Part shown: piece by piece, positions 1 to 64,000 of the stretch
How positions within the stretch are numbered: the stretch's first letter is position 1
How the letters are laid out: the number at the start of each line of letters is the position of its first letter
DNA from: Eledone cirrhosa
Lineage: Eukaryota
Reading direction: 5' to 3'
Length of the DNA stretch: 64,000 bases
NCBI GenBank assembly: GCA_964016885.1
Contig: OZ024741.1
Span: 161,944,001-162,008,000 of the forward strand
Program-made: the position numbers and the translations under genes
The notes under the pieces: generated by a model
Database searches by the model: none
What the model was told of the DNA's origin: nothing
Seen by the model: only the letters and a program-made list of their open reading frames with translations

Positions 1-334
1 TAGTCACTTCTCATTCCTCTTAATAAAATAGGACAACAACAAAGATAAGATGACTACTTATGTATTTCATTACTGATTCATCTGTCTTAATTATGCTTTC
101 TTTCATTCATTTTATAATTATTAACCATGATTGAATCAAAAATGTTTTGGAAGACATGTTAATATCATCATCATCATCATGTAACATCCCATTTCCCTAC
201 AAGCAAAGGTTGGCTGGGTTGTCGCGTTGCTATGCAGCATATCAGTTCAAACACAAACATCATATAATCTGCCTTTCACTATGAGAGAGAAGCATTTTGT
301 TGATAACAGTAAGAGTATTCTTACTATTGACTCC

Positions 335-1580
335 ATGATGATGTCAGACCCAATGACTGATGTAGCAATATAATCATTAATTGTTACAAGGGAAAAGATG
401 TTCTAGAAAGAAGCAACTACAGAGGTATGAAACTGATGGATCAAGTTATGAAAATGATGGAAAAAGTGTTAGCACAACTAATTTGAGATAAAGTCAAATT
501 AGATGAGATACAGTTTGGTTTTGTGTCAGGAAGGAGCACCACAGTAAGACAACTGCAAGAGAAATTCCTAGTTAAGTGTAAGCTGCTATACATAGCTTTT
601 GTAGATCCGGAAAAGGCCTTTCATAGTGTCACAATCTTTCATCTTGTGGTCTTTAAGGAGACTAGGTGTAAATGTGTGGCTTGTAAGAGAAATGAAAGTT
701 ATGTACAGATGTGCTATCAGTAAAGTGAGAGTAGGTGATGAGTTTAGTGAGAAGTTCAGTGTGCAAGTAGGTGTTCATCAGGGCTCAGTCCTTAGCCTAC
801 TTTTATTTATTATAGTCCTCCAGGCCATAACAGAAGTTTAAGTCTAGCTGTCTTTAGAAACTTCTGTAGAATACCTGGCTCTTATAGCCAAGTCTGTGGG
901 AGAGCACAAGAAAATTTTAGTTGTGAAAACAGAACTTAAAATCAAAAGGGCTCAGAGTACACCAAGCAAAGATCAATGCAAGGTGTGATACATAAAAGGT
1001 GTAGTGGAATTGTAAGCAGACTACCAGAAAAGATAGACTTTACATGCGGCAGGTAAACATGGGTAATTCATAGTAAGAGAAGCAGTGAAATAAACTTTTT
1101 CCAGTCATGGGAGGGTACCATAGAAGTAGTTGATAATTTCTATTACCTAGGTAACCTAATTAGAATGGCCGGTGCTCTGACAGCATAGTAGCTAGAATAA
1201 GAACAGGCTGGAAAAAGTGAGCTACTCCCTCTGCAATATTCTATGATGTACGATGCCTGTACGAGAAGAGTGATGATGCATGGCAGTGATATATGTTGTA
1301 AATGCAGTGGATATACAGAGGTTGGAGAGAAATAAAGCTCTGTTGGATGTGTAATGTTAGTATGCATGAACAATGGGGTGTCAAGGAACTGAAAAACTAT
1401 GTATGAGGAATCAAATGTAGCATGCACTGGTATGGACATGTGATGCATATGGGTGGTGGAAGGAAACTACTGTAGAGGCTGACTGAGAAAATCCTAGGCA
1501 GAAGTGGTTAGAGCTGATCTCAAAACACTGAACCTCACAGAAAAGATGGCGAAGGAAGGGAGGCTCTACTGAAAAGCAGG
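335..1580 (+). mobile_element. Degenerate RTE-clade LINE fragment (RT to C-terminus)
   Basis: Broken frames read IINCYKGK..NYRGMKLMDQVMK, QFGFVSGRST, LYIAFVD and VGVHQGSVLS, homologous to the better-preserved RTE RT at 7689-8897. Many stops and frameshifts. Confidence 0.9.
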
Positions 1581-1608
1581 CATAAAATGATGATAAATAC
1601 ACACACAT

Positions 1609-1639
<31 letters not shown>

Positions 1640-2235
1640 CACACAAACACACATACATATATACATGATGACTGCAAGACGATTTCGAGTAATGCCATCA
1701 CTTGATACTTAAGCATGAACATGACGGATGTGGCTCATTCTTAAGTATCTATGGTTATATCTGACTCTCCAAGACATGGCCAACAATACCATGCATTCGC
1801 AAAAAATGTCACATATCAAGCAATGCCTGGGCTTGAAGCTTTTTTTTTAGTGAGGAAAGGCTTTGCACAGGACCAATCCCACTCTCTGAACAAGGAATGC
1901 ATTTGCCCAAAAAGAACTGGTCTACATTATTGGATGCAATGAAGTCGCAGAGATGTCTTAATGAAGACGGGTTTTTTTTCATCCTGCAAGGTGTCGAAAA
2001 TCACCCTCCTCACCAAGCAAGCTTGGTGGGGTTGCCGGTTTAGTTGCCGGTGAGCAGACCATGCACAGGTTGTACTGGGTTACATTTACCAGTAGTGCTG
2101 AAGAGCGACCCAACATATACATATATGTACACACACATATATTAAACGTATTTAAGAACGCCATGGTTATACAAACAGCCCCTCAATATTCAATAGGATC
2201 CTCCAACTTCAATGCACTTGTTGTAGCGCTCCAAC

Positions 2236-3200
2236 CACATTGTCCTAGTGCAAGTGTCACTGACCAGACTTGAAGAGTTCTGATCTCTTGCAACAAAATC
2301 TCTTTCTGAACTGCCTCAAAACCTCTACATAGTACTCTTTGTTCACTCTCTGGCCGTGGGGGACCCAGTGGATGTAGATGATGTCCTTGCTGTCGAAGAA
2401 TGGGATCATCATGAGCTTCTCAGTGGACCTGCTTTATCTGGCCTTGAGTCTTGGGGAGTCAGAATGTTTTCACTCGGCACTCAGTCTCTTGGTCTCTGGA
2501 TCACAACAAAAGATCCTGCTCTTGTCACAGGTTTCCAGAGACTCAACAACTCTTGGATTCAAAGCGATTCACTAGACCATCTCCCTGCTGTCATCAATGG
2601 GCTTCTGCCATTGACCTTCATTGAGCATCCTGGGAACAAACTTTGTGCATTTTCAGATTGTCATGAATGACTCTGCACAATGCCTCAGCCACTTCAAATT
2701 GCTTAGCAATCGTCAGAGAGGCACGACGGTCCTTGTCCAGAAATTTGCAAATTTTGTCGACCAATTTTGGCATCCTGATGTCCCTCTCCCTGCCACGCCA
2801 CTCGTCGCCCCTCACCAGCTCCCTGCCCTCCTGGAAACTCTTGTGCCAGTGGTAAACAGTCACCTGGTTCATGGAAGTTAGTCCATAAGCAGTTTTGACC
2901 ATTCCATAGGTTTCTGAAGCGTTTCTCCTGAGCTTGACACAAAACTATTGCATATCGAGCCTCCAAGTTGTCCTCACATCCCGTCTGTATTGTGGAACCA
3001 ATCAGTTGTGACAAGACGTGTATGGTTGGTAGTGTTTAAAGTGCTTATAGTACCAACACCTTTACCCTGAAAAAAAAAAAAAAAAAGGTTTGGCATGTTA
3101 GCTTATTATAACTATGTCAAGGATGTATTAGAGTGACAATTATGTAGATCAATTAAAAGTGCCTGAAAAGAAGTCTCAATACTTCTTGAGTGTACTGCAT
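2236..3200 (-). mobile_element. Mariner (Tc1/mariner) transposase relic, 3'-truncated
   Basis: HTH region MVKTAYG..VYHWHKSFQEGRE, then VTGDKSRIF..DPETKR (first D), LMMIPFFDSK, VNKEYYVEVL and LH*DN (second D). Frameshifted. Confidence 0.9.
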
Positions 3201-3239
3201 ATAAATATAAACAATTGTAAACAGACATTATTATTATTA

Positions 3240-3326
3240 TTCTTTAGTCGATAAAATAAAGTACCAGTAATACACTGGGTAATTGCTGGCCTTGTGCCAA
3301 AAGTAGAAACAATTATTATTATTATT
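3240..3326 (+). mobile_element. 3' half of SINE family B
   Basis: gtcgataaaataaagtaccagtaatacactgggtaattgctggccttgtgcc..agtagaaac followed by (att)n, matching the full copies at 22850 and 39122. Confidence 0.85.
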
Positions 3327-3649
3327 TACATTCCTTACATTAAACTACAACTATGTTGACAATCTTTAAATGATGTCTTCCTTGTGAAATTTGTGGTCTT
3401 GTTTTGCTTAACTAATGTATATATATATATATATATATATGTATATGTGTGTATAAACATGAGTGTGTGAATATATATGTATGTGTGTGTATATATTTAT
3501 AACATCATATAGGTATATGTATGTATATATGTCTGTGTGTATATATTTATATCATCATTTGCCTCATCACCACCTCAAGGCATTGGATGACTCAAAAAGA
3601 TATATATATTGTGTGTGTTTGATACATACATATATATATATATATAACT

Positions 3650-4165
3650 CCATTGCCAACATTAGTACCTCTCTGAATTTTTTCCACCCTGTTTTTATTT
3701 TGTCTACTATAATTCCAGAACATCCTCTACTGCTAATTAGATCACTTACATAACAGAAACTATCAACTCTATTCTATGTAGCCTTCCTCAGATTAAAAAG
3801 AGTTTATTTCACTGGTGTTCTTACTGTTAACTACCTTTGTGCATATGCTACATAGAAATTCCACCTTCTCTGTTTGATTGCCTGTAATCCCACTACTTCT
3901 TGTGTACCCATATTTTATGTTAAATATACTGTATGAAATTCCCACTTATTTTCTGCATATTGAGCATGTCCATTTCTCTGATAGAAACAAGGTCTCTTCT
4001 GTTCCTACTTACCTATTAGTCTTTGCTAAGTTTATTGAGTCTTTTATACTCTAGATTTTATTTCCACATCTGAAATCTCTTTCAGATCTTCCACAGATTT
4101 AGCTATAAGAACTAGGTCAGCAGCATACAGTACTTCCCATGAACAATTGGTTTTGAAACATAGAT
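3650..4165 (-). mobile_element. Degenerate RTE RT fragment
   Basis: Minus strand reads FKTNCSWEVLYAADLVLIA (compare FKTGCPWELLYADDL). Confidence 0.8.
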
Positions 4166-4195
4166 GGGGATCACTTGAGACCTTCTAGAAATCAC

Positions 4196-5207
4196 CATCA
4201 TCATCATTTAACATCCATTTTTCCACACTAGCATAGGTTATATGAGTTGTCCTGTTGTGAGACAAGCCAGATAAAATGACTGCCTTGCTCATACAGAACT
4301 TTTTCTAGCTTAGTTTCTATGGCTTGATGCCCTTCTTAACACCAACCACATATACAGTGTGGACTGGGTGCTTTTTATCGTGGCACCAAAATAACCACTT
4401 TACAGTGTGGACTAGGCACTTTTCGTTGTGGCACCAAAACGACCACTTTACAGTGTGGACTGGCCGCTTTTTGTTGTGATACCAAAGCAACCACTTTACA
4501 GTGTGAACCATGGGATGGGGTGGGGTGTTATGACATGGGTGAAGGATGGAATTTTAGGATCTGGGTGAAGCTTGGAGTGGTATGACATGGGTGGAGTGTT
4601 AGGACATGGGAGGTGTATGGGAGGGGGAGTGGTGTATTCTAGAGACCACGAGATGTATGCTTCAACCTGTGCTCATGGGAAGGTGAGTTTTCTGCAGTAC
4701 CGCATGATACCAGAGATCATGATCCTATATTATTGCCTTTGTGTGAGGTCAGTTTTTATCACCTCATCTCAAGCCTTCTTAGGTCTTTCTCTTCCATAGC
4801 TACCATCAACGTTAAGCACCCTGCACCTCTTTATACAGCTGTCATCCTTAATACACATCACATGTCCATACCACCACAAACTCCTCTCCTGCACACTGCA
4901 TCTGATCCCTCTTGTATCCAGTTTTTCTTTCAGTTCATTTACACTTTGCCGTTCATATATCAGTATGTGATATGTCGGAGCATGCAAGCTTCATTTCTTT
5001 CCATTATTTGTAGGTCTTCTGTATGCGACGCACAGGTCCTGCTACCATGTTACATTGCTGTTTGTATACAAGCATCATACAATCTGCCCTTTATTTTGAG
5101 GGAATAACCTTTTGTAGTTAACAGTGGTTGTAGCTCCCTGAACTTTTTCTATCCCATTTTCGCTCTGGTAACTGTACTTTCAGAACACCCACTTCCACTG
5201 CTAATTC
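4196..5207 (-). mobile_element. 5'-truncated RTE LINE (3' ORF end, 3'UTR, (ATG)n tail)
   Basis: ORF 4769-4987 ERQSVNELKEKL..WYGHVM; (cat)n tail at about 4196-4207; short tandem repeats in the 3'UTR at 4340-4505. Confidence 0.9.
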
Positions 5208-5514
5208 AACAGCTGACTATCAAATCACATTCTAACACTTTTAGAAGGGGAAGGATACATTATGTTATGTAGTGATACACAGAAAAATAGGACGGGATGG
5301 TCATGTCTAGAATATCATTGATCATAATTCTTTTTGTTCAGAGATTACTTGGAAGTCAAAATTTTTTATAACTCTTAAAAGAAGTTTTTTGTCCAAGCTC
5401 AACCCTAATTGATCTGATATATATGTTCAAAGGTGTCCAGTTGTGATCATCCCATCCATTTCAAGATATGCAAGGACTGCATTATATTTACTTTTTCAAG
5501 CTGGTAATGTATGA

Positions 5515-5701
5515 TTTAAACCAGCCATATCCAGCTAGAATTCTGTCACCTCTTTCTGTTCAAGCCAGCTGTAAACAGCTGCTCATACTTATGTTAAGGT
5601 GTTGTTTTCAAAATAAATAACAAAATCTCGTAGATTCGATATTATGTGAGGTAAAGCCTTTACCATGTAAATATAAAGTAATGTAAATGCTAAAGGGTTA
5701 A
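5515..5701 (-). mobile_element. piggyBac-type MITE, one end missing
   Basis: Ends in taaatgctaaaggg-ttaa; body matches the other four copies. Confidence 0.8.
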
Positions 5702-6906
5702 AAGATATTTCTTTGCTATATCTATGTTAAGTATGTGATATTTTATTTTTAAACATTTTTTTTATTTAAGAAATCAAAATAAGAAAGTCCTTTCTCTTTA
5801 CTGTTCCATGTACAGCAAAACTAATTCAAACCCATTTAGTGTCTTGAATCTTAGTTAACATGTTTCAAGAAAGTGTCGAATTCCCATTATGTGGTTTCTT
5901 GAAATTTTAATTTTTCAAAGATTTTGTTCCTTTTCTCTGATTCCATTGTTTCATAAAATAAAATGAATTGGAAAATGGTTGTGGTTTGTACTGATCCAAC
6001 AAACCTATGACCAAAGGATACCACCTAAAACCATCCCAGATTCTATACAGATATAGTATGTCTATGATTGCATTATCTATTGTGCCCTTTCATTTTTTTC
6101 AGGATATAGGTTATGGTTTGAGAGGAATTTAGCTGCTATTTTTAGCAAGTATTGTCTACATCATGACTACATTAATTCTTGCTGACACAGACCAACTCTA
6201 AAGTTTCCTTTCCCTGAGTTCTACTGTATATATATTCATGTATTAAGTCTGTTTTTGTCTCACTTGTTGAATTTCTAGCTACAAAGGCCAAAGCAATTTT
6301 AATTGTATTATCTTATTGTTTAATACTGGAATTACTACTTAGGTGTGTGCTAAGCTTAAAAGTTAGCTCACACACACTCACACATATATGTATACTCACT
6401 TAGACTTGCTTGTCACAAATAGATACCTGTATACATTTAGTAATGAGCAGCAGCAGCAGTATCATACACATTAATCAGTCTCCCTCAGACCACAACAAAT
6501 GACATCACTTTACTTAAAGACCTATCTATAAACAGTTAAGTAATTTTGTTGAGTTGTGCCAGTTGCTGTGCAGTAAGTATTACAGTGGTTCCGTCAGGTA
6601 ATCCTGTTAACTCCTGCTGGTATTCTATCAGCAACACATATGTCACTTCTCTCTCTCTCACAAACCGATTATTTATACATAATACTTCTTAAACAAATAT
6701 AACTATTAATATTTTGTTTATTAAGTACATTGTGTGTCTATGAACATACCTACACCTGTAAATGTATGTGTATAAACACATCTGTAAATGTATATGTCAT
6801 CATCATTTTTACATCTATTTTTCTATGCTTGCATGGGTTGGACGGATATATATAGCTGTTAAAACGGCAGGAGCTCAGCCGTCGACATCCCGAATTCTTC
6901 ATATAT

Positions 6907-6988
6907 CATCATCATCATCATACGTCTGCTTTTCCCTGTTGCAAGGGTGGGACGGGAACTGATTCTGGCTTGATTTTTACAGCTGGAT
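6907..6988 (-). mobile_element. 3' part of a family A SINE, split by an RTE insertion
   Basis: (cat)n..ttttccctgttgcaagggtgggacgggaactgattctggcttgatttttacagctggat; the SINE resumes at 10961. Confidence 0.9.
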
Positions 6989-7288
6989 CATCATCATCAT
7001 CATCACCGTTTTACGTCCGTTCTTCCACGCTAGCATGGGTTAGACGGGTTGTCCTGTTGTGGGCAGTGTCTGGTCGGCTGACCATGCCTTGCTCATACAG
7101 GAACTGATTTGGCTTGATTTCTACAGCTGGATGCCCTTCCTAACACCAACCTCATTTACAGTGAGTGCTGGGTGCTTTTTCGTGGCGCCTACACGTCCAC
7201 TTTACAGTGTGGGCTGGGTGCTTTTTTGCCGTGGCACCTCCACGACCACCTTGCGGTGGGGGGAGTGGGGGCATATTGTTTATATGCT

Positions 7289-10203
7289 TCAGCTTGTACC
7301 CATGGGAGGTCGGGTACTCTGTATTACTGCGTGACGCCAGAAGTCACGGTCGTGTGTCATTGGCTTTGAGAGGTGTAGTTGGGTAAGGTCGGCTTTTATC
7401 ACCTCATCCCAGGTCATCTTGGGTCTCCCCACTCCGCGGTTTCCATCAACTTCTAGTGCTCTGCACCTTTTTATGCAGCTGTCATCCTTCATACGCATCA
7501 CATGTCCATACCAGCGCAACCGCCTCTCCTGCACACAGCATTTGATTCCTCTTATGCTCAGTCTCTCTCTCAATTCATTTATGCTTTGTCGTTCACGTAT
7601 ATTACTGTTACACATCTATCGGAGCATACAGGCTTCGTTTCTCTCTAATCCACCTTCAGCGCCCAGGTCACACTACCATGCAACATTGCTATTCGGATAC
7701 ACGCATCATACAGTCTGCCTTCCATCCCGTTCTTACCCTAGTTATTGTACTTCCTGAACACCCACCTCCGCTGCTAATTCGGTCACCTAGGTAGCAGAAG
7801 CTGTCTACTGTTTCTACAGAGCCCTCCCAGAGATTGGAGGTACTTGTTTCCTGTGGCTGTTTGCTGCATGTGATGCCTACATTCTTAATTAAGCTTCCTG
7901 AGATCCCGCTACATCTCTTGTGTACCCATTGTTTGCATTTGGGGCAGAGAATGGAGTTCCTACCTACACCGTTCCTACATACTGAGCAAGGCCATTTCCC
8001 TGAGGGCATCTGGGTTCTGTTTTCTCGTCTACTTACAAGGACCTTAGTCTTTGTCATGTTGACTTTGAGACCCTTTCTTTCTAGTCCCTGCTTCCAAGTT
8101 TGGAATTTATTCTCTAGTTCTACCATAGATTCAGCTATGAGTGCGAGATCATCAGCATACAGGAGTTCCCATGGGCATCCGGTCTTAAACTCCTCCGTTA
8201 TTGCCTGCAGGACTATGATGAACAGGAGGGGGCTAAGAACAGAGCCCTGGTGGACCCCAACCTGTATGCTCAATTCCTCGCTATACTCATTGCTAATCCT
8301 AACTTTGCTGACTGCTCCCCTATACATGGCTTGTACCGCTTTCACAAGCCATTCATCTACTCCTAGTTTTCTAAGAGCCCACCAGATTACAGCACGTGGA
8401 ACTCTGTCAAAGGCTTTCTCAAGGTCGACAAATGCCAAGTAGAGTGGCTTACTTTTAGCTAGGTACTTTTCCTGTAATTGCCTCACAAGGAAGAGGGCAT
8501 CAGTGGTGCCTCTTCCTGGTACAAACCCAAATTGCATCTCGTCTATTTTCACCCGGTCCCTAATCAACTGTGCTATAACTCTTTCTGTTACTTTCATGAC
8601 CTGGTCCATCAACTTTATACCTCTATAGTTTCCTCTATCTAGTGCATCGCCTTTACCTTTGTAGCAGTTGACAATGATGCTACTGCACCAATCTTTTGGT
8701 ATGACACCTTCTAGTATTACCTGGTTAACAATGTGTGGGGTTATAGTGTGACCTACAGACCCAGATGCCTTCAGCATCTCGGCAGCTATACCCGATGGAC
8801 CGGTTGCCTTCCCCATCTTCATATCTTTGATTGCCTTACTTACTACGCTGCTGCTGACTTGTATTGCTGGCCCCTCTATAGGGTCTCTTCTTCCCATGCA
8901 TTCTCCTCATTTAGTAATCTATCATAATGACTCTTCCATGCATCTTTCTTCTCAGCATTTGTGAGGGCAAGCTCACCTTTATCATTCCGGATACACTTCT
9001 CTCCAATGACATCACAACTATCTCTGACACACTGCCTCGCAATCTTGAATACCTCCTGTTTCTGGTCCTCACGTTGCAAAACATGCTTGAATTTTCTATC
9101 CTGTGCTTCCCTCCTAGCTAAGTATACTTGTCGCCTAGCTTCCCTCTTGGTCTCTATGTAGTGTATCCTGCTCCCCCCGTTCTTCCATTCTTTCCATGCC
9201 TGTCTCTTGGCCTTAACTGCTTCATCTACCTTATTGTTCCACCACCAAGTCACTCTCCTCCTGCTTGAGGTCTTACTCCAGCCACAGACCTCATCCGTCG
9301 CCTCTAGTAAATTATTTTTTAGGAACTCCCAGTTCTCTTCTACATTAAATGTCTCTATCTGTTCTTCTTTACTGTCGTAGGCGTTGAGTAAAATATCTTT
9401 AAATCTGTTACTGGTTGAGGGGATTTTCAGCTTCCAGATCTTTCTTCTCCAGGTTGGCCTCTGTTTCCAGGTTCGTCTAGTTCTGACCGTGAGGTCGCTG
9501 ACAACTAAGCTATGTTGGGATGTACATTCCTCACTAGGGAAGGCTTTTGTGTTTACGACCGTCCTCTGATGAGGATAAAATCTATCTGACTAGAGTGCTC
9601 CCCTGATCTATAGGTGATCAGGTGGTTGTCGGGTTTTTTAAAGTTTGTGTTACATATCGACATGTCATTGGCGTCGCAGAATTCTAGAAGTCTGAATCCT
9701 TCCTCATTCCTTGTGCCAACCCCATGGCCTCCATGTACTCTATTGAAGCCGTCGCAGTGTTTACCTACATGTCCGTTAAAATCTCCTGCGATGATTAGGA
9801 AGTCATTGTCGTCTGTTAGAGCAGTAGTGTGCATTAGGGACTCGTAAAACCTATCCTTAAGTTCGTCTGGCAGCCCCGATTGGGGTGCGTAAGCTGATAT
9901 TATTGTGGTAATTGTTTTATTCAGGACTAGTCTGAGTTTAATGATTCTTGCATTTACCCTGTACAATGAGATTACTTTATCTACCCACTTGTCAGACTCT
10001 CCTCTCCATCTAGTCTCTTGCACACAGCATACATCAATTTCCTTTCACTCTAGCATTTCTACGATTTCTCCTGCTCTTCCTTTCATTGAGCCTACATTGA
10101 TGGTACCAACTCGGAGTTTTGGGCATTTGTCGACACTCGTAGGAAGGGTCTCTGGGTTGGCGCTTCACATGGGTGCTTGGTAGCTCGCAGATTCATATTT
10201 CAT
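7289..10203 (-). pseudogene. RTE APE-RT polyprotein broken into ORFs 9553-10023, 8876-9253, 7689-8897 and 7289-7615
   Basis: Collinear domain pieces in different frames, with deletions and stops. Confidence 0.93.
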
Positions 10204-10421
10204 CTATTGATTCAGAGTTGCTCAAATTTATTCTCAGCTCATCCATCCATAACGGTGGGAAAACTGAGGGCTAGAAGAACAGTGGTGGTGGAATAATGGC
10301 AGGGTGTGTTGGGCTGCGACAGGGGAGGAGAGAGTTAGTTAGGTAGTAGTAGTAGCAGTAGCAGCCGTAGAAATGGCATGCTGAGGTTTGATTGGTCGAA
10401 TAGGCTAAATTGTGTGGTAGG

Positions 10422-10960
10422 CACTGAGGGTCGCCGTCAAGGCTAACAGACTAAAGACTTAAATAACCGATAGATTAGAATACCGCGTGGTAAATATCCG
10501 AAATAATGCTAACAAACTTAAATAACCGATATAATACAGCAAACTTAAATAACCGAAATAATACAGCAATAATATTAATAATAATAGCGTCATAAGAGCT
10601 AAGATACCTTCGAAAATTTGTATGGATGGGTGGCTGGAAATCCAAATCAACTCTAGTGATTCATTTTAGCAGATAAGGATAAAGCGTCTTATCTCTTCAA
10701 TAGCTTCAAGATGAGTGAGGTGGAATGGGCGAAAGGGAGGTAATGGCTTAGAGATAGATAGAGATAGGGTAGCCATCATAGAGATAGAGGGGGGGGGGGG
10801 CACTGAGTGTCGCCGTCAAGGCTAACAGACTTAAATAACCGATAGATTAGAATACCGCGTGGTAAATATCCGAAATAATGCTAACAAACTTAAATAACCG
10901 ATATAATACAGCAAACTTAAATAACCAAAATAATACAGCAATAATATTAATAATAATAAT
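10422..10960. repeat. About 165-bp direct repeat (10422-10587 and 10801-10960) in the RTE 5'UTR
   Basis: cactgag(g/t)gtcgccgtcaaggctaacagact..aaataaccgatagattagaataccgcgtggtaaatatccg occurs twice, with internal aaacttaaataaccga subrepeats. Confidence 0.95.
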
Positions 10961-11211
10961 GCCATTCCTAACACCAACCTCATTTACAGTGACTGCTGGG
11001 TGCTTTTTTGCCGTGGCACCTCCACGACCACTTTACAGTGGAATGATATGGACCCCAGTCCCTATCATCTCATTTTTACAGCTGAGTAAACTGGAGCAAT
11101 GTGAAATAAAGTATCTTGCTCAAGGAAACAACACATCAACCGGTCTGAGAATTGAACTCACAACCTTTCGATTGCAAGGCCAATGCTCTAACCACTAAGC
11201 CATATGCCTCC
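10961..11211 (-). mobile_element. 5' part of the split family A SINE (tRNA-derived head)
   Basis: Minus strand ggaggcatatggcttagtggttagagc (A box) .. gagttcaattc (B box); continues seamlessly from 6988. Confidence 0.9.
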
Positions 11212-11877
11212 ATTATAAATATATAAATTATAAATATATAAATTAGTATTGGTGCTTCAACATAGCGCTATACTCATATATGTACATGTTATATATTAAA
11301 TAATATACAGGATGTTTATAAAAAACATTTGACGCCCTTTGCTATGAATTTTTATGGTTACGACCACCGTTGCACATCCTTAGTCTAAGCAAAAACAAGG
11401 GGAAGTAATCGACAATGTTTCTCACTTGTTGCCAGTTGTCAAGACTACATATCCACCTAGTTTCCACTGAGACAAAAATAAGCTAGAATCTTATAGATTT
11501 CTCACTTATGTATATGAGCTGATGAAGCTCATTTGCATACGGAGTGGTAGTTGGCATGGCTTAAATTAAAAATTAGTATTGTTGATAGCGTTATATACAT
11601 ATATGTCTTAAATTAAAAATTAGTAGTGTTGATAGCGTTATATACATATATGTACGTGTTGTAAATCGAATATATATATATATATATATATGTTGATTTA
11701 AAACTGCACTATTCACAAGTGTTTTTTAACCTTCATATCATGTCTTCCTGTTTTATCTGATGAAAACACAAATATTATTGCATGATGATATTTGTTTTTG
11801 AAATGCGCATAATAAAATACATGGAACTCTTTTAACCATCTTTTGTTCTTATATATTATATATATATATATATATAT

Positions 11878-12375
11878 CATCATCATCATTATTGTTTAAC
11901 GTCTATCTTTCACGCTAGCATGGGTTAGATGGGTTTGTCTCATTTGAGGCAAGTTGGGTCGGGTGACCGTGTCTCCCTTGTATAGGACTGTTTCGGGCTG
12001 GATGTCCTTCCTAACGCCAACCACATTTACAGTGTGCTGGGAGCTTTTTGTCGTGTCTCCTACACGGCCACTTTACTGTGTGGGCTGGATGTTTTGTGGT
12101 ACCAACATAACTTTACAGAGTAAGGGTGGTGTGAGAGGGAGGTTCAGGAGTGCGGGATGTATATTGGATTAAGAGGTGCCTACTGAGTGTAAGTTTAAGT
12201 CCGTGCGCAAGGGAAGGCGGGTTTTCTGCATTTCTGCATAGCACCAAAGATCTCAATCTTGTATCATTGTCTTAGAGAGGTTCAAGTGTGCAAAGTCAGC
12301 TTTTATCACCTCTTCTCAGGTCTTTCTGGGTCTATCTACTCCCTAGCTTCCATCAATTTTGACCACTCTGCACTT
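11878..12375 (-). mobile_element. RTE 3' fragment with (ATG)n tail
   Basis: (cat)n-tttaacgtctatctttcacgctagcatgggttag terminus shared with the copies at 42110 and 45137. Confidence 0.85.
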
Positions 12376-12781
12376 ATATATATATATAAGTGTGTTTGTA
12401 TTTGTGTATATTATACACTAAGTCCAATGTTCGTTTACTGATTTCAGTCATTGGACTATGACCATGCTTCAAGTGCTTCTTTCAAGGGATTTTAGTCAAT
12501 CACTTTATAATATTTATTTGTTGAACCTCTAAGTACCCCCTCCTTCAAACTATTTTTTTAAAAAACAATACTAACTTTTCTAACTGGCAGTTTTGTATCA
12601 CATTCTTGCCTGCTTGCTTGTGTTTGCCCACTACTATCTTTCCCTTCAACTGTGGATTGTAAATATCTGTGTGTAGAGGCGAGGTGTCAATTCATGTGCA
12701 TGCTTCCTTTCTTGCTTTTCTTTGTTTGTAGCAATTCCTTCCACTCTTGAAAGGTTGATGTTACTCCTCTTCATCTGGCCT

Positions 12782-13008
12782 TTAACCCTTTAGCATTTAC
12801 ATTAATCTATATATGATTGTATTTTTGTGGTAAATGCTTTATCTTACATAATTATTTCACATAATATCAAGTCTATGAGATTCTGATGTTATTTATTTTG
12901 AGAACAATACCTTAACATTAGTATGAGTGGCCAGTTACAGCCAGTTTGAATAGAACAAGGTGAGAGAATCTTGGCCGTATATGGCTGGTTTAAATGCTAA
13001 AGGATTAA
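12782..13008 (+). mobile_element. piggyBac-type MITE (about 220 bp)
   Basis: TTAA-ccctttagcattta ... taaatgctaaagga-TTAA: terminal inverted repeats with a TTAA target duplication. Confidence 0.85.
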
Positions 13009-13049
13009 ACCATTTCTTTGGTTCAGTCAAGCAAGAACCATGGTATAAT

Positions 13050-13470
13050 TGGCCATAGAGGATCCTATGAGAGAAAGGCGAGTTATACATGAGCGCTACA
13101 TGTCCAAACCATTTCAGTTGATGCCTATAGAATATGAATTCAATGGTAGGGGTGTTGATTCAACTGAAGATTTTTATGTGCAATCCTATTTTGCCATGTA
13201 CTTCTGGAGACACTGGATATTAAAGGCCTCAGGAGCCTTAGTGTGTCAGCTGTATGGAGTACATGTCTAACACCCATACAAGTGAGTGGAGATACAGACT
13301 GCCCGGTAGACAAGAACCTTGATTTTTAAGCTTGAAATACTTGTTGCGAAAGACTCTCTTTCTGAGTCTTCCAAAAGCTATAGAGGCTTATCTAATGTAG
13401 TTTAAAATCTTGTTCAGTGTGCAGTTATTGAAAATTATGCTGTCACAGTATGTGAATGCTGATCTACTTA
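13050..13470 (-). mobile_element. RTE/BovB-like LINE C-terminal fragment (second RTE lineage)
   Basis: Minus strand FTYCDS..ASIAFGRLRKRVF..KVLVYRAVCISTHLYGC..QCLQK, across frameshifts. Confidence 0.8.
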
Positions 13471-13539
13471 GAAAGTGGAGAGGAGAGATGACAGTATTGT
13501 GGGCCACTGACATGACCTCAATTTCTACACACATATCCA

Positions 13540-13690
13540 ATAGGCTTCTGCACAGTTTCTGTCTACCAAATTCCACTTGCAGTATTGATCAATCGAAAGC
13601 TACAGTAGCAGACACTTGCCCAAGAGGTCATTCAGTGAGATTGAATCATACTCCATTTGAAAGTGAAGTGAACTTCTTAACCACAGCTAT
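13540..13690 (-). mobile_element. Degenerate SINE family C
   Basis: ggcttctgcacagtttctgtctaccaaattccac..gacacttgcccaag; a related plus-strand copy lies at about 61877-61995. Confidence 0.6.
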
Positions 13691-14699
13691 ACCAATATCA
13701 GTGTGTATGTACACACAGATATGTGTGTGTGTGTGTGTGTATAAAACACAAGTACTCAGAAATATCAATAGTATTATTAAAAAATGCATATGTATATACA
13801 CAAGGATACCCCTTCCATACATATTTGTTGTATGCACATTCTTAATCTCCCACTGTTGACATAAGGAAGTATATATGTATGCATATGTTTTTTATATATA
13901 TATATGTGTGTGTATATATATATATATGTATATGTGTGTGTATATATAAACCTTGGCATTCTATGACTAACTAGTCTGTTCTCTATATCTATTCTTGGAG
14001 AGTGGAGAGTGTGGAATAAATGTGTGTGTGTTAGTGTGTGAGATAGAAGAATTGTGTCAATAAATCTTGTCTAGGCATCCAAGCTACAAAGTCAGTCAGT
14101 CTATTCTGGAGTTTTAGTGGTATTGTATATGGCAACAATATCTTTGTTGGTAATTATTGTTACCATCATCATCACCATAATTATCATTGTTAACACAAAT
14201 TACTATCTTATTATAATCAACATAATAATCAGTCAAGTACATAGATCAATATAATTGACTTTTTTCTCTCAACAAAATGGTCTTGTACGAAATTATTCTA
14301 AGAGCATTGCACAAAATGCCATACAATATTTTGTTTGGTTCTTTATGTTCTGAGTTCAAATCCTACTTAGGTCAATTGTGCATTCTATCCTTCTGTGGTT
14401 TATAAAATAAAATTCCATTCAAGTACTGGGGTAAATATAATCAACTATTTCCATCCCTCCACATTCTTATTATCACATCCTGAATTGGTAGAGCTTCTGA
14501 AAAAATACTTTGTAGTATTTGTTCCAGCTCTTAACATTCTGAGTTCAAATAAAGTACCAGTCCAGTATTAGAATCAAATAACTCCTTACCTCACAAAACA
14601 TTGCTGGCCTTGTGCATAAATTAGATGCCATCATCATCATCACCACCATCTCCTCCTCCTCCTTACTTAGCATTTTGTTGTTGTTCTGCCAGTATTTGG

Positions 14700-16745
14700 A
14701 TTACTAGATATCAAGCTGTCTCCTGCAACATTTCATATGGTTCTTACTTTGCCAAGCAAACAAGACTTCTGTAGAGTTGGGAAATTCACTTCAATATTCA
14801 ACATTTTCAACCGACTATATTCAAACTTCTAGCCACTGTCCTTAAGGCTCCTATTACAATTTGGATGATAACATTGCGGCAAGTTCAGATTCTCTGCATT
14901 TTGTATTTCAGGTTTTAGTTCTTTTCTATTTTCTCCCTTTCTTTGTTTACCAACCACTCTAGTATCATATAGGCAAGCAATATCAATTAGCCAACACATA
15001 CTTCATATTTATATCAATAAGGAATGATCCATTTCCTTATCTGTTTGAATGTTCATATTCCAAAAGGCTTTTACATGGTTGTTTTCGAGGAAACGTTCTG
15101 GTTTGTGGTCATGCCACTTCTTCACATATTCAGATTCAATTTTTTTCACAATTGCTAATGTAAGATTGTGGCAACTTCGTTGTATTTCCAGTTTTTATGT
15201 TTTTTAGTAAGAATCTTTCATTCAGAGATCACATGCTACCAAGATTTCTTCCATTCTTTTTGATATATCTCGTTCTGATTGCCTTATCCTATGCACCTGA
15301 CAGTAACCCTTCTGTTTCACTATTCAGACGTCTCTTTTTTAGTCACTCGAATGATTTTTCATTTTGGTGCCCTTCAGTATTTTGGGAAAACTTTCCATGT
15401 ATATTTACCTGCTCATATCTTTGCTTCCTAGTTCTCAAGACTTAACTTTTTTCCCTTCTTTAACTTAATATCTATCTCTTCTTCTAGAGCTGCTATTAAG
15501 AGCATACTTCGTCAGGCTCTCTACTTCAATCCTTACATAGTCTTCTATGATTATCAGCAATCAGCCTTCGTTCTACTTTTTTCCTGTTCAAATATATCCT
15601 GTCGACATCTGCCTGTTGGGATAAAGCTCTGTATATTATCACCTTCCTTGGTTTCTATCTAACTTCTCAAGTTTTTCCTTTGTCTATTTTATCATTCCTG
15701 CTCTATATCTGATGATGGGTATTGCTCCTGAGTTCAGGGTTCTGAAGGTAATATCTTCTTTACCAATGGTGGGTATTTTCCTTGTCTCTAGTGAAAGGGA
15801 GCTGAAAGTTATGATAAACAACATGAGTGATTAATTATCCCCTTGGAAAATACTCAGGTCTATTTCGATTCTTCCAAATGAGTTCCCTCTCTGCTGATAG
15901 TTCTGTCTACCACCTCTTCAACTCTTCAAGCTTACTTTTATCAGTTCATTAATGCTATCTGCAATTCTGAATATCATATGCTTTCATATAATCGATCCAC
16001 CTCATTGCTTACCCAATTTTTCTTATCTTGTAATTTCTTATTACCATGTCAATCAACAGCTGGCCTTTTGTTGCTCTTGAATTTCTCCAACACCCTTTCT
16101 GTTCATTAGGGAATATACTTTGTACCTTTAGGTACAAGCATATTTGTTAATAGTTTTCATAGTAGAGGGAGACAAGTTATTAATCTGTAGTTTGAGACCT
16201 TGGCTCCTTTCTGTTTGTCCTTCATGATCAAAGTTGTTCTGCTTGTAGTCATCCAGTTTGGGATATTTCCACTTGGGAGATTTGTATTTCATAGGTTGGC
16301 CAGAAACCTTGCAGGCCATCTAGTCTACGGGCCTTCCAATTAGATAATTTTGCAGCTTGTTTTATGATGAGCTCCAAAATGATTATTATATCAACTTGCT
16401 GCCTCAGTTCTTTTTCTATTTCTCCTATCTATTCCACCTACATGCTGCGACTAACTTTCTTGCTACACATATCACTCCAAAACTCTTTGCTTTTCTCTGC
16501 ATCTGATACTTCATTGTTGTGTCATTTTACTCCCTCCAGTTTCTCAAACAATCTCTTCTGATTATTCTGGAACAGCCTGTTCTTCTGGAACTGTTCTATT
16601 CTACTTTCATATTGTTTTATCTTGGCTTTCTTTGCTGTCACAGTTCTGCAATTATAACAGCTACTCCTCTCTTTTTCACATATTTTCTTTCTAGTGTCTT
16701 GGTGACTCAGTCTTTCCTCGGTATACCTTTTAGAAACTGTAGTTA
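14700..16745 (-). mobile_element. Degenerate R4/Dong-like non-LTR retrotransposon (RT plus restriction-like endonuclease)
   Basis: Minus-strand pieces NYRLITCLPST and PNEQKGCWRNSRATKGQLLID (RT); WNMNIQTD..CWLIDIAC, IVIGALRTV and LQKSCLLG (RLE and C-terminus). Confidence 0.8.
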
Positions 16746-16849
16746 GCTCATTTCTATTATTATTATTATGGCATTATTATGGCAGAGTTGTTAGAGCATT
16801 GAACAAATGCTTAATAGTATTTGTTCTAGCTCTTTTTGTTAATATTTTC

Positions 16850-18780
16850 TCTATAAACTACAAATTTTATGCAGTTCAAGTTTTTCATTCTTTATGAAAT
16901 TTTGACATCTTTTGCATATATCCATGTTACATCTAAGGAATTAATGGCCATACTATCTTAAATTTAGGCTTGAAACCACCATTTAGGCCAAAATATTATT
17001 TATTTTCAATAGTGTTTAAATTCATCACATGTACTAAAGTTTGTTCCTATTCTGGCAAGAATTTTTGTTTGTAGCTATTTTGTTTATAGACTTTTCCAGG
17101 GTCATATCGTTTGATACTCCAGTAGTAGTCTACCATCATATGTCTATTCCAACGCCCTTGATAATGCTCTTCTATTGTCAGGAGGTCTTGATGGAAGTGC
17201 TATCTCTGTTCTTCACTTACAGCTCCAAGATTCTTTGGGAAATGGTGAAGGTGGCTATTCAGGAAATAAAGCTTGACACTTATGCTGCATCCAAGATTGT
17301 TAAAAGCTAACATCATTTTAGCAAGTAAAACTTCATAGTTATCTGCTTTTTTGTTATCAAAAAAGTTTTTCTAACCACCTCAAATGACAGCCACGTTGTG
17401 TTCTCTTAGTCATCCATCTTTCTGACAAATTCCTTGTCACATACAAGGGCATGAATTTGAGAACCATCAAATATGCCAGCTTGGATTTTTTTTTTTTTTT
17501 TTTTTGGAAAGACAAAGGAAAAGAAGAGACTATGCTGAAAACATTCACTGTTAGTACTCAATGCTTTGACAAACTGCTTCATCAAGCTAAGCTTAAGATG
17601 GAGTGGGTGGAGAATGATCTCTTGGCTGATGATGGGGTCATTCACAATGTTTGGCTTGCTTACTTTCAAAGTTTCACGGCTGGTCCATTCCTTTTGGGTC
17701 TAGTGTTTGTCTCGAGCTCAATTATCCAACATGTAGAGATAGCTTATAAATAAACATAGTGAAACCTTTCTGTTGCTCAAGGAGAAAGTTGACCATTTTT
17801 AGGTCCACACAAATGATCCAGTTCTGCTTGTGATAAATCAATGACCTTTCTTATGTCACCATGGGTTTCTTGCAATCGCACTGAGTGACCAACTGGGACT
17901 TCTCCAAAAACATTGCCATTTTGCAAGATTGTGCTTAGAACTATCCAAAAACAAACTCCATTCTGTAGGGTTATATTGGGCAATGCCTAACTGTGCGAGA
18001 AAGCCTGGAATATTGTGGTAGTAAACAAATTGCTTGCCTTCTGAAAAAAACATCACAGAAATCTGCTCCCATGTTCTGAAATATAAGACTTTTGCTTTGC
18101 AGAGCTTTCAAGAAGATTCTTTTCATTTAGCCTCGAGGCTAATGCTCTGCTGCTTTCTTGAAGAGTGTCAAATCCCATTATTCAGTTTCACCTGACTAAA
18201 ATGATGAAGGGCTGATAACTGTTTGGATTAGGAGTCTTCGGAATCTGAGACCCATTTCTTCAAACTCCTGATCAGATTTCCAGCTTTCATCTTCAAAGGA
18301 GACATAACCATTAACAACTAGAATTGGGAGCTCTTAAGAATGTGAAATAGGTCAAATTGTAGAGGAAATACTTGGATGGGAAATCTTATACCAGTTTTTC
18401 TTGCCAACACCTTAAGTGTTAACCAGGCAAAAATAGCAGTCAGTTATGTGGTCCTTTGGTTTGTGCCAAACCATAGGAACTCCAAAAGGTAGACTTTTTC
18501 GTTTTCTTTTTTGTCTAGTCACAAAGACTTTCTTTGTAACTATGACACACTATATGTTGAGACCACTTCTTGTCTTGATCACCAAGGTGAACATAACAGG
18601 CCTTTTAGACATGTCTCACAAATTTTGTTATATTAAGCCTTTGACAAACAAGTGTGGAGCAGCCACATTTGTAACAAAATGTATTGAGATCATTTATTTA
18701 TGTCTACTTGAAGAAGACATCATTAAATCTGAAACAAAATAAAACATATATGAATTCCCTACAAATATATCTGTTCATTG
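16850..18780 (-). mobile_element. Chapaev3-type (CMC superfamily) DNA transposon relic
   Basis: N-terminal [19 protein letters not shown] and [22 protein letters not shown]; core PLHLKLSLMKQFVKAL, IQAGIFDGSQI and HQDL..EHYQGRW. Many frameshifts; termini not identified. Confidence 0.8.
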
Positions 18781-18784
18781 CAGA

Positions 18785-19265
18785 TTTGTGGGCGTGTAGG
18801 ACATAACTGTTTATTAGCTGGGTCTATAGAGAAAGTTGGACAAGTTTTCTTCTGCCTGGTAGCTATGGTGAAGGAAGCTGTATGGTGGGCATCTAAAAGG
18901 ATTGAGGACAAGAATCTTCTTTTCTGACCAAACCCTCATCAACTTCTATCACTTAAGGAGGAAAGAGAGAGAAAGGGAGAACCCCCAGTGTCCACCCCAT
19001 AAAATCCTGGATTACTCTTCACAAAATGATAGAGTAATCCAGGATTTTATGGGGTGGACACTGGGGGTTCTCCCTGAAATTACTCTGTGAAATCTCCTAG
19101 TTATTTTGTATTGTTATCATGACTAGTTATTACAATTACTGTTATTGTTATATCTACTGTTTTCCCTTTGATGATGTCCCTTTCCTTTACTCAATGTAAA
19201 TCCCACAGTGTTGTTTTTGTGCTTGTATTATCCCAAATATCCTGGGCCCTTGTGGCCAATAGGTT
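18785..19265 (+). mobile_element. L1/Tx1-like 3' fragment containing an internal inversion
   Basis: FFCLVAMVKEAVWW..QTLINFYHLRRKERE resembles a Tx1 ORF2 C-terminus; ends ccttgtggccaata, similar to the 3' end at about 21400. Confidence 0.55.
18974..19075. repeat. Perfect 45-bp inverted repeat with 12-nt loop
   Basis: 18974-19018 is the exact reverse complement of 19031-19075. Confidence 0.98.
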
Positions 19266-19460
19266 GTCAGAATCGTTATAGTGTCGGATTGAAAAATACA
19301 TTGCACCATTTCATTACGTCTTTCTACATTCTGATTTCAAATCCCTGCCTTTCATTTTTCGGGATCGATAAAAAAAGTACCAGGGTCGATTTAATTGACT
19401 TAGCTTTCCTCCAAATGTTTGACCTTGTGCCTAAATTAGAAATCATTATTATTATTGTTA

Positions 19461-19641
19461 TAGGGCGATGGATTGGCAGTATAGGTAGAGAGTCGGACAC
19501 CATGCTTTCCAGCATAGTTACGGCCCTTTACGATCTGAGTTCAAATCCCGCCGAACTTTGTATTTCATCCTTGGGGGTTGATAAAATAAAGTACCAGTAA
19601 TGTACTGGGTAATTGCTGGCCTTGTGCCAAATGTAGAAACA
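19461..19641 (+). mobile_element. SINE family B, full copy with 16-bp TSD (older copy upstream at about 19320-19445)
   Basis: A-box-like tggcagtataggtag and B box gagttcaaatcc; flanked by attattattattgtta at 19445-19460 and 19642-19657. Confidence 0.9.
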
Positions 19642-19672
19642 ATTATTATTATTGTTACTCTTTCTTTTGCAG

Positions 19673-19726
19673 ATTTTATACAATGACGGGTCATTACCTA
19701 TGACCTTGGACAAAAGAAGGAAAAAG
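19673..19726 (+). CDS. Candidate 54-bp internal coding exon of an unidentified host gene (ILYNDGSLPMTLDKRRKK)
   Basis: Acceptor ctctttcttttgcag and donor AAG|GTAAGT; length divisible by 3; only phase 0 is open; sequence is non-repetitive. Confidence 0.6.
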
Positions 19727-20658
19727 GTAAGTGAGGAGTTGCTTTCAGCTAGGGGATGCCATAAAACACATTATTTACAGAAAGAAATACCATATATGCT
19801 TTGAATATATAACTTGATGTTGTATATAAAAATATATAAGTATATAAAATAATGTTTAGATTTCACCTTACTTTGTTAAATCCCACCAAACTTGCTATGG
19901 CCTTGTAGTAACTATTCTCATAATCACTGTGCTCCACTCCTCACTCTGTTTATGATCACTCCAACCTCTTTTTTCCTTCACTTCACTCTATCAAATTCCA
20001 CCACATCTGGTATACACACATGACATCATACTTTATCACTGCTTTCCTTCTTCACATTACTCTCTTAAACACAGGCACACAAGTCATACACCCATGACAC
20101 TATACTTTTCATCCTTCTTTATGCCCCTCTCTCATATCCTGTTATCTCCCACTGCTGGTTGTTATACACCCTCATCATAATCTCTCATTCTTTCCTTCCC
20201 TACATAACCCTCTTTAATCCAACCACACTAGTCATACACCTATGACATTGGTATCCTTCCTTATTCTCCACTCACCCATGATTTCTCACTCCATAAACAT
20301 GGCTGTCTTAGGACAAGACATATTTCTCTTCATAGGCTAGAGAAAGCTCTTCAGTTGCGAATGACCAACAACCTCCCTAGTGCTGTTGCCATGATAAAAC
20401 TCACCCAGTACACTCTATGAAGTGGTTGGTGTTAGGAAGGTTACCCAGCTGCAGAAACCAATGTATTAAGAAGAGTCTTCAGTTGTGTCAAGAACACAAC
20501 AACCTATGTAATATCAGTGCCATGATAAAATGCACCCAATGGGCTCTGTAAAATGCTGGAACGTATGTGAAATGTGGGCCCCTGATTCACTTTAAAGGTC
20601 AGTAGCTTTAAGTACCGACTCTGTCAGTGACAATTCATCCAACTCATACCAGTATACA

Positions 20659-20884
20659 TTAACCCTTTAATGTTCAAACCGGCCAAAACCAGCCGAATTC
20701 TCTACCTCTTTCTGTTGAAACTGGTTGTAACTGGCCACTCAAACTGATATTAAGGTATTGTTCTCAAAATAAATACTTTCAAAATCTCATAGATTCAATA
20801 TTATGTGAGATATTCTGTGAGGTAAAGCCTTTACCATGAAAATATAATAGTATATATAGAGTAATGTGAATGCTAAAGGGTTAA
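20659..20884 (-). mobile_element. piggyBac-type MITE
   Basis: TTAA-cccttta ... aatgctaaaggg-TTAA. Confidence 0.85.
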
Positions 20885-20989
20885 ATAATGATGAAGGCTC
20901 ATTTTTAAGGCATGTCAGCTTAATTTATATGTACTCTGTAATTCACATATAGATTAAGAGGTCTCTTCATAGTATGTGTGCAGTGCTAG

Positions 20990-21417
20990 TCAATACTATG
21001 TTTTAAATTTCTTGAAGAGATGGTTCAGCTGGGCTAATGCTAAGACTTTTCTCACATCTTTTTTATACTTAAGGCCCCTATGATTGTTATATGAACAGAA
21101 GTGAAGGCAGCACCCTCAGACTAGTGGCCATCTATGCCCCAACCAAGACAAGATGGCCAGACCTCTCCAGGTGGTCAGGTTGATTGTGGATCTGTAGGGT
21201 TCCTCAATTAGCCTTAGGTATTCAGCTCTATGTACTAGGAGGACTGAATACTTTATTTAATTGTATACCATGACTATACCTAATTTGTATCGCTATGTAT
21301 GCTTGTTACCTAACTTTTTATATTTTCATTTCTATGTAAAGCCCCACCTTCATTTTGTAACTTATGTTTGTAATGTCTCTTTAATACAATACCACTGTGG
21401 CAAAAAAAAAAAAAAAT
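20990..21417 (+). mobile_element. L1/Tx1-like fragments ending in poly(A)
   Basis: LRLVAIYAPT (APE-like motif) at about 21115-21145; ends ctgtggc followed by an A run. Confidence 0.45.
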
Positions 21418-22728
21418 GATTATTTTTATTATTGTTATTAAAAAAATGGGGAGGTTGGAAGAATCATTAGAGTATCAGAGAACGTACTTTGTGGTATTTA
21501 TTCCTGCTCTTTAGTTTTGAGGTCAAATGCACCCGAGGTCAACTTTCTTTCATCACCCTGGGATCGATGAAATAAAGTACCAGTCCAATACAGCAGTTGA
21601 TATGAGTGTCTGCCCTTCTCTCCAAATTACTGGCCTTGAGCCTAAATTAGAAACTATATTGGCATCATCATCAACATGACTAATATATCAACAATAGCCA
21701 CCAGTACAACAACAGCAGCAACAATAATCACCACCACTAATTACTTATAATAGCAACAAGCTAACAAGGAAGCCTCTATCTGGCTGCTTGATCTGTAAGA
21801 ATTAGCAGTCACATCCTAACACTCCACCCCCTCATATATGCCATATACCCACCTCCCCAGTCCCCACATGCCTTTACCACCAAGTGGTCATGATGGCAAT
21901 ACAACAAAAAGCACCCAGCCCACACTGGTAAGTGGTCATGTAGGTCTCAACAAAAAGCACACAGTACTCACTGTATATGTGGTTGGTGTTAGGAAGGTTA
22001 TTCAGCTGTAGAAACCAAGCCGAAATCAGTTCTGTATGAGCAAGACTTGGTCACTTGATCTGGCCTGTCTCACAACAGGACAACTCATCTAACCCATGCT
22101 AGCATAGAAAAATGGATGTTAAATGATGATGATTTCCATCAAATTATACCCTAACCAACTTAAAAGAAAGACACATTGGTTAATGTAGTCCTAGGTATAT
22201 TGTATGTATGCAGCTATAACTCCTGATAGTGACATACAGCTTGTCTTAGGTATTTTTTAAACCTGGGAGAGCCTATCTTCTCTCTAGGTCTGAACACAGC
22301 AGATTTCTTCCAGAGAAAAAGAAAGAAAGTGAGAGATATAGAGGAAGAATTGATCCCAGTAGTGGACTGGTACTTATTTATCGACCATGAAAGCGATGAT
22401 AGGCAAAGTTGACGTTGGCAGGATTTGAAATCAGAGCACACAGAGCTGGAACAACTACCACAAAACATTCTATCTGACGGTCTAAGTTTCCAGCACCTCC
22501 CTAGATATATTATAGTTTTTTTTTTTTTGGAGGGAACAAAACAAACAAAACTATATGTCATCACTGGAACATCTTTGATGTTAAGATTTCTGTATCAGAG
22601 TTGACCTGAGGCTAAACAATATGAAACACCATGGAGTCACAAGACATTCTAGAAATAACAGCCAAATCTCCCTGATATCATACCTTAGTGCCCTGGGGGA
22701 AACTGATACTGAATATTGTTCTGTGAGA

Positions 22729-23155
22729 TTAACCCTTTAGCATTTACATTACTCTATATTTACTATTATATATTCACAGTAAAGGCTTTACTTCACATAG
22801 TTATTTCACTTAATATCGAATCTGAGATTTTGATGTTATTTATATTGAGGGCGGTGGATTGGCAGTATTGGTAGAGGGTCGGACGCCATGCTTTCCAGCA
22901 TAGTTATGTCCCTTTACGATCCGAGTTCAAATCCCGCCGAGGTTGACTTTGCCTTTCATCCTTATGGGGTAGATAAAATAAAGTACCAGTAATGCACTGG
23001 GTAATTGCTGGCCTTGTGCCTAAAAGTAGAAACAGTTATTTATATTGAGAAAAATATTTTAATATAAGTATGAGTGGCTGGTTACGGCCAGTTTGAACAG
23101 AAAAAGGTGAGAGAATTCTGGCTGGATACAGCCGGTTTAAATGCTAAAGGGTTTA
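22729..23155 (+). mobile_element. piggyBac-type MITE interrupted by a SINE
   Basis: TTAA-ccctttagcattta ... taaatgctaaaggg-ttta; the body is contiguous once 22850-23049 is removed. Confidence 0.9.
22850..23034 (+). mobile_element. SINE family B, full copy with 15-bp TSD
   Basis: gttatttatattgag at 22835-22849 and 23035-23049; central gcctttcatcc..gataaaataaagtaccag (Meta-domain-like, from recall). Confidence 0.95.
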
Positions 23156-23633
23156 GAAAAAATAGAATAAGATGGTCATGGATGGAATGGTTTTGATCAT
23201 ATCTGCTGAAACAGGGTTTACTTGGGGCTAATCAACAATAATAACACAACTAACAACCACTACACTGTACAGCTACACTAACAGTCACCACATACCCTAA
23301 CTATAACAACCACCACCCAGTACAAATATAACAACGACCACCACACTATACAGCTACATTAAGTCACCACATACTATAACAACAACAACCACTCAGTATA
23401 ACTATAACAACCACCCAGTACAGATATAACAACAACCACCACACAGCAGTTACAGTCACCACATACCATACAATAACTATAACAACCACAACAACCACTT
23501 AGTATAACTATAACAACCCCCACCACCCAGTACAACTATAACAACAACAACAACAACAACAACAACCACTATCACTGCTGCAACAGTGCAGCCACTACCA
23601 CTCTAATTAACACAATAAACAGTTATGTTATTT

Positions 23634-25690
23634 ACACAACAACACTATCCCCATTATCACTACTCCAACCCTCTACTCCAACTACTATTTAAACCACAAC
23701 AACACTATCCCCATTATCACTACTCCAACCCTCTACTCCAACTACTATTTAAACCACAACAACACTATCCCCATTATCACTACTCCAACCCTCTACTCCA
23801 ACTACTATTTAAACCACAACAACACTATCACCATTATCACTACTCCAACCCTCTACTCCAACTACTATTTAAACCACAACAACACTATCCCCATTATCAC
23901 TACTCCAACCCTCTACTCCAACTACTATTTAAACCACAACAACACTATCCCCATTATCACTACTCCAACCCTCTACTCCAACTACTATTTAAACCACAAC
24001 AACACTATCACCATTATCACTACTCCAACCCTCTACTCCAACTACTATTTAAACCACAACAACACTATCCCCATTATCACTACTCCAACCCTCTACTCCA
24101 ACTACTATTTAAACCACAACAACACTATCCCCATTATCACTACTCCAACCCTCTACTCCAACTACTATTTAAACCACAACAACACTATCCCCATTATCAC
24201 TACTCCAACCCTCTACTCCAACTACTATTTAAACCACAACAACACTATCACCATTATCACTACTCCAACCCTCTACTCCAACTACTATTTAAACCACAAC
24301 AACACTATCCCCATTATCACTACTCCAACCCTCTACTCCAACTACTATTTAAACCACAACAACACTATCACCATTATCACTACTCCAACCCTCTACTCCA
24401 ACTACTATTTAAACCACAACAACACTATCACCATTATCACTACTCCAACCCTCTACTCCAACTACTATTTAAACCACAACAACACTATCACCATTATCAC
24501 TACTCCAACCCTCTACTCCAACTACTATTTAAACCACAACAACACTATCCCCATTATCACTACTCCAACCCTCTACTCCAACTACTATTTAAACCACAAC
24601 AACACTATCCCCATTATCACTACTCCAACCCTCTACTCCAACTACTATTTAAACCACAACAACACTATCACCATTATCACTACTCCAACCCTCTACTCCA
24701 ACTACTATTTAAACCACAACAACACTATCCCCATTATCACTACTCCAACCCTCTACTCCAACTACTATTTAAACCACAACAACACTATCACCATTATCAC
24801 TACTCCAACCCTCTACTCCAACTACTATTTAAACCACAACAACACTATCCCCATTATCACTACTCCAACCCTCTACTCCAACTACTATTTAAACCACAAC
24901 AACACTATCCCCATTATCACTACTCCAACCCTCTACTCCAACTACTATTTAAACCACAACAACACTATCACCATTATCACTACTTCAACCCTCTACTCCA
25001 ACTACTATTTAAACCACAACAACACTATCCCCATTATCACTACTCCAACCCTCTACTCCAACTACTATTTAAACCACAACAACACTATCACCATTATCAC
25101 TACTCCAACCCTCTACTACAACTACTATTTAAACCACAACAACACTATCCCCATTATCACTACTCCAACCCTCTACTCCAACTACTATTTAAACCACAAC
25201 AACACTATCACCATTATCACTACTCCAACCCTCTACTACAACTACTATTTAAACCACAACAACACTATCCCCATTATCACTACTCCAACCCTCTACTCCA
25301 ACTACTATTTAAACCACAACAACACTATCACCATTATCACTACTTCAACCCTCTACTCCAACTACTATTTAAACCACAACAACACTATCCCCATTATCAC
25401 TACTCCAACCCTCTACTCCAACTACTATTTAAACCACAACAACACTATCACCATTATCACTACTCCAACCCTCTACTACAACTACTATTTAAACCACATC
25501 AACACTATCACCATTATCACTACTCCAACCCTCTACTCCAACTACAATTTAAACCACATCAACACTATCACCATTATCACTACTCCAACTACTATTTAAA
25601 CCACATCAACACTATCACCTTTATCACTACTCCAACCCTCTACTCCAACTACAATTTAAACCACATCAACACTATCACCTTTATCAACCA
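23634..25690. repeat. 60-bp minisatellite: 32 full units plus about 2.5 degenerate units
   Basis: Unit aacactatc(c/a)ccattatcactactccaaccctctactccaactactatttaaaccacaac; no G on the plus strand; flanked by (aac)/(act)-rich low-complexity DNA. Confidence 0.99.
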
Positions 25691-26639
25691 ACCTTCTCTA
25701 TCACTGTCACTACTGTCACTACCACCACTGCTACTACTACTTCTAATACTACTGCTTTTGTTGTTGCTGCTGCTGCTGTAATCTCTAGTCACTGCTATCT
25801 TCATAACAAGCTACCAATATCAACAGCACACTACATTAACTATCATCAGCAGTAGCAGCTCCATCACTATTATCACATAATTACATCACTACTGTCATCA
25901 TCATCATCATCACAACAGCAACAGACTAATTATATCACCAGCCACCTTAAGTTACAGCTACCTTTACAACTACCACCAACACCCGTCTCCTTTATATTAT
26001 TGCTCACTTAGTCATTATCTTTTTCTTCCACCACAATAACCATCATGACTTTCTCCCCCCCCCCCTCCCATTTCGGAATACATCAGCAGAAGCCATATTT
26101 GTAAGACAGGTTTTATTTAGTTCTTTACTATAATGCTCTCCCCCTCCCCTTGCTCTCTCTCAAGCAACAATAGAAACAGCAACAACAATAGCAGAACAAA
26201 AGTATTCTTTCATATAACAACTTGCTAGTAGCTATTTGAATACAAATTCTTGAGACATTACAATAATAAACTTGTTTTGTTCCCCAACCACCATCACCAC
26301 CAGCCTTTTTGCACCACTACCACCATTTTTATATTTCATTTTTTTTCAATTCTAGTTTTTAGTCAAGAAATTAACTGTAAAAATAAGACTTAAAAATTAT
26401 TAATGAGAAGACAAGTCTTTTCTTTATTCAAAAAATATAATTACAAAAATATCTGACAATTTTTAAAAGTCCCTTGTAGAAATATCATGGAACATGAATC
26501 CCTTTGTTACAATATTTCTAATAAGACACAATATATGATTTTCATATAATTATGAAAATAAAAATTTGAAGGGATTTAGTAATATAACTTTCTCATTATT
26601 AATCTAGTGTTTGGAACATAACTTAACTTATATATAATG

Positions 26640-27057
26640 TTCTCCGATTTAGATATAAGGCCAACAATTTTGGAAGAAGGGAAAGTCAATAAATGAACCA
26701 CAGTGCATTACTGGTAGTTTATTTTATCAACCCCAAAAGGATGAAAGGTAAAGCTAACCTTGGTGGAATTTGAACTCCAAACATAAAGGGTTGTAACTAT
26801 ATGCCACAAAGTATGTTGTCCAATGCTATACCAATACTGCCAATCCACCACCCTTCTTATATATAATTGTTTCTACTTTTGGTACAAGGCCAGCAATTAC
26901 CCCAATGCATTACTGGTGCTTTATTTTATTGACCCCTATAAGGATAAACAGCAAAGCTAACCTCAGTGGGATTTGAACCCAGAATGTAAAGGGTCATAAC
27001 TCTATGTTGCAAAGCAGGGTGTCTGATGCTCTACTGATATTGCCAATCCACCGCCCT
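26640..27057 (-). mobile_element. Two tandem family B SINEs
   Basis: Reverse complements of the 22850 copy at about 26640-26853 and 26868-27057, separated and flanked by ttatatataat. Confidence 0.9.
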
Positions 27058-27584
27058 TTTTATATATAATGAAAGGTTTAGTATCATATGGCGGCTTCAG
27101 GTGGATTGTTTTTCTTCTTGATAAAGTATCGCAATCTTAAACATAAAACTCTTCTCTGATTTTTCCTTACAGCGTCAAATTAATTACCTTTTAATCCTCT
27201 TTTCGTTTTTATTTTCTTTGTTCTTGAAATATTTTAGGATATATAGACAATGGTTATTGTTGCTTAACCCACATGTCAGTCCTGATCTAGCAGATACTTA
27301 TGATTGAATGCCTCCGAGCCTTCACTAATTTATCTTCTTAGAACAACATAATCTAATGTATTTTTCATTTTTTATATTAAAAAAAAATCATTTGGATGAG
27401 ATTTGAATGAGATTTATCTTTCTAATACAGTAGGGCAGAGCTTTCCGAACTTTTCACACTGGCAATTATGTGAGCAACATAAAATTATCAATCTTAAGAG
27501 TGTGTTGTAGTTTGCTTGAAGCAAAGTTTAGAAATATAGTGTTTTATTAGTAGACTAAAGCAATGCAAATGGGACATCTTATTC

Positions 27585-27810
27585 TTCATCACCCACTTAT
27601 TCCTGAGAGGGTCATGGGGGCAGAGTCCTCAAACACTCCTTCCAGTGGGTCCTGTCAGAAGCAACCGTCTCCAACTGATCCGGCTGAACCCCCAGGCATG
27701 ACCAGCCAAGCTCATGGATGTTATCCAACCATCTTACTGGTTGATTTTGCCTGTAAAATCTGTCCAGTGATTCTGTCCTGGCAAATGACCACGTTCCTCG
27801 GGACCTGCTG
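27585..27810 (-). mobile_element. 3' fragment of an Expander/Rex3-like RTE
   Basis: Reverse complement matches 55730-55945. Confidence 0.75.
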
Positions 27811-29309
27811 TTAAAGGCTATGCAAATGGGACATTGAATGTTAAAAATAATAACAAAAGTGTTGGAATGTTACCTTGGAATTGTTTAATATGACTATTAA
27901 ACTACTCCAAGGTAACATAAAAAATCTTTATCATTAATTTTAACATTTAATGTCCTATTTACATTGCTTTAGCGGCTAAAGCAATGCAAATAGGACATCA
28001 AATGTTAAAATTAATGATAAAGATTAATGATAAAGTTTAGCCTTCTAATGAAACACTATTTTCTTAACAAACACTTATTGCTATTTGTATCAGCTATACC
28101 CCTATATCACTTCTGCACCACCCCCATAACACATTCACCCTCTGCCATGCAACCATGTAGCAAATGTGATTATTTTCCCCCAGTTGAAGAGGGCTTTTCA
28201 GTCGAGTTACAATAAAATGTACCCAGTATACTCTGTAATGTGATTGATGTCGGAAAGGACACCTAGCCATAGAAATCATACCAAAAATGTGTCACACCAA
28301 AGACATGGCAACCTTTCTAGTGTTAGTGTCAAGAGAAAATGTATCCAGTACACTTGGTGTTAGGAAGGATATCCAGTCATAGAAATCAAGCCAAATAAAG
28401 AGTTGGGAGGACTCTTAGTTGTGCCAAGGACATGTCAGCCTCCTTACTGTTCGTACCACAATTGAAGGTGTCCAGTGCACTCTGTAGAGTGGTTGTTAAG
28501 AAGGACATCCAGCAGTAGAAATCATGCCAAAACCAAAACATAAGAATGATGTTTGTTGCTATTACCATAATTCTCATGAAGGATACAATCTTTGATTTCA
28601 AATGGTGAGGGGGTATTGTAGAACCAAGAGTGGGTGGGAGGAGTGGGGTTAGACTGTTTGGTATTAAAAAGGTTAAGTGTAGTGTTGGTCATGAAGGTAC
28701 TTTGACCAAGTGGGAGTGTGTGTGGGTGAAGAGAGGAAACTGCTGTCTGCTTGCAACAGGAAGGAAGCGGAGAGATTTACTGACACTATAATTAGGGGAG
28801 GCATTGGGTGGGAGGAAGTAGTGGAGTTTGCCACTTGTTAAATGATTAAGTGAGAGAAGACTTTAATTTTTATTTTATTATTGGTTTCGTGGAAATGGGT
28901 TTGTCAGATAATTATGACCCCAGTGCTTATTTGATCCATCTATATTTATCAATTGGCAAAGTTACCTTTGGATTTGAAGGGATGTAACATGAAATTCCAA
29001 TGCACACTGTTGTACACACCCCCTCTTTGACACATGCAGTTGTCATCATCATCACAGGTTGAAGGGGTCACACAACCTCATCAATCATCTGTGGTCCTTT
29101 GTCTCTTGGCACACACAGCAATAGAGCCCCCTTCCCCATCTAAGTAATTGTTTTTTTTTACTGGATGCCTTTCCTACCAGCAACTAGCTTGTGTGTATCC
29201 AGGTTTTTAGAATAGGTACATCTGACTGTTAAATACTGTCTTAAAACATCCCACCCAACCCATGCCAGCATGGAGTTAAAAATGATTATATATATATATA
29301 TATATATAT

Positions 29310-29693
29310 GACGGCACATGGCTTAGTGGTTAGAGCATTGGCCTTGCAATCGAAAGGTTGTGAGTTCAATTCTCAGACCGGGTGATGTGTTGTGTCCTTG
29401 AGCAAGACACTTTATTTCACATTGCTCCAGTTTACTCAGCTGTAGAAATGAGATGATAGGGACTGGGGTCCATATCATTCCACTGCAAAGTGGTCGTAGA
29501 GGTGCCTCGGCAAAAAAAGCACCCAGCCCACACTGTAAAGTGGACGTGTAGGCGCCACGGAAAAAAAAGCACCCAGTACTCACTGTAAATGAGGTTGGTG
29601 TTAGGAAGGGCATCCAACTGTAGAAATCAAGCCAGTATCAGTTCCCGTCCCACCCTTGCAAGTAGGGAAAAGCAGACGTAAAATGATGATGAT
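29310..29693 (+). mobile_element. SINE family A, full length (tRNA-like head, CORE-like middle, RTE-derived tail)
   Basis: A box tggcttagtgg, loop cttgcaa, B box gagttcaattc; gtccttgagcaagacactt; tail ending (atg)n. Confidence 0.95.
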
Positions 29694-30001
29694 ATAGATA
29701 CAGGTGGGTGAAGAAGTTATTACAGCTCAAAATATGAAATTTATTACAGTAAACTACTCAGAAGGCTAACTAGAAGATTTACTTAAATATTACATTGAAA
29801 ATAATACTAAATACTGCTAATTATATTATATTTTAATTAACACATGTTTCTTCCATCTCACAAGACAGACAATTAATTATATGATCCAATAATTGGACTT
29901 AATGAAAAATACAAGAAACATTATTACCTCTACAATTCATTTTGTGTATGTGTTTACGTAACCGGTAAACTGTTTACATTTGAATCTAACCTGTATACAT
30001 A

Positions 30002-32002
30002 CAGGAGTCCCCTTCATAATGGAAATGTTACATTCCTGAAAATTTTGCCATAATGCAGAATTCCATAATGTGAAATCTATTTTCCCATTGATTTTCATGC
30101 TATAAAGTGAGATGTGTTCCAAAGGAATGTTTTTTTAAAATCAAGCAATACTTTTGTACATGTAGAGAACAATTTTTAAAGATACACAGTACAATATGTA
30201 TACATAGAAACACTTGAAGAGAAATGCACTAGAGAATAAATAAGAATTGTAACAAGGTTTGTTCTTACCACAAAAGATGTTGACTGGTGTATGAGGGGAG
30301 GTGGTAGAGTGAAAGGTACTGGGAGGATGAGGGGTGCTATTTTCTATCATATAGTTCACCATCATCTGCTAGAAACATGAAGAACTTATACAAAGTTGTT
30401 TGACGTTTATGGCGCATCATCACTTAGTACAGCTTAATGTACTTTTTATGTTACATTCATGGTTAATATTGTCAACAGCAAAAACCTTATAAACCTTTCT
30501 CTGTAAGTGCCAACCTTTTAACAATATTCTTGCAGTCAATTTAAGTGGAATTAGTAGAAGTTCTGTATTCTCTTCTTGCCATGTAGCTTGCTCTTATTCT
30601 AATAGCATCAGCTCCTCATTAGATAAACTTTCTTGATGGAACTTTAGCAACTTAACCACATCATTCTCTAATTCTTCAAATTCTACACCATTTGCCAATG
30701 TCACAATATCTTTCTGAATTTGATATAGACTTTCTGCTTGTGAAAAAATTATAAAAGATATAGTCTGACCATATATTTTTACAAGCACCATTCATAGCCA
30801 AGAGTTTTATTTCAGCTATGTTATTCACAGCATCCATAATGTTTAAGTTTTACCAAAAGTCTCTAACTGTAGGTTTATCCTCCCTGTCATTGCTTCATCT
30901 ATTGTTTAAAAGTTCTTCTAAGACTATATGCCTTGAAGTTAACTAGCACACCTTGATCTTTTGGCTGGAGCAAATTAGTTGTATTCTTGAGAATACATTC
31001 TACTCTCATATTACCAGAAAGCTCTTTTTAAGTTCACTGGGTGGCTTGATGTATTGTCTAAAAGCAACAGTGCATACCTTCAACAACAGAATGAAAAGTG
31101 TTTGTAAACTATGCTTCGAAAAGCCATCCATGACTTCTTATTTGATTGCCAAATTAGAGGTAGATTAAAGTTTGCATAACCCTTGAAAGTCTTAGGGCTT
31201 TTAATTTCATAGCTCAAGCAACATTTCTTCTCAGGAGTGTCAAACGATTTTTAAAAGCTTTAAATCCTGGTGTTGCCTTTTCTTCCTGAGAAATAAAAGT
31301 TTTAGCAGGTGTGCATTTTTATCGACTTGTTCTGGTGTGTAGCTCCTTCAACAATCATTTCCTTCAGTTCTTCAAGATAATTAGTAGCAACCTTTATATC
31401 ACCACTGATAGTTTAATGTGCAAATTTAAGCGCTTCTTAAAACTCGTCAAAAGGTTTTCATTAGAAATTTCACTTTTCTTTTTCTGAAAATTATTATGCA
31501 AACTTTTAGCTTTTGCTTGAATATCAGCATATGTTGAATTTGATAATTGATCCATACACCCAGAGGCTGTTCCATTTTAAGCACCACATTTAGATTTGTG
31601 GAAACCTAATTTGCAAGCATCTAACAGGGTAGCCACTTGACTTAATTTTCTCTATATTGTCATGTATTGTTCCCACTGTAGACATTGATGTTTGACAATG
31701 TCACTGATTTTTTTCTCCTTCATCAAGCCTTTTTAAAAAAGAAAACTTCAAGTTTAACTTCTAGTGTAATCCTTTTATGCCTCCTTTCACACTGCTGCCT
31801 TCACTTCTTTCCAGACTTTTGTAACAGTATGTATTGTGGGTAAATCTAATTGTGGTGACATTCAACACTTATCCACAACAAATATGTAGTAAAATAGCAC
31901 CAGGGAAGGATTGTTTTGTGAGAATAAAAAAAATCATTCTCTTAGTCATTCTTATTGAAAATATGAAAATGAAATGGAGTTGTGAGGTGGGAATAAGTAC
32001 TG
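30002..32002 (-). mobile_element. Tigger/pogo (TIGD1-like) DNA transposon relic
   Basis: TA-CAG ... CTG-TA ends; minus-strand KRITLEVKLEV (CENP-B-type HTH), IQAKAKSLH, FISQEEKATPGFKAFKNRLTLL and ESLSNEELMLLE. Confidence 0.88.
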
Positions 32003-32129
32003 TACGATTGGAGTTAGTTGCAGGTTTACCACGTTTCTGAAATTGTTTTTGTTTTTTTTCAACTTGGGTGGCATTAAATATTATTTGGGCTTTTATTATT
32101 AAAATTATAAAATATCTAAACTCATAAAT

Positions 32130-32455
32130 TGATTCTGGCTTGATTTCTACAGCTGGATGCCCTTCCTAACACCAACCTCATTTACAGTGAGTGCTGGGTG
32201 CTTTTTTTCCGTGGCGCCTACATGTCCACTTTACAGTGTGGGCTGGGTGCTTTTTTGTCATGGCACCTCCACAACCACTTTGCAGTGGAATGATAGGGAC
32301 TCCCAGTCACTATCATCTCATTTCTACAGCTGAGTGAACTGGAGCAATGTGAAATTGTCTTGCTCAAGGAAACAACACATCACCTGGTCTGAGAATTGAA
32401 CTCACAACCTTTTGATTGCAAGCCCAATGCTCTAACCACTAAGCCATGTGCCTCC
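32130..32455 (-). mobile_element. SINE family A (extreme 3' end missing)
   Basis: Reverse complement of 29310-29640. Confidence 0.93.
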
Positions 32456-33169
32456 AGATATATATATAAAAAAAAAATCTTTTCAGATAACATATTGATG
32501 ATGTGAAAAAGGACCATTGCCCCACCCTCGACCTCTGACTACACACTTATATTGACATACATATGTTGCTACAACCACATTATCTTAGATACTGTTTATT
32601 ATTGCTATTTTCATGGTCATTCAAAAGTTAGTTGGTTGACAGTGGTGATGGGAGAGGGGTATTGGGGATGGCAGTGGTCATGTCATTGTTTTTTAGTTTC
32701 AGGTCAATCCTCATTGAGTAGACCCAGGATCAAATATATTTCAGTCAACTTTTAAGACACTCTAGGATGCCATGGTTTCTATTTTACAATGGAGTTGTTT
32801 ATCTTGTTCATACTATTGTTGCTGTTGTTTGTAATTAGGGCATTAATGGGTTATTGGTGGTGGTGGAAGTTGATTTTGACAATTGTCTATGACTATTAAG
32901 CAACTGCCTTCCTTCCTACTCTTGGTTCTTTTCATGTGATTTCATACAAGCACACATATAACACTCACATATATAAATACATGTATATATTCACATATAT
33001 AAATACATTTATATATGTGGTATGTATTCATTCATTGTGGTCCAATGAAATCTACAAATCTTCAACTCACTGTAAGTATTTATAGTTATGCATGCATAAA
33101 TATTTGCATATGTTCAGCATGGCCAACTCCCTTATAACATTCCCACTCAAGTCCCAAGATATGGTTCCG

Positions 33170-33630
33170 CTATGAGCAGAGTATGGTGCGGCCAACTGGC
33201 CAGACCCTTCTCATAATGGGACCACCCAGTTCCACACTGTAAATGTGGTTGCTGATAGGAAGGACATGTTGCAGCCATAAACACCCAGCCAAGGCACAGT
33301 CCCATATGAGCAAGGTACGGCGTGGCCAACTGGCCAGACTTACTTCATAAGTGTGACCACCCAGTCACACACAGTAAATGTGTTAGGAAAGGCATCAGCA
33401 GCGATAAAGATCCTCAGCCAAAACACAGGCCCCACTATGAGCAAGGTCCAACGTGACCAACTGGCCAGATCTACCTCATTACAAGTTCACCTAGCTACAA
33501 ATTACGGATCTGCTTATGAGCAGGGTATGGCGTAGCAATTTGGCCAGATCCCTCTCATAACGAGACCACCCAGTTCCACACTGTAAGCATGGTTGGTGTT
33601 AGGAAGGTAATACAGCTGTAAATACCTGGC
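33170..33630 (+). repeat. Degenerate tandem array of about 130-bp units (4 units) derived from RTE/SINE 3'UTR sequence
   Basis: tatgagca..ggccaactggccaga..ctcata..ccacccagt..taggaagg starts at about 33171, 33305, 33437 and 33515; the third unit is shorter. Confidence 0.75.
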
Positions 33631-33889
33631 TAATATAATGCTATAGTTTAAATACACCCAGTTTACTGAGGCATCCAGCCATAGAAACCATGCCAAAATA
33701 GAATATGTCTGAGCAAGACATTGTCCCCCAACCCATCTAAGAGGACACAAGCTACATTTAAGTGCTGACTTGGTCTGTTATGACCCATTCATTCCAGGCC
33801 AGTTTGGAAAAGTGTTTGTAAAACAATGATAATATATAAATAGGTTCTGCATATATTGTCTTCCTTTTCTTTTTTTTTTTATTGTATAG

Positions 33890-33937
33890 TCGGGAGGGAT
33901 TTGTCAGCAGTGTCTACAACACTGTTCAGGACTTTAA
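33890..33937 (+). CDS. Candidate terminal coding exon (phase 0: SGGICQQCLQHCSGL*; alternative frame REGFVSSVYNTVQDFKLVEVRGGDILKLKI* ending at 33983)
   Basis: Long polypyrimidine tract followed by tag acceptor; unique sequence of higher GC follows; phase 0 is compatible with exon 19673-19726. Confidence 0.45.
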   Translation, partial: SGGICQQCLQHCSGL

Positions 33938-35764
33938 ACTGGTAGAAGTGAGGGGAGGCGATATCCTCAAACTGAAGATCTAGCCTGAATGCTTACAACA
34001 GAGTGAACTCTGCTAAAGTCATGAAAGTGCTATGTGGTGGTGTTCAACTGGACAGTGTATTGAATTTGCCACCCAAGCAGCCTACAGCAAGATCTGAACT
34101 AAGAATGTTACGAGCCAGAACATATATCATAATGCATTACATACAATGGTTAACAATTCCATCAATCCAGAACAGATACTTTATTTTATTGACCCCAAAA
34201 GAATGAAAGGCAAAATTTAACCTGTGCATTTTCTAAAAGCATTTTATTTAATGTATCATAGGTCCTATGTGTTTGTTCATGTGTTATTGTTGAGTCTTAA
34301 GTAAACTCATTGGCAGCCTCTGTGTAGTTGCTTAACCTGATAGAAATAGCTGCAAAGTCTTCCTCAAACAACACCCTACTATCAATTAAAAAAAAAAAAG
34401 TGAAGAACACAATGGATAACGAAGTCATCAATACACTCTGAATATAATTGACAAGATAGTCAAGACTGGACTGACATGGTCTTAACATCAATTATAGCCG
34501 GATAAAGGGACAAAGTTAACCCACCACCACCACTCATAGAACATTAGTCACCTAGAATCTGAATAGAAAAAAAAAAACATTTGCCTTTAGTGTCATACTA
34601 TGGGACTGAACCCAGAACAACATGATTTTCAAGTGAACCTGTTAACAACATGGCTATACCAGTTTGAAGGGGTTTATATTTAGAAGGAATATTGGTTGAG
34701 ACAGTTAACACCTCTTATTTAGTCTTTTTTAAAGTTCACTAGAAAGGAAGAGGTGTTAAAGAAGGAATAGTTATAAAGAGAGTATGAGGGGTTTTGATAG
34801 AAGTAGTTAAAAAGATTATAGTAGTGGGATAAGTAAGAAAGTTAAACAAAAGGAATAAAGATGTCAACAAAAGTAGGTAGAGAAAAAAGCTTGAGAGCTG
34901 TTGATGTTGAGTGAGGACTAACAGGTAAGGTGCCTGTGTGGTAACAGTGATAGTGGTGAAGGGAAACTTAATTATACCTTTCCTACATTTAGATTAGATT
35001 AAGGACTAAATATGTCACTTCCCCCTCAGGAGACAATTTATCAGAGATAAAGTCAAGTGGAGGTAGTAGTATAGCAATATGTGTGTGTATATTATCTCTT
35101 TGTATTTGTATGTGTACATGAGTACCTCTTAACCCCTTTAGCATACTGTTGTATATATGTGTATCCACCATTTATCTTAGTGTGTGTCTATGTCCTATGT
35201 CCATTCTCCATTAAACTCTTAATATGACTCCTGCTTGTATGTGTCTATCTTACTCAGTCTAGCAAACAGATATATGTGTCACCTATTCAGCGACAGGTAG
35301 ATGTGTGCCTACATGTGTCCTTAAAACCTTTCCTCCCAAACCGACAGCTACGTGTGCATGCATATTCTCTAGAAATCTCAGCCTTCACCCACCCATAATA
35401 TACTTGTATATATGTGGATCATACATTATACCTTACTATTTTTCCCCACAGACAGCATTTGTGACCAACCAACTCAGATGGTAAAAAAACAAATGAATGG
35501 AACATGCCCAATTTGTCATATTGCACTTTATACAGCAAGGCCAAACCCTGAGACAGCATAGTATGTCCTGATTATCACATCGCATTCTACACAATATACA
35601 TAGCCATTACATAGGACATTACAAACCATTGCCCAAAATGTGACATTACATATACTAAGTTTGCCATACTATACACCACATCATATAATTATCTAAAATA
35701 GCTATACTAAGACATCTACACTGCACACCACATTAAAAGCCTTCTCCTGAACCACAAATGCTAA

Positions 35765-36460
35765 GTCTACTGGCCTACTCTTAGCCAAGTACTTCTGCAG
35801 TTGTTTCATCAGAAAAAGGGTATAGGTAATACTCCTACTTGGCATAAAAACCAAACTGTATCTCATCTAGCTTGACTCTGTTCCTAATTAGTTGTGCTAT
35901 AACACTTTTGAGTAACTTTCATGACCTTGTCCATTGATTTGATGAGTCTGTAATTTTCTCTCTCTAATGTGTTTCTTTGCTCTTGTGACAGTTTACAATG
36001 ATATTGCTGTGCCAAATGTTGGGTATGGCACCATCCTATGTTACTTGATTGCTTATATGTCTGAATATGAATAACTCATAACCTAGCATTTTGGTAACTA
36101 TACCAGCTACTTTCGTTAACTTTCATATCCTTAATCGCTATGTCTATTACACTGCTGTCAATTTTTATGGTTGGTCTCTCAATTGGCTACATGGGGTAGG
36201 CCTTCGCACTCTCATTATTTTTGTTTAACTGTCTCTTATAGTAGGATTTCCATTCTTCTTTCTTTTCAGCATCAGTCAGAGCAAGTGCTTTACTATCATT
36301 TCGGTCATACTTTTCCCCAACCACATCTTGATTATCACTAGCACACTCTTTCACAATCTGGAACCATTCATGGCAAAGAATATTTTTTTCTGCTTCTTCC
36401 CATGTTATCTGTACCTGACCCCTAGTTTTTCTTCTAGCTATATAGAGTAGCCAATTTAGG
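35765..36460 (-). mobile_element. Degenerate RTE fragment
   Basis: ORF 36187-36522 DVVGEK..LALTDAEKKEEWKSYY; QLQKYLAKS on the minus strand. Confidence 0.85.
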
Positions 36461-37559
36461 TCTCCTTGTGTTGGAGGATATGTATGTACACAAATACAGA
36501 AGCACATGCAACATCTACACACAGAAGAGCATAATAGAATTGTCTTTACAAGATAGGTTTTGGAGAAAGGAAGGTAGTGGCTTGCTTTTGTTCACTTGGT
36601 ATTTGAAAAACGAAATTGAAGGATTGTTCTAAAAGTCATCTCTTTTAGAAGACTAAACGCCAAAATTCAATTCTCAGAGACAAAAAATTCTTATGAGAAG
36701 AATAACCATCTCAAATTGCTTAATTATGTTTTGGTGTTTAGTCTTCCAAAATAGATGGCTTTTAGAACAATCCTTCAATTTCGTTTTTCAAATATCAAGT
36801 GAACAAAAGCAATCCACTAGAAGACCCCCCCCCCCCACCACCACCACTAAAGACAAAGAATCTCATTTGAAGGAGACACCAGGGAACATTTTATCTTGGC
36901 ACTAGTGCTAGGGAGCTTGTCATGTCTTTGACACAATTGAAAAGTTTTCCCAACTCTTTGTTTAGCAAGTTTACTCCAGTTGGATGCCCTTCCTATCACT
37001 AACCACTTTAGTGTGAGACTAGAGATTGTTGTGTCCTTGACACAACTGTTGAGTCCCTCTCAACTCTCTTTTGGCATGGTTTCTGCAGTTAGATACACTT
37101 CCTATCATCAATAGAATTCATTTAAATAATTACAACTTATTTGCATATTTTCAGTCAACAGTATCAATCATATATCCATTAAATTATGATGGCTTTCTTC
37201 TACCTTCTATCTTCGGACTGCTATTGGGATTTGCGCTTTGTTGTTCATGTCCAAATACATTTATGTTGGTAAATATAGATAAATAAGTAGCTATAGATCG
37301 AGAGACAGATGTAAATAAATAAATAGCTATAGATCGACACACAATCTTTTTAAGTTTCTGAAAACACAAACACATCCTTTCTGCAACCCCCTCTCGTATA
37401 GTAGATAGATAGATAGATAGGTTTATGTTGTTTTTTTTAATTTGATCCGATCTCCCATATATATATATAGATATATATGTATGAATATATGCATGTCTGT
37501 ATGTATGAATATATGTTGAGGGCAAAAACAAACCAGTGTTTAATTTTTAATGCAGACTT

Positions 37560-38296
37560 TATTTTTGTGTACTCACGACTTCCTGTTGCGCAACGTGGTT
37601 AAGACATGACATTCGAGTTTTATTATATAGATAGCAAAACTTGCACAGCGAGGTCAAACCTATACACACAACACAAAAACACATCAATGTTACTACTTCA
37701 GCCGCCCACCATAGATAAAAGTAATAATCCAGTTTCGATTTAAGCCATAGTTAACCTATATCTGAATCGGTAGCTAAAAGAGTTCTAGCTACCAATGAAT
37801 ATACAAAATACAACTGACTTTAGACGGAGTGGAATAGATAGGCTGCTAAAGAGACTAGCAAACTTGACAAAAAAATTGTGTTGCAATATGTAAATACGAA
37901 TAAGTTTTTGGAGCGAGACAGTAAGGCAGGTATTAAGGAAAATATAAAGGGTTTTGTGACCAGGCATAGAACGGAAAAATAGATTGAGTACAGAAATATC
38001 AGCGATGTGAGTAGAAGGGCAGTTGGTCAGAGGAAGTATATAGGACTGGGAGGAAAGGATAGAAAGAAGGCAGAAATGAGAGAGAGAGAGAGAGAGAGAG
38101 AACAGGGCGGAAAAAAAAAAAAAAAGTCGCAAATAGTAAATTGTAAACAATCCATTATGAACCAAGTACTGCGTGCGTTCTCGTTCAAAAACTAAAATTA
38201 ACACAAGGACAAAAATATATGTAAAGGTACACAGAAAAACAATGTTCGCCATTTCAGCCACCCACCATACGTCATGTATGTACGTGTGTGTGTGTG

Positions 38297-38339
<43 letters not shown>

Positions 38340-38650
38340 GGAAAAAATGAAACGAAATTTCATTTCCCACTCTTAGTACGGCCGTTACTTAAATATAACT
38401 ATGTACACGTACATACGTATATGTATACAGACGTACAGTAGTATGTATATATATATACATACATGCACACACATATATATGTACGTATGGATTCACCGAA
38501 CATTTATTATAATGCTCGGTGTGTTTGTAAACAAACATCCCGTATTAAGCCGTAGTGTCCAGCAATCATCGCTGCTCGTTTGTTCAACACTGACACAGGA
38601 ACGCTGTACTAGTTTCAAGCTTATTAGCTATCGTCAGCAACGTATACCTT
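37560..38650. promoter_or_regulatory. CpG-rich unique region: candidate, possibly bidirectional, promoter with first exons
   Basis: CpG excess by eye in non-TE DNA; CGCCATTT (YY1-like, 38247), TACGTCA (CRE-like, 38268), ACTTCCTG (ETS-like, 37578); GTGAGT donors on the minus strand at 37576 and the plus strand at 38007. Confidence 0.5.
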
Positions 38651-38702
38651 CCTGCCAGATATATACATACTACTGTACCTCTGTATACATATATGTATGT
38701 AC

Positions 38703-38740
<38 letters not shown>

Positions 38741-38741
<1 letters not shown>

Positions 38742-38900
38742 TAGTAAAAAAGGAAAGAAAACAGAAAATGCTAAAGGGATTTTCTCTCAGAATAACATTT
38801 AATTACAAAATGTAAAAATTTTGTAAATAAATGTTTTGATGTTATTCTGAGAGAAAATCCCTTTACCATTTTCTACTGTTTCCCCCCCGTTTTTTACTAT
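38741..38900. repeat. 160-bp imperfect fold-back (inverted repeat) next to (TA)n
   Basis: taaagggattttctctcagaataacat pairs with atgttattctgagagaaaatcccttta; outer arms atagtaaaaaa / ttttttactat; inner arms ttacaaaat / attttgtaa. Confidence 0.92.
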
Positions 38901-39121
38901 TTTCCTTATATATATCAACTCGTGTGTCACTTCTCTACATTCCATACACACACACTCTAGTTCTTCTCTACTGTTTTGACCTCTCTCTATCTCACTCTGT
39001 TCTTCTCTTTGTGTCCAGCCCTCCCACTACCTGTTGTCTTACAATCTTCCCATCATGCCAGTCTCCATCTCTGTCCTTTTGAACTGGCCTGTCCACCTTG
39101 TGTTGTCTTTTATTATTAGTT

Positions 39122-39304
39122 AGCGGTGGATTGGCAGTATCGGTAGAGGGTCGGACGCCAAGCTTTCCAGCATAGTTACGTCCCTTTACGATCCGAGTTC
39201 AAATCCCGCCGAGGTTGACTTTGCCTCTCATCCTTACGGTGTCAATAAAATAAAGTACCAGTAATGCACTGGGAATTGCTGGCCTTGTGCCTAAAGTAGA
39301 AACA
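39122..39304 (+). mobile_element. SINE family B, full copy with 10-bp TSD
   Basis: attattagtt at 39112-39121 and 39305-39314; nearly identical to 22850-23034. Confidence 0.95.
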
Positions 39305-39495
39305 ATTATTAGTTCAAGGGCTATGGCTTGAAATAGCAATAAACTTTCTCTTTTCTTTATGGCTTACCTATCAACATGTCTGTGGTGGTTTTTCTTGTTT
39401 TGTTTTAGATGTCCCAACCCTAGCAACTACCACTTTCTCTATCTCCACTATAACTCATCACAAATACTGATCATCACAACCATACTACTCTTGAT

Positions 39496-39880
39496 AGTAA
39501 TATACGTGAACGGCAAAACATAAATGAACTAAGTGAGAAATTAGGAATAATCAGATGCTGTTTACTTGAGAGAAGACTACGTTGGTATGGTCACGTGATA
39601 CGCATGAAAGACGACAGCTGTATAAAAAAGTGCAGGGTGATCAAAATTGATGGAAGTTACGGAGTAGGTAGACCCAGAAATACCTGGGACAATTTGATAA
39701 ATTGCGACCTTACACACTTGCACCTCTCTCAGACAATGTCACTGGACCGAGATCTTTGGTGCCACGCAGTAATACAGAAGACACACCTTGCCTATGTACA
39801 AAGCAAAACCTACAGTCAGTAGGCACCTCTTAACCAAATATACACCCCAACCCACTACCCCTACTCCATCCTCCAACTCT
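39496..39880 (+). mobile_element. RTE 3' fragment
   Basis: ERRLRWYGHVIRMKDDSCIKKC..GRPRNTW; near-identical inverted copy of 42440-42785. Confidence 0.92.
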
Positions 39881-39881
39881 T

Positions 39882-40801
39882 TCTAGCAGAGAAACGGACA
39901 TACGTGTACGTGTATTTATGTACACGTGTGAGTGTGTGGCTGTTTACAATTAACAGGCAGTATATAGAACGTTATTTTCCCTTTGACTAATTTATATTAA
40001 TTAGTTTCTTTCATAAATTGTATTTATTATATAAATATGGTTTACAAAAGAAACATGCATCACTGACGAGTTTACTCCTTACTCTACCAGTTAGTCTTAG
40101 TATACTTTGTCCTGCCTTTAGGTCATGACTCGAAGGAAGAGATACTCCATTGGTCGAAATACTGCGAAAGCGGCAAGAAAAAGAACAAGGCGGGCAAACG
40201 AATCGTCGGTGGAATCTGCTATTCGACAGTCGCAAGATGCTGAACGTACTGCCACCAGAAGAGCACCTGAAACAGACAACCAATGAACCATTCGCCGAAC
40301 CGTGTCAGCTTTGCAATGTCTATCAACAAATCCCAGGGTCAGACCCTAGCTGTTGCTGGTCTTCTTTTGGAAGAGTCATGTTTTTCACACGGGCAACTAT
40401 ACGTTGGCTGCTCAAGAGTGGGAAACAAGACAAATCTCTTTGCATATGCCCGACACTGAAGAACAAGGAACATTGTGTATAAGGAGGTGCTACAATCAGT
40501 GTTATGGTAGACGAGGCAGAAGGGGATATACACGATTGACTGAAGAAGGACGAGACTGTGTTAGTGGTACGACCAACGGCTGCTATCACACCAACAGCAG
40601 CAAAAACAACAACAAAAAAGAGAGGGAATGCAATTACATGCTTTTGAAAAATCTTAATGGAAAATTATTTGCCTAAGCACAAAATGTAGACACCATCCTC
40701 AGACTGAGGTATTCCATACTTCTCTGTACTGTTTCAGAAAGGAGGGATAAACATGCCAATCTATGTTTAGAAGCCTGGGCAACGCCGGGCCATTCTGCAA
40801 G
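39882..40801 (+). mobile_element. Internally deleted Helitron (RepHel N-terminus joined to Pif1-helicase C-terminus)
   Basis: MTRRKRYSIGRNTAKAARKRTRRANES from 40125; FAMSINKSQGQTL..CFSHGQLYVGCSRVG..NIVYKEVL at about 40305-40495; 3' hairpin cctgggcaacgccggg followed by caag (decayed CTAG). Confidence 0.92.
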
Positions 40802-40906
40802 TATAAAGTAATTGCTCAAATCTCAACTCCATTTTGGCTAGTTGGACTGAAACTATTTATTCCCAGTTGAAGTTCACAATATAATGTATGTATATGAATA
40901 TATATA

Positions 40907-41690
40907 CGAGGTGTGTCAGAAAAGAAAAAGAACTGGGGCCGCAAAAAAATATATTTCAAATCCAAACTACAAGTTTTCCCCATTGAAATAATCCCCCTTG
41001 AGTCTAACACACTTTCCCATCCTTCTCCCCCATGCCTCCATGAACACCTGGAAGGATTCTTCTGGGGTTCTCTGCAGCTCCATCATCACGCCCTCTTGAT
41101 TGTTTCCATATCCGGAAAATGGGTCAGCTTGATGACCCTCTTAAGCTTGGGGAAAATGAAAAATCACACGGAGCCAGGTCAGGAGAGTAGGGAGGTTGCT
41201 CCAGCACGGTGATGTTCTTCTCGGCCAGGAACTGCTGTGGACGCTCAGGGCATTGTGAGCCGGCGCTTTGTTATGGTGAAGTAGCCATGAGTTGTCCTGT
41301 CACAACTCTTCAAAATGCTGTCGCAGTTCATGCCCAGCTCACTTGCAATCAGTTGAACTGTCAGCCGACAATCACCAAGCACCATCTGTCTCACATGCTC
41401 AACATTGGCTTCAGTTCTGCTCGTTGAAGGCCTTCTGTTCCTAGGGTCATCTTCCATGTTCTTGCATCCCTCTTTGAACCTTTTGTCCCACTCAAAAGCC
41501 CATAAGTGCGACATCGTTTCATCTTCACACATTTGCTGCAGTATTCCGAGTGCTTCTGATGGAGTCTTCCCCTGCTGGATCAGAAACTTCAGGTTGATTC
41601 ATTGCTCTGTGCCCATCACTCAATGACTTAAAATTGAAGAGCTTTTAACAAAAGCACATGGAAAAACATACAATGGCTGCAGAGAGCTGA
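40907..41690 (-). mobile_element. Mariner relic with internal deletion
   Basis: TA-CGAGGTGTGTCA terminus; FEWDKRFKEG..EDDPRNRRPSTS (HTH) and QPPYSPDLAPCDF (third D motif). Confidence 0.92.
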
Positions 41691-41716
41691 GGTCACAGTT
41701 ATATACTCTATATATG

Positions 41717-42065
41717 TATCATCATCATCATCATCATTTCATTTTACGTTCGCTTTTCCCTGCTAGCAAGGGTGGGACGGGAACTGATTCTGGCTTGATT
41801 TCTACAGCTGGATGCCCTTCCTAACACCAACCTCATTTACAGTGAGTGCTGGGTGCTTTTTTGCCGTGGCACCTCCACGACCACTTTGCAGTGGAATGAT
41901 ATGGACCTTAGTCCCTATCATCTCATTTCTACAGCTGAATAAACTGGAGCAATGTGAAATAAAGTGTCTTGCTCAAGGAAACAACACATCACCCGGTCTG
42001 AGAATTGAACTCACAACCTTTCGATTGCAAGGCCAATGCTCTAACCACTAAGCCATGTGCCTCCA
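41717..42065 (-). mobile_element. SINE family A, full length
   Basis: Reverse complement of the 29310 copy, lacking one internal subrepeat. Confidence 0.95.
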
Positions 42066-42109
42066 TATATATATATATATATATAAGGACGTAAAACATT
42101 GATCATGAT

Positions 42110-43683
42110 GATCATCATCGTTTAACGTCTATCTTCCACGCTAGCATGGGTTAGACGGGAGTTGTCCCAATTTGAGGCAAGATTGGTTGGGTGACCGTGT
42201 CTCGCTCGTATAGGACTATCTGGCAGGTTTTCTACGGCTGGATGCCCTTCCTAACACCAACCACAATTACAGTGTGGACTGGGAACTTTTTACCGTGTTA
42301 CCTACACGGTCACATTACAAGTGGACTGTGTGTTTTTTTGTCATGACACCTATACGATCTCGATCTCATTATCTCATTAATTTGGACTGGATGTTGTGGT
42401 ACCAACTTTACAGAGAAAGGGTGGGGTTGGTGGGAGTGGGAGGATGGAGTAGGCGTAGTGGGTTGGGGTGTATATTTGGTTAAGAGGTGCCTACTGACTA
42501 AGTTTTGCTTTGTACATAAGCAAGGCGTGTCTTCTGTATTATTGCGTGGCACCAAAGATCTCGGTCCAGTGACATTGTCTTAGAGAGGTGCAAGTGTGTA
42601 AGGTCGCAATTTATCAAATCGTCCCAGGTTTTTCTGGGTCTACCTATTCCGTAACTTCCATCAATTTTGATCACCCTGCACTTTTTTTATACAGCTGTCG
42701 TCTTTCATGCGTATCACGTGACCATACCAATGTAGTCTTCTCTCAAATAAACAGCATCTGATTATTCCTAAACGTATATTACTATTACACATCCAACGGA
42801 GCATGCATGTTTCATTCCTTTCCAGTCTGTGCAGGTCCTCTGCACACAATGCCCATGTCTCGCTGCCATGTAACATTGCTGTTCGTATACAGGCATCATA
42901 CAATCTGCCTTTCATTTTTAGAGAGAAACCTTTTGTGGCCAACTTTTTCCATCCCGTTCTGACTCTGGCTACTGTACTTTCAGAGCACCCCCCACCACTG
43001 CTGATTTTGTCACCCAGGTAACGGAAAGTGTCCACTATTTCTATAGAACCCTCTGCGCAATTGAAAGAGCTAGTATTTTGTGGGCACTTGCTGCTACTTA
43101 TTGCACCTGATCATCGGCCACATATAAAATCTACGTTCTTAGATAGCTTACCTGTGATCTCACTACATCTTTTATGTACCCATAGTTTGCATTTGGGACA
43201 TAAAATGTAGTTTCTACCTACTCCTTTCCTACACACTGAGCATGGCCATTTCCCAGAGGGCACCTCAGCCCTATTTTCCTTTCTACATACTAGAACTCTA
43301 GTCTTAACAAGTTAACTTGAAGGCCTTTTGATTCATGTTTGGAATTTCTTCTCTAGTTTAGCCATAGATTCAGCTATGAGAGTTAGATCATCTGCGTATA
43401 GAAGTTCCCATGGGCAGCCGGTCTTAAACTCCTCTCTGTTATAGCCTGAAGGGCTAAATAGGAGGGGGCTAAGGACAGAGCCTTGATGAACACTAAATTC
43501 TTCACTATATTCATTGTTAATTCTAACCTTACTGACTGTTTCTTTATACATGGCTTGTATAGCTCTCACAAGCCATTCATCTACACCTAGTTTTCTAAGA
43601 ACCCACCAGATACTGGAGCAGGGGACTCTGTCAAAGGCTTTCTCCAGGTCTACAAAAGCTAAGTAGAGGGGTTTACTTTTAAC
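42110..43683 (-). mobile_element. 5'-truncated RTE LINE (RT to tail)
   Basis: ORFs 43333-43758 (AFVDLEKAFD, LYADD) and 42661-43035 (FRYLG, LHGSETW). Confidence 0.95.
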
Positions 43684-43693
43684 TATATATATA

Positions 43694-43770
43694 CTAGCAG
43701 TGTATCCCGGCGTTGCACGGGTAAGAACATTGGTAATAGCACCTCCAATGAGAAACATTTATTTGTGAGT
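43694..43770 (-). mobile_element. Helitron 3' terminus
   Basis: Minus strand cccgtgcaacgccggg hairpin, then atacactg-CTAG-t. Confidence 0.8.
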
Positions 43771-43774
43771 GCCT

Positions 43775-44005
43775 GTTAAAAACTCACGAACTGGACATGC
43801 TCACCGACATCCAGAGTTGACACTGCACTCAGTGCTCCTGTGGGAGCCCCTGCATGGACACACTGGAAGAGGAAGACCGAAGTTAACATATGTTGATGCC
43901 CTAAGGACTGACACTGGTCTGTTGGCAGCGATAATGAAGGACAGAGACCGCTGGAGAGAACTCGTCCATGGATCTCGGGAATTTTACCCGCCCTAGATAG
44001 ATAGA
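43775..44005 (+). mobile_element. 3' end of a further RTE-related LINE with (TAGA)n tail
   Basis: GHAHRHPEL..VLLWEPLHGHTGRGRPKLTYVDAL..MKDRDRWR. Confidence 0.75.
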
Positions 44006-44104
44006 TATTTTTATGTGTATATTTATATTTATATATATGTATATGTATATATGTGCATATGTGTTTGTATATGTATGTATATCTAAACATACATATAAAA
44101 GTGA

Positions 44105-44786
44105 AATTGTCTGTGCGTGTCCCCTCATTTTTGCACCGTCAAGGAAGCACCAGAGATGTCGCAGCCACGGCATGCCCAGCCCTCCACGCAACGGGTGTTG
44201 ACAGCAGATGGAGCGTCTGACCATGGGAACACATCCCTTCCATAAAAAGCGGAAGAGGAGACGCTCCATTTTTGAGTTGGGTCGGGGCAAGGCACAACGG
44301 TTAGGCTGTAGCAGATGACGGATGCGATGAATGCATTCCCCCACCTCTGCCCGACCTTTCAGGGACAGCTTCCTCTCGGCCCATTTCTGGGTGAGAGAGG
44401 CCACCCTATTCGTCACCTCGCTCCAGTTTTTCTCCATCTGGAGGTCCCACCGAACCAGACCCCGAGCAATTTAACCGGTCCTTCCATCCAGCGCCCCACG
44501 ACGCTGTTGGGCGGCATGGACTTGCCTCTACAGGTGCCGAGTGCCCACCGACTTTTCCTGGTTTAACTTTGCTCCTGTCACTGTTTCATATTCCTTGAGA
44601 TCGGTGCCGAGCATCTGGACAATTCCAGCGCTCTGATTATGCACCTGTAGACTGAAGAGTGGAAAACTGACAGAGGGCGCTTTCCCTGGTGGTCAGGGTG
44701 GCCGTGGTCTTTTGTGTGGTTTTCGCCACGAGTGACCCTCGGAAGTTTCCCCCCTATTGCGGAATTTTTTACACAGCCAAAACCCA
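44105..44786 (-). mobile_element. L1/Tx1-clade LINE fragment
   Basis: VKLLGVWFG..EKNWSEV..WAERKLSLKGRAEV..FRFLWKG..RGGLGMP, typical of the post-RT region of L1/Tx1 ORF2. Confidence 0.88.
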
Positions 44787-45134
44787 CGCTGGAGAGAACT
44801 CGTTCATGGATCTCGTGAATTTTACCCGCCCTAGATAGATAGATAGATAGATTTTTATGTGTATATGTGTTTGTATATGTATGTATGTATATGTATGTAT
44901 GTATATGTGTATATATATGTATATATGTGTATATGTGATAGGAAGAAAGAAGCAAAGGAAGAAAATAAACAAGACAAAATCACACAAACATCATTTCACT
45001 TCCTCAGCTCTCAGACCGGTTGTAGTTTCACACGATTTAACTTGAGAAGACTACATAAAATTGTTGGCTTGTGCAACAGAAAATAAATATTTCTGTTGGT
45101 ATGATGTATGCATGATAAATGAGCTAACTACAGT

Positions 45135-45136
<2 letters not shown>

Positions 45137-45165
<29 letters not shown>

Positions 45166-48100
45166 ACGTTTAACGTCCGTGTTCCACGCTTGCATGGGTT
45201 TGGACGGGGGTTTTCCCACTTGAGGCAAGAGTGATTGTCTTGCTCGCATAGGACTGTCTGGCGGGTTTTCTGCGGCTGGATGCCCTTCCTAACACCAACC
45301 ACGTTTACAGTGTGGACTGGGTGGTTTTTACCGTGTTACCTACACGGCCACATTACAGCGTGGACTGTGTGTTTTATTGTCATGACACCTACACGTTTGG
45401 TGGGTTTTCTACGGCTGGGTGCCCTTCCCAACACCAACCACGTTTACAGTGTGTACTGGGAGGTTTTTACCGTGTTACCTACACGGCCACATTACAGCGT
45501 GGACTGTGTTTTTTTGTCGTGACACCTACACGACCTCATTTGTTTCAGACTGGATGTTGTGGTACCAACATAACTTCACATTTAAGGGGGTGTTGTGGAT
45601 GGGGTGGGGGTAGTGGGACGGGGGTGTATTTTGTTAGAGGTGCCTACTAACTGTAGGTTTCACTAGGTAAGGCGGGTCTTCTGTATAACTGTAGCGCCAA
45701 AGATCTCGGTCCAGTGACATTGTCTTGGAGAGGTGTAAGTGTGTGAGGTCGGAATTTATCAAGTCGTCCCAGGTTTTTCTGGGTCTGCCTACTCCGTCGC
45801 TACCGTCTATCTTTATTGCCCTGCACTTTGTTATACAGCTGTCGTCTTTCATGCGCATCATGTGACCGTACCAACGTAGTCTTCTCTCGAGTAAACAACA
45901 TCTGATCCCTCTTATTCCTAATTTCTCCCTTAGTTCGTTTATGCTTTGCCGTTCACGTATATTACTATTACACATCCAGCGGAGCATGCAAGCTTCGTTT
46001 CTCTCCAGTCTGTGTATATCCTCTGCACACAATGCCCAGGTCTCACTGCCATGTAACATTGCTGTTCGTATGCAGGCATCATACAGCCTGCCTTTCATTT
46101 TTAGAGAGAACCCTTTAGCGGCCAGTAGTGGTATAAGCTCTCTGAACTTTTTCCATCCCGTTCTGACTCTAGCTACTGTACTTTCAGAGCACCCTCTCCA
46201 CTGCTGATTTTGTCACCCAGGTAATGGAAGCTGTCCACTATTTCATCTGTGCAATGGAATGAGCTAGTATTCTGTCGACACTTGCTGCTACTTATTGCAC
46301 CAGAGCACCGGCCACATATAAAATCTATATTCTTAGTTAGCTTACCTGTCATCCCACATCTTTTATGCACCCATACTTTGCAGTTGGAACATATAATGGA
46401 GTTTCTGCCTACTCCTTTCCTACACAATGAGCATGGCCATTTCCCAGAATGGACCGGTGCCCTATTTTCCTTCCTACAAACTAGAACTTTAGTCTTAGAC
46501 AAGTTAACTTTAAGGCCTTTTGATTCTAGGCCATGCTTCCATGTTTGGAATTTCTTCTCTAGTTCCGCCATTGATTCAGCTATGAGCATTAGATCATCTG
46601 CATATAGGAGTTCCCATGGGCAGCCGGTCTTGAACTCCTCTGTTATAGCCTGAAGGGCAATAATAAATAATAGGGGGCTAAGGACGGAGCCCTGATGAAC
46701 ACCAACTTTTACGCTAAACTCTTCACTATATTCGTTGTTAATTCTAACCTTGCTGACTGTTTCTTTATACATGGCTTGTATAGCTCTCACAAGCCATTCA
46801 ACACCTAGTTTTCTAAGGGCCCACCAGATAATTGAGCGGGGTACTCTGTCAAAGGTTTTCTCCAAGTCAACAAAGGCTAAGTATAGGGGTTTAACTTTAG
46901 CTAGGTACTTCTCCTGTAGTTGTCGTACAATGAAGAGAGCGTCTGTTGTACTTTTACCTGACACAAACCCGAACTGCATTTCGTCTAGATCAATTCGCTC
47001 TCTGATTAGTTGCACTATTACTTTTTCTGTGACCTTCATGACCTGGTCAATTAATTTAATGCCTCTATAGTTTCCCCTATCTAGGGCATCACCTTTACTC
47101 TTGTAGCAGTTAATGATGATGCTGCTGCGCCAGTCCTTCGGAACGACCCCATTCTGTATGACTTGGTTTACTATCCGAGTGACCATAGTGTGTCCCACCG
47201 TTCCAGATGCTTTCAGCATTTCAGCAACTATTTCCGAAGGCCCGGCCGCCTTGCCTGTCTTCATGTCTTTGATCGCCTTACTTATTATACTACCTTCAAC
47301 TAGCACTGCTGGTCCCTCTATTGGGTCGATGTGGGGGAGACTGTCTTTCTCCCAATTATTCTCCTCATTTAGTAGCCTTTCGTAGTGACACTTCCAAGCT
47401 ACCTTCTTATCAGCGTCAGTGAGGGCAAGTACACCATCATCATTAAGGACACACTTCTCCCCGACAATATCACTGTTTTCCTTGACAGATTGCCTAGCAA
47501 TCCTGAACACCTCACGTTTTTGGTCCTCGCGTTGTAGAACATGCTTGAACTTTCTTTCCTCTGCTTCCCTTCTTGCGAAGTACACTTGTCTCCTAGCTTC
47601 CCTCCTGGCCACTTGATAGTCTTCTCTACTTCCCCCATCCCACCATGCTTTCCAAGCCTGCTTTTTGGCCTTGATTCACCCCTCCACCTTACTGTTCCAC
47701 CACCAAGTTACTCTCCTCCTGCCTATAGGTCTGCTCCAGCCACAGGTTTCATCTGTCGCCTTCAGCATTTTAGCTTTCAGGAATTCCCACTGTTCCTCTA
47801 TATTGTACGACTCTAATTGCTCTTCCTTACTATCAAAAGCATCAAGTAATATGCTTTTAAATTTATTACTGGCTGTGGGGTCTTTTAACTTCCATATTTT
47901 TCTCCTGAGGATAGTCCTCTTCTGTTGTCGAGTACGTCTCGTCCTCACTATGAGGTCGCTAATTATGAGTCTGTTGAGAGGTGCATTCTTCATGGGGGAG
48001 GGATTTAGTGTTTACAACAGACACTCTGTCACGTCTCCTGGTAAGGATATAATCTACCTGACTTGTGTGTTCCCCCGATCTATAGGTGATCAAGTGATTG

Positions 48101-48640
48101 TCTCGTTTTTTGAAGTTAGTGTTACAGATAGTCAGATGGGTTATGTTAGCCATCCGCGGCCGAAACAAGGAGGAGGAGTCCTTGCATTCTCGTCCGGCAG
48201 CATGAGGTGAGTTTGTCTTTATCTTTGGCATTGTCACTGAGTGTCCAGATTTTTTCATTTCAAACTCTCCAGAATTCCGTAGTCCATCCATCATATCGAA
48301 AGGCAACCAGGTAAGTGATAGCATAGGCCGCTGACTTATGATTAGCCCACGTAATAATGGTGGTGCGTGGGGGCGAGTGGGAGGGATATGGGGTAGTTAG
48401 CGAGAAGGTTAAGCTTTAAATAAGATCCCCGTATTTTGGGCATAATTTAACAAGCATAAAAAATACAAGATTTGTTTTGAAATACAAGATTTGTTTTGAA
48501 AAATACGCTAGCATTATCGAATAGAAAAGCAACAAGGATTGGATTCTGGGATAAATGATACAGATTGATGAATGGACTAGGGAATCAAAATGGAGAGAAG
48601 GGTGAAGAAATAGCAAATTAGATAATATATGGTGCAAGAT
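45137..48640 (-). mobile_element. Long RTE LINE with most of the endonuclease deleted; putative 5'UTR at 48150-48640
   Basis: ORFs 47959-48324 (ICNTNFKK..SQVDYIL), 47676-47993, 46173-47612 (479-aa RT) and 45634-46098; (cat)n tail at 45137. Confidence 0.95.
46173..47612 (-). pseudogene. RTE reverse transcriptase ORF fragment with PHD-like finger
   Basis: All core RT motifs, plus CSLC..CSNCKVWVHKRC..CGRC. Confidence 0.93.
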
Positions 48641-48699
48641 TTACAATGCATTGAAAACAGTGGAAACAAACATAGAGAGCAATTTACAAACAATGTTAT

Positions 48700-48790
48700 T
48701 AGGTTAACATTTGTGTGACATGGAAAAAAGAAGTATTTTCAACATATCGGATATTAGTCCTTCGTCAGGAGAGAAATGAGTGTGAGAGAG
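48700..48790 (-). mobile_element. Possible Penelope-like terminal-repeat remnant with a decayed minimal hammerhead core
   Basis: Minus strand CTGACGA-A-GGA-ctaata-TCC-GATA-tgttg (consensus would have GAAA). Confidence 0.4.
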
Positions 48791-49774
48791 TTGAGGAACA
48801 GAAACAGAGTGAGAGAGAAGGGAAATTTTGGTCCCAGCTAGAGGTGTCATCAGGATGGGTGGTGTGAACAAAATGTTTTGTTTTTTTTAATATAGTTTGA
48901 TTTCCTGTCAAGTATTGTTCCCTTCTTAATTGCTGACCGAGTACCCATCTTTCTAGTCATCTTTCTTAACTGACTTTGAATTTACCTATCTGTCACTATG
49001 TACATCTTTGTATCTTTCTGGTTTTTTTATTTTTATCTTACCTCTCTATCTATCAACTATCTATCCAGATGTATTTTTTCTGTCTCTTTTTTCATTTCTC
49101 TATCTCTCTATTTACATATTTATAAGAAACCTTATAGTAAGCCAGCTAAACTTCCATAGGTGTGAGCTGAAAATTGCAGGAAAGAGAGATAATTAGTGGC
49201 AGATGTAAGTAGATAACCCATGCTAGCATGGAAAATAGATGTTAAACGATAATGAGGATGATGATGATGCATATGTGTGTGTGTGTGTGTGTGTTTGTGT
49301 GCCTATACATCTACTTATATCCGTCACTAATTATCTCTTTTCTTACCAAAAGCAGGTGCACAGAAATGATATTTTGAGATTACATACCACCACTGAGTGA
49401 TACAACTTGATACAACTGATGAGTCCTCTGGACCTTTTGTTTGGCAAGCTTTTTACAATTGAATACCCTCCCTAATGACAACCACTTTACAGAGTGTACT
49501 GGGTGCATTTTTTTTTATGGTACCAGCACTAGAGAACTTGTTAGTCAATGACTCAGCCAGGGATAATGAAAAGTTTCAAGTGTGGTTAGTTGGATAAGTA
49601 TGATGTTAAGGATGAGGGATAATAAGTATATGGGATGGGAGGTAACAAATATGATTGAGAGAGAAAGGACAGAGAAAGTTTGGCATAAGAGTATGAAATT
49701 GTGGTAGATTTGCCAGGGTATTGTAAGAGAGGAATGGTGTGGTTGTGACCTCATAGACTGGGGGAGTATAATAA

Positions 49775-49990
49775 TAATTTCTACTATAGGCACAAGTCCA
49801 GCAATTTTGGGGGAGGGGAAAAAATCAATTAAATCGACCCCAGTGTATTACTGGTGCTTTATTTTGTCGACCCTATAAGGATGAAAGGCAAAGTTAACCT
49901 CAGATGGATTTGAACTCAGAACGTAAAGTGCCATAATTCTATGCTGCAAAGCATGTTGTCTGACACTCTAACAACTCTGCCAATCCACTG
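49775..49990 (-). mobile_element. SINE family B (further degenerate copies near 14320-14630, 21450-21655, 22350-22500, 54845-55000, 58640-58860 and 59755-59900)
   Basis: Reverse complement of the family B consensus. Confidence 0.85.
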
Positions 49991-50259
49991 TGGAGGAGTA
50001 TAATAATGAGAACAGATATTAGGTAACTATAATTGGTGTGGTGGGATTGAAGAGGGTAATGTGAGGGAGATAGGTGTTTGAGAGTGATCCTGGATAGAAT
50101 GAGGGAAATATAGTGATGGTGAGAGTGGTTTATATATGTATAATGTATAAAGTTAAAGTGTAGTACTTCACTATTTTCATTGGTAAGATGAGATAAGGTC
50201 AATGCACTTTAAAAACATTTGTAGAGATGTAAAAAAAAATGATATCCTATCATTGGCTT

Positions 50260-50430
50260 TCTTATATATATATATATAGAGATAGATAGAGATAGAGATA
50301 TAGATAGATATATATAGATAGATATAGATATAGATAGATATAGGTAGATATAGATATATATATAGATGATAGATATAGATAGATATAGATATAGATATAG
50401 ATATAGATAGATATAGATAGATATATATAT
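50260..50430. repeat. (TAGATA)n/(TA)n microsatellite
   Basis: Direct reading. Confidence 0.95.
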
Positions 50431-50439
50431 AGTATAAGA

Positions 50440-50709
50440 ATAAAGGAACAAAGAATCAGTGTTGCATCATAGCATATTTAATAACATATTACATATGTTT
50501 CACTGTCGATCAGCTCGAGGAACGATCTATTATTGATCGAACTTGACTCTGGAATCGTAAGATCCTGAGATATCCATATCTGAGGATCTTTCAATTCCAG
50601 AGTCAGGTTCGATCAATAATAGATCTCTCCTCGAACTGATCAACAGTGGAACATATGTAATATGTTATTAAATATGCTATGATGCAAAACTGATTCTTTG
50701 TTCCTTTAT
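50440..50709. repeat. 270-bp palindrome (134-bp arms, 2-nt centre), possibly an inverted Penelope-like terminal repeat
   Basis: Arms 50440-50573 and 50576-50709 differ at about 10 positions by manual alignment. Confidence 0.95.
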
Positions 50710-50883
50710 ACTATTAATACTCTGCCTCTGCTCTGCACCTGGCATACCGCCTACGGACACAATTATCTTGCACCTCTACACCTGTGTGTATATATATAAC
50801 CCATGCTAGCGTGGAAGATGGACGTTAGACGATGATGATGATGATATATATATATATATATATATCAAGGAAACAACACATCA

Positions 50884-51155
50884 ATTCTCAGACCGGGTGA
50901 TGTGTTGTTTCCTTGAGCAAGACACTTTATTTCACATTGCTCCAGTTTACTCAGCTGTAGAAATGAGATGATAGGGACTGTGGTCCATATCATTCCACTG
51001 CAAAGTGGTCGTGGAGGTGCCACGGCATAAAAGCACTCACTGTAAATGAGGTTGGTGTTAGGAAGGGCATCCAGCTGTAGAAATCAAGCCAGAATCAGTT
51101 CCCGTCCCACCCTTGCAAGCAGGGAAAAGTGGACGTAAAATGATGATGATGATGA
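50884..51155 (+). mobile_element. SINE family A, 5'-truncated with a fold-back junction
   Basis: Matches 29368-29693; 50865-50883 is the reverse complement of 50898-50916. Confidence 0.93.
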
Positions 51156-51399
51156 TATATATATATATAGCATACTAATCCTGGACTCCAAAAATTAAAT
51201 ATGTTCAATTCTAATGTTGTCATTATTGATGCCACTTGTCCACCATGTATGTATGTGAAAGCTGCTGCACAATGGTGATAAGTATGTACATATAGATATG
51301 TGGATGTGTAGTTTAGAGTGTGTGTGTGTGTATGTGCAAGTTTTTCTTTTCCAGAATATCTTAACACTCACTTCTCTTCCTTTTCCTCCTCCCTGGAGG

Positions 51400-52090
51400 A
51401 GGAGGAGGAGGGGCATTAGGGGAAGTAGTCCTCCGGCAAGCCTTCCAGCAGTTTCAGTCAGAGACAACCATCTCCAATTGATCTGGCTGGATCCACAAGT
51501 GAGACCAGCCGAGTTCATGGATGTTAGTCAATCATCTTGCTTGGGGTCTACCATTCATCACTCATTACACAATCCTGAGATACTTGAACTTCCCCATCTG
51601 CGTCAGTGGGACTCCACTTGTAGAGTGCACTATGCAGGCTTCCTTGAAAGGATGATTATCTCATCCTTGCAGCAAACTTATCAATTTTATGTTAATTATA
51701 TCACTTAGTTAATTAGTACCATGTCATCCACAAATTCCAGCCGACTATACTACAGCCACTTGATACCACTTTCAACCTGGCTGCACATGTCAATCCTGAC
51801 ATAAAGATTATGAATAGGAGAGGTGACAGTACACACCCTGTGGGGTCTGACTCCCACACTGAATGGTTTTGACTTAGCACCATCTATCCGAACACAAATA
51901 TTAGGGCATTTTTATAGACAGTAGGGCAACAAGAAGCCATTCTTCAATTCCATACTCCTACAGAACCTTCTACAACAGGTCCCGTGGAATGTGGTTATAT
52001 GCCTTTTCTATTTCTATGAAATACGAATACACCTCTTGACAATACTCCCATGATTTTTCAAAGACCTGCTGCAGTGTGAACCTCAGACGC
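51400..52090 (-). mobile_element. Expander/Rex3-like RTE, RT fragment joined to its 3' end
   Basis: FTLQQVFEKSWEY..EKAYNHIPR..SPIHNL-like RT motifs; 3' end matches 55800-55940. Confidence 0.75.
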
Positions 52091-52699
52091 GTTCCTGATA
52101 GTAGGCATGAAAGACGACGACTTATTATGCTGCCAGGACACTTTATTTACTGATCTGAAGTTGGATTCCAGCTTAACCCCAAAGTCCTCCTATGTCTTAA
52201 CTTTGGATTGCCTTTACTGTCTCTTTTGTGATTTTTCGCACCATTATATTTGCTATATATACAGTGTCATTTAAAAAATATTTCTAGTTGCATTATCAGC
52301 AGCAGTGTGTGAAATTCAGAGTAGCCACAGAGAGTAATATCAGGAATATAATATATAATATTTTCTACATTGGTATTGAGTATTGTTTCCTTGTGTTTAT
52401 GAACTCAAATGTATGAGTATGTATGTGGATATATATATATATATGTATATATCATCATCATCATCATCATCATTTTTATGTCTACTTTTCCATGCTGGTA
52501 TGGGTTGAACACTACGTTTTGAGACACTCTTTTACAACTGGATGCCCTTCCTGGTTGGTACTGATTCTTTTAGTCACCTCTTACAACACAGGAATATAGA
52601 GAATCTATTCTAAAAACTAGGATAAACATGGCATATTTTGATATATATTATGCTGTAGTAAAAAATATAGTAAAAGCTTCTAATTCAATTTTCATAAAT

Positions 52700-52890
52700 A
52701 TATTGGTGTCACGACAAAAAGCACCCAGTCCATGCTGTAAAGTGGTTATGTTGGTGACATGACAAAAGCACCCAGTCCATGCTGTAAAGTGGTCATGTTC
52801 GTGACATGACAAAAAGCACCAAGTCTTGTCCTGATGACATAACAAAAAGTGCCCCGTCCATGCTGTATAGTAGTTGTATTGGTGACACAT
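52700..52890 (+). repeat. About 47-bp tandem repeats of the RTE 3'UTR subrepeat
   Basis: gacaaaaagcacccagtccatgctgtaaagtggt repeated about 4 times with decay. Confidence 0.75.
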
Positions 52891-53678
52891 ACAGTCTGAA
52901 TCACACTTTCACCTACACATACATGTCAATAATTTCATTTAAAAAATTTTATAACTCACATTTTGTGAACAAATGCATCATCAGATATAGGATTCCAAAG
53001 GCCAATTACTATTTCCCTGTTTTTCTGATGGCAAGAATGGTGAGAAAATGGTGTGTTTGTATAACTCAGGTAGAATAAGTACCACAGCTTTTTTTTTTGT
53101 TGGAAAGCAGCAGTTCGTGAGTTTTCATACAGTAGAGATGGGACAAAATGTCATTGGTAGACAAGTCAGTGAATTGTCAAGTCCCAGAGCCCATCATAAA
53201 ATAGATGTACATACACTGCTCATTAGCTATACCCTTAAACTTCCAGGAACAAGCAGATATATGTATGTACAACTCTAGATACATTCCTTATGTGGTTCCA
53301 CCTCACAGATGGTCTCTAGAGTATTTTAACTTTTAACATCCTGTGATGATTTAGCAGAAAATATCTAAAAACAGGTTTGTTAAATCAAATGTTTATAGAT
53401 TCTTTATTGGTGGACAGATTATGAAAATTTGCAACACTTGACTAAAGTAAAGACTTCAATTTTTAATGTGATGCAGTCATATTGTTGTTTTGTACTTTTC
53501 AAGTATGTCATACAAATGTGGTTTTATGTAGTTCAGGACATTAAGCATTGATGATAGAGGCTCCTCCAATTCTATCAGGTGGGAGGTAGCAGGATTTGAA
53601 CTCATACTGCACAGTGTTGGAATGAATACTGTAAAATATCTTATCAAGCATGCTGACATTTTTCCACTTTATGAACTA

Positions 53679-54252
53679 CTAGCAGTGGTACCCGGCGTTG
53701 CACAGGATAAGGTATTGTGAAATATATAACCGCCTTAGTAAGCTTAGTATTGCCACAACCACGGCTGGCAAAGAAGTAAGGGTCTGGTGGTACGTAAGTA
53801 AGCAACACTGTGGCTTAAAACGCAAGGAAGAAGTTGTGCACTTACCAACTGTTTGGGGAATGAGTGTGAGATTTGTCTTGAGCAAGGGTGGCAGAATAAC
53901 CGGAGGTAGCAGACAGCCAGACATACAGACAGATATTATAAGGGCGCATTCTGGATGCAGAGCGAATTGTAGGAAGTGACGTAATGCAGACAGATATTAT
54001 AAGGGCGCGATGTTATATGTATGTATCTATCTAAAAAGAGAAAGACTAAGAATTATAGAGAGAGATCGCTAAATCGCCTAATGCGCTCCCTAGGGCATTG
54101 AAAATTTGAAATATTTATTGCTCAGAACACTCCCTGAAACATAAGTATTACATGTGTAAAGTTTGAAAACAGTCGGTTGGGTGGTTCTCTAGTTTTAGGG
54201 ATTCAAACTCATACACACACACAGACAGACATCCTCAGTTTTATATATATAC
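53679..54252 (-). mobile_element. Non-autonomous Helitron (about 570 bp)
   Basis: CTAG end with hairpin cccggcgttgcacagg; other end catcctcagttttatatatata; internal 22-bp duplication cagacagatattataagggcgc. Confidence 0.8.
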
Positions 54253-55469
54253 ATAACAGAATTTGAACTTTGGATGTACCTAAATACTGCAGGACATTAT
54301 TTCCACCTGCCTTCCAGTTCTTCCATTCATTACCTTAATAATAATTTTTATTTTATTACATGTATGTGTGTGTGTGTGTGATAAAAGAAAAAAAAACTCT
54401 ATAAAAATTTGATCATCATACTTCTCATGTCTCATTTGTATGTTTTTCAAAATTCATTCCATTTAGTGATAATGCTTTTCCATTTTTGCTAACGAAGGAA
54501 AAAAAAACTATATAAACCATTCAATTTGCTATTTATACATCTCTGCTTTGTATCCACCAAGGATAGCTGCATGAAATTATAGTATAGATTTAATGGCCTG
54601 GTTGCCTATACAAGTACATTTACTTATAACAGACTTTAGTCACTTCCTTGCTAAAATGTACTACTATTATTACCACTATTGCTACTGCTGAGCAGTTCAG
54701 TGTTTTTGCATACATCCATAAAAATACCTATACAATATATAAATCCTATAAATCTGTCAAGTTTTCCAAATATAAAATAAAAAAAAGGTTTCAAATGCTG
54801 CCATTCCCATGTGACTACATGTATTTGTATCTATTTTAGCAAGGTGGGGAATTGGCAAAGTTGTTAGAACGTCAGATAGAATGCTTTCTGATTCTCATTC
54901 TAGCCCTCCATGTTATGAATTCAAATCCAACCAAGATCAGCTTTACCTTTCATCCCTCTGAGATCAATAAAAGAAATACCAGTCTGTTACTGGGATTGAT
55001 TCTTCCTCTGTATCTCTTTCTCACCATCTTACCTTCTCTGGACAAAATCAGCTGTGTTCAGACTTGAAGAGAGGATGGGCTCTGCCAGATTTGAAATGCC
55101 CAAGACATGCCATGCCGTATGTCACTATAGCATCCTTATAATTCCATCGAACATTATGGGTCCATACATACATCTATTTTATTACAGGCATACACTTAGA
55201 ATGAGTATATTATTCTATATATTGTATATGTATTTACTTAAAAACACTTCTCTGATTTACTACTTGTAAAAAGACTTCAGTTTTCTCTTTCTCCACTCAA
55301 CACTTTTTATTTTTCCTATTTGTTTGGCTTCATAGAGCATCATATGTCATGTTTTCAAATCCCATCATAGATACTTTGACAGTTAGTTACATATAAAGTG
55401 CCACATCAACTAAAACCTCACTAGATCCAATTACAAACTTTAAAATATTGAGTGCAGTAAGGCATCAGC

Positions 55470-55960
55470 TTCAGTATTCAGTAATGAGAAGGGAGGTAGA
55501 CATAAAAGCCAAACTGGCCATCTTCAATTTTGTATTTGTGCCAACTCTTATGAATTTTTGGTAATGATGAAAAGAATAAGATCATAAATACAAGCAGCCT
55601 CTGAAGGCTCTTTCGAGTAATATTACTCGATAGAGTACGTAGCTCGGAGATCAGAGAGTCACTCCAGGTAGAGCTGCTGCTTCTCCAAATTGAGAGATCA
55701 TGGCTCTGATACTATAGACATGTGGTTAGAATGTCTCGGGGGAAAGAATCACTGGACAGATTTTACGGGCAAAACCAACTGGCAGAAGACCCAGAGGTAG
55801 ACCCCGAGCAAGATGGTTGAATAACATCCATGAGCTTGGCCTGGTCTTGCTTGGGGATCCAGCCAGATCAGTTGGAGACAATTTTTTCTGACAGGACCTA
55901 CTGGAAGGAGGGTTTGAGGACTCTGCTCCTAAACCCCCGCTGGAATAGTGAGCGAAGAAG
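55470..55960 (+). mobile_element. Expander/Rex3-like RTE 3' fragment
   Basis: KAKLAIF..VPTL, DRVRSSEIRESLQVE..IERS and KPTGRRPRGRPRARW. Confidence 0.85.
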
Positions 55961-56348
55961 GTTTTCACTCTACTCATAGTCATGTATGCTGAGGCTTCAC
56001 TTACCTTTGTGTATAGATTATCACCGCACAAGCATACACACATACTTGACATTATATATGGGATTATGTGAGGGTATGTGATTTAGTGGTTAGGGTGTTA
56101 GACTGACTATCATAAGGTCATGTGTTTATTTCCTGGACTTAGTGGCATGTTGTGTTCTTGAGGATGTCACTTCATTTCCCATTGATTTTCATGATGAGAC
56201 TGTGCCCCTATTATTAAAACACCCAAACCATTCCTATGAGATGGAACCTTGTAGAAGGCCAGCTAAACCTGCATATAGGTCTGGTATGTCAATTTTTTTT
56301 TTTAATGTATAAAGTGTGCATATATCCACATGCATAGTTTTAATATTA

Positions 56349-57110
56349 CCATATATACTTGAATATAAGCCGAGAAATTTGACAAAAAGAAAAATCGATG
56401 TAAAATGGGGGTTCAGTTTATATTTGAGTTCAATATTTTACCAATTTTCACCAACTTCAAATTCTACATAAATAAGATACTATAATGTCTGGAGTGGTTA
56501 TTTTACAATGAAACACTGTTTTTCTAAATTTGCATCATCATTGGTGTTATTTATGCATTTCCTTGAAAATATTTCCAACAAATTTTTATAATTTGAATTT
56601 TTTAATATATAAATATCCCATACACATACACACATGTGCAGACACATGTTTTCTCTGACTTAACACTTTTTCTTTCAATCTTACATAAGATTGAAATCTT
56701 ACTTCTGATTTTTATTTTATTGCTCTCACTCTCTCTCCCTTTCTCTCTTCCTCTCTTTGTCTCACTCGACCTCTCCTCTCTCCCACTTGCTGTCTCCTTC
56801 CCTCTTCTTCTTTATACACAGTTCTCTTATTCGATCTTTTGTTTTCACAGTATTCATATCATGTGAGTGGCCGGAAGTAAAATAAATTTGAAAAACTTGT
56901 TGACACTTAACTATAGAAACTCATTATGTAATGGGATTGCGGAACAAAAACTATATTCTGAACGACACTTAAAACATTTTAAGCGTCAAAATAAAACTTC
57001 ATAAAATATATTTTATACTCATGAAAATATCAAAACCAAGCCATCTAAACATAATGTTTGGATTTTTGCCCATTTCTCAGACATATTGGCTTATATTCGT
57101 TTATGTATAC
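56349..57110. mobile_element. Non-autonomous pogo/Tc2-like DNA element
   Basis: TA-ccatatatacttgaatataagcc at the left end and ggcttatattcgtttatgtatac at the right end (degenerate inverted termini). Confidence 0.55.
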
Positions 57111-60100
57111 CAATTTCTTTTCACTTCCTGACCCCTCTAAAACATCTTGTAAGCTTTTCAGCATTCTGTATATACCTTCCAAGACCTTTTGTCCTACGTA
57201 ATATTTTCTAACAGCTCTTTTAGTACTTCAGATAGTGTTTTCTTTGTTCAAGATAGGTGAGTTTGTTTTGCTTCTGTTAATGTTGTTGTTGTCAGATCAA
57301 TTCTAAGAACTACTGAAAAGGTACCTTTGTTGGTTTGGTCATGCACTCACTACCCATAAGGTGAATGTATCTATGATGTAATCCTGTCATAACCCCTCCC
57401 TCTCTCGGGATGAGGTAAGCTGAAAACACAGATTGACATGATCAAGTTAGATCTTCAACTATTATCTGGTCCTTCCATATATAGTGTCTGCCATTGGAAT
57501 CATAACTGGCTGATAATATCTGTGTCTGATATCTGTAATCACTGTTCATGGTTGACTTCTGTTTGTGATGTTATGGATACACTGGCTGGACCTGGCTCAA
57601 TCCACCATTGGTGAATAACATGAGTACAAGTACAAAATATTGTAGTTAGAAATGTTGAGGCAGGGCTACTGACCCTATGCGTTAGTCCAACCTGAAGAAT
57701 CAGGTCTGTGTTTAGGAATCATCTGCCGTATCATACCCACATACAAAAATCAGGTGCCATATTTTTGTATTGCAACTATATTAGACATATATAAAACAGA
57801 GCAAATAAAGGAAAGAGAAGAAACTGAATTGAAAAAAAATGTCATTTGTAGTTATTTTATAAAAGTTTAGAGATGGAAGTCTGGAGCTGTTTTAAATCAG
57901 AAAATAGTTTATTGACCCAGTACTTGACTGTTACATTTATTTTATCAATATTAGTAAGATGAGCAAAGTTGCATGATTCCCATCAGTGTGTTGTATCCTT
58001 GAGCAAGACCTTTTATTTCATGCCTCTCCAGTCCCCTCAGCCAGCAGAAATGAGATGTACATATAAATTCAAAGAGCCAGCATTCTCACATTCTGTATCA
58101 TGTGGAATCTCCCTGAGAGCTACATTAAGGATACATGTGTCTGTGCAATGTTCAACTACTTTCATGGAATACTCATCATTGGAACTGATGGAGGTCCAAC
58201 ACAGTAGAATGAAAGAAAGAAGAAAAACCAAGTTCAACCATGAACGTCATTAGTTTACTTACTTCTCTACTGTTTTTTGCTAGAGTCTTTGCCTTCACAT
58301 ATCCTGAAACATGTATTTAATTGCTTTTGTTTAACCCCAGATTAAATTTATGATCAAAAGTATTCTTGGCATAACAATACAATCATTTTGTATATCAGAG
58401 ACTACATTATCTGGAATATCACTTTTTATTTGATACATTTATGTAAAGTGTGATTTGAATGAGATTTGGCTGCTTTTTCTAGCCTGTTATGTTTGTTATT
58501 ATCATTGTTACAACTCAAACTTGCACAGGTTTAGCCTGTCTTCTTTGAGGTTGTTATGTTTCATAGAAGGTTACTTGAGCTGTTTTAATGATAGAAACCC
58601 CAGTTCTCTCATGTTATAATTTTTCTGTCAGCAGAAGGCTGTGTTTGAACCCAGAATGCAGAGCAGGAGCAGATACCACAAAGCATCTTGTCCTACACTC
58701 TGACAATTTCATTAACCCATTAACCTCGACTGGTACTTTATCAGCACCTAAAGGATAAAAGGCAAAGTTGATCTCAGTGGGATTTGAATTCAGAGGGCAG
58801 AGCCAGAATCAATATTGTCAGGGTATTTAATCCAATGCTCTAACAACTCTGTCAATTTGCTACTATAGTTATTGTGAAGACCAGATGTGACTGAAGCCTG
58901 CATTCCAACCCTTCCCCACAGCAAAGATGTGGAGAGGGTTTCCCAGTATAATTATCAATTAATGTTATTGACCCTCCAATATTATGTTTCAGTCTGGTTT
59001 GTAATCTTGGTAATTCTATATCAAGTTACATTCGTATTCGCAGCTCAGTAGTTTTTTTATTTTGCCTTTGTGTATGGTGGGGGGTGTCATTTTCACTATT
59101 ATTATTTCAACTCTGAATTATTTCTGTTGTTATGGCTTCTTTGACTGTAAGCAAAGAAGAATTTTAGTTATATACAACAATGCTGTCAAATGAACCAATG
59201 AAGAAACATGGTTATATGACCTGATAAACAAAAAGGCAAGATTTTTATGGTTAGAATACCTATGATTATGGGTTTGCTTGGGACTAAACAACAATGCTAC
59301 TAGTTAATAAAAATGGACTTAGATTTGTGTGTGTGTGTGTTCATCTGAGTTTGATTCAATTTGTCATTATTTATTTTTGTATGTATGTTTTTATAAGCAT
59401 AACGAGATTAATTGTTGCCAAATTATATTAATAATTGCTGTTGCAATTAATAAAACATTAACTGGTATTTAATTTTATTATCCTTGGCATGATTTGAATT
59501 TGGAATATGAAGTGGCTTAACTAAATACTACAAGATGTTTAATCTATTACTTTACTGGTTGTTCTAATTCACCCACCAACACAATAGGACATATATAATA
59601 GTCGTGAATACATTGATAATACAATAATATAACTATGATGAATCACATACAGATGTCTATAGACAGAATATTTTCATCAATAGCTGAAATCAGTGCAGCA
59701 GTTGTGTGGCAGCCCTGACTATTATCATTCAAGTTTGAATGGATCTATTAGAGAGCAATTGGCAGAATTAGAATGTTGGATAAAATACTTTGCAGTATTT
59801 GTCCCAGCTCTGTGCTCAAATCCTGCCATGGTCAACTTTGCCTTTCATCTTTTCATGGTCTATAAATAAAGTACCAGTCAAATACTGGGGTCGATTCTTC
59901 CTTAATATCTCTCTCTCATTTCTATTCTATCAGCCCCTCTCCTTCTCTGGAAGAAATCAATTGCATTCAAACCTGGAGAGGATATGGGTTCTGCCAGGAT
60001 TAAAGTGCCTAAGAAAAGCTGTATTTCATCATGGTACCACTATGACTCCACCAGAGATTATGGATTTATACATACATACATTAAATAACAATGGTTAATA

Positions 60101-60499
60101 CTAATAACATATTCAGTGCACAGAGCATTAAAAAGCTAAGCAGACAAGCAATGTGAACAATCAGCATTGATCTGAACATTCCATCCATGGCCTACTTTAC
60201 TGAGTAGACATCTTACTGTGATGATTACTGTAAGAACTGTAGGGGAAATAGTCATATAATGATTACATTTATATGGGGTTCATTAGTATCACCATAGCTG
60301 TTCTGCTAGGGTTCAGCTTCCACTGTCTAAAAAGATTGTTCCATATGGCATATACAAGATTACCTGGTTAAGTGTGAAAGTATGATGCTATAACCATTCA
60401 TACTGTTTGCCTAATATTCTAGTATATACCAAAGTGTGTATGTCTGTGGCTGGAGACATGTACTGCTGTGGATCACATTATATGAAAGTGTGTATGTCT

Positions 60500-61060
60500 G
60501 TGAAAATCGTATCTCCAATGAAGCTATCATCATGAATTCATAAAACATAGCAGAATGACAATGAGTTTGTTCTCCCAGTGGAGCAAGTGATAAATGTGAA
60601 AACTTGATTAGCCACTGAATGCCTCGGTGTCTAACATCTGGCCCTCTAAAACTCTAAAAGAATCTCATTGGTGAGATCTTGTAAGAGCTTAATTCAAGTT
60701 TCTTGACATCCATCATTGCCACTGTCAAGGTAAATATGAGATAGAGGTCTACATTAACCATGCATGTGCTGCATTCTCTTATCTTCGAAGCCAGCTGAAG
60801 TCAAGGTCAAATATCCATCTAGCTACACAATTTCACATCTATTGAACGTTTTTGTGCACTATCCCTCTATATGGCTGTAAGATACAGACTGTAAGAATGA
60901 TGGACTTACACAAGTTGGAATTATTTGACCATTTGTGGTGTGACTGAATTTTCCAAGTTTGCTCCTTTGATTTTGTGTCAAAGTCCAACATTCATTTTTA
61001 CTGCCAGATTGATCCCTTTCAACAAGTGCAGATGCAGGTAATAGGTGTAAATGGATGAAA
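60500..61060 (-). mobile_element. Highly decayed LINE endonuclease-like fragment
   Basis: Only weak APE-like spacing (..LGKFS..TNG..); uncertain. Confidence 0.3.
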
Positions 61061-61327
61061 CTTGTCATTGAGCCCTACAAGGTTAACTCCTGCTTTATTC
61101 GGGAAGATGGCCTTAAAATGCTTGTTGTTGTTGTATATGTACACACATAGGTATATATACACATATACACAGAGAGAATGTAGGTTTTGTATTTTTTTTT
61201 TTTCACTTCCAAATAGACTATCTTTCTGTTTTGAATTTATTGATCTTTGCTATAGAATTTGATGTTATTGTTGATGTTTTCAGATGAATCAATAATGGGA
61301 ATAGTAAGGTGGTGGTATGTGTGTGTG

Positions 61328-61366
<39 letters not shown>

Positions 61367-62614
61367 TGTGAATAACAGTAAATATAACATATTCTCATTG
61401 CATATTATGATAATAGGAAATTTCTGTGTATACTTATATAAGTATAATAATTATGTTTCTTTGGTAAAAAAAAAAAGAAGAAAAAAGATTGACTTTGCAT
61501 ATATTTCCATCACTTTCCTTCCATTATGTTAACTTTTGATTAATCTGCACCCACCTTCCTCTATGTACATTTCTCTGCAAATCCATAAATTTATTCATGA
61601 ATTTTCATGTACATAGCTACACACTTTTTACCTCTTCCCATCTCATTTCAATCTATTCTTTTTCTACTCCATTTTCCTGTCCATGTAGGTTCTCCTTTTC
61701 TTTTTCCTTTACCAATTTTAATATTTTAAATATTTCCAGGTCAACAATGACATCTATAATCAATTTAGTTTAGCCAACATTTCCTTTTGTCATATATATA
61801 TGTGTATATATGTGTGTGTGTGTGTGTGTGTGTTCTATGTATTAAGTTTTCTTCCTCTTGTTTGTACATCTAAACATGTGATTAAGAAGCTCGTTTTGCA
61901 ATCATGTGGTTCTGTGTTCAATACCATGGCTTGTTATCTCAGGCAAGTGTCTTTTACTGTAACCTCAGGCTGAACTAAGCCTTGTGAATGAAATAGGGCA
62001 CCCAGTTGATTGAACAAATGAATGCTCATTGTCAAAACCAAAGAAAAATCCATCATATTTATAATGTAAAATAGCTCCTTTCAGTGAGTCTCGGGTCAGA
62101 GTAAACATTTCGTTTTTAGAGTAAGGTTTTGAGGGACAGTGAGAAAGGTTTCACTGACAGATATTTGATACCATGTCTGAAGATACAATGTCTTAAAGAA
62201 CTTTGATATGAGATACTACTCTTGCACAGACACAGCCATCACTTAACTTACCTAACCAAAGAATGACAGAGGAGGGAAGGGGACTTGATACAATGATAAT
62301 GTTACTTGGCTGGTAATAATGATAACAATATTTCTCAAGTGTATTAAATTTTCCTTTCTAACTCAACTGGGATAGTAACTGACTTGAATAACTGATCTTG
62401 CTAACCTGGCTCCTCACTTAGCTTCAATCAATCCACCCCTCTGCCGTTACTGGGTTGCTGCCATTCACTCAACTTACAAAATCACAGCAAAATTTTGGTG
62501 AGAAAGATTATGTATATTTCATGCTTTTCTTTTCATTACTTTTTATATTCCACCTCATCTTTCTCTAATCTGAGGTCTAACTCTCTCTGATCCTGAATCT
62601 TACACACACACATA

Positions 62615-62635
62615 CTCCCTCCTCTCTCTCTCCCT

Positions 62636-62666
<31 letters not shown>

Positions 62667-62775
62667 CTCTCTCTCTCATCTCTCTCTCTCCCTTCTCTCT
62701 CTCTCATCTCTCTCTCTCCTCTCTCTCTCTCATCTCTCTCTCTCCTCTCTCTCCCCCTCTCTCTCTTCTTCTTCT
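62615..62775. repeat. (CT)n compound microsatellite with cat interruptions
   Basis: Direct reading. Confidence 0.95.
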
Positions 62776-62822
62776 CACTCCTGTAGCTACCAGCCCCATT
62801 CTTTATAAGTCAAATGTTGCAT

Positions 62823-63032
62823 TTAACCTTTAGCATTTACATTACTCTATATTTACTATTGTATTTTCATGGTAAAGACCTTACATAATATCGAATCTAT
62901 GAGATTTTGATATTATTTATTTTGAAAACAATACCCTAACATAATTATGAGTGGCCGATTACGGCTGGTTTGAACAGAAAAAGGTCAGAGAATTCTGGCT
63001 GGATACGGCCAGATTAAATGCTAAAGGGTTAA
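62823..63032 (+). mobile_element. piggyBac-type MITE
   Basis: TTAA-cctttagcattta ... taaatgctaaaggg-TTAA. Confidence 0.88.
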
Positions 63033-63878
63033 ACATTATCTCTGGTACTTTATTTTATCGATCCAAGGAGGATGAAAGGCTCAACTAATCTAAAACTACA
63101 TACACTATAACTAGTCTGGCTATCTTGGTTACCAACTTAAATGAATAATAAACTACATACAGAATGTTTTGTCTATCAATGCCTGTCTGTATGAATATGT
63201 CTACTTTTGTGTGTAACCATATCTACCTGACTGTGTATATGTGTGTATCTGTGATTGCATCTAACTGTCCCCCCCTCCCTCTCTCTCTCTGCAAGCCAAT
63301 GCCTGTAGTATGTGTATGCATGTGAATGTTAATATCTTCCTAGCAGTCTATGTGCACACACACTACTGACTATCAGTTTCTATAAAGCTGTCTCCTCTCT
63401 TTGAATATTTCTGTAAATTAAATTGTTGTGTGAAATTTAATTAATAGGAGCTCATATTTAGAATGGATAATTATTCAAATAAGTATATTAAAAAAAACTT
63501 TATTAATGCACACTCTCACTCCCACAGCCACATTATGTGCATATAGATAGACGTATGTGTATAACCTAAATATTTACTTCATTCTAAGAAAAGTACACAG
63601 AAGACAAAGAAAGGTGTATGTTGTAATGTTTGGTGTAGAGGACAGACTAAGGAAGCTACCTATGTTTATTTTCTATTTTTGTATAGGTTATACCAGAGGT
63701 TCAAAAAACCTTTTGGGTCACTGCCCCCCACCCCCATCCACCCTCTCACAGCTATGTAATACCCTCACCCATCCACCCCTATTTCCCGAGAGACCTACCT
63801 ATATGCAAATATTACTTACTTTCATGCATAGGAACTTATGTTAATCAAGGTAATAGATCTAAAACTAATTATATTAAT

Positions 63879-64000
63879 CATCATCATCATCATTTTACGC
63901 CCACTTTTCCCTGCTTGCAAGGGTGGGACGGATCCTATTCAGCACAGCATCTCTCCACTTGTCACAGTCCTTCGTCATCTCCTCCATGAGCTTCAGCAAT
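63879..64000 (-). mobile_element. 3' end of an RTE LINE running off the window
   Basis: Minus strand LKLMEEMTKDCDKWRDAVLNRIRPTLASREKWA*, followed by (atg)n. Confidence 0.8.

What the first reader, a model, noticed from the sequence alone, without database searches (positions are those of the whole stretch)
50440..50797. 270-bp palindrome whose arms carry complementary-damaged hammerhead-like cores
Seen: 134-bp arms about 93% identical around a 2-nt centre, in (TAGA)/(TA) repeats, with about 90 bp of unique tail on one side. The right arm reads catat-CTGAGGA-(61 nt, with a nested tcaggttcga/tcgaactga stem)-GGAA-CATATG-TA-atatg. That is the order stem I, CUGANGA, GAAA-like, palindromic stem III, GUA, stem I. 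The left arm read on the minus strand has a correct GAAA but CTCAGGA. Known: Penelope-like elements and retrozymes carry type I hammerheads with palindromic stem III, and Penelope-like elements often have inverted terminal repeats. Inference: a non-coding ribozyme-bearing retroelement with an unusually long stem II. Caveat: stem II lacks the canonical closing pair. If transcribed, this would also be a long dsRNA.
Basis: partly seen in the sequence, partly recalled or inferred. Interest (0 to 1): 0.72.

Follow-up and report, generated by a model that had tools for sequence, protein, structure and literature searches.

The report
Long-armed hammerhead of Penelope retrotransposon end
The palindrome is the decayed end of a Penelope-like jumping gene joined head-to-head to an inverted copy of itself, a known layout, but its family carries a predicted self-cutting hammerhead RNA whose second arm (about 60 bases) is more than twice as long as in its published relatives.

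Summary
The palindrome is real (124 of 134 bases pair). It is one copy of a dispersed repeat in a 3.0-Gb, probably octopus, genome. It is the 5'-truncated 3' end of a Penelope-like retrotransposon, likely Hydra clade, plus an inverted duplicate, inserted in (TA)n. In 31 of 40 loci picked for the reverse transcriptase, this motif or a sister form lies beside the ORF; several are direct repeats around 4.8-5.7-kb units. So it is not a separate non-coding element.

The hammerhead reading holds for the family: 569 exact intact-core matches (control 0), free variation at N7, and compensatory changes across sister subfamilies in stem I, basal stem II and the stem III palindrome. The two core changes here (A13G, G5C) are private decay and cannot complement each other.

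New are the 57-63-nt stem II (12-26 nt in published Hydra elements; no Rfam hit), drifted cores in sister subfamilies, and a tail on exactly one end in 23 of 27 inverted pairs, never both. Cleavage and transcription are untested. Unreviewed notes of this scan report the same class on other DNA.

The parts
50263..50436 (.). (TA)/(TAGA) microsatellite, left target flank
   Evidence: family copies sit in (TA)n
50430..50574 (-). Inverted 5'-truncated duplicate of the element's 3' end, short form without tail
   Evidence: (I10)
50485..50574 (-). Hammerhead motif of the left arm; G5 changed to C (position 50567), stem I first base changed
   Evidence: model hit 50483-50582, 105 bits (model built from these copies)
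50574..50575 (.). Inversion junction; both arms are truncated at the 5' edge of stem I. Its position differs from copy to copy in the family
50575..50664 (+). Hammerhead motif of the right arm: stem I 50575-79/50660-64, CTGAGGA 50580-86, GGAA 50648-51 (A13 changed to G at 50649), stem III palindrome ACATATGT 50651-58, predicted cut site after 50659
50587..50647 (+). 61-nt stem II domain, a long bulged hairpin; basal helix supported by compensatory changes across subfamilies, distal part less so
50665..50716 (+). Conserved segment between ribozyme and the short 3' end of the family
50717..50783 (+). Tail (optional 3' extension); homologous to the stretch that ends about 45-55 nt before the ORF start codon in full-length relatives
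50784..50798 (.). (TG)/(TA) run, right target flank

Best explanation
The palindrome is a decayed, 5'-truncated insertion of a Penelope-like retrotransposon (likely Hydra clade) made of two copies of the element's 3' end joined head-to-head, and each copy holds a damaged version of a family hammerhead with a 61-nt stem II that is predicted to cut only as a dimer. Shown: the family, the link to an RT plus GIY-YIG ORF, the repeat layout, (TA)n targets, one-sided tails and covariation. Inferred mechanism of insertion: the element's protein nicks both strands of a (TA)n target and primes reverse transcription twice inside the repeat RNA, once at the far site (giving the tail) and once at the near site (no tail). 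Both cDNAs stopped early, here at the 5' edge of stem I, and were joined, which gives a palindrome with a tail on one side. Inferred role of the ribozyme: slow or protein-assisted processing of tandem transcripts through an 8-bp intermolecular stem III. Most genomic copies were made from RNA not cut at this site. This copy is probably inactive: G5 or A13 is lost, and any read-through RNA would fold as one 134-bp hairpin.
For: Family: 3,588 candidates, 40 scored. The inversion point differs per copy. Endonuclease-selected loci: 18 of 38 carry pieces of the motif, 8 downstream on the same strand and 14 upstream inverted, none the other way round (two pairs look like segmental duplicates). Endonuclease and ribozyme identities co-vary, Mantel r=0.52, p=0.001, n=11. 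RT-selected loci: 31 of 40 carry the motif; downstream hits 25 same strand and 1 opposite, upstream 12 direct and 10 inverted. Direct-repeat units are 4,809-5,698 nt. ORF motifs DKT, YRDD, CxCX5C, YIG and RWR. The tail lies just ahead of the ORF start. The tail is on one end in 23 of 27 inverted pairs, on none in 4, on both in 0; chi-square p=1e-4. Core positions are 61-67 of 67 conserved while N7 varies G47/C12/A6/T2. Across subfamilies 17 of 32 pairs show double changes, covariation score 0.299 against 0.161, 0 of 500 shuffles. Stem III stays an 8-nt palindrome in three versions: ACATATGT, ACAATTGT, ACGCGCGT. One copy's dimer minimum-energy fold is the double hammerhead (L180). In vitro precedent: both strands nicked and extended, two internal start sites that define the tail, protein-assisted ribozyme (PMC11167929).
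Against: No cleavage or expression data. Within the finding's own family covariation is no better than shuffles and RNAalifold gave no consensus fold. The cross-subfamily alignment used 23 hand-picked copies with intact cores, and related rows can beat shuffles without structure. The hammerhead fold is not the monomer energy minimum in any of the 23. Distal stem II has two registers. The ORFs linked to the finding's own subfamily (L082, L124) are broken pieces, and the Pfam GIY-YIG hit is below its cut-off (20.5 versus 22.6 bits). Clade placement rests on motifs read by eye, with no tree against published Hydra proteins. PMC11167929 reports no difference in start site between the two strands in vitro, so the strict one-tail pattern is not explained by that paper.
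Confidence: 0.88

Rival explanations
1. An independent non-autonomous, retrozyme-like element that borrows a Penelope enzyme and spreads as a short hammerhead RNA.
For: Most copies are short and lack any ORF: in 89 copies sampled by an arm motif, most alignments end within about 120 nt upstream of the cut site (partly limited by reference length). Several longer copies merge upstream into (TG)n-like sequence. Retrozymes are argued to derive from pLTRs (bioRxiv 10.64898/2026.07.22.740005, part 1 of 5 read).
Against: No fixed 5' end and no tandem arrays were seen. The same motif forms the direct and inverted repeats of ORF-bearing units. Subfamily identity tracks the adjacent endonuclease. The (TG)n-rich stretch is part of a long 3' UTR.
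Confidence: 0.06
2. The element is Penelope-like as described, but the long-stem motif no longer works as a ribozyme; it is kept as a structured binding site or is drifting.
For: Sister subfamilies carry U4C, U4C plus A6U, and one-base-longer cores; U4C and an insertion after A6 are reported to lower activity (PMC3088659 passages). About 80 of 89 sampled copies read through the cut site. In the finding's family an alternative hairpin around GUA competes with stem I. Ribozyme mutants did not affect insertion in vitro in another PLE.
Against: C3, G5, G8, A9, GAAA and the cut triplet are kept across the 23 picked copies of subfamilies whose stems have changed by compensation, and stem III stays palindromic (rows were picked for intact cores). 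That is the pattern expected of selection on the catalytic fold.
Confidence: 0.2
3. A foldback or MITE-type DNA transposon, or a palindrome artefact, with a chance hammerhead look.
For: Long inverted repeat in TA sequence; TA is also a Tc1/mariner target (recalled).
Against: The centre differs in every copy, 62 of 89 sampled copies have no inverted partner within 1.5 kb, the tail is one-sided, and the repeat flanks RT ORFs. The arms differ at 10 sites, which argues against a read-folding artefact.
Confidence: 0.01

Closest known systems
Hydra clade of Penelope-like elements, including Hydra-1_Obim of Octopus bimaculoides (Craig et al. 2021, PMC8557442; passages, section 11, supplement part 2 and supplement searches seen)
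   Same: Single ORF with RT and C-terminal GIY-YIG, DKT, CxCX5C linker, (TA)n targets, hammerhead near the 3' end with palindromic stem III and often T...T at the base of stem II, inverted 5'-truncated copy, tail at one end.
   Different: Stem II domain 57-63 nt against 12-26 nt counted from File S2. Unit 4.8-5.7 kb against under 3 kb. RWR in place of RWK. Tail about 70-85 nt against the 30-40 bp given for PLEs. The Hydra-1_Obim ribozyme is a different sequence; five motifs of this family gave no match in the supplement text (line breaks could hide a match).
Minimal type I hammerheads of metazoan PLEs (Cervera and de la Pena 2014, PMC4209133; parts 1-2 of 4 read)
   Same: Short stem I, palindromic stem III/loop 3, predicted dimeric activity, pairs on opposite strands 100-700 bp apart from truncated PLEs.
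   Different: Their helix II is 7-8 bp with a conserved G10.1-C11.1 pair; here it is a 60-nt bulged hairpin and the 10.1-11.1 pair varies.
PAc, Poseidon element of Anolis carolinensis (Frangieh et al. 2024, PMC11167929; parts 1-2 of 4 read)
   Same: Two discrete 3' ends separated by the tail; tail belongs to the start of the next unit; AT-rich targets; unprocessed RNA is the main template.
   Different: Other clade. Its ORF starts inside the ribozyme and its start sites lie in the ORF; here the tail ends about 50 nt before the ATG.
Long-loop hammerheads of Selaginella PLE-X1 elements (PMC8557442 File S2)
   Same: About 48-54 nt between the two core boxes, so a long stem II domain in a PLE has precedent.
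   Different: Plant Chlamys-related, endonuclease-less, rDNA-targeted; a 4-9 bp stem with a long loop; no covariation data given in the table.
Non-LTR retrozymes (bioRxiv 10.64898/2026.07.22.740005, part 1 of 5 read)
   Same: Type I hammerhead, PLE-related.
   Different: Tandem, ORF-free monomers; this family is dispersed and truncated from ORF-bearing units.

Membership tests
Type I hammerhead ribozyme | Core CUGANGA ... GAAA ... UH in order, N7 free | tested here: met
   Family level: 61-67 of 67 per core position, N7 variable; 569 exact matches, control 0. This copy has A13G and G5C.
Type I hammerhead ribozyme | Stems I, II, III with compensatory changes | tested here: met
   17 of 32 pairs across 23 picked copies, 0/500 shuffles; not seen inside the single family.
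Type I hammerhead ribozyme | Site-specific self-cleavage | not testable with these tools
   Needs an in vitro or end-mapping assay; genomic 5' ends near the cut site were inconclusive.
Rfam hammerhead families | Score above gathering threshold | tested here: not met
   No hammerhead hit at E<=10 around the finding; no Rfam hit in 8 loci of different subfamilies.
Penelope-like elements (EN+) | Single ORF with RT and GIY-YIG linked to the repeat | tested here: met
   31 of 40 RT loci; 861-aa open frame in a sister subfamily; broken RT and EN pieces upstream of the finding's own subfamily motif in L124, EN piece in L082.
Penelope-like elements (EN+) | pLTRs, direct or inverted, 5' truncation, tail at one end | tested here: met
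Hydra clade | DKT in place of DKG; CxCX5C linker; CxxC and CxH around the conserved E/N instead of CCHH | tested here: met
   L243: ADKTGN, CNCKKRAEC, CRLC, CRH (the last two read by eye), against section 11 of PMC8557442.
Hydra clade | N-terminal RWK motif | tested here: inconclusive
   RWR or RWH in the copies read; no exact RWK.
Hydra clade | (TA)n insertion | tested here: met
Hydra clade | Generally under 3 kb with a canonical short hammerhead (descriptive, not diagnostic) | tested here: not met
   Units 4.8-5.7 kb; stem II 57-63 nt.
Hydra clade | RT phylogeny with published Hydra proteins | not tested
Non-LTR retrozyme | Tandem ORF-free monomers each with a hammerhead | tested here: not met
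   Dispersed, variably truncated, ORF-linked.
TIR MITE | Fixed ends, symmetric TIRs, fixed TSD | tested here: not met
   Variable centre, 62 of 89 copies without inverted partner, one-sided tail.

The most novel reading that the evidence does not exclude
An octopus lineage of Penelope-like elements has evolved a distinct hammerhead subclass whose conserved 60-nt stem II is a docking module for the element's own RT-endonuclease, turning the ribozyme into a protein-gated dimer switch that tolerates core changes (U4C, A6U, extra N7), and the strict one-tail rule of its palindromes records a dimeric enzyme priming the two target strands from two fixed, staggered RNA sites.
Probability: 0.3. Interest if true: 0.68.

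Novelty: new variant of a known kind. Interest (0 to 1): 0.42.

Why it matters
The single locus is ordinary: a dead transposon end. The family is of interest for three reasons. (1) At least 1,800 intact-core motifs in one genome (569 plus 1,264) belong to a long-stem-II hammerhead class that Rfam missed wherever it was tested here. Published core-only searches with a spacer of 7-17 nt would also miss it, so ribozyme censuses of mollusc genomes are probably too low. (2) Sister subfamilies give a natural series of compensated stems, three stem III palindromes and several core variants, a ready panel for the open question of what hammerheads do in Penelope-like elements. (3) The tail on exactly one end of inverted pairs is a countable genomic footprint of the still unresolved insertion mechanism.

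Tried and rejected
Rfam at E<=10 around the finding gave only sub-threshold hairpin (miRNA-type) matches.

Covariation inside the finding's own family, 67 of 87 extracted copies, was at shuffle level. The 20 left out were mostly copies with indels, deletions or junction-replaced 5' ends. RNAalifold on the 67 returned no structure.

Naiad origin was considered because Naiad_Ovul is marked HHR_half_core. Rejected: the linked ORFs have a C-terminal endonuclease and Hydra-type motifs.

The RT ORF right after the copy in L055/L081 looked like a link but follows a (TA)n run and is probably a separate insertion; it was not used as evidence.

A peak of 5' ends at the cut site was looked for. Nine of 89 copies start between -8 and +4, about 5 would be expected from the local density, and most abut (TA)n, which mimics the sequence there: inconclusive. 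The first version of that mapping was spoiled by microsatellites in the references; only its partner and tail counts are used.

Sequencing runs: no RNA holder listed. Contigs of three runs of one sample laid mainly other family copies and none spanned the palindrome; no conclusion drawn.

Pfam found nothing for four RT/EN pieces. The protein database search gave 18 relatives at 30-52% identity, only one with an informative name.

Complementation between the two damaged arms was rejected on structural grounds.

Six literature searches listed no paper on long-stem-II hammerheads in cephalopod PLEs. Subscription papers, Repbase and Dfam were not searchable, and the O. vulgaris repeat paper PMC13282606 was seen only as passages (no 'hammerhead' or 'Hydra' in its main text; supplement not read).

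Full report
Observation. The arms 50440-50573 and 50576-50709 pair at 124 of 134 positions without gaps around a CC centre. The right arm has A13 changed to G (50649); the left arm, read on the minus strand, has G5 changed to C (50567). The flanks are (TA)/(TAGA) and (TG)/(TA) runs. The whole region folds as one hairpin of about -196 kcal/mol. It is the only such site in the 64-kb window.

Host. The genome has 3.0 Gb in 1,796 contigs. I take it to be an octopus from recalled SINE sequences and one weak named protein relative. This is inference.

Family. A genome search gave 3,588 candidates, 40 scored. Among 39 examined loci the copies sit in (TA)n and share the right-hand part, but the point of inversion differs from copy to copy. 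That is the pattern of 5' truncation with inversion, not of a fixed-end transposon. The exact pattern stem I, CTGANGA, 61 nt, GAAACATATGTA, stem I has 569 matches against 0 for the control. A sister pattern with the ACAATTGT palindrome has 1,264 against 3 (a few listed matches are unrelated short hammerheads or overlaps). An arm motif has 865 exact matches. These are lower bounds.

Link to an autonomous element. Walking upstream led to L082, where an inverted arm, a GIY-YIG ORF piece, a 3' UTR, the ribozyme and the tail lie between two (TA)n runs. L121 shows the same layout with the tail on the inverted side. Of 38 loci selected for the endonuclease, 18 carry pieces of the motif: 8 downstream on the same strand, 14 upstream inverted, none otherwise (two pairs look duplicated). 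Endonuclease and ribozyme identities co-vary (r=0.52, Mantel p=0.001, 11 loci). Of 40 loci selected for the RT (the best-scoring of 150 matches plus ones with long open frames), 31 carry the motif or a sister form. Downstream hits are 25 on the same strand and 1 opposite; upstream hits are 12 direct and 10 inverted. Six loci have direct repeats 4,809-5,698 nt apart. In these the tail runs straight on towards the ORF, and the window's tail aligns to the stretch ending 43-57 nt before the ATG. The ORF has DKT, YRDD, CxCX5C, YIG and RWR, close to the Hydra clade description in PMC8557442 section 11. The well-preserved ORFs belong to sister subfamilies; those next to the finding's own subfamily are broken pieces at 38-61% identity to the 861-aa frame. 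I file it as a Penelope-like element, and as likely Hydra clade on motifs alone.

Is it a hammerhead? In 67 family copies the eleven core positions are kept in 61-67 rows, while N7 varies (G47, C12, A6, T2). Inside the family covariation does not exceed shuffles, as expected for decaying copies of a few masters. I therefore picked 23 copies with intact cores from 12 of 18 clusters among 79 distinct motifs (six singleton clusters left out as decayed or unrelated) and aligned them without structure. Seventeen of 32 pairs then show changes on both sides: 5 of 6 in stem I, 10 of 17 in stem II, none of 5 in the distal hairpin, and 2 of 4 in the stem III palindrome. The covariation score is 0.299 against 0.161 in shuffles (0 of 500) and at most 0.114 for slid controls. 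Relatedness inflates such numbers. The clearest single sign is that stem III is an 8-nt palindrome in three versions, ACATATGT, ACAATTGT and ACGCGCGT. RNAalifold recovers the basal stem II but a different register in its middle. The hammerhead fold is not the monomer minimum in any of the 23 copies; dimers are 5-10 kcal/mol more stable than two monomers in the five tested, and one folds as the double hammerhead. This fits the dimer model for PLE hammerheads (PMC4209133). The T...T at the base of stem II is common in published Hydra hammerheads and U-U there is described as tolerated (PMC3088659 passage).

What differs from print. The stem II domain is 57-63 nt against 12-26 nt that I count in the Hydra rows of File S2, though two Selaginella PLE-X1 motifs reach about 48-54 nt. 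Rfam gave no hammerhead hit here or in 8 loci. Sister subfamilies have CCGANGA, CCGTCGA and eight-base CTGAAAGA/CTGAAGGA cores. Six literature searches listed no description of this class; closed papers and repeat databases were out of reach.

How the palindrome arose. In 89 copies taken in genome order by an arm motif, 27 have an inverted partner within 1.5 kb. The tail is on exactly one end in 23, on neither in 4 and on both in none; independence predicts 13.2, 8.9 and 4.9 (p=1e-4). That the tail is often at one end is in print. The Anolis PLE protein nicks and extends both strands and starts at two internal RNA sites that bound the tail. My inference is two priming events, one per target strand, from the far and near site, with early stops and head-to-head joining. 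Because reverse transcription starts downstream of the cut site, every copy that holds both ribozyme and arm came from RNA not cut there, which is about 80 of the 89. A test for 5' ends at the cut site was inconclusive.

This copy. The arms differ by 7.5%, or 3.9% each if identical at insertion. With the scale in PMC13282606 (distance 0.09 for 25 million years; passage) that is roughly 10 million years, a rough figure that assumes the same rate and no conversion. The right arm has 6 and the left 4 private changes in 91 ribozyme positions. About half of sampled copies fail a strict core pattern (23 of 48 pass), so damage in both arms is unremarkable. The two motifs are on opposite strands, and in a double hammerhead both conserved boxes come from one strand, so they cannot complement (established knowledge). 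No RNA run was listed, so dsRNA formation is open.

Earlier notes. After forming this reading I found unreviewed notes of this scan on other DNA, in this and other genomes, that reach the same class and the same reference. They are not independent support. One of them also suggests the long arm as a handle for the element's enzyme, which I list as the novel case and did not test.

Verdict. The locus is an ordinary dead end of a Penelope-like element. The family's long-armed hammerhead is a new variant of a known kind, well supported by sequence comparison and untested for activity. Interest 0.42.

Noticed in passing
L155-L174 (e.g. G000:C2:166338340-166338522); L243, L244, L249-L251: Sister subfamilies with GUC cut site, ACGCGCGT stem III and variant cores CCGACGA (U4C) or CCGTCGA (U4C plus A6U); one has 2,161 search candidates.
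   Followed up: partly
L238-L240, L242, L252-L256, L259: Subfamily with an eight-base first core box (CTGAAAGA, CTGAAGGA), one base longer than CUGANGA, in elements with direct repeats 94-96% alike in two copies.
   Followed up: partly
L243:2014-4596 (G000:C3, near 151602500-151605100): 861-aa open frame with RT and GIY-YIG from start codon to stop, in a sister subfamily; suggests fairly recent activity of that lineage.
   Followed up: partly
L121, about 4590-4680 (3' UTR): A second, different hammerhead-like motif with a roughly 48-nt stem II followed by (TA)n, absent from sister copies; probably the end of another PLE family inserted here.
   Followed up: no
window 11749-11820 (+); similar text in L057, L058, L068, L126 flanks: CTGATGA-36 nt-GAAA motif with an 8-bp stem I in a repeat that recurs beside (TA)n, sometimes as inverted pairs; possibly another hammerhead-bearing family.
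   Followed up: no
window 38630-38680 (-): Short canonical-looking hammerhead (CTGACGA, 14-nt stem II, GAAACTAGTA) next to a (TA)n run.
   Followed up: no
window 36575-36672 / 36722-36819: Another inverted repeat, 98-nt arms 91% complementary with a 49-nt spacer, no hammerhead core seen.
   Followed up: no
window 23635-25589: 60-bp tandem array, 32.6 copies, 98% identical, strongly C/A-skewed.
   Followed up: no
window 50865-50916: Small hairpin at the end of a common SINE-like repeat, apparently formed by a local inversion.
   Followed up: no
L009/L010 (G000:C4:28970656-28971481): Two family palindromes arranged as a larger inverted duplication around a (TA)n run.
   Followed up: no
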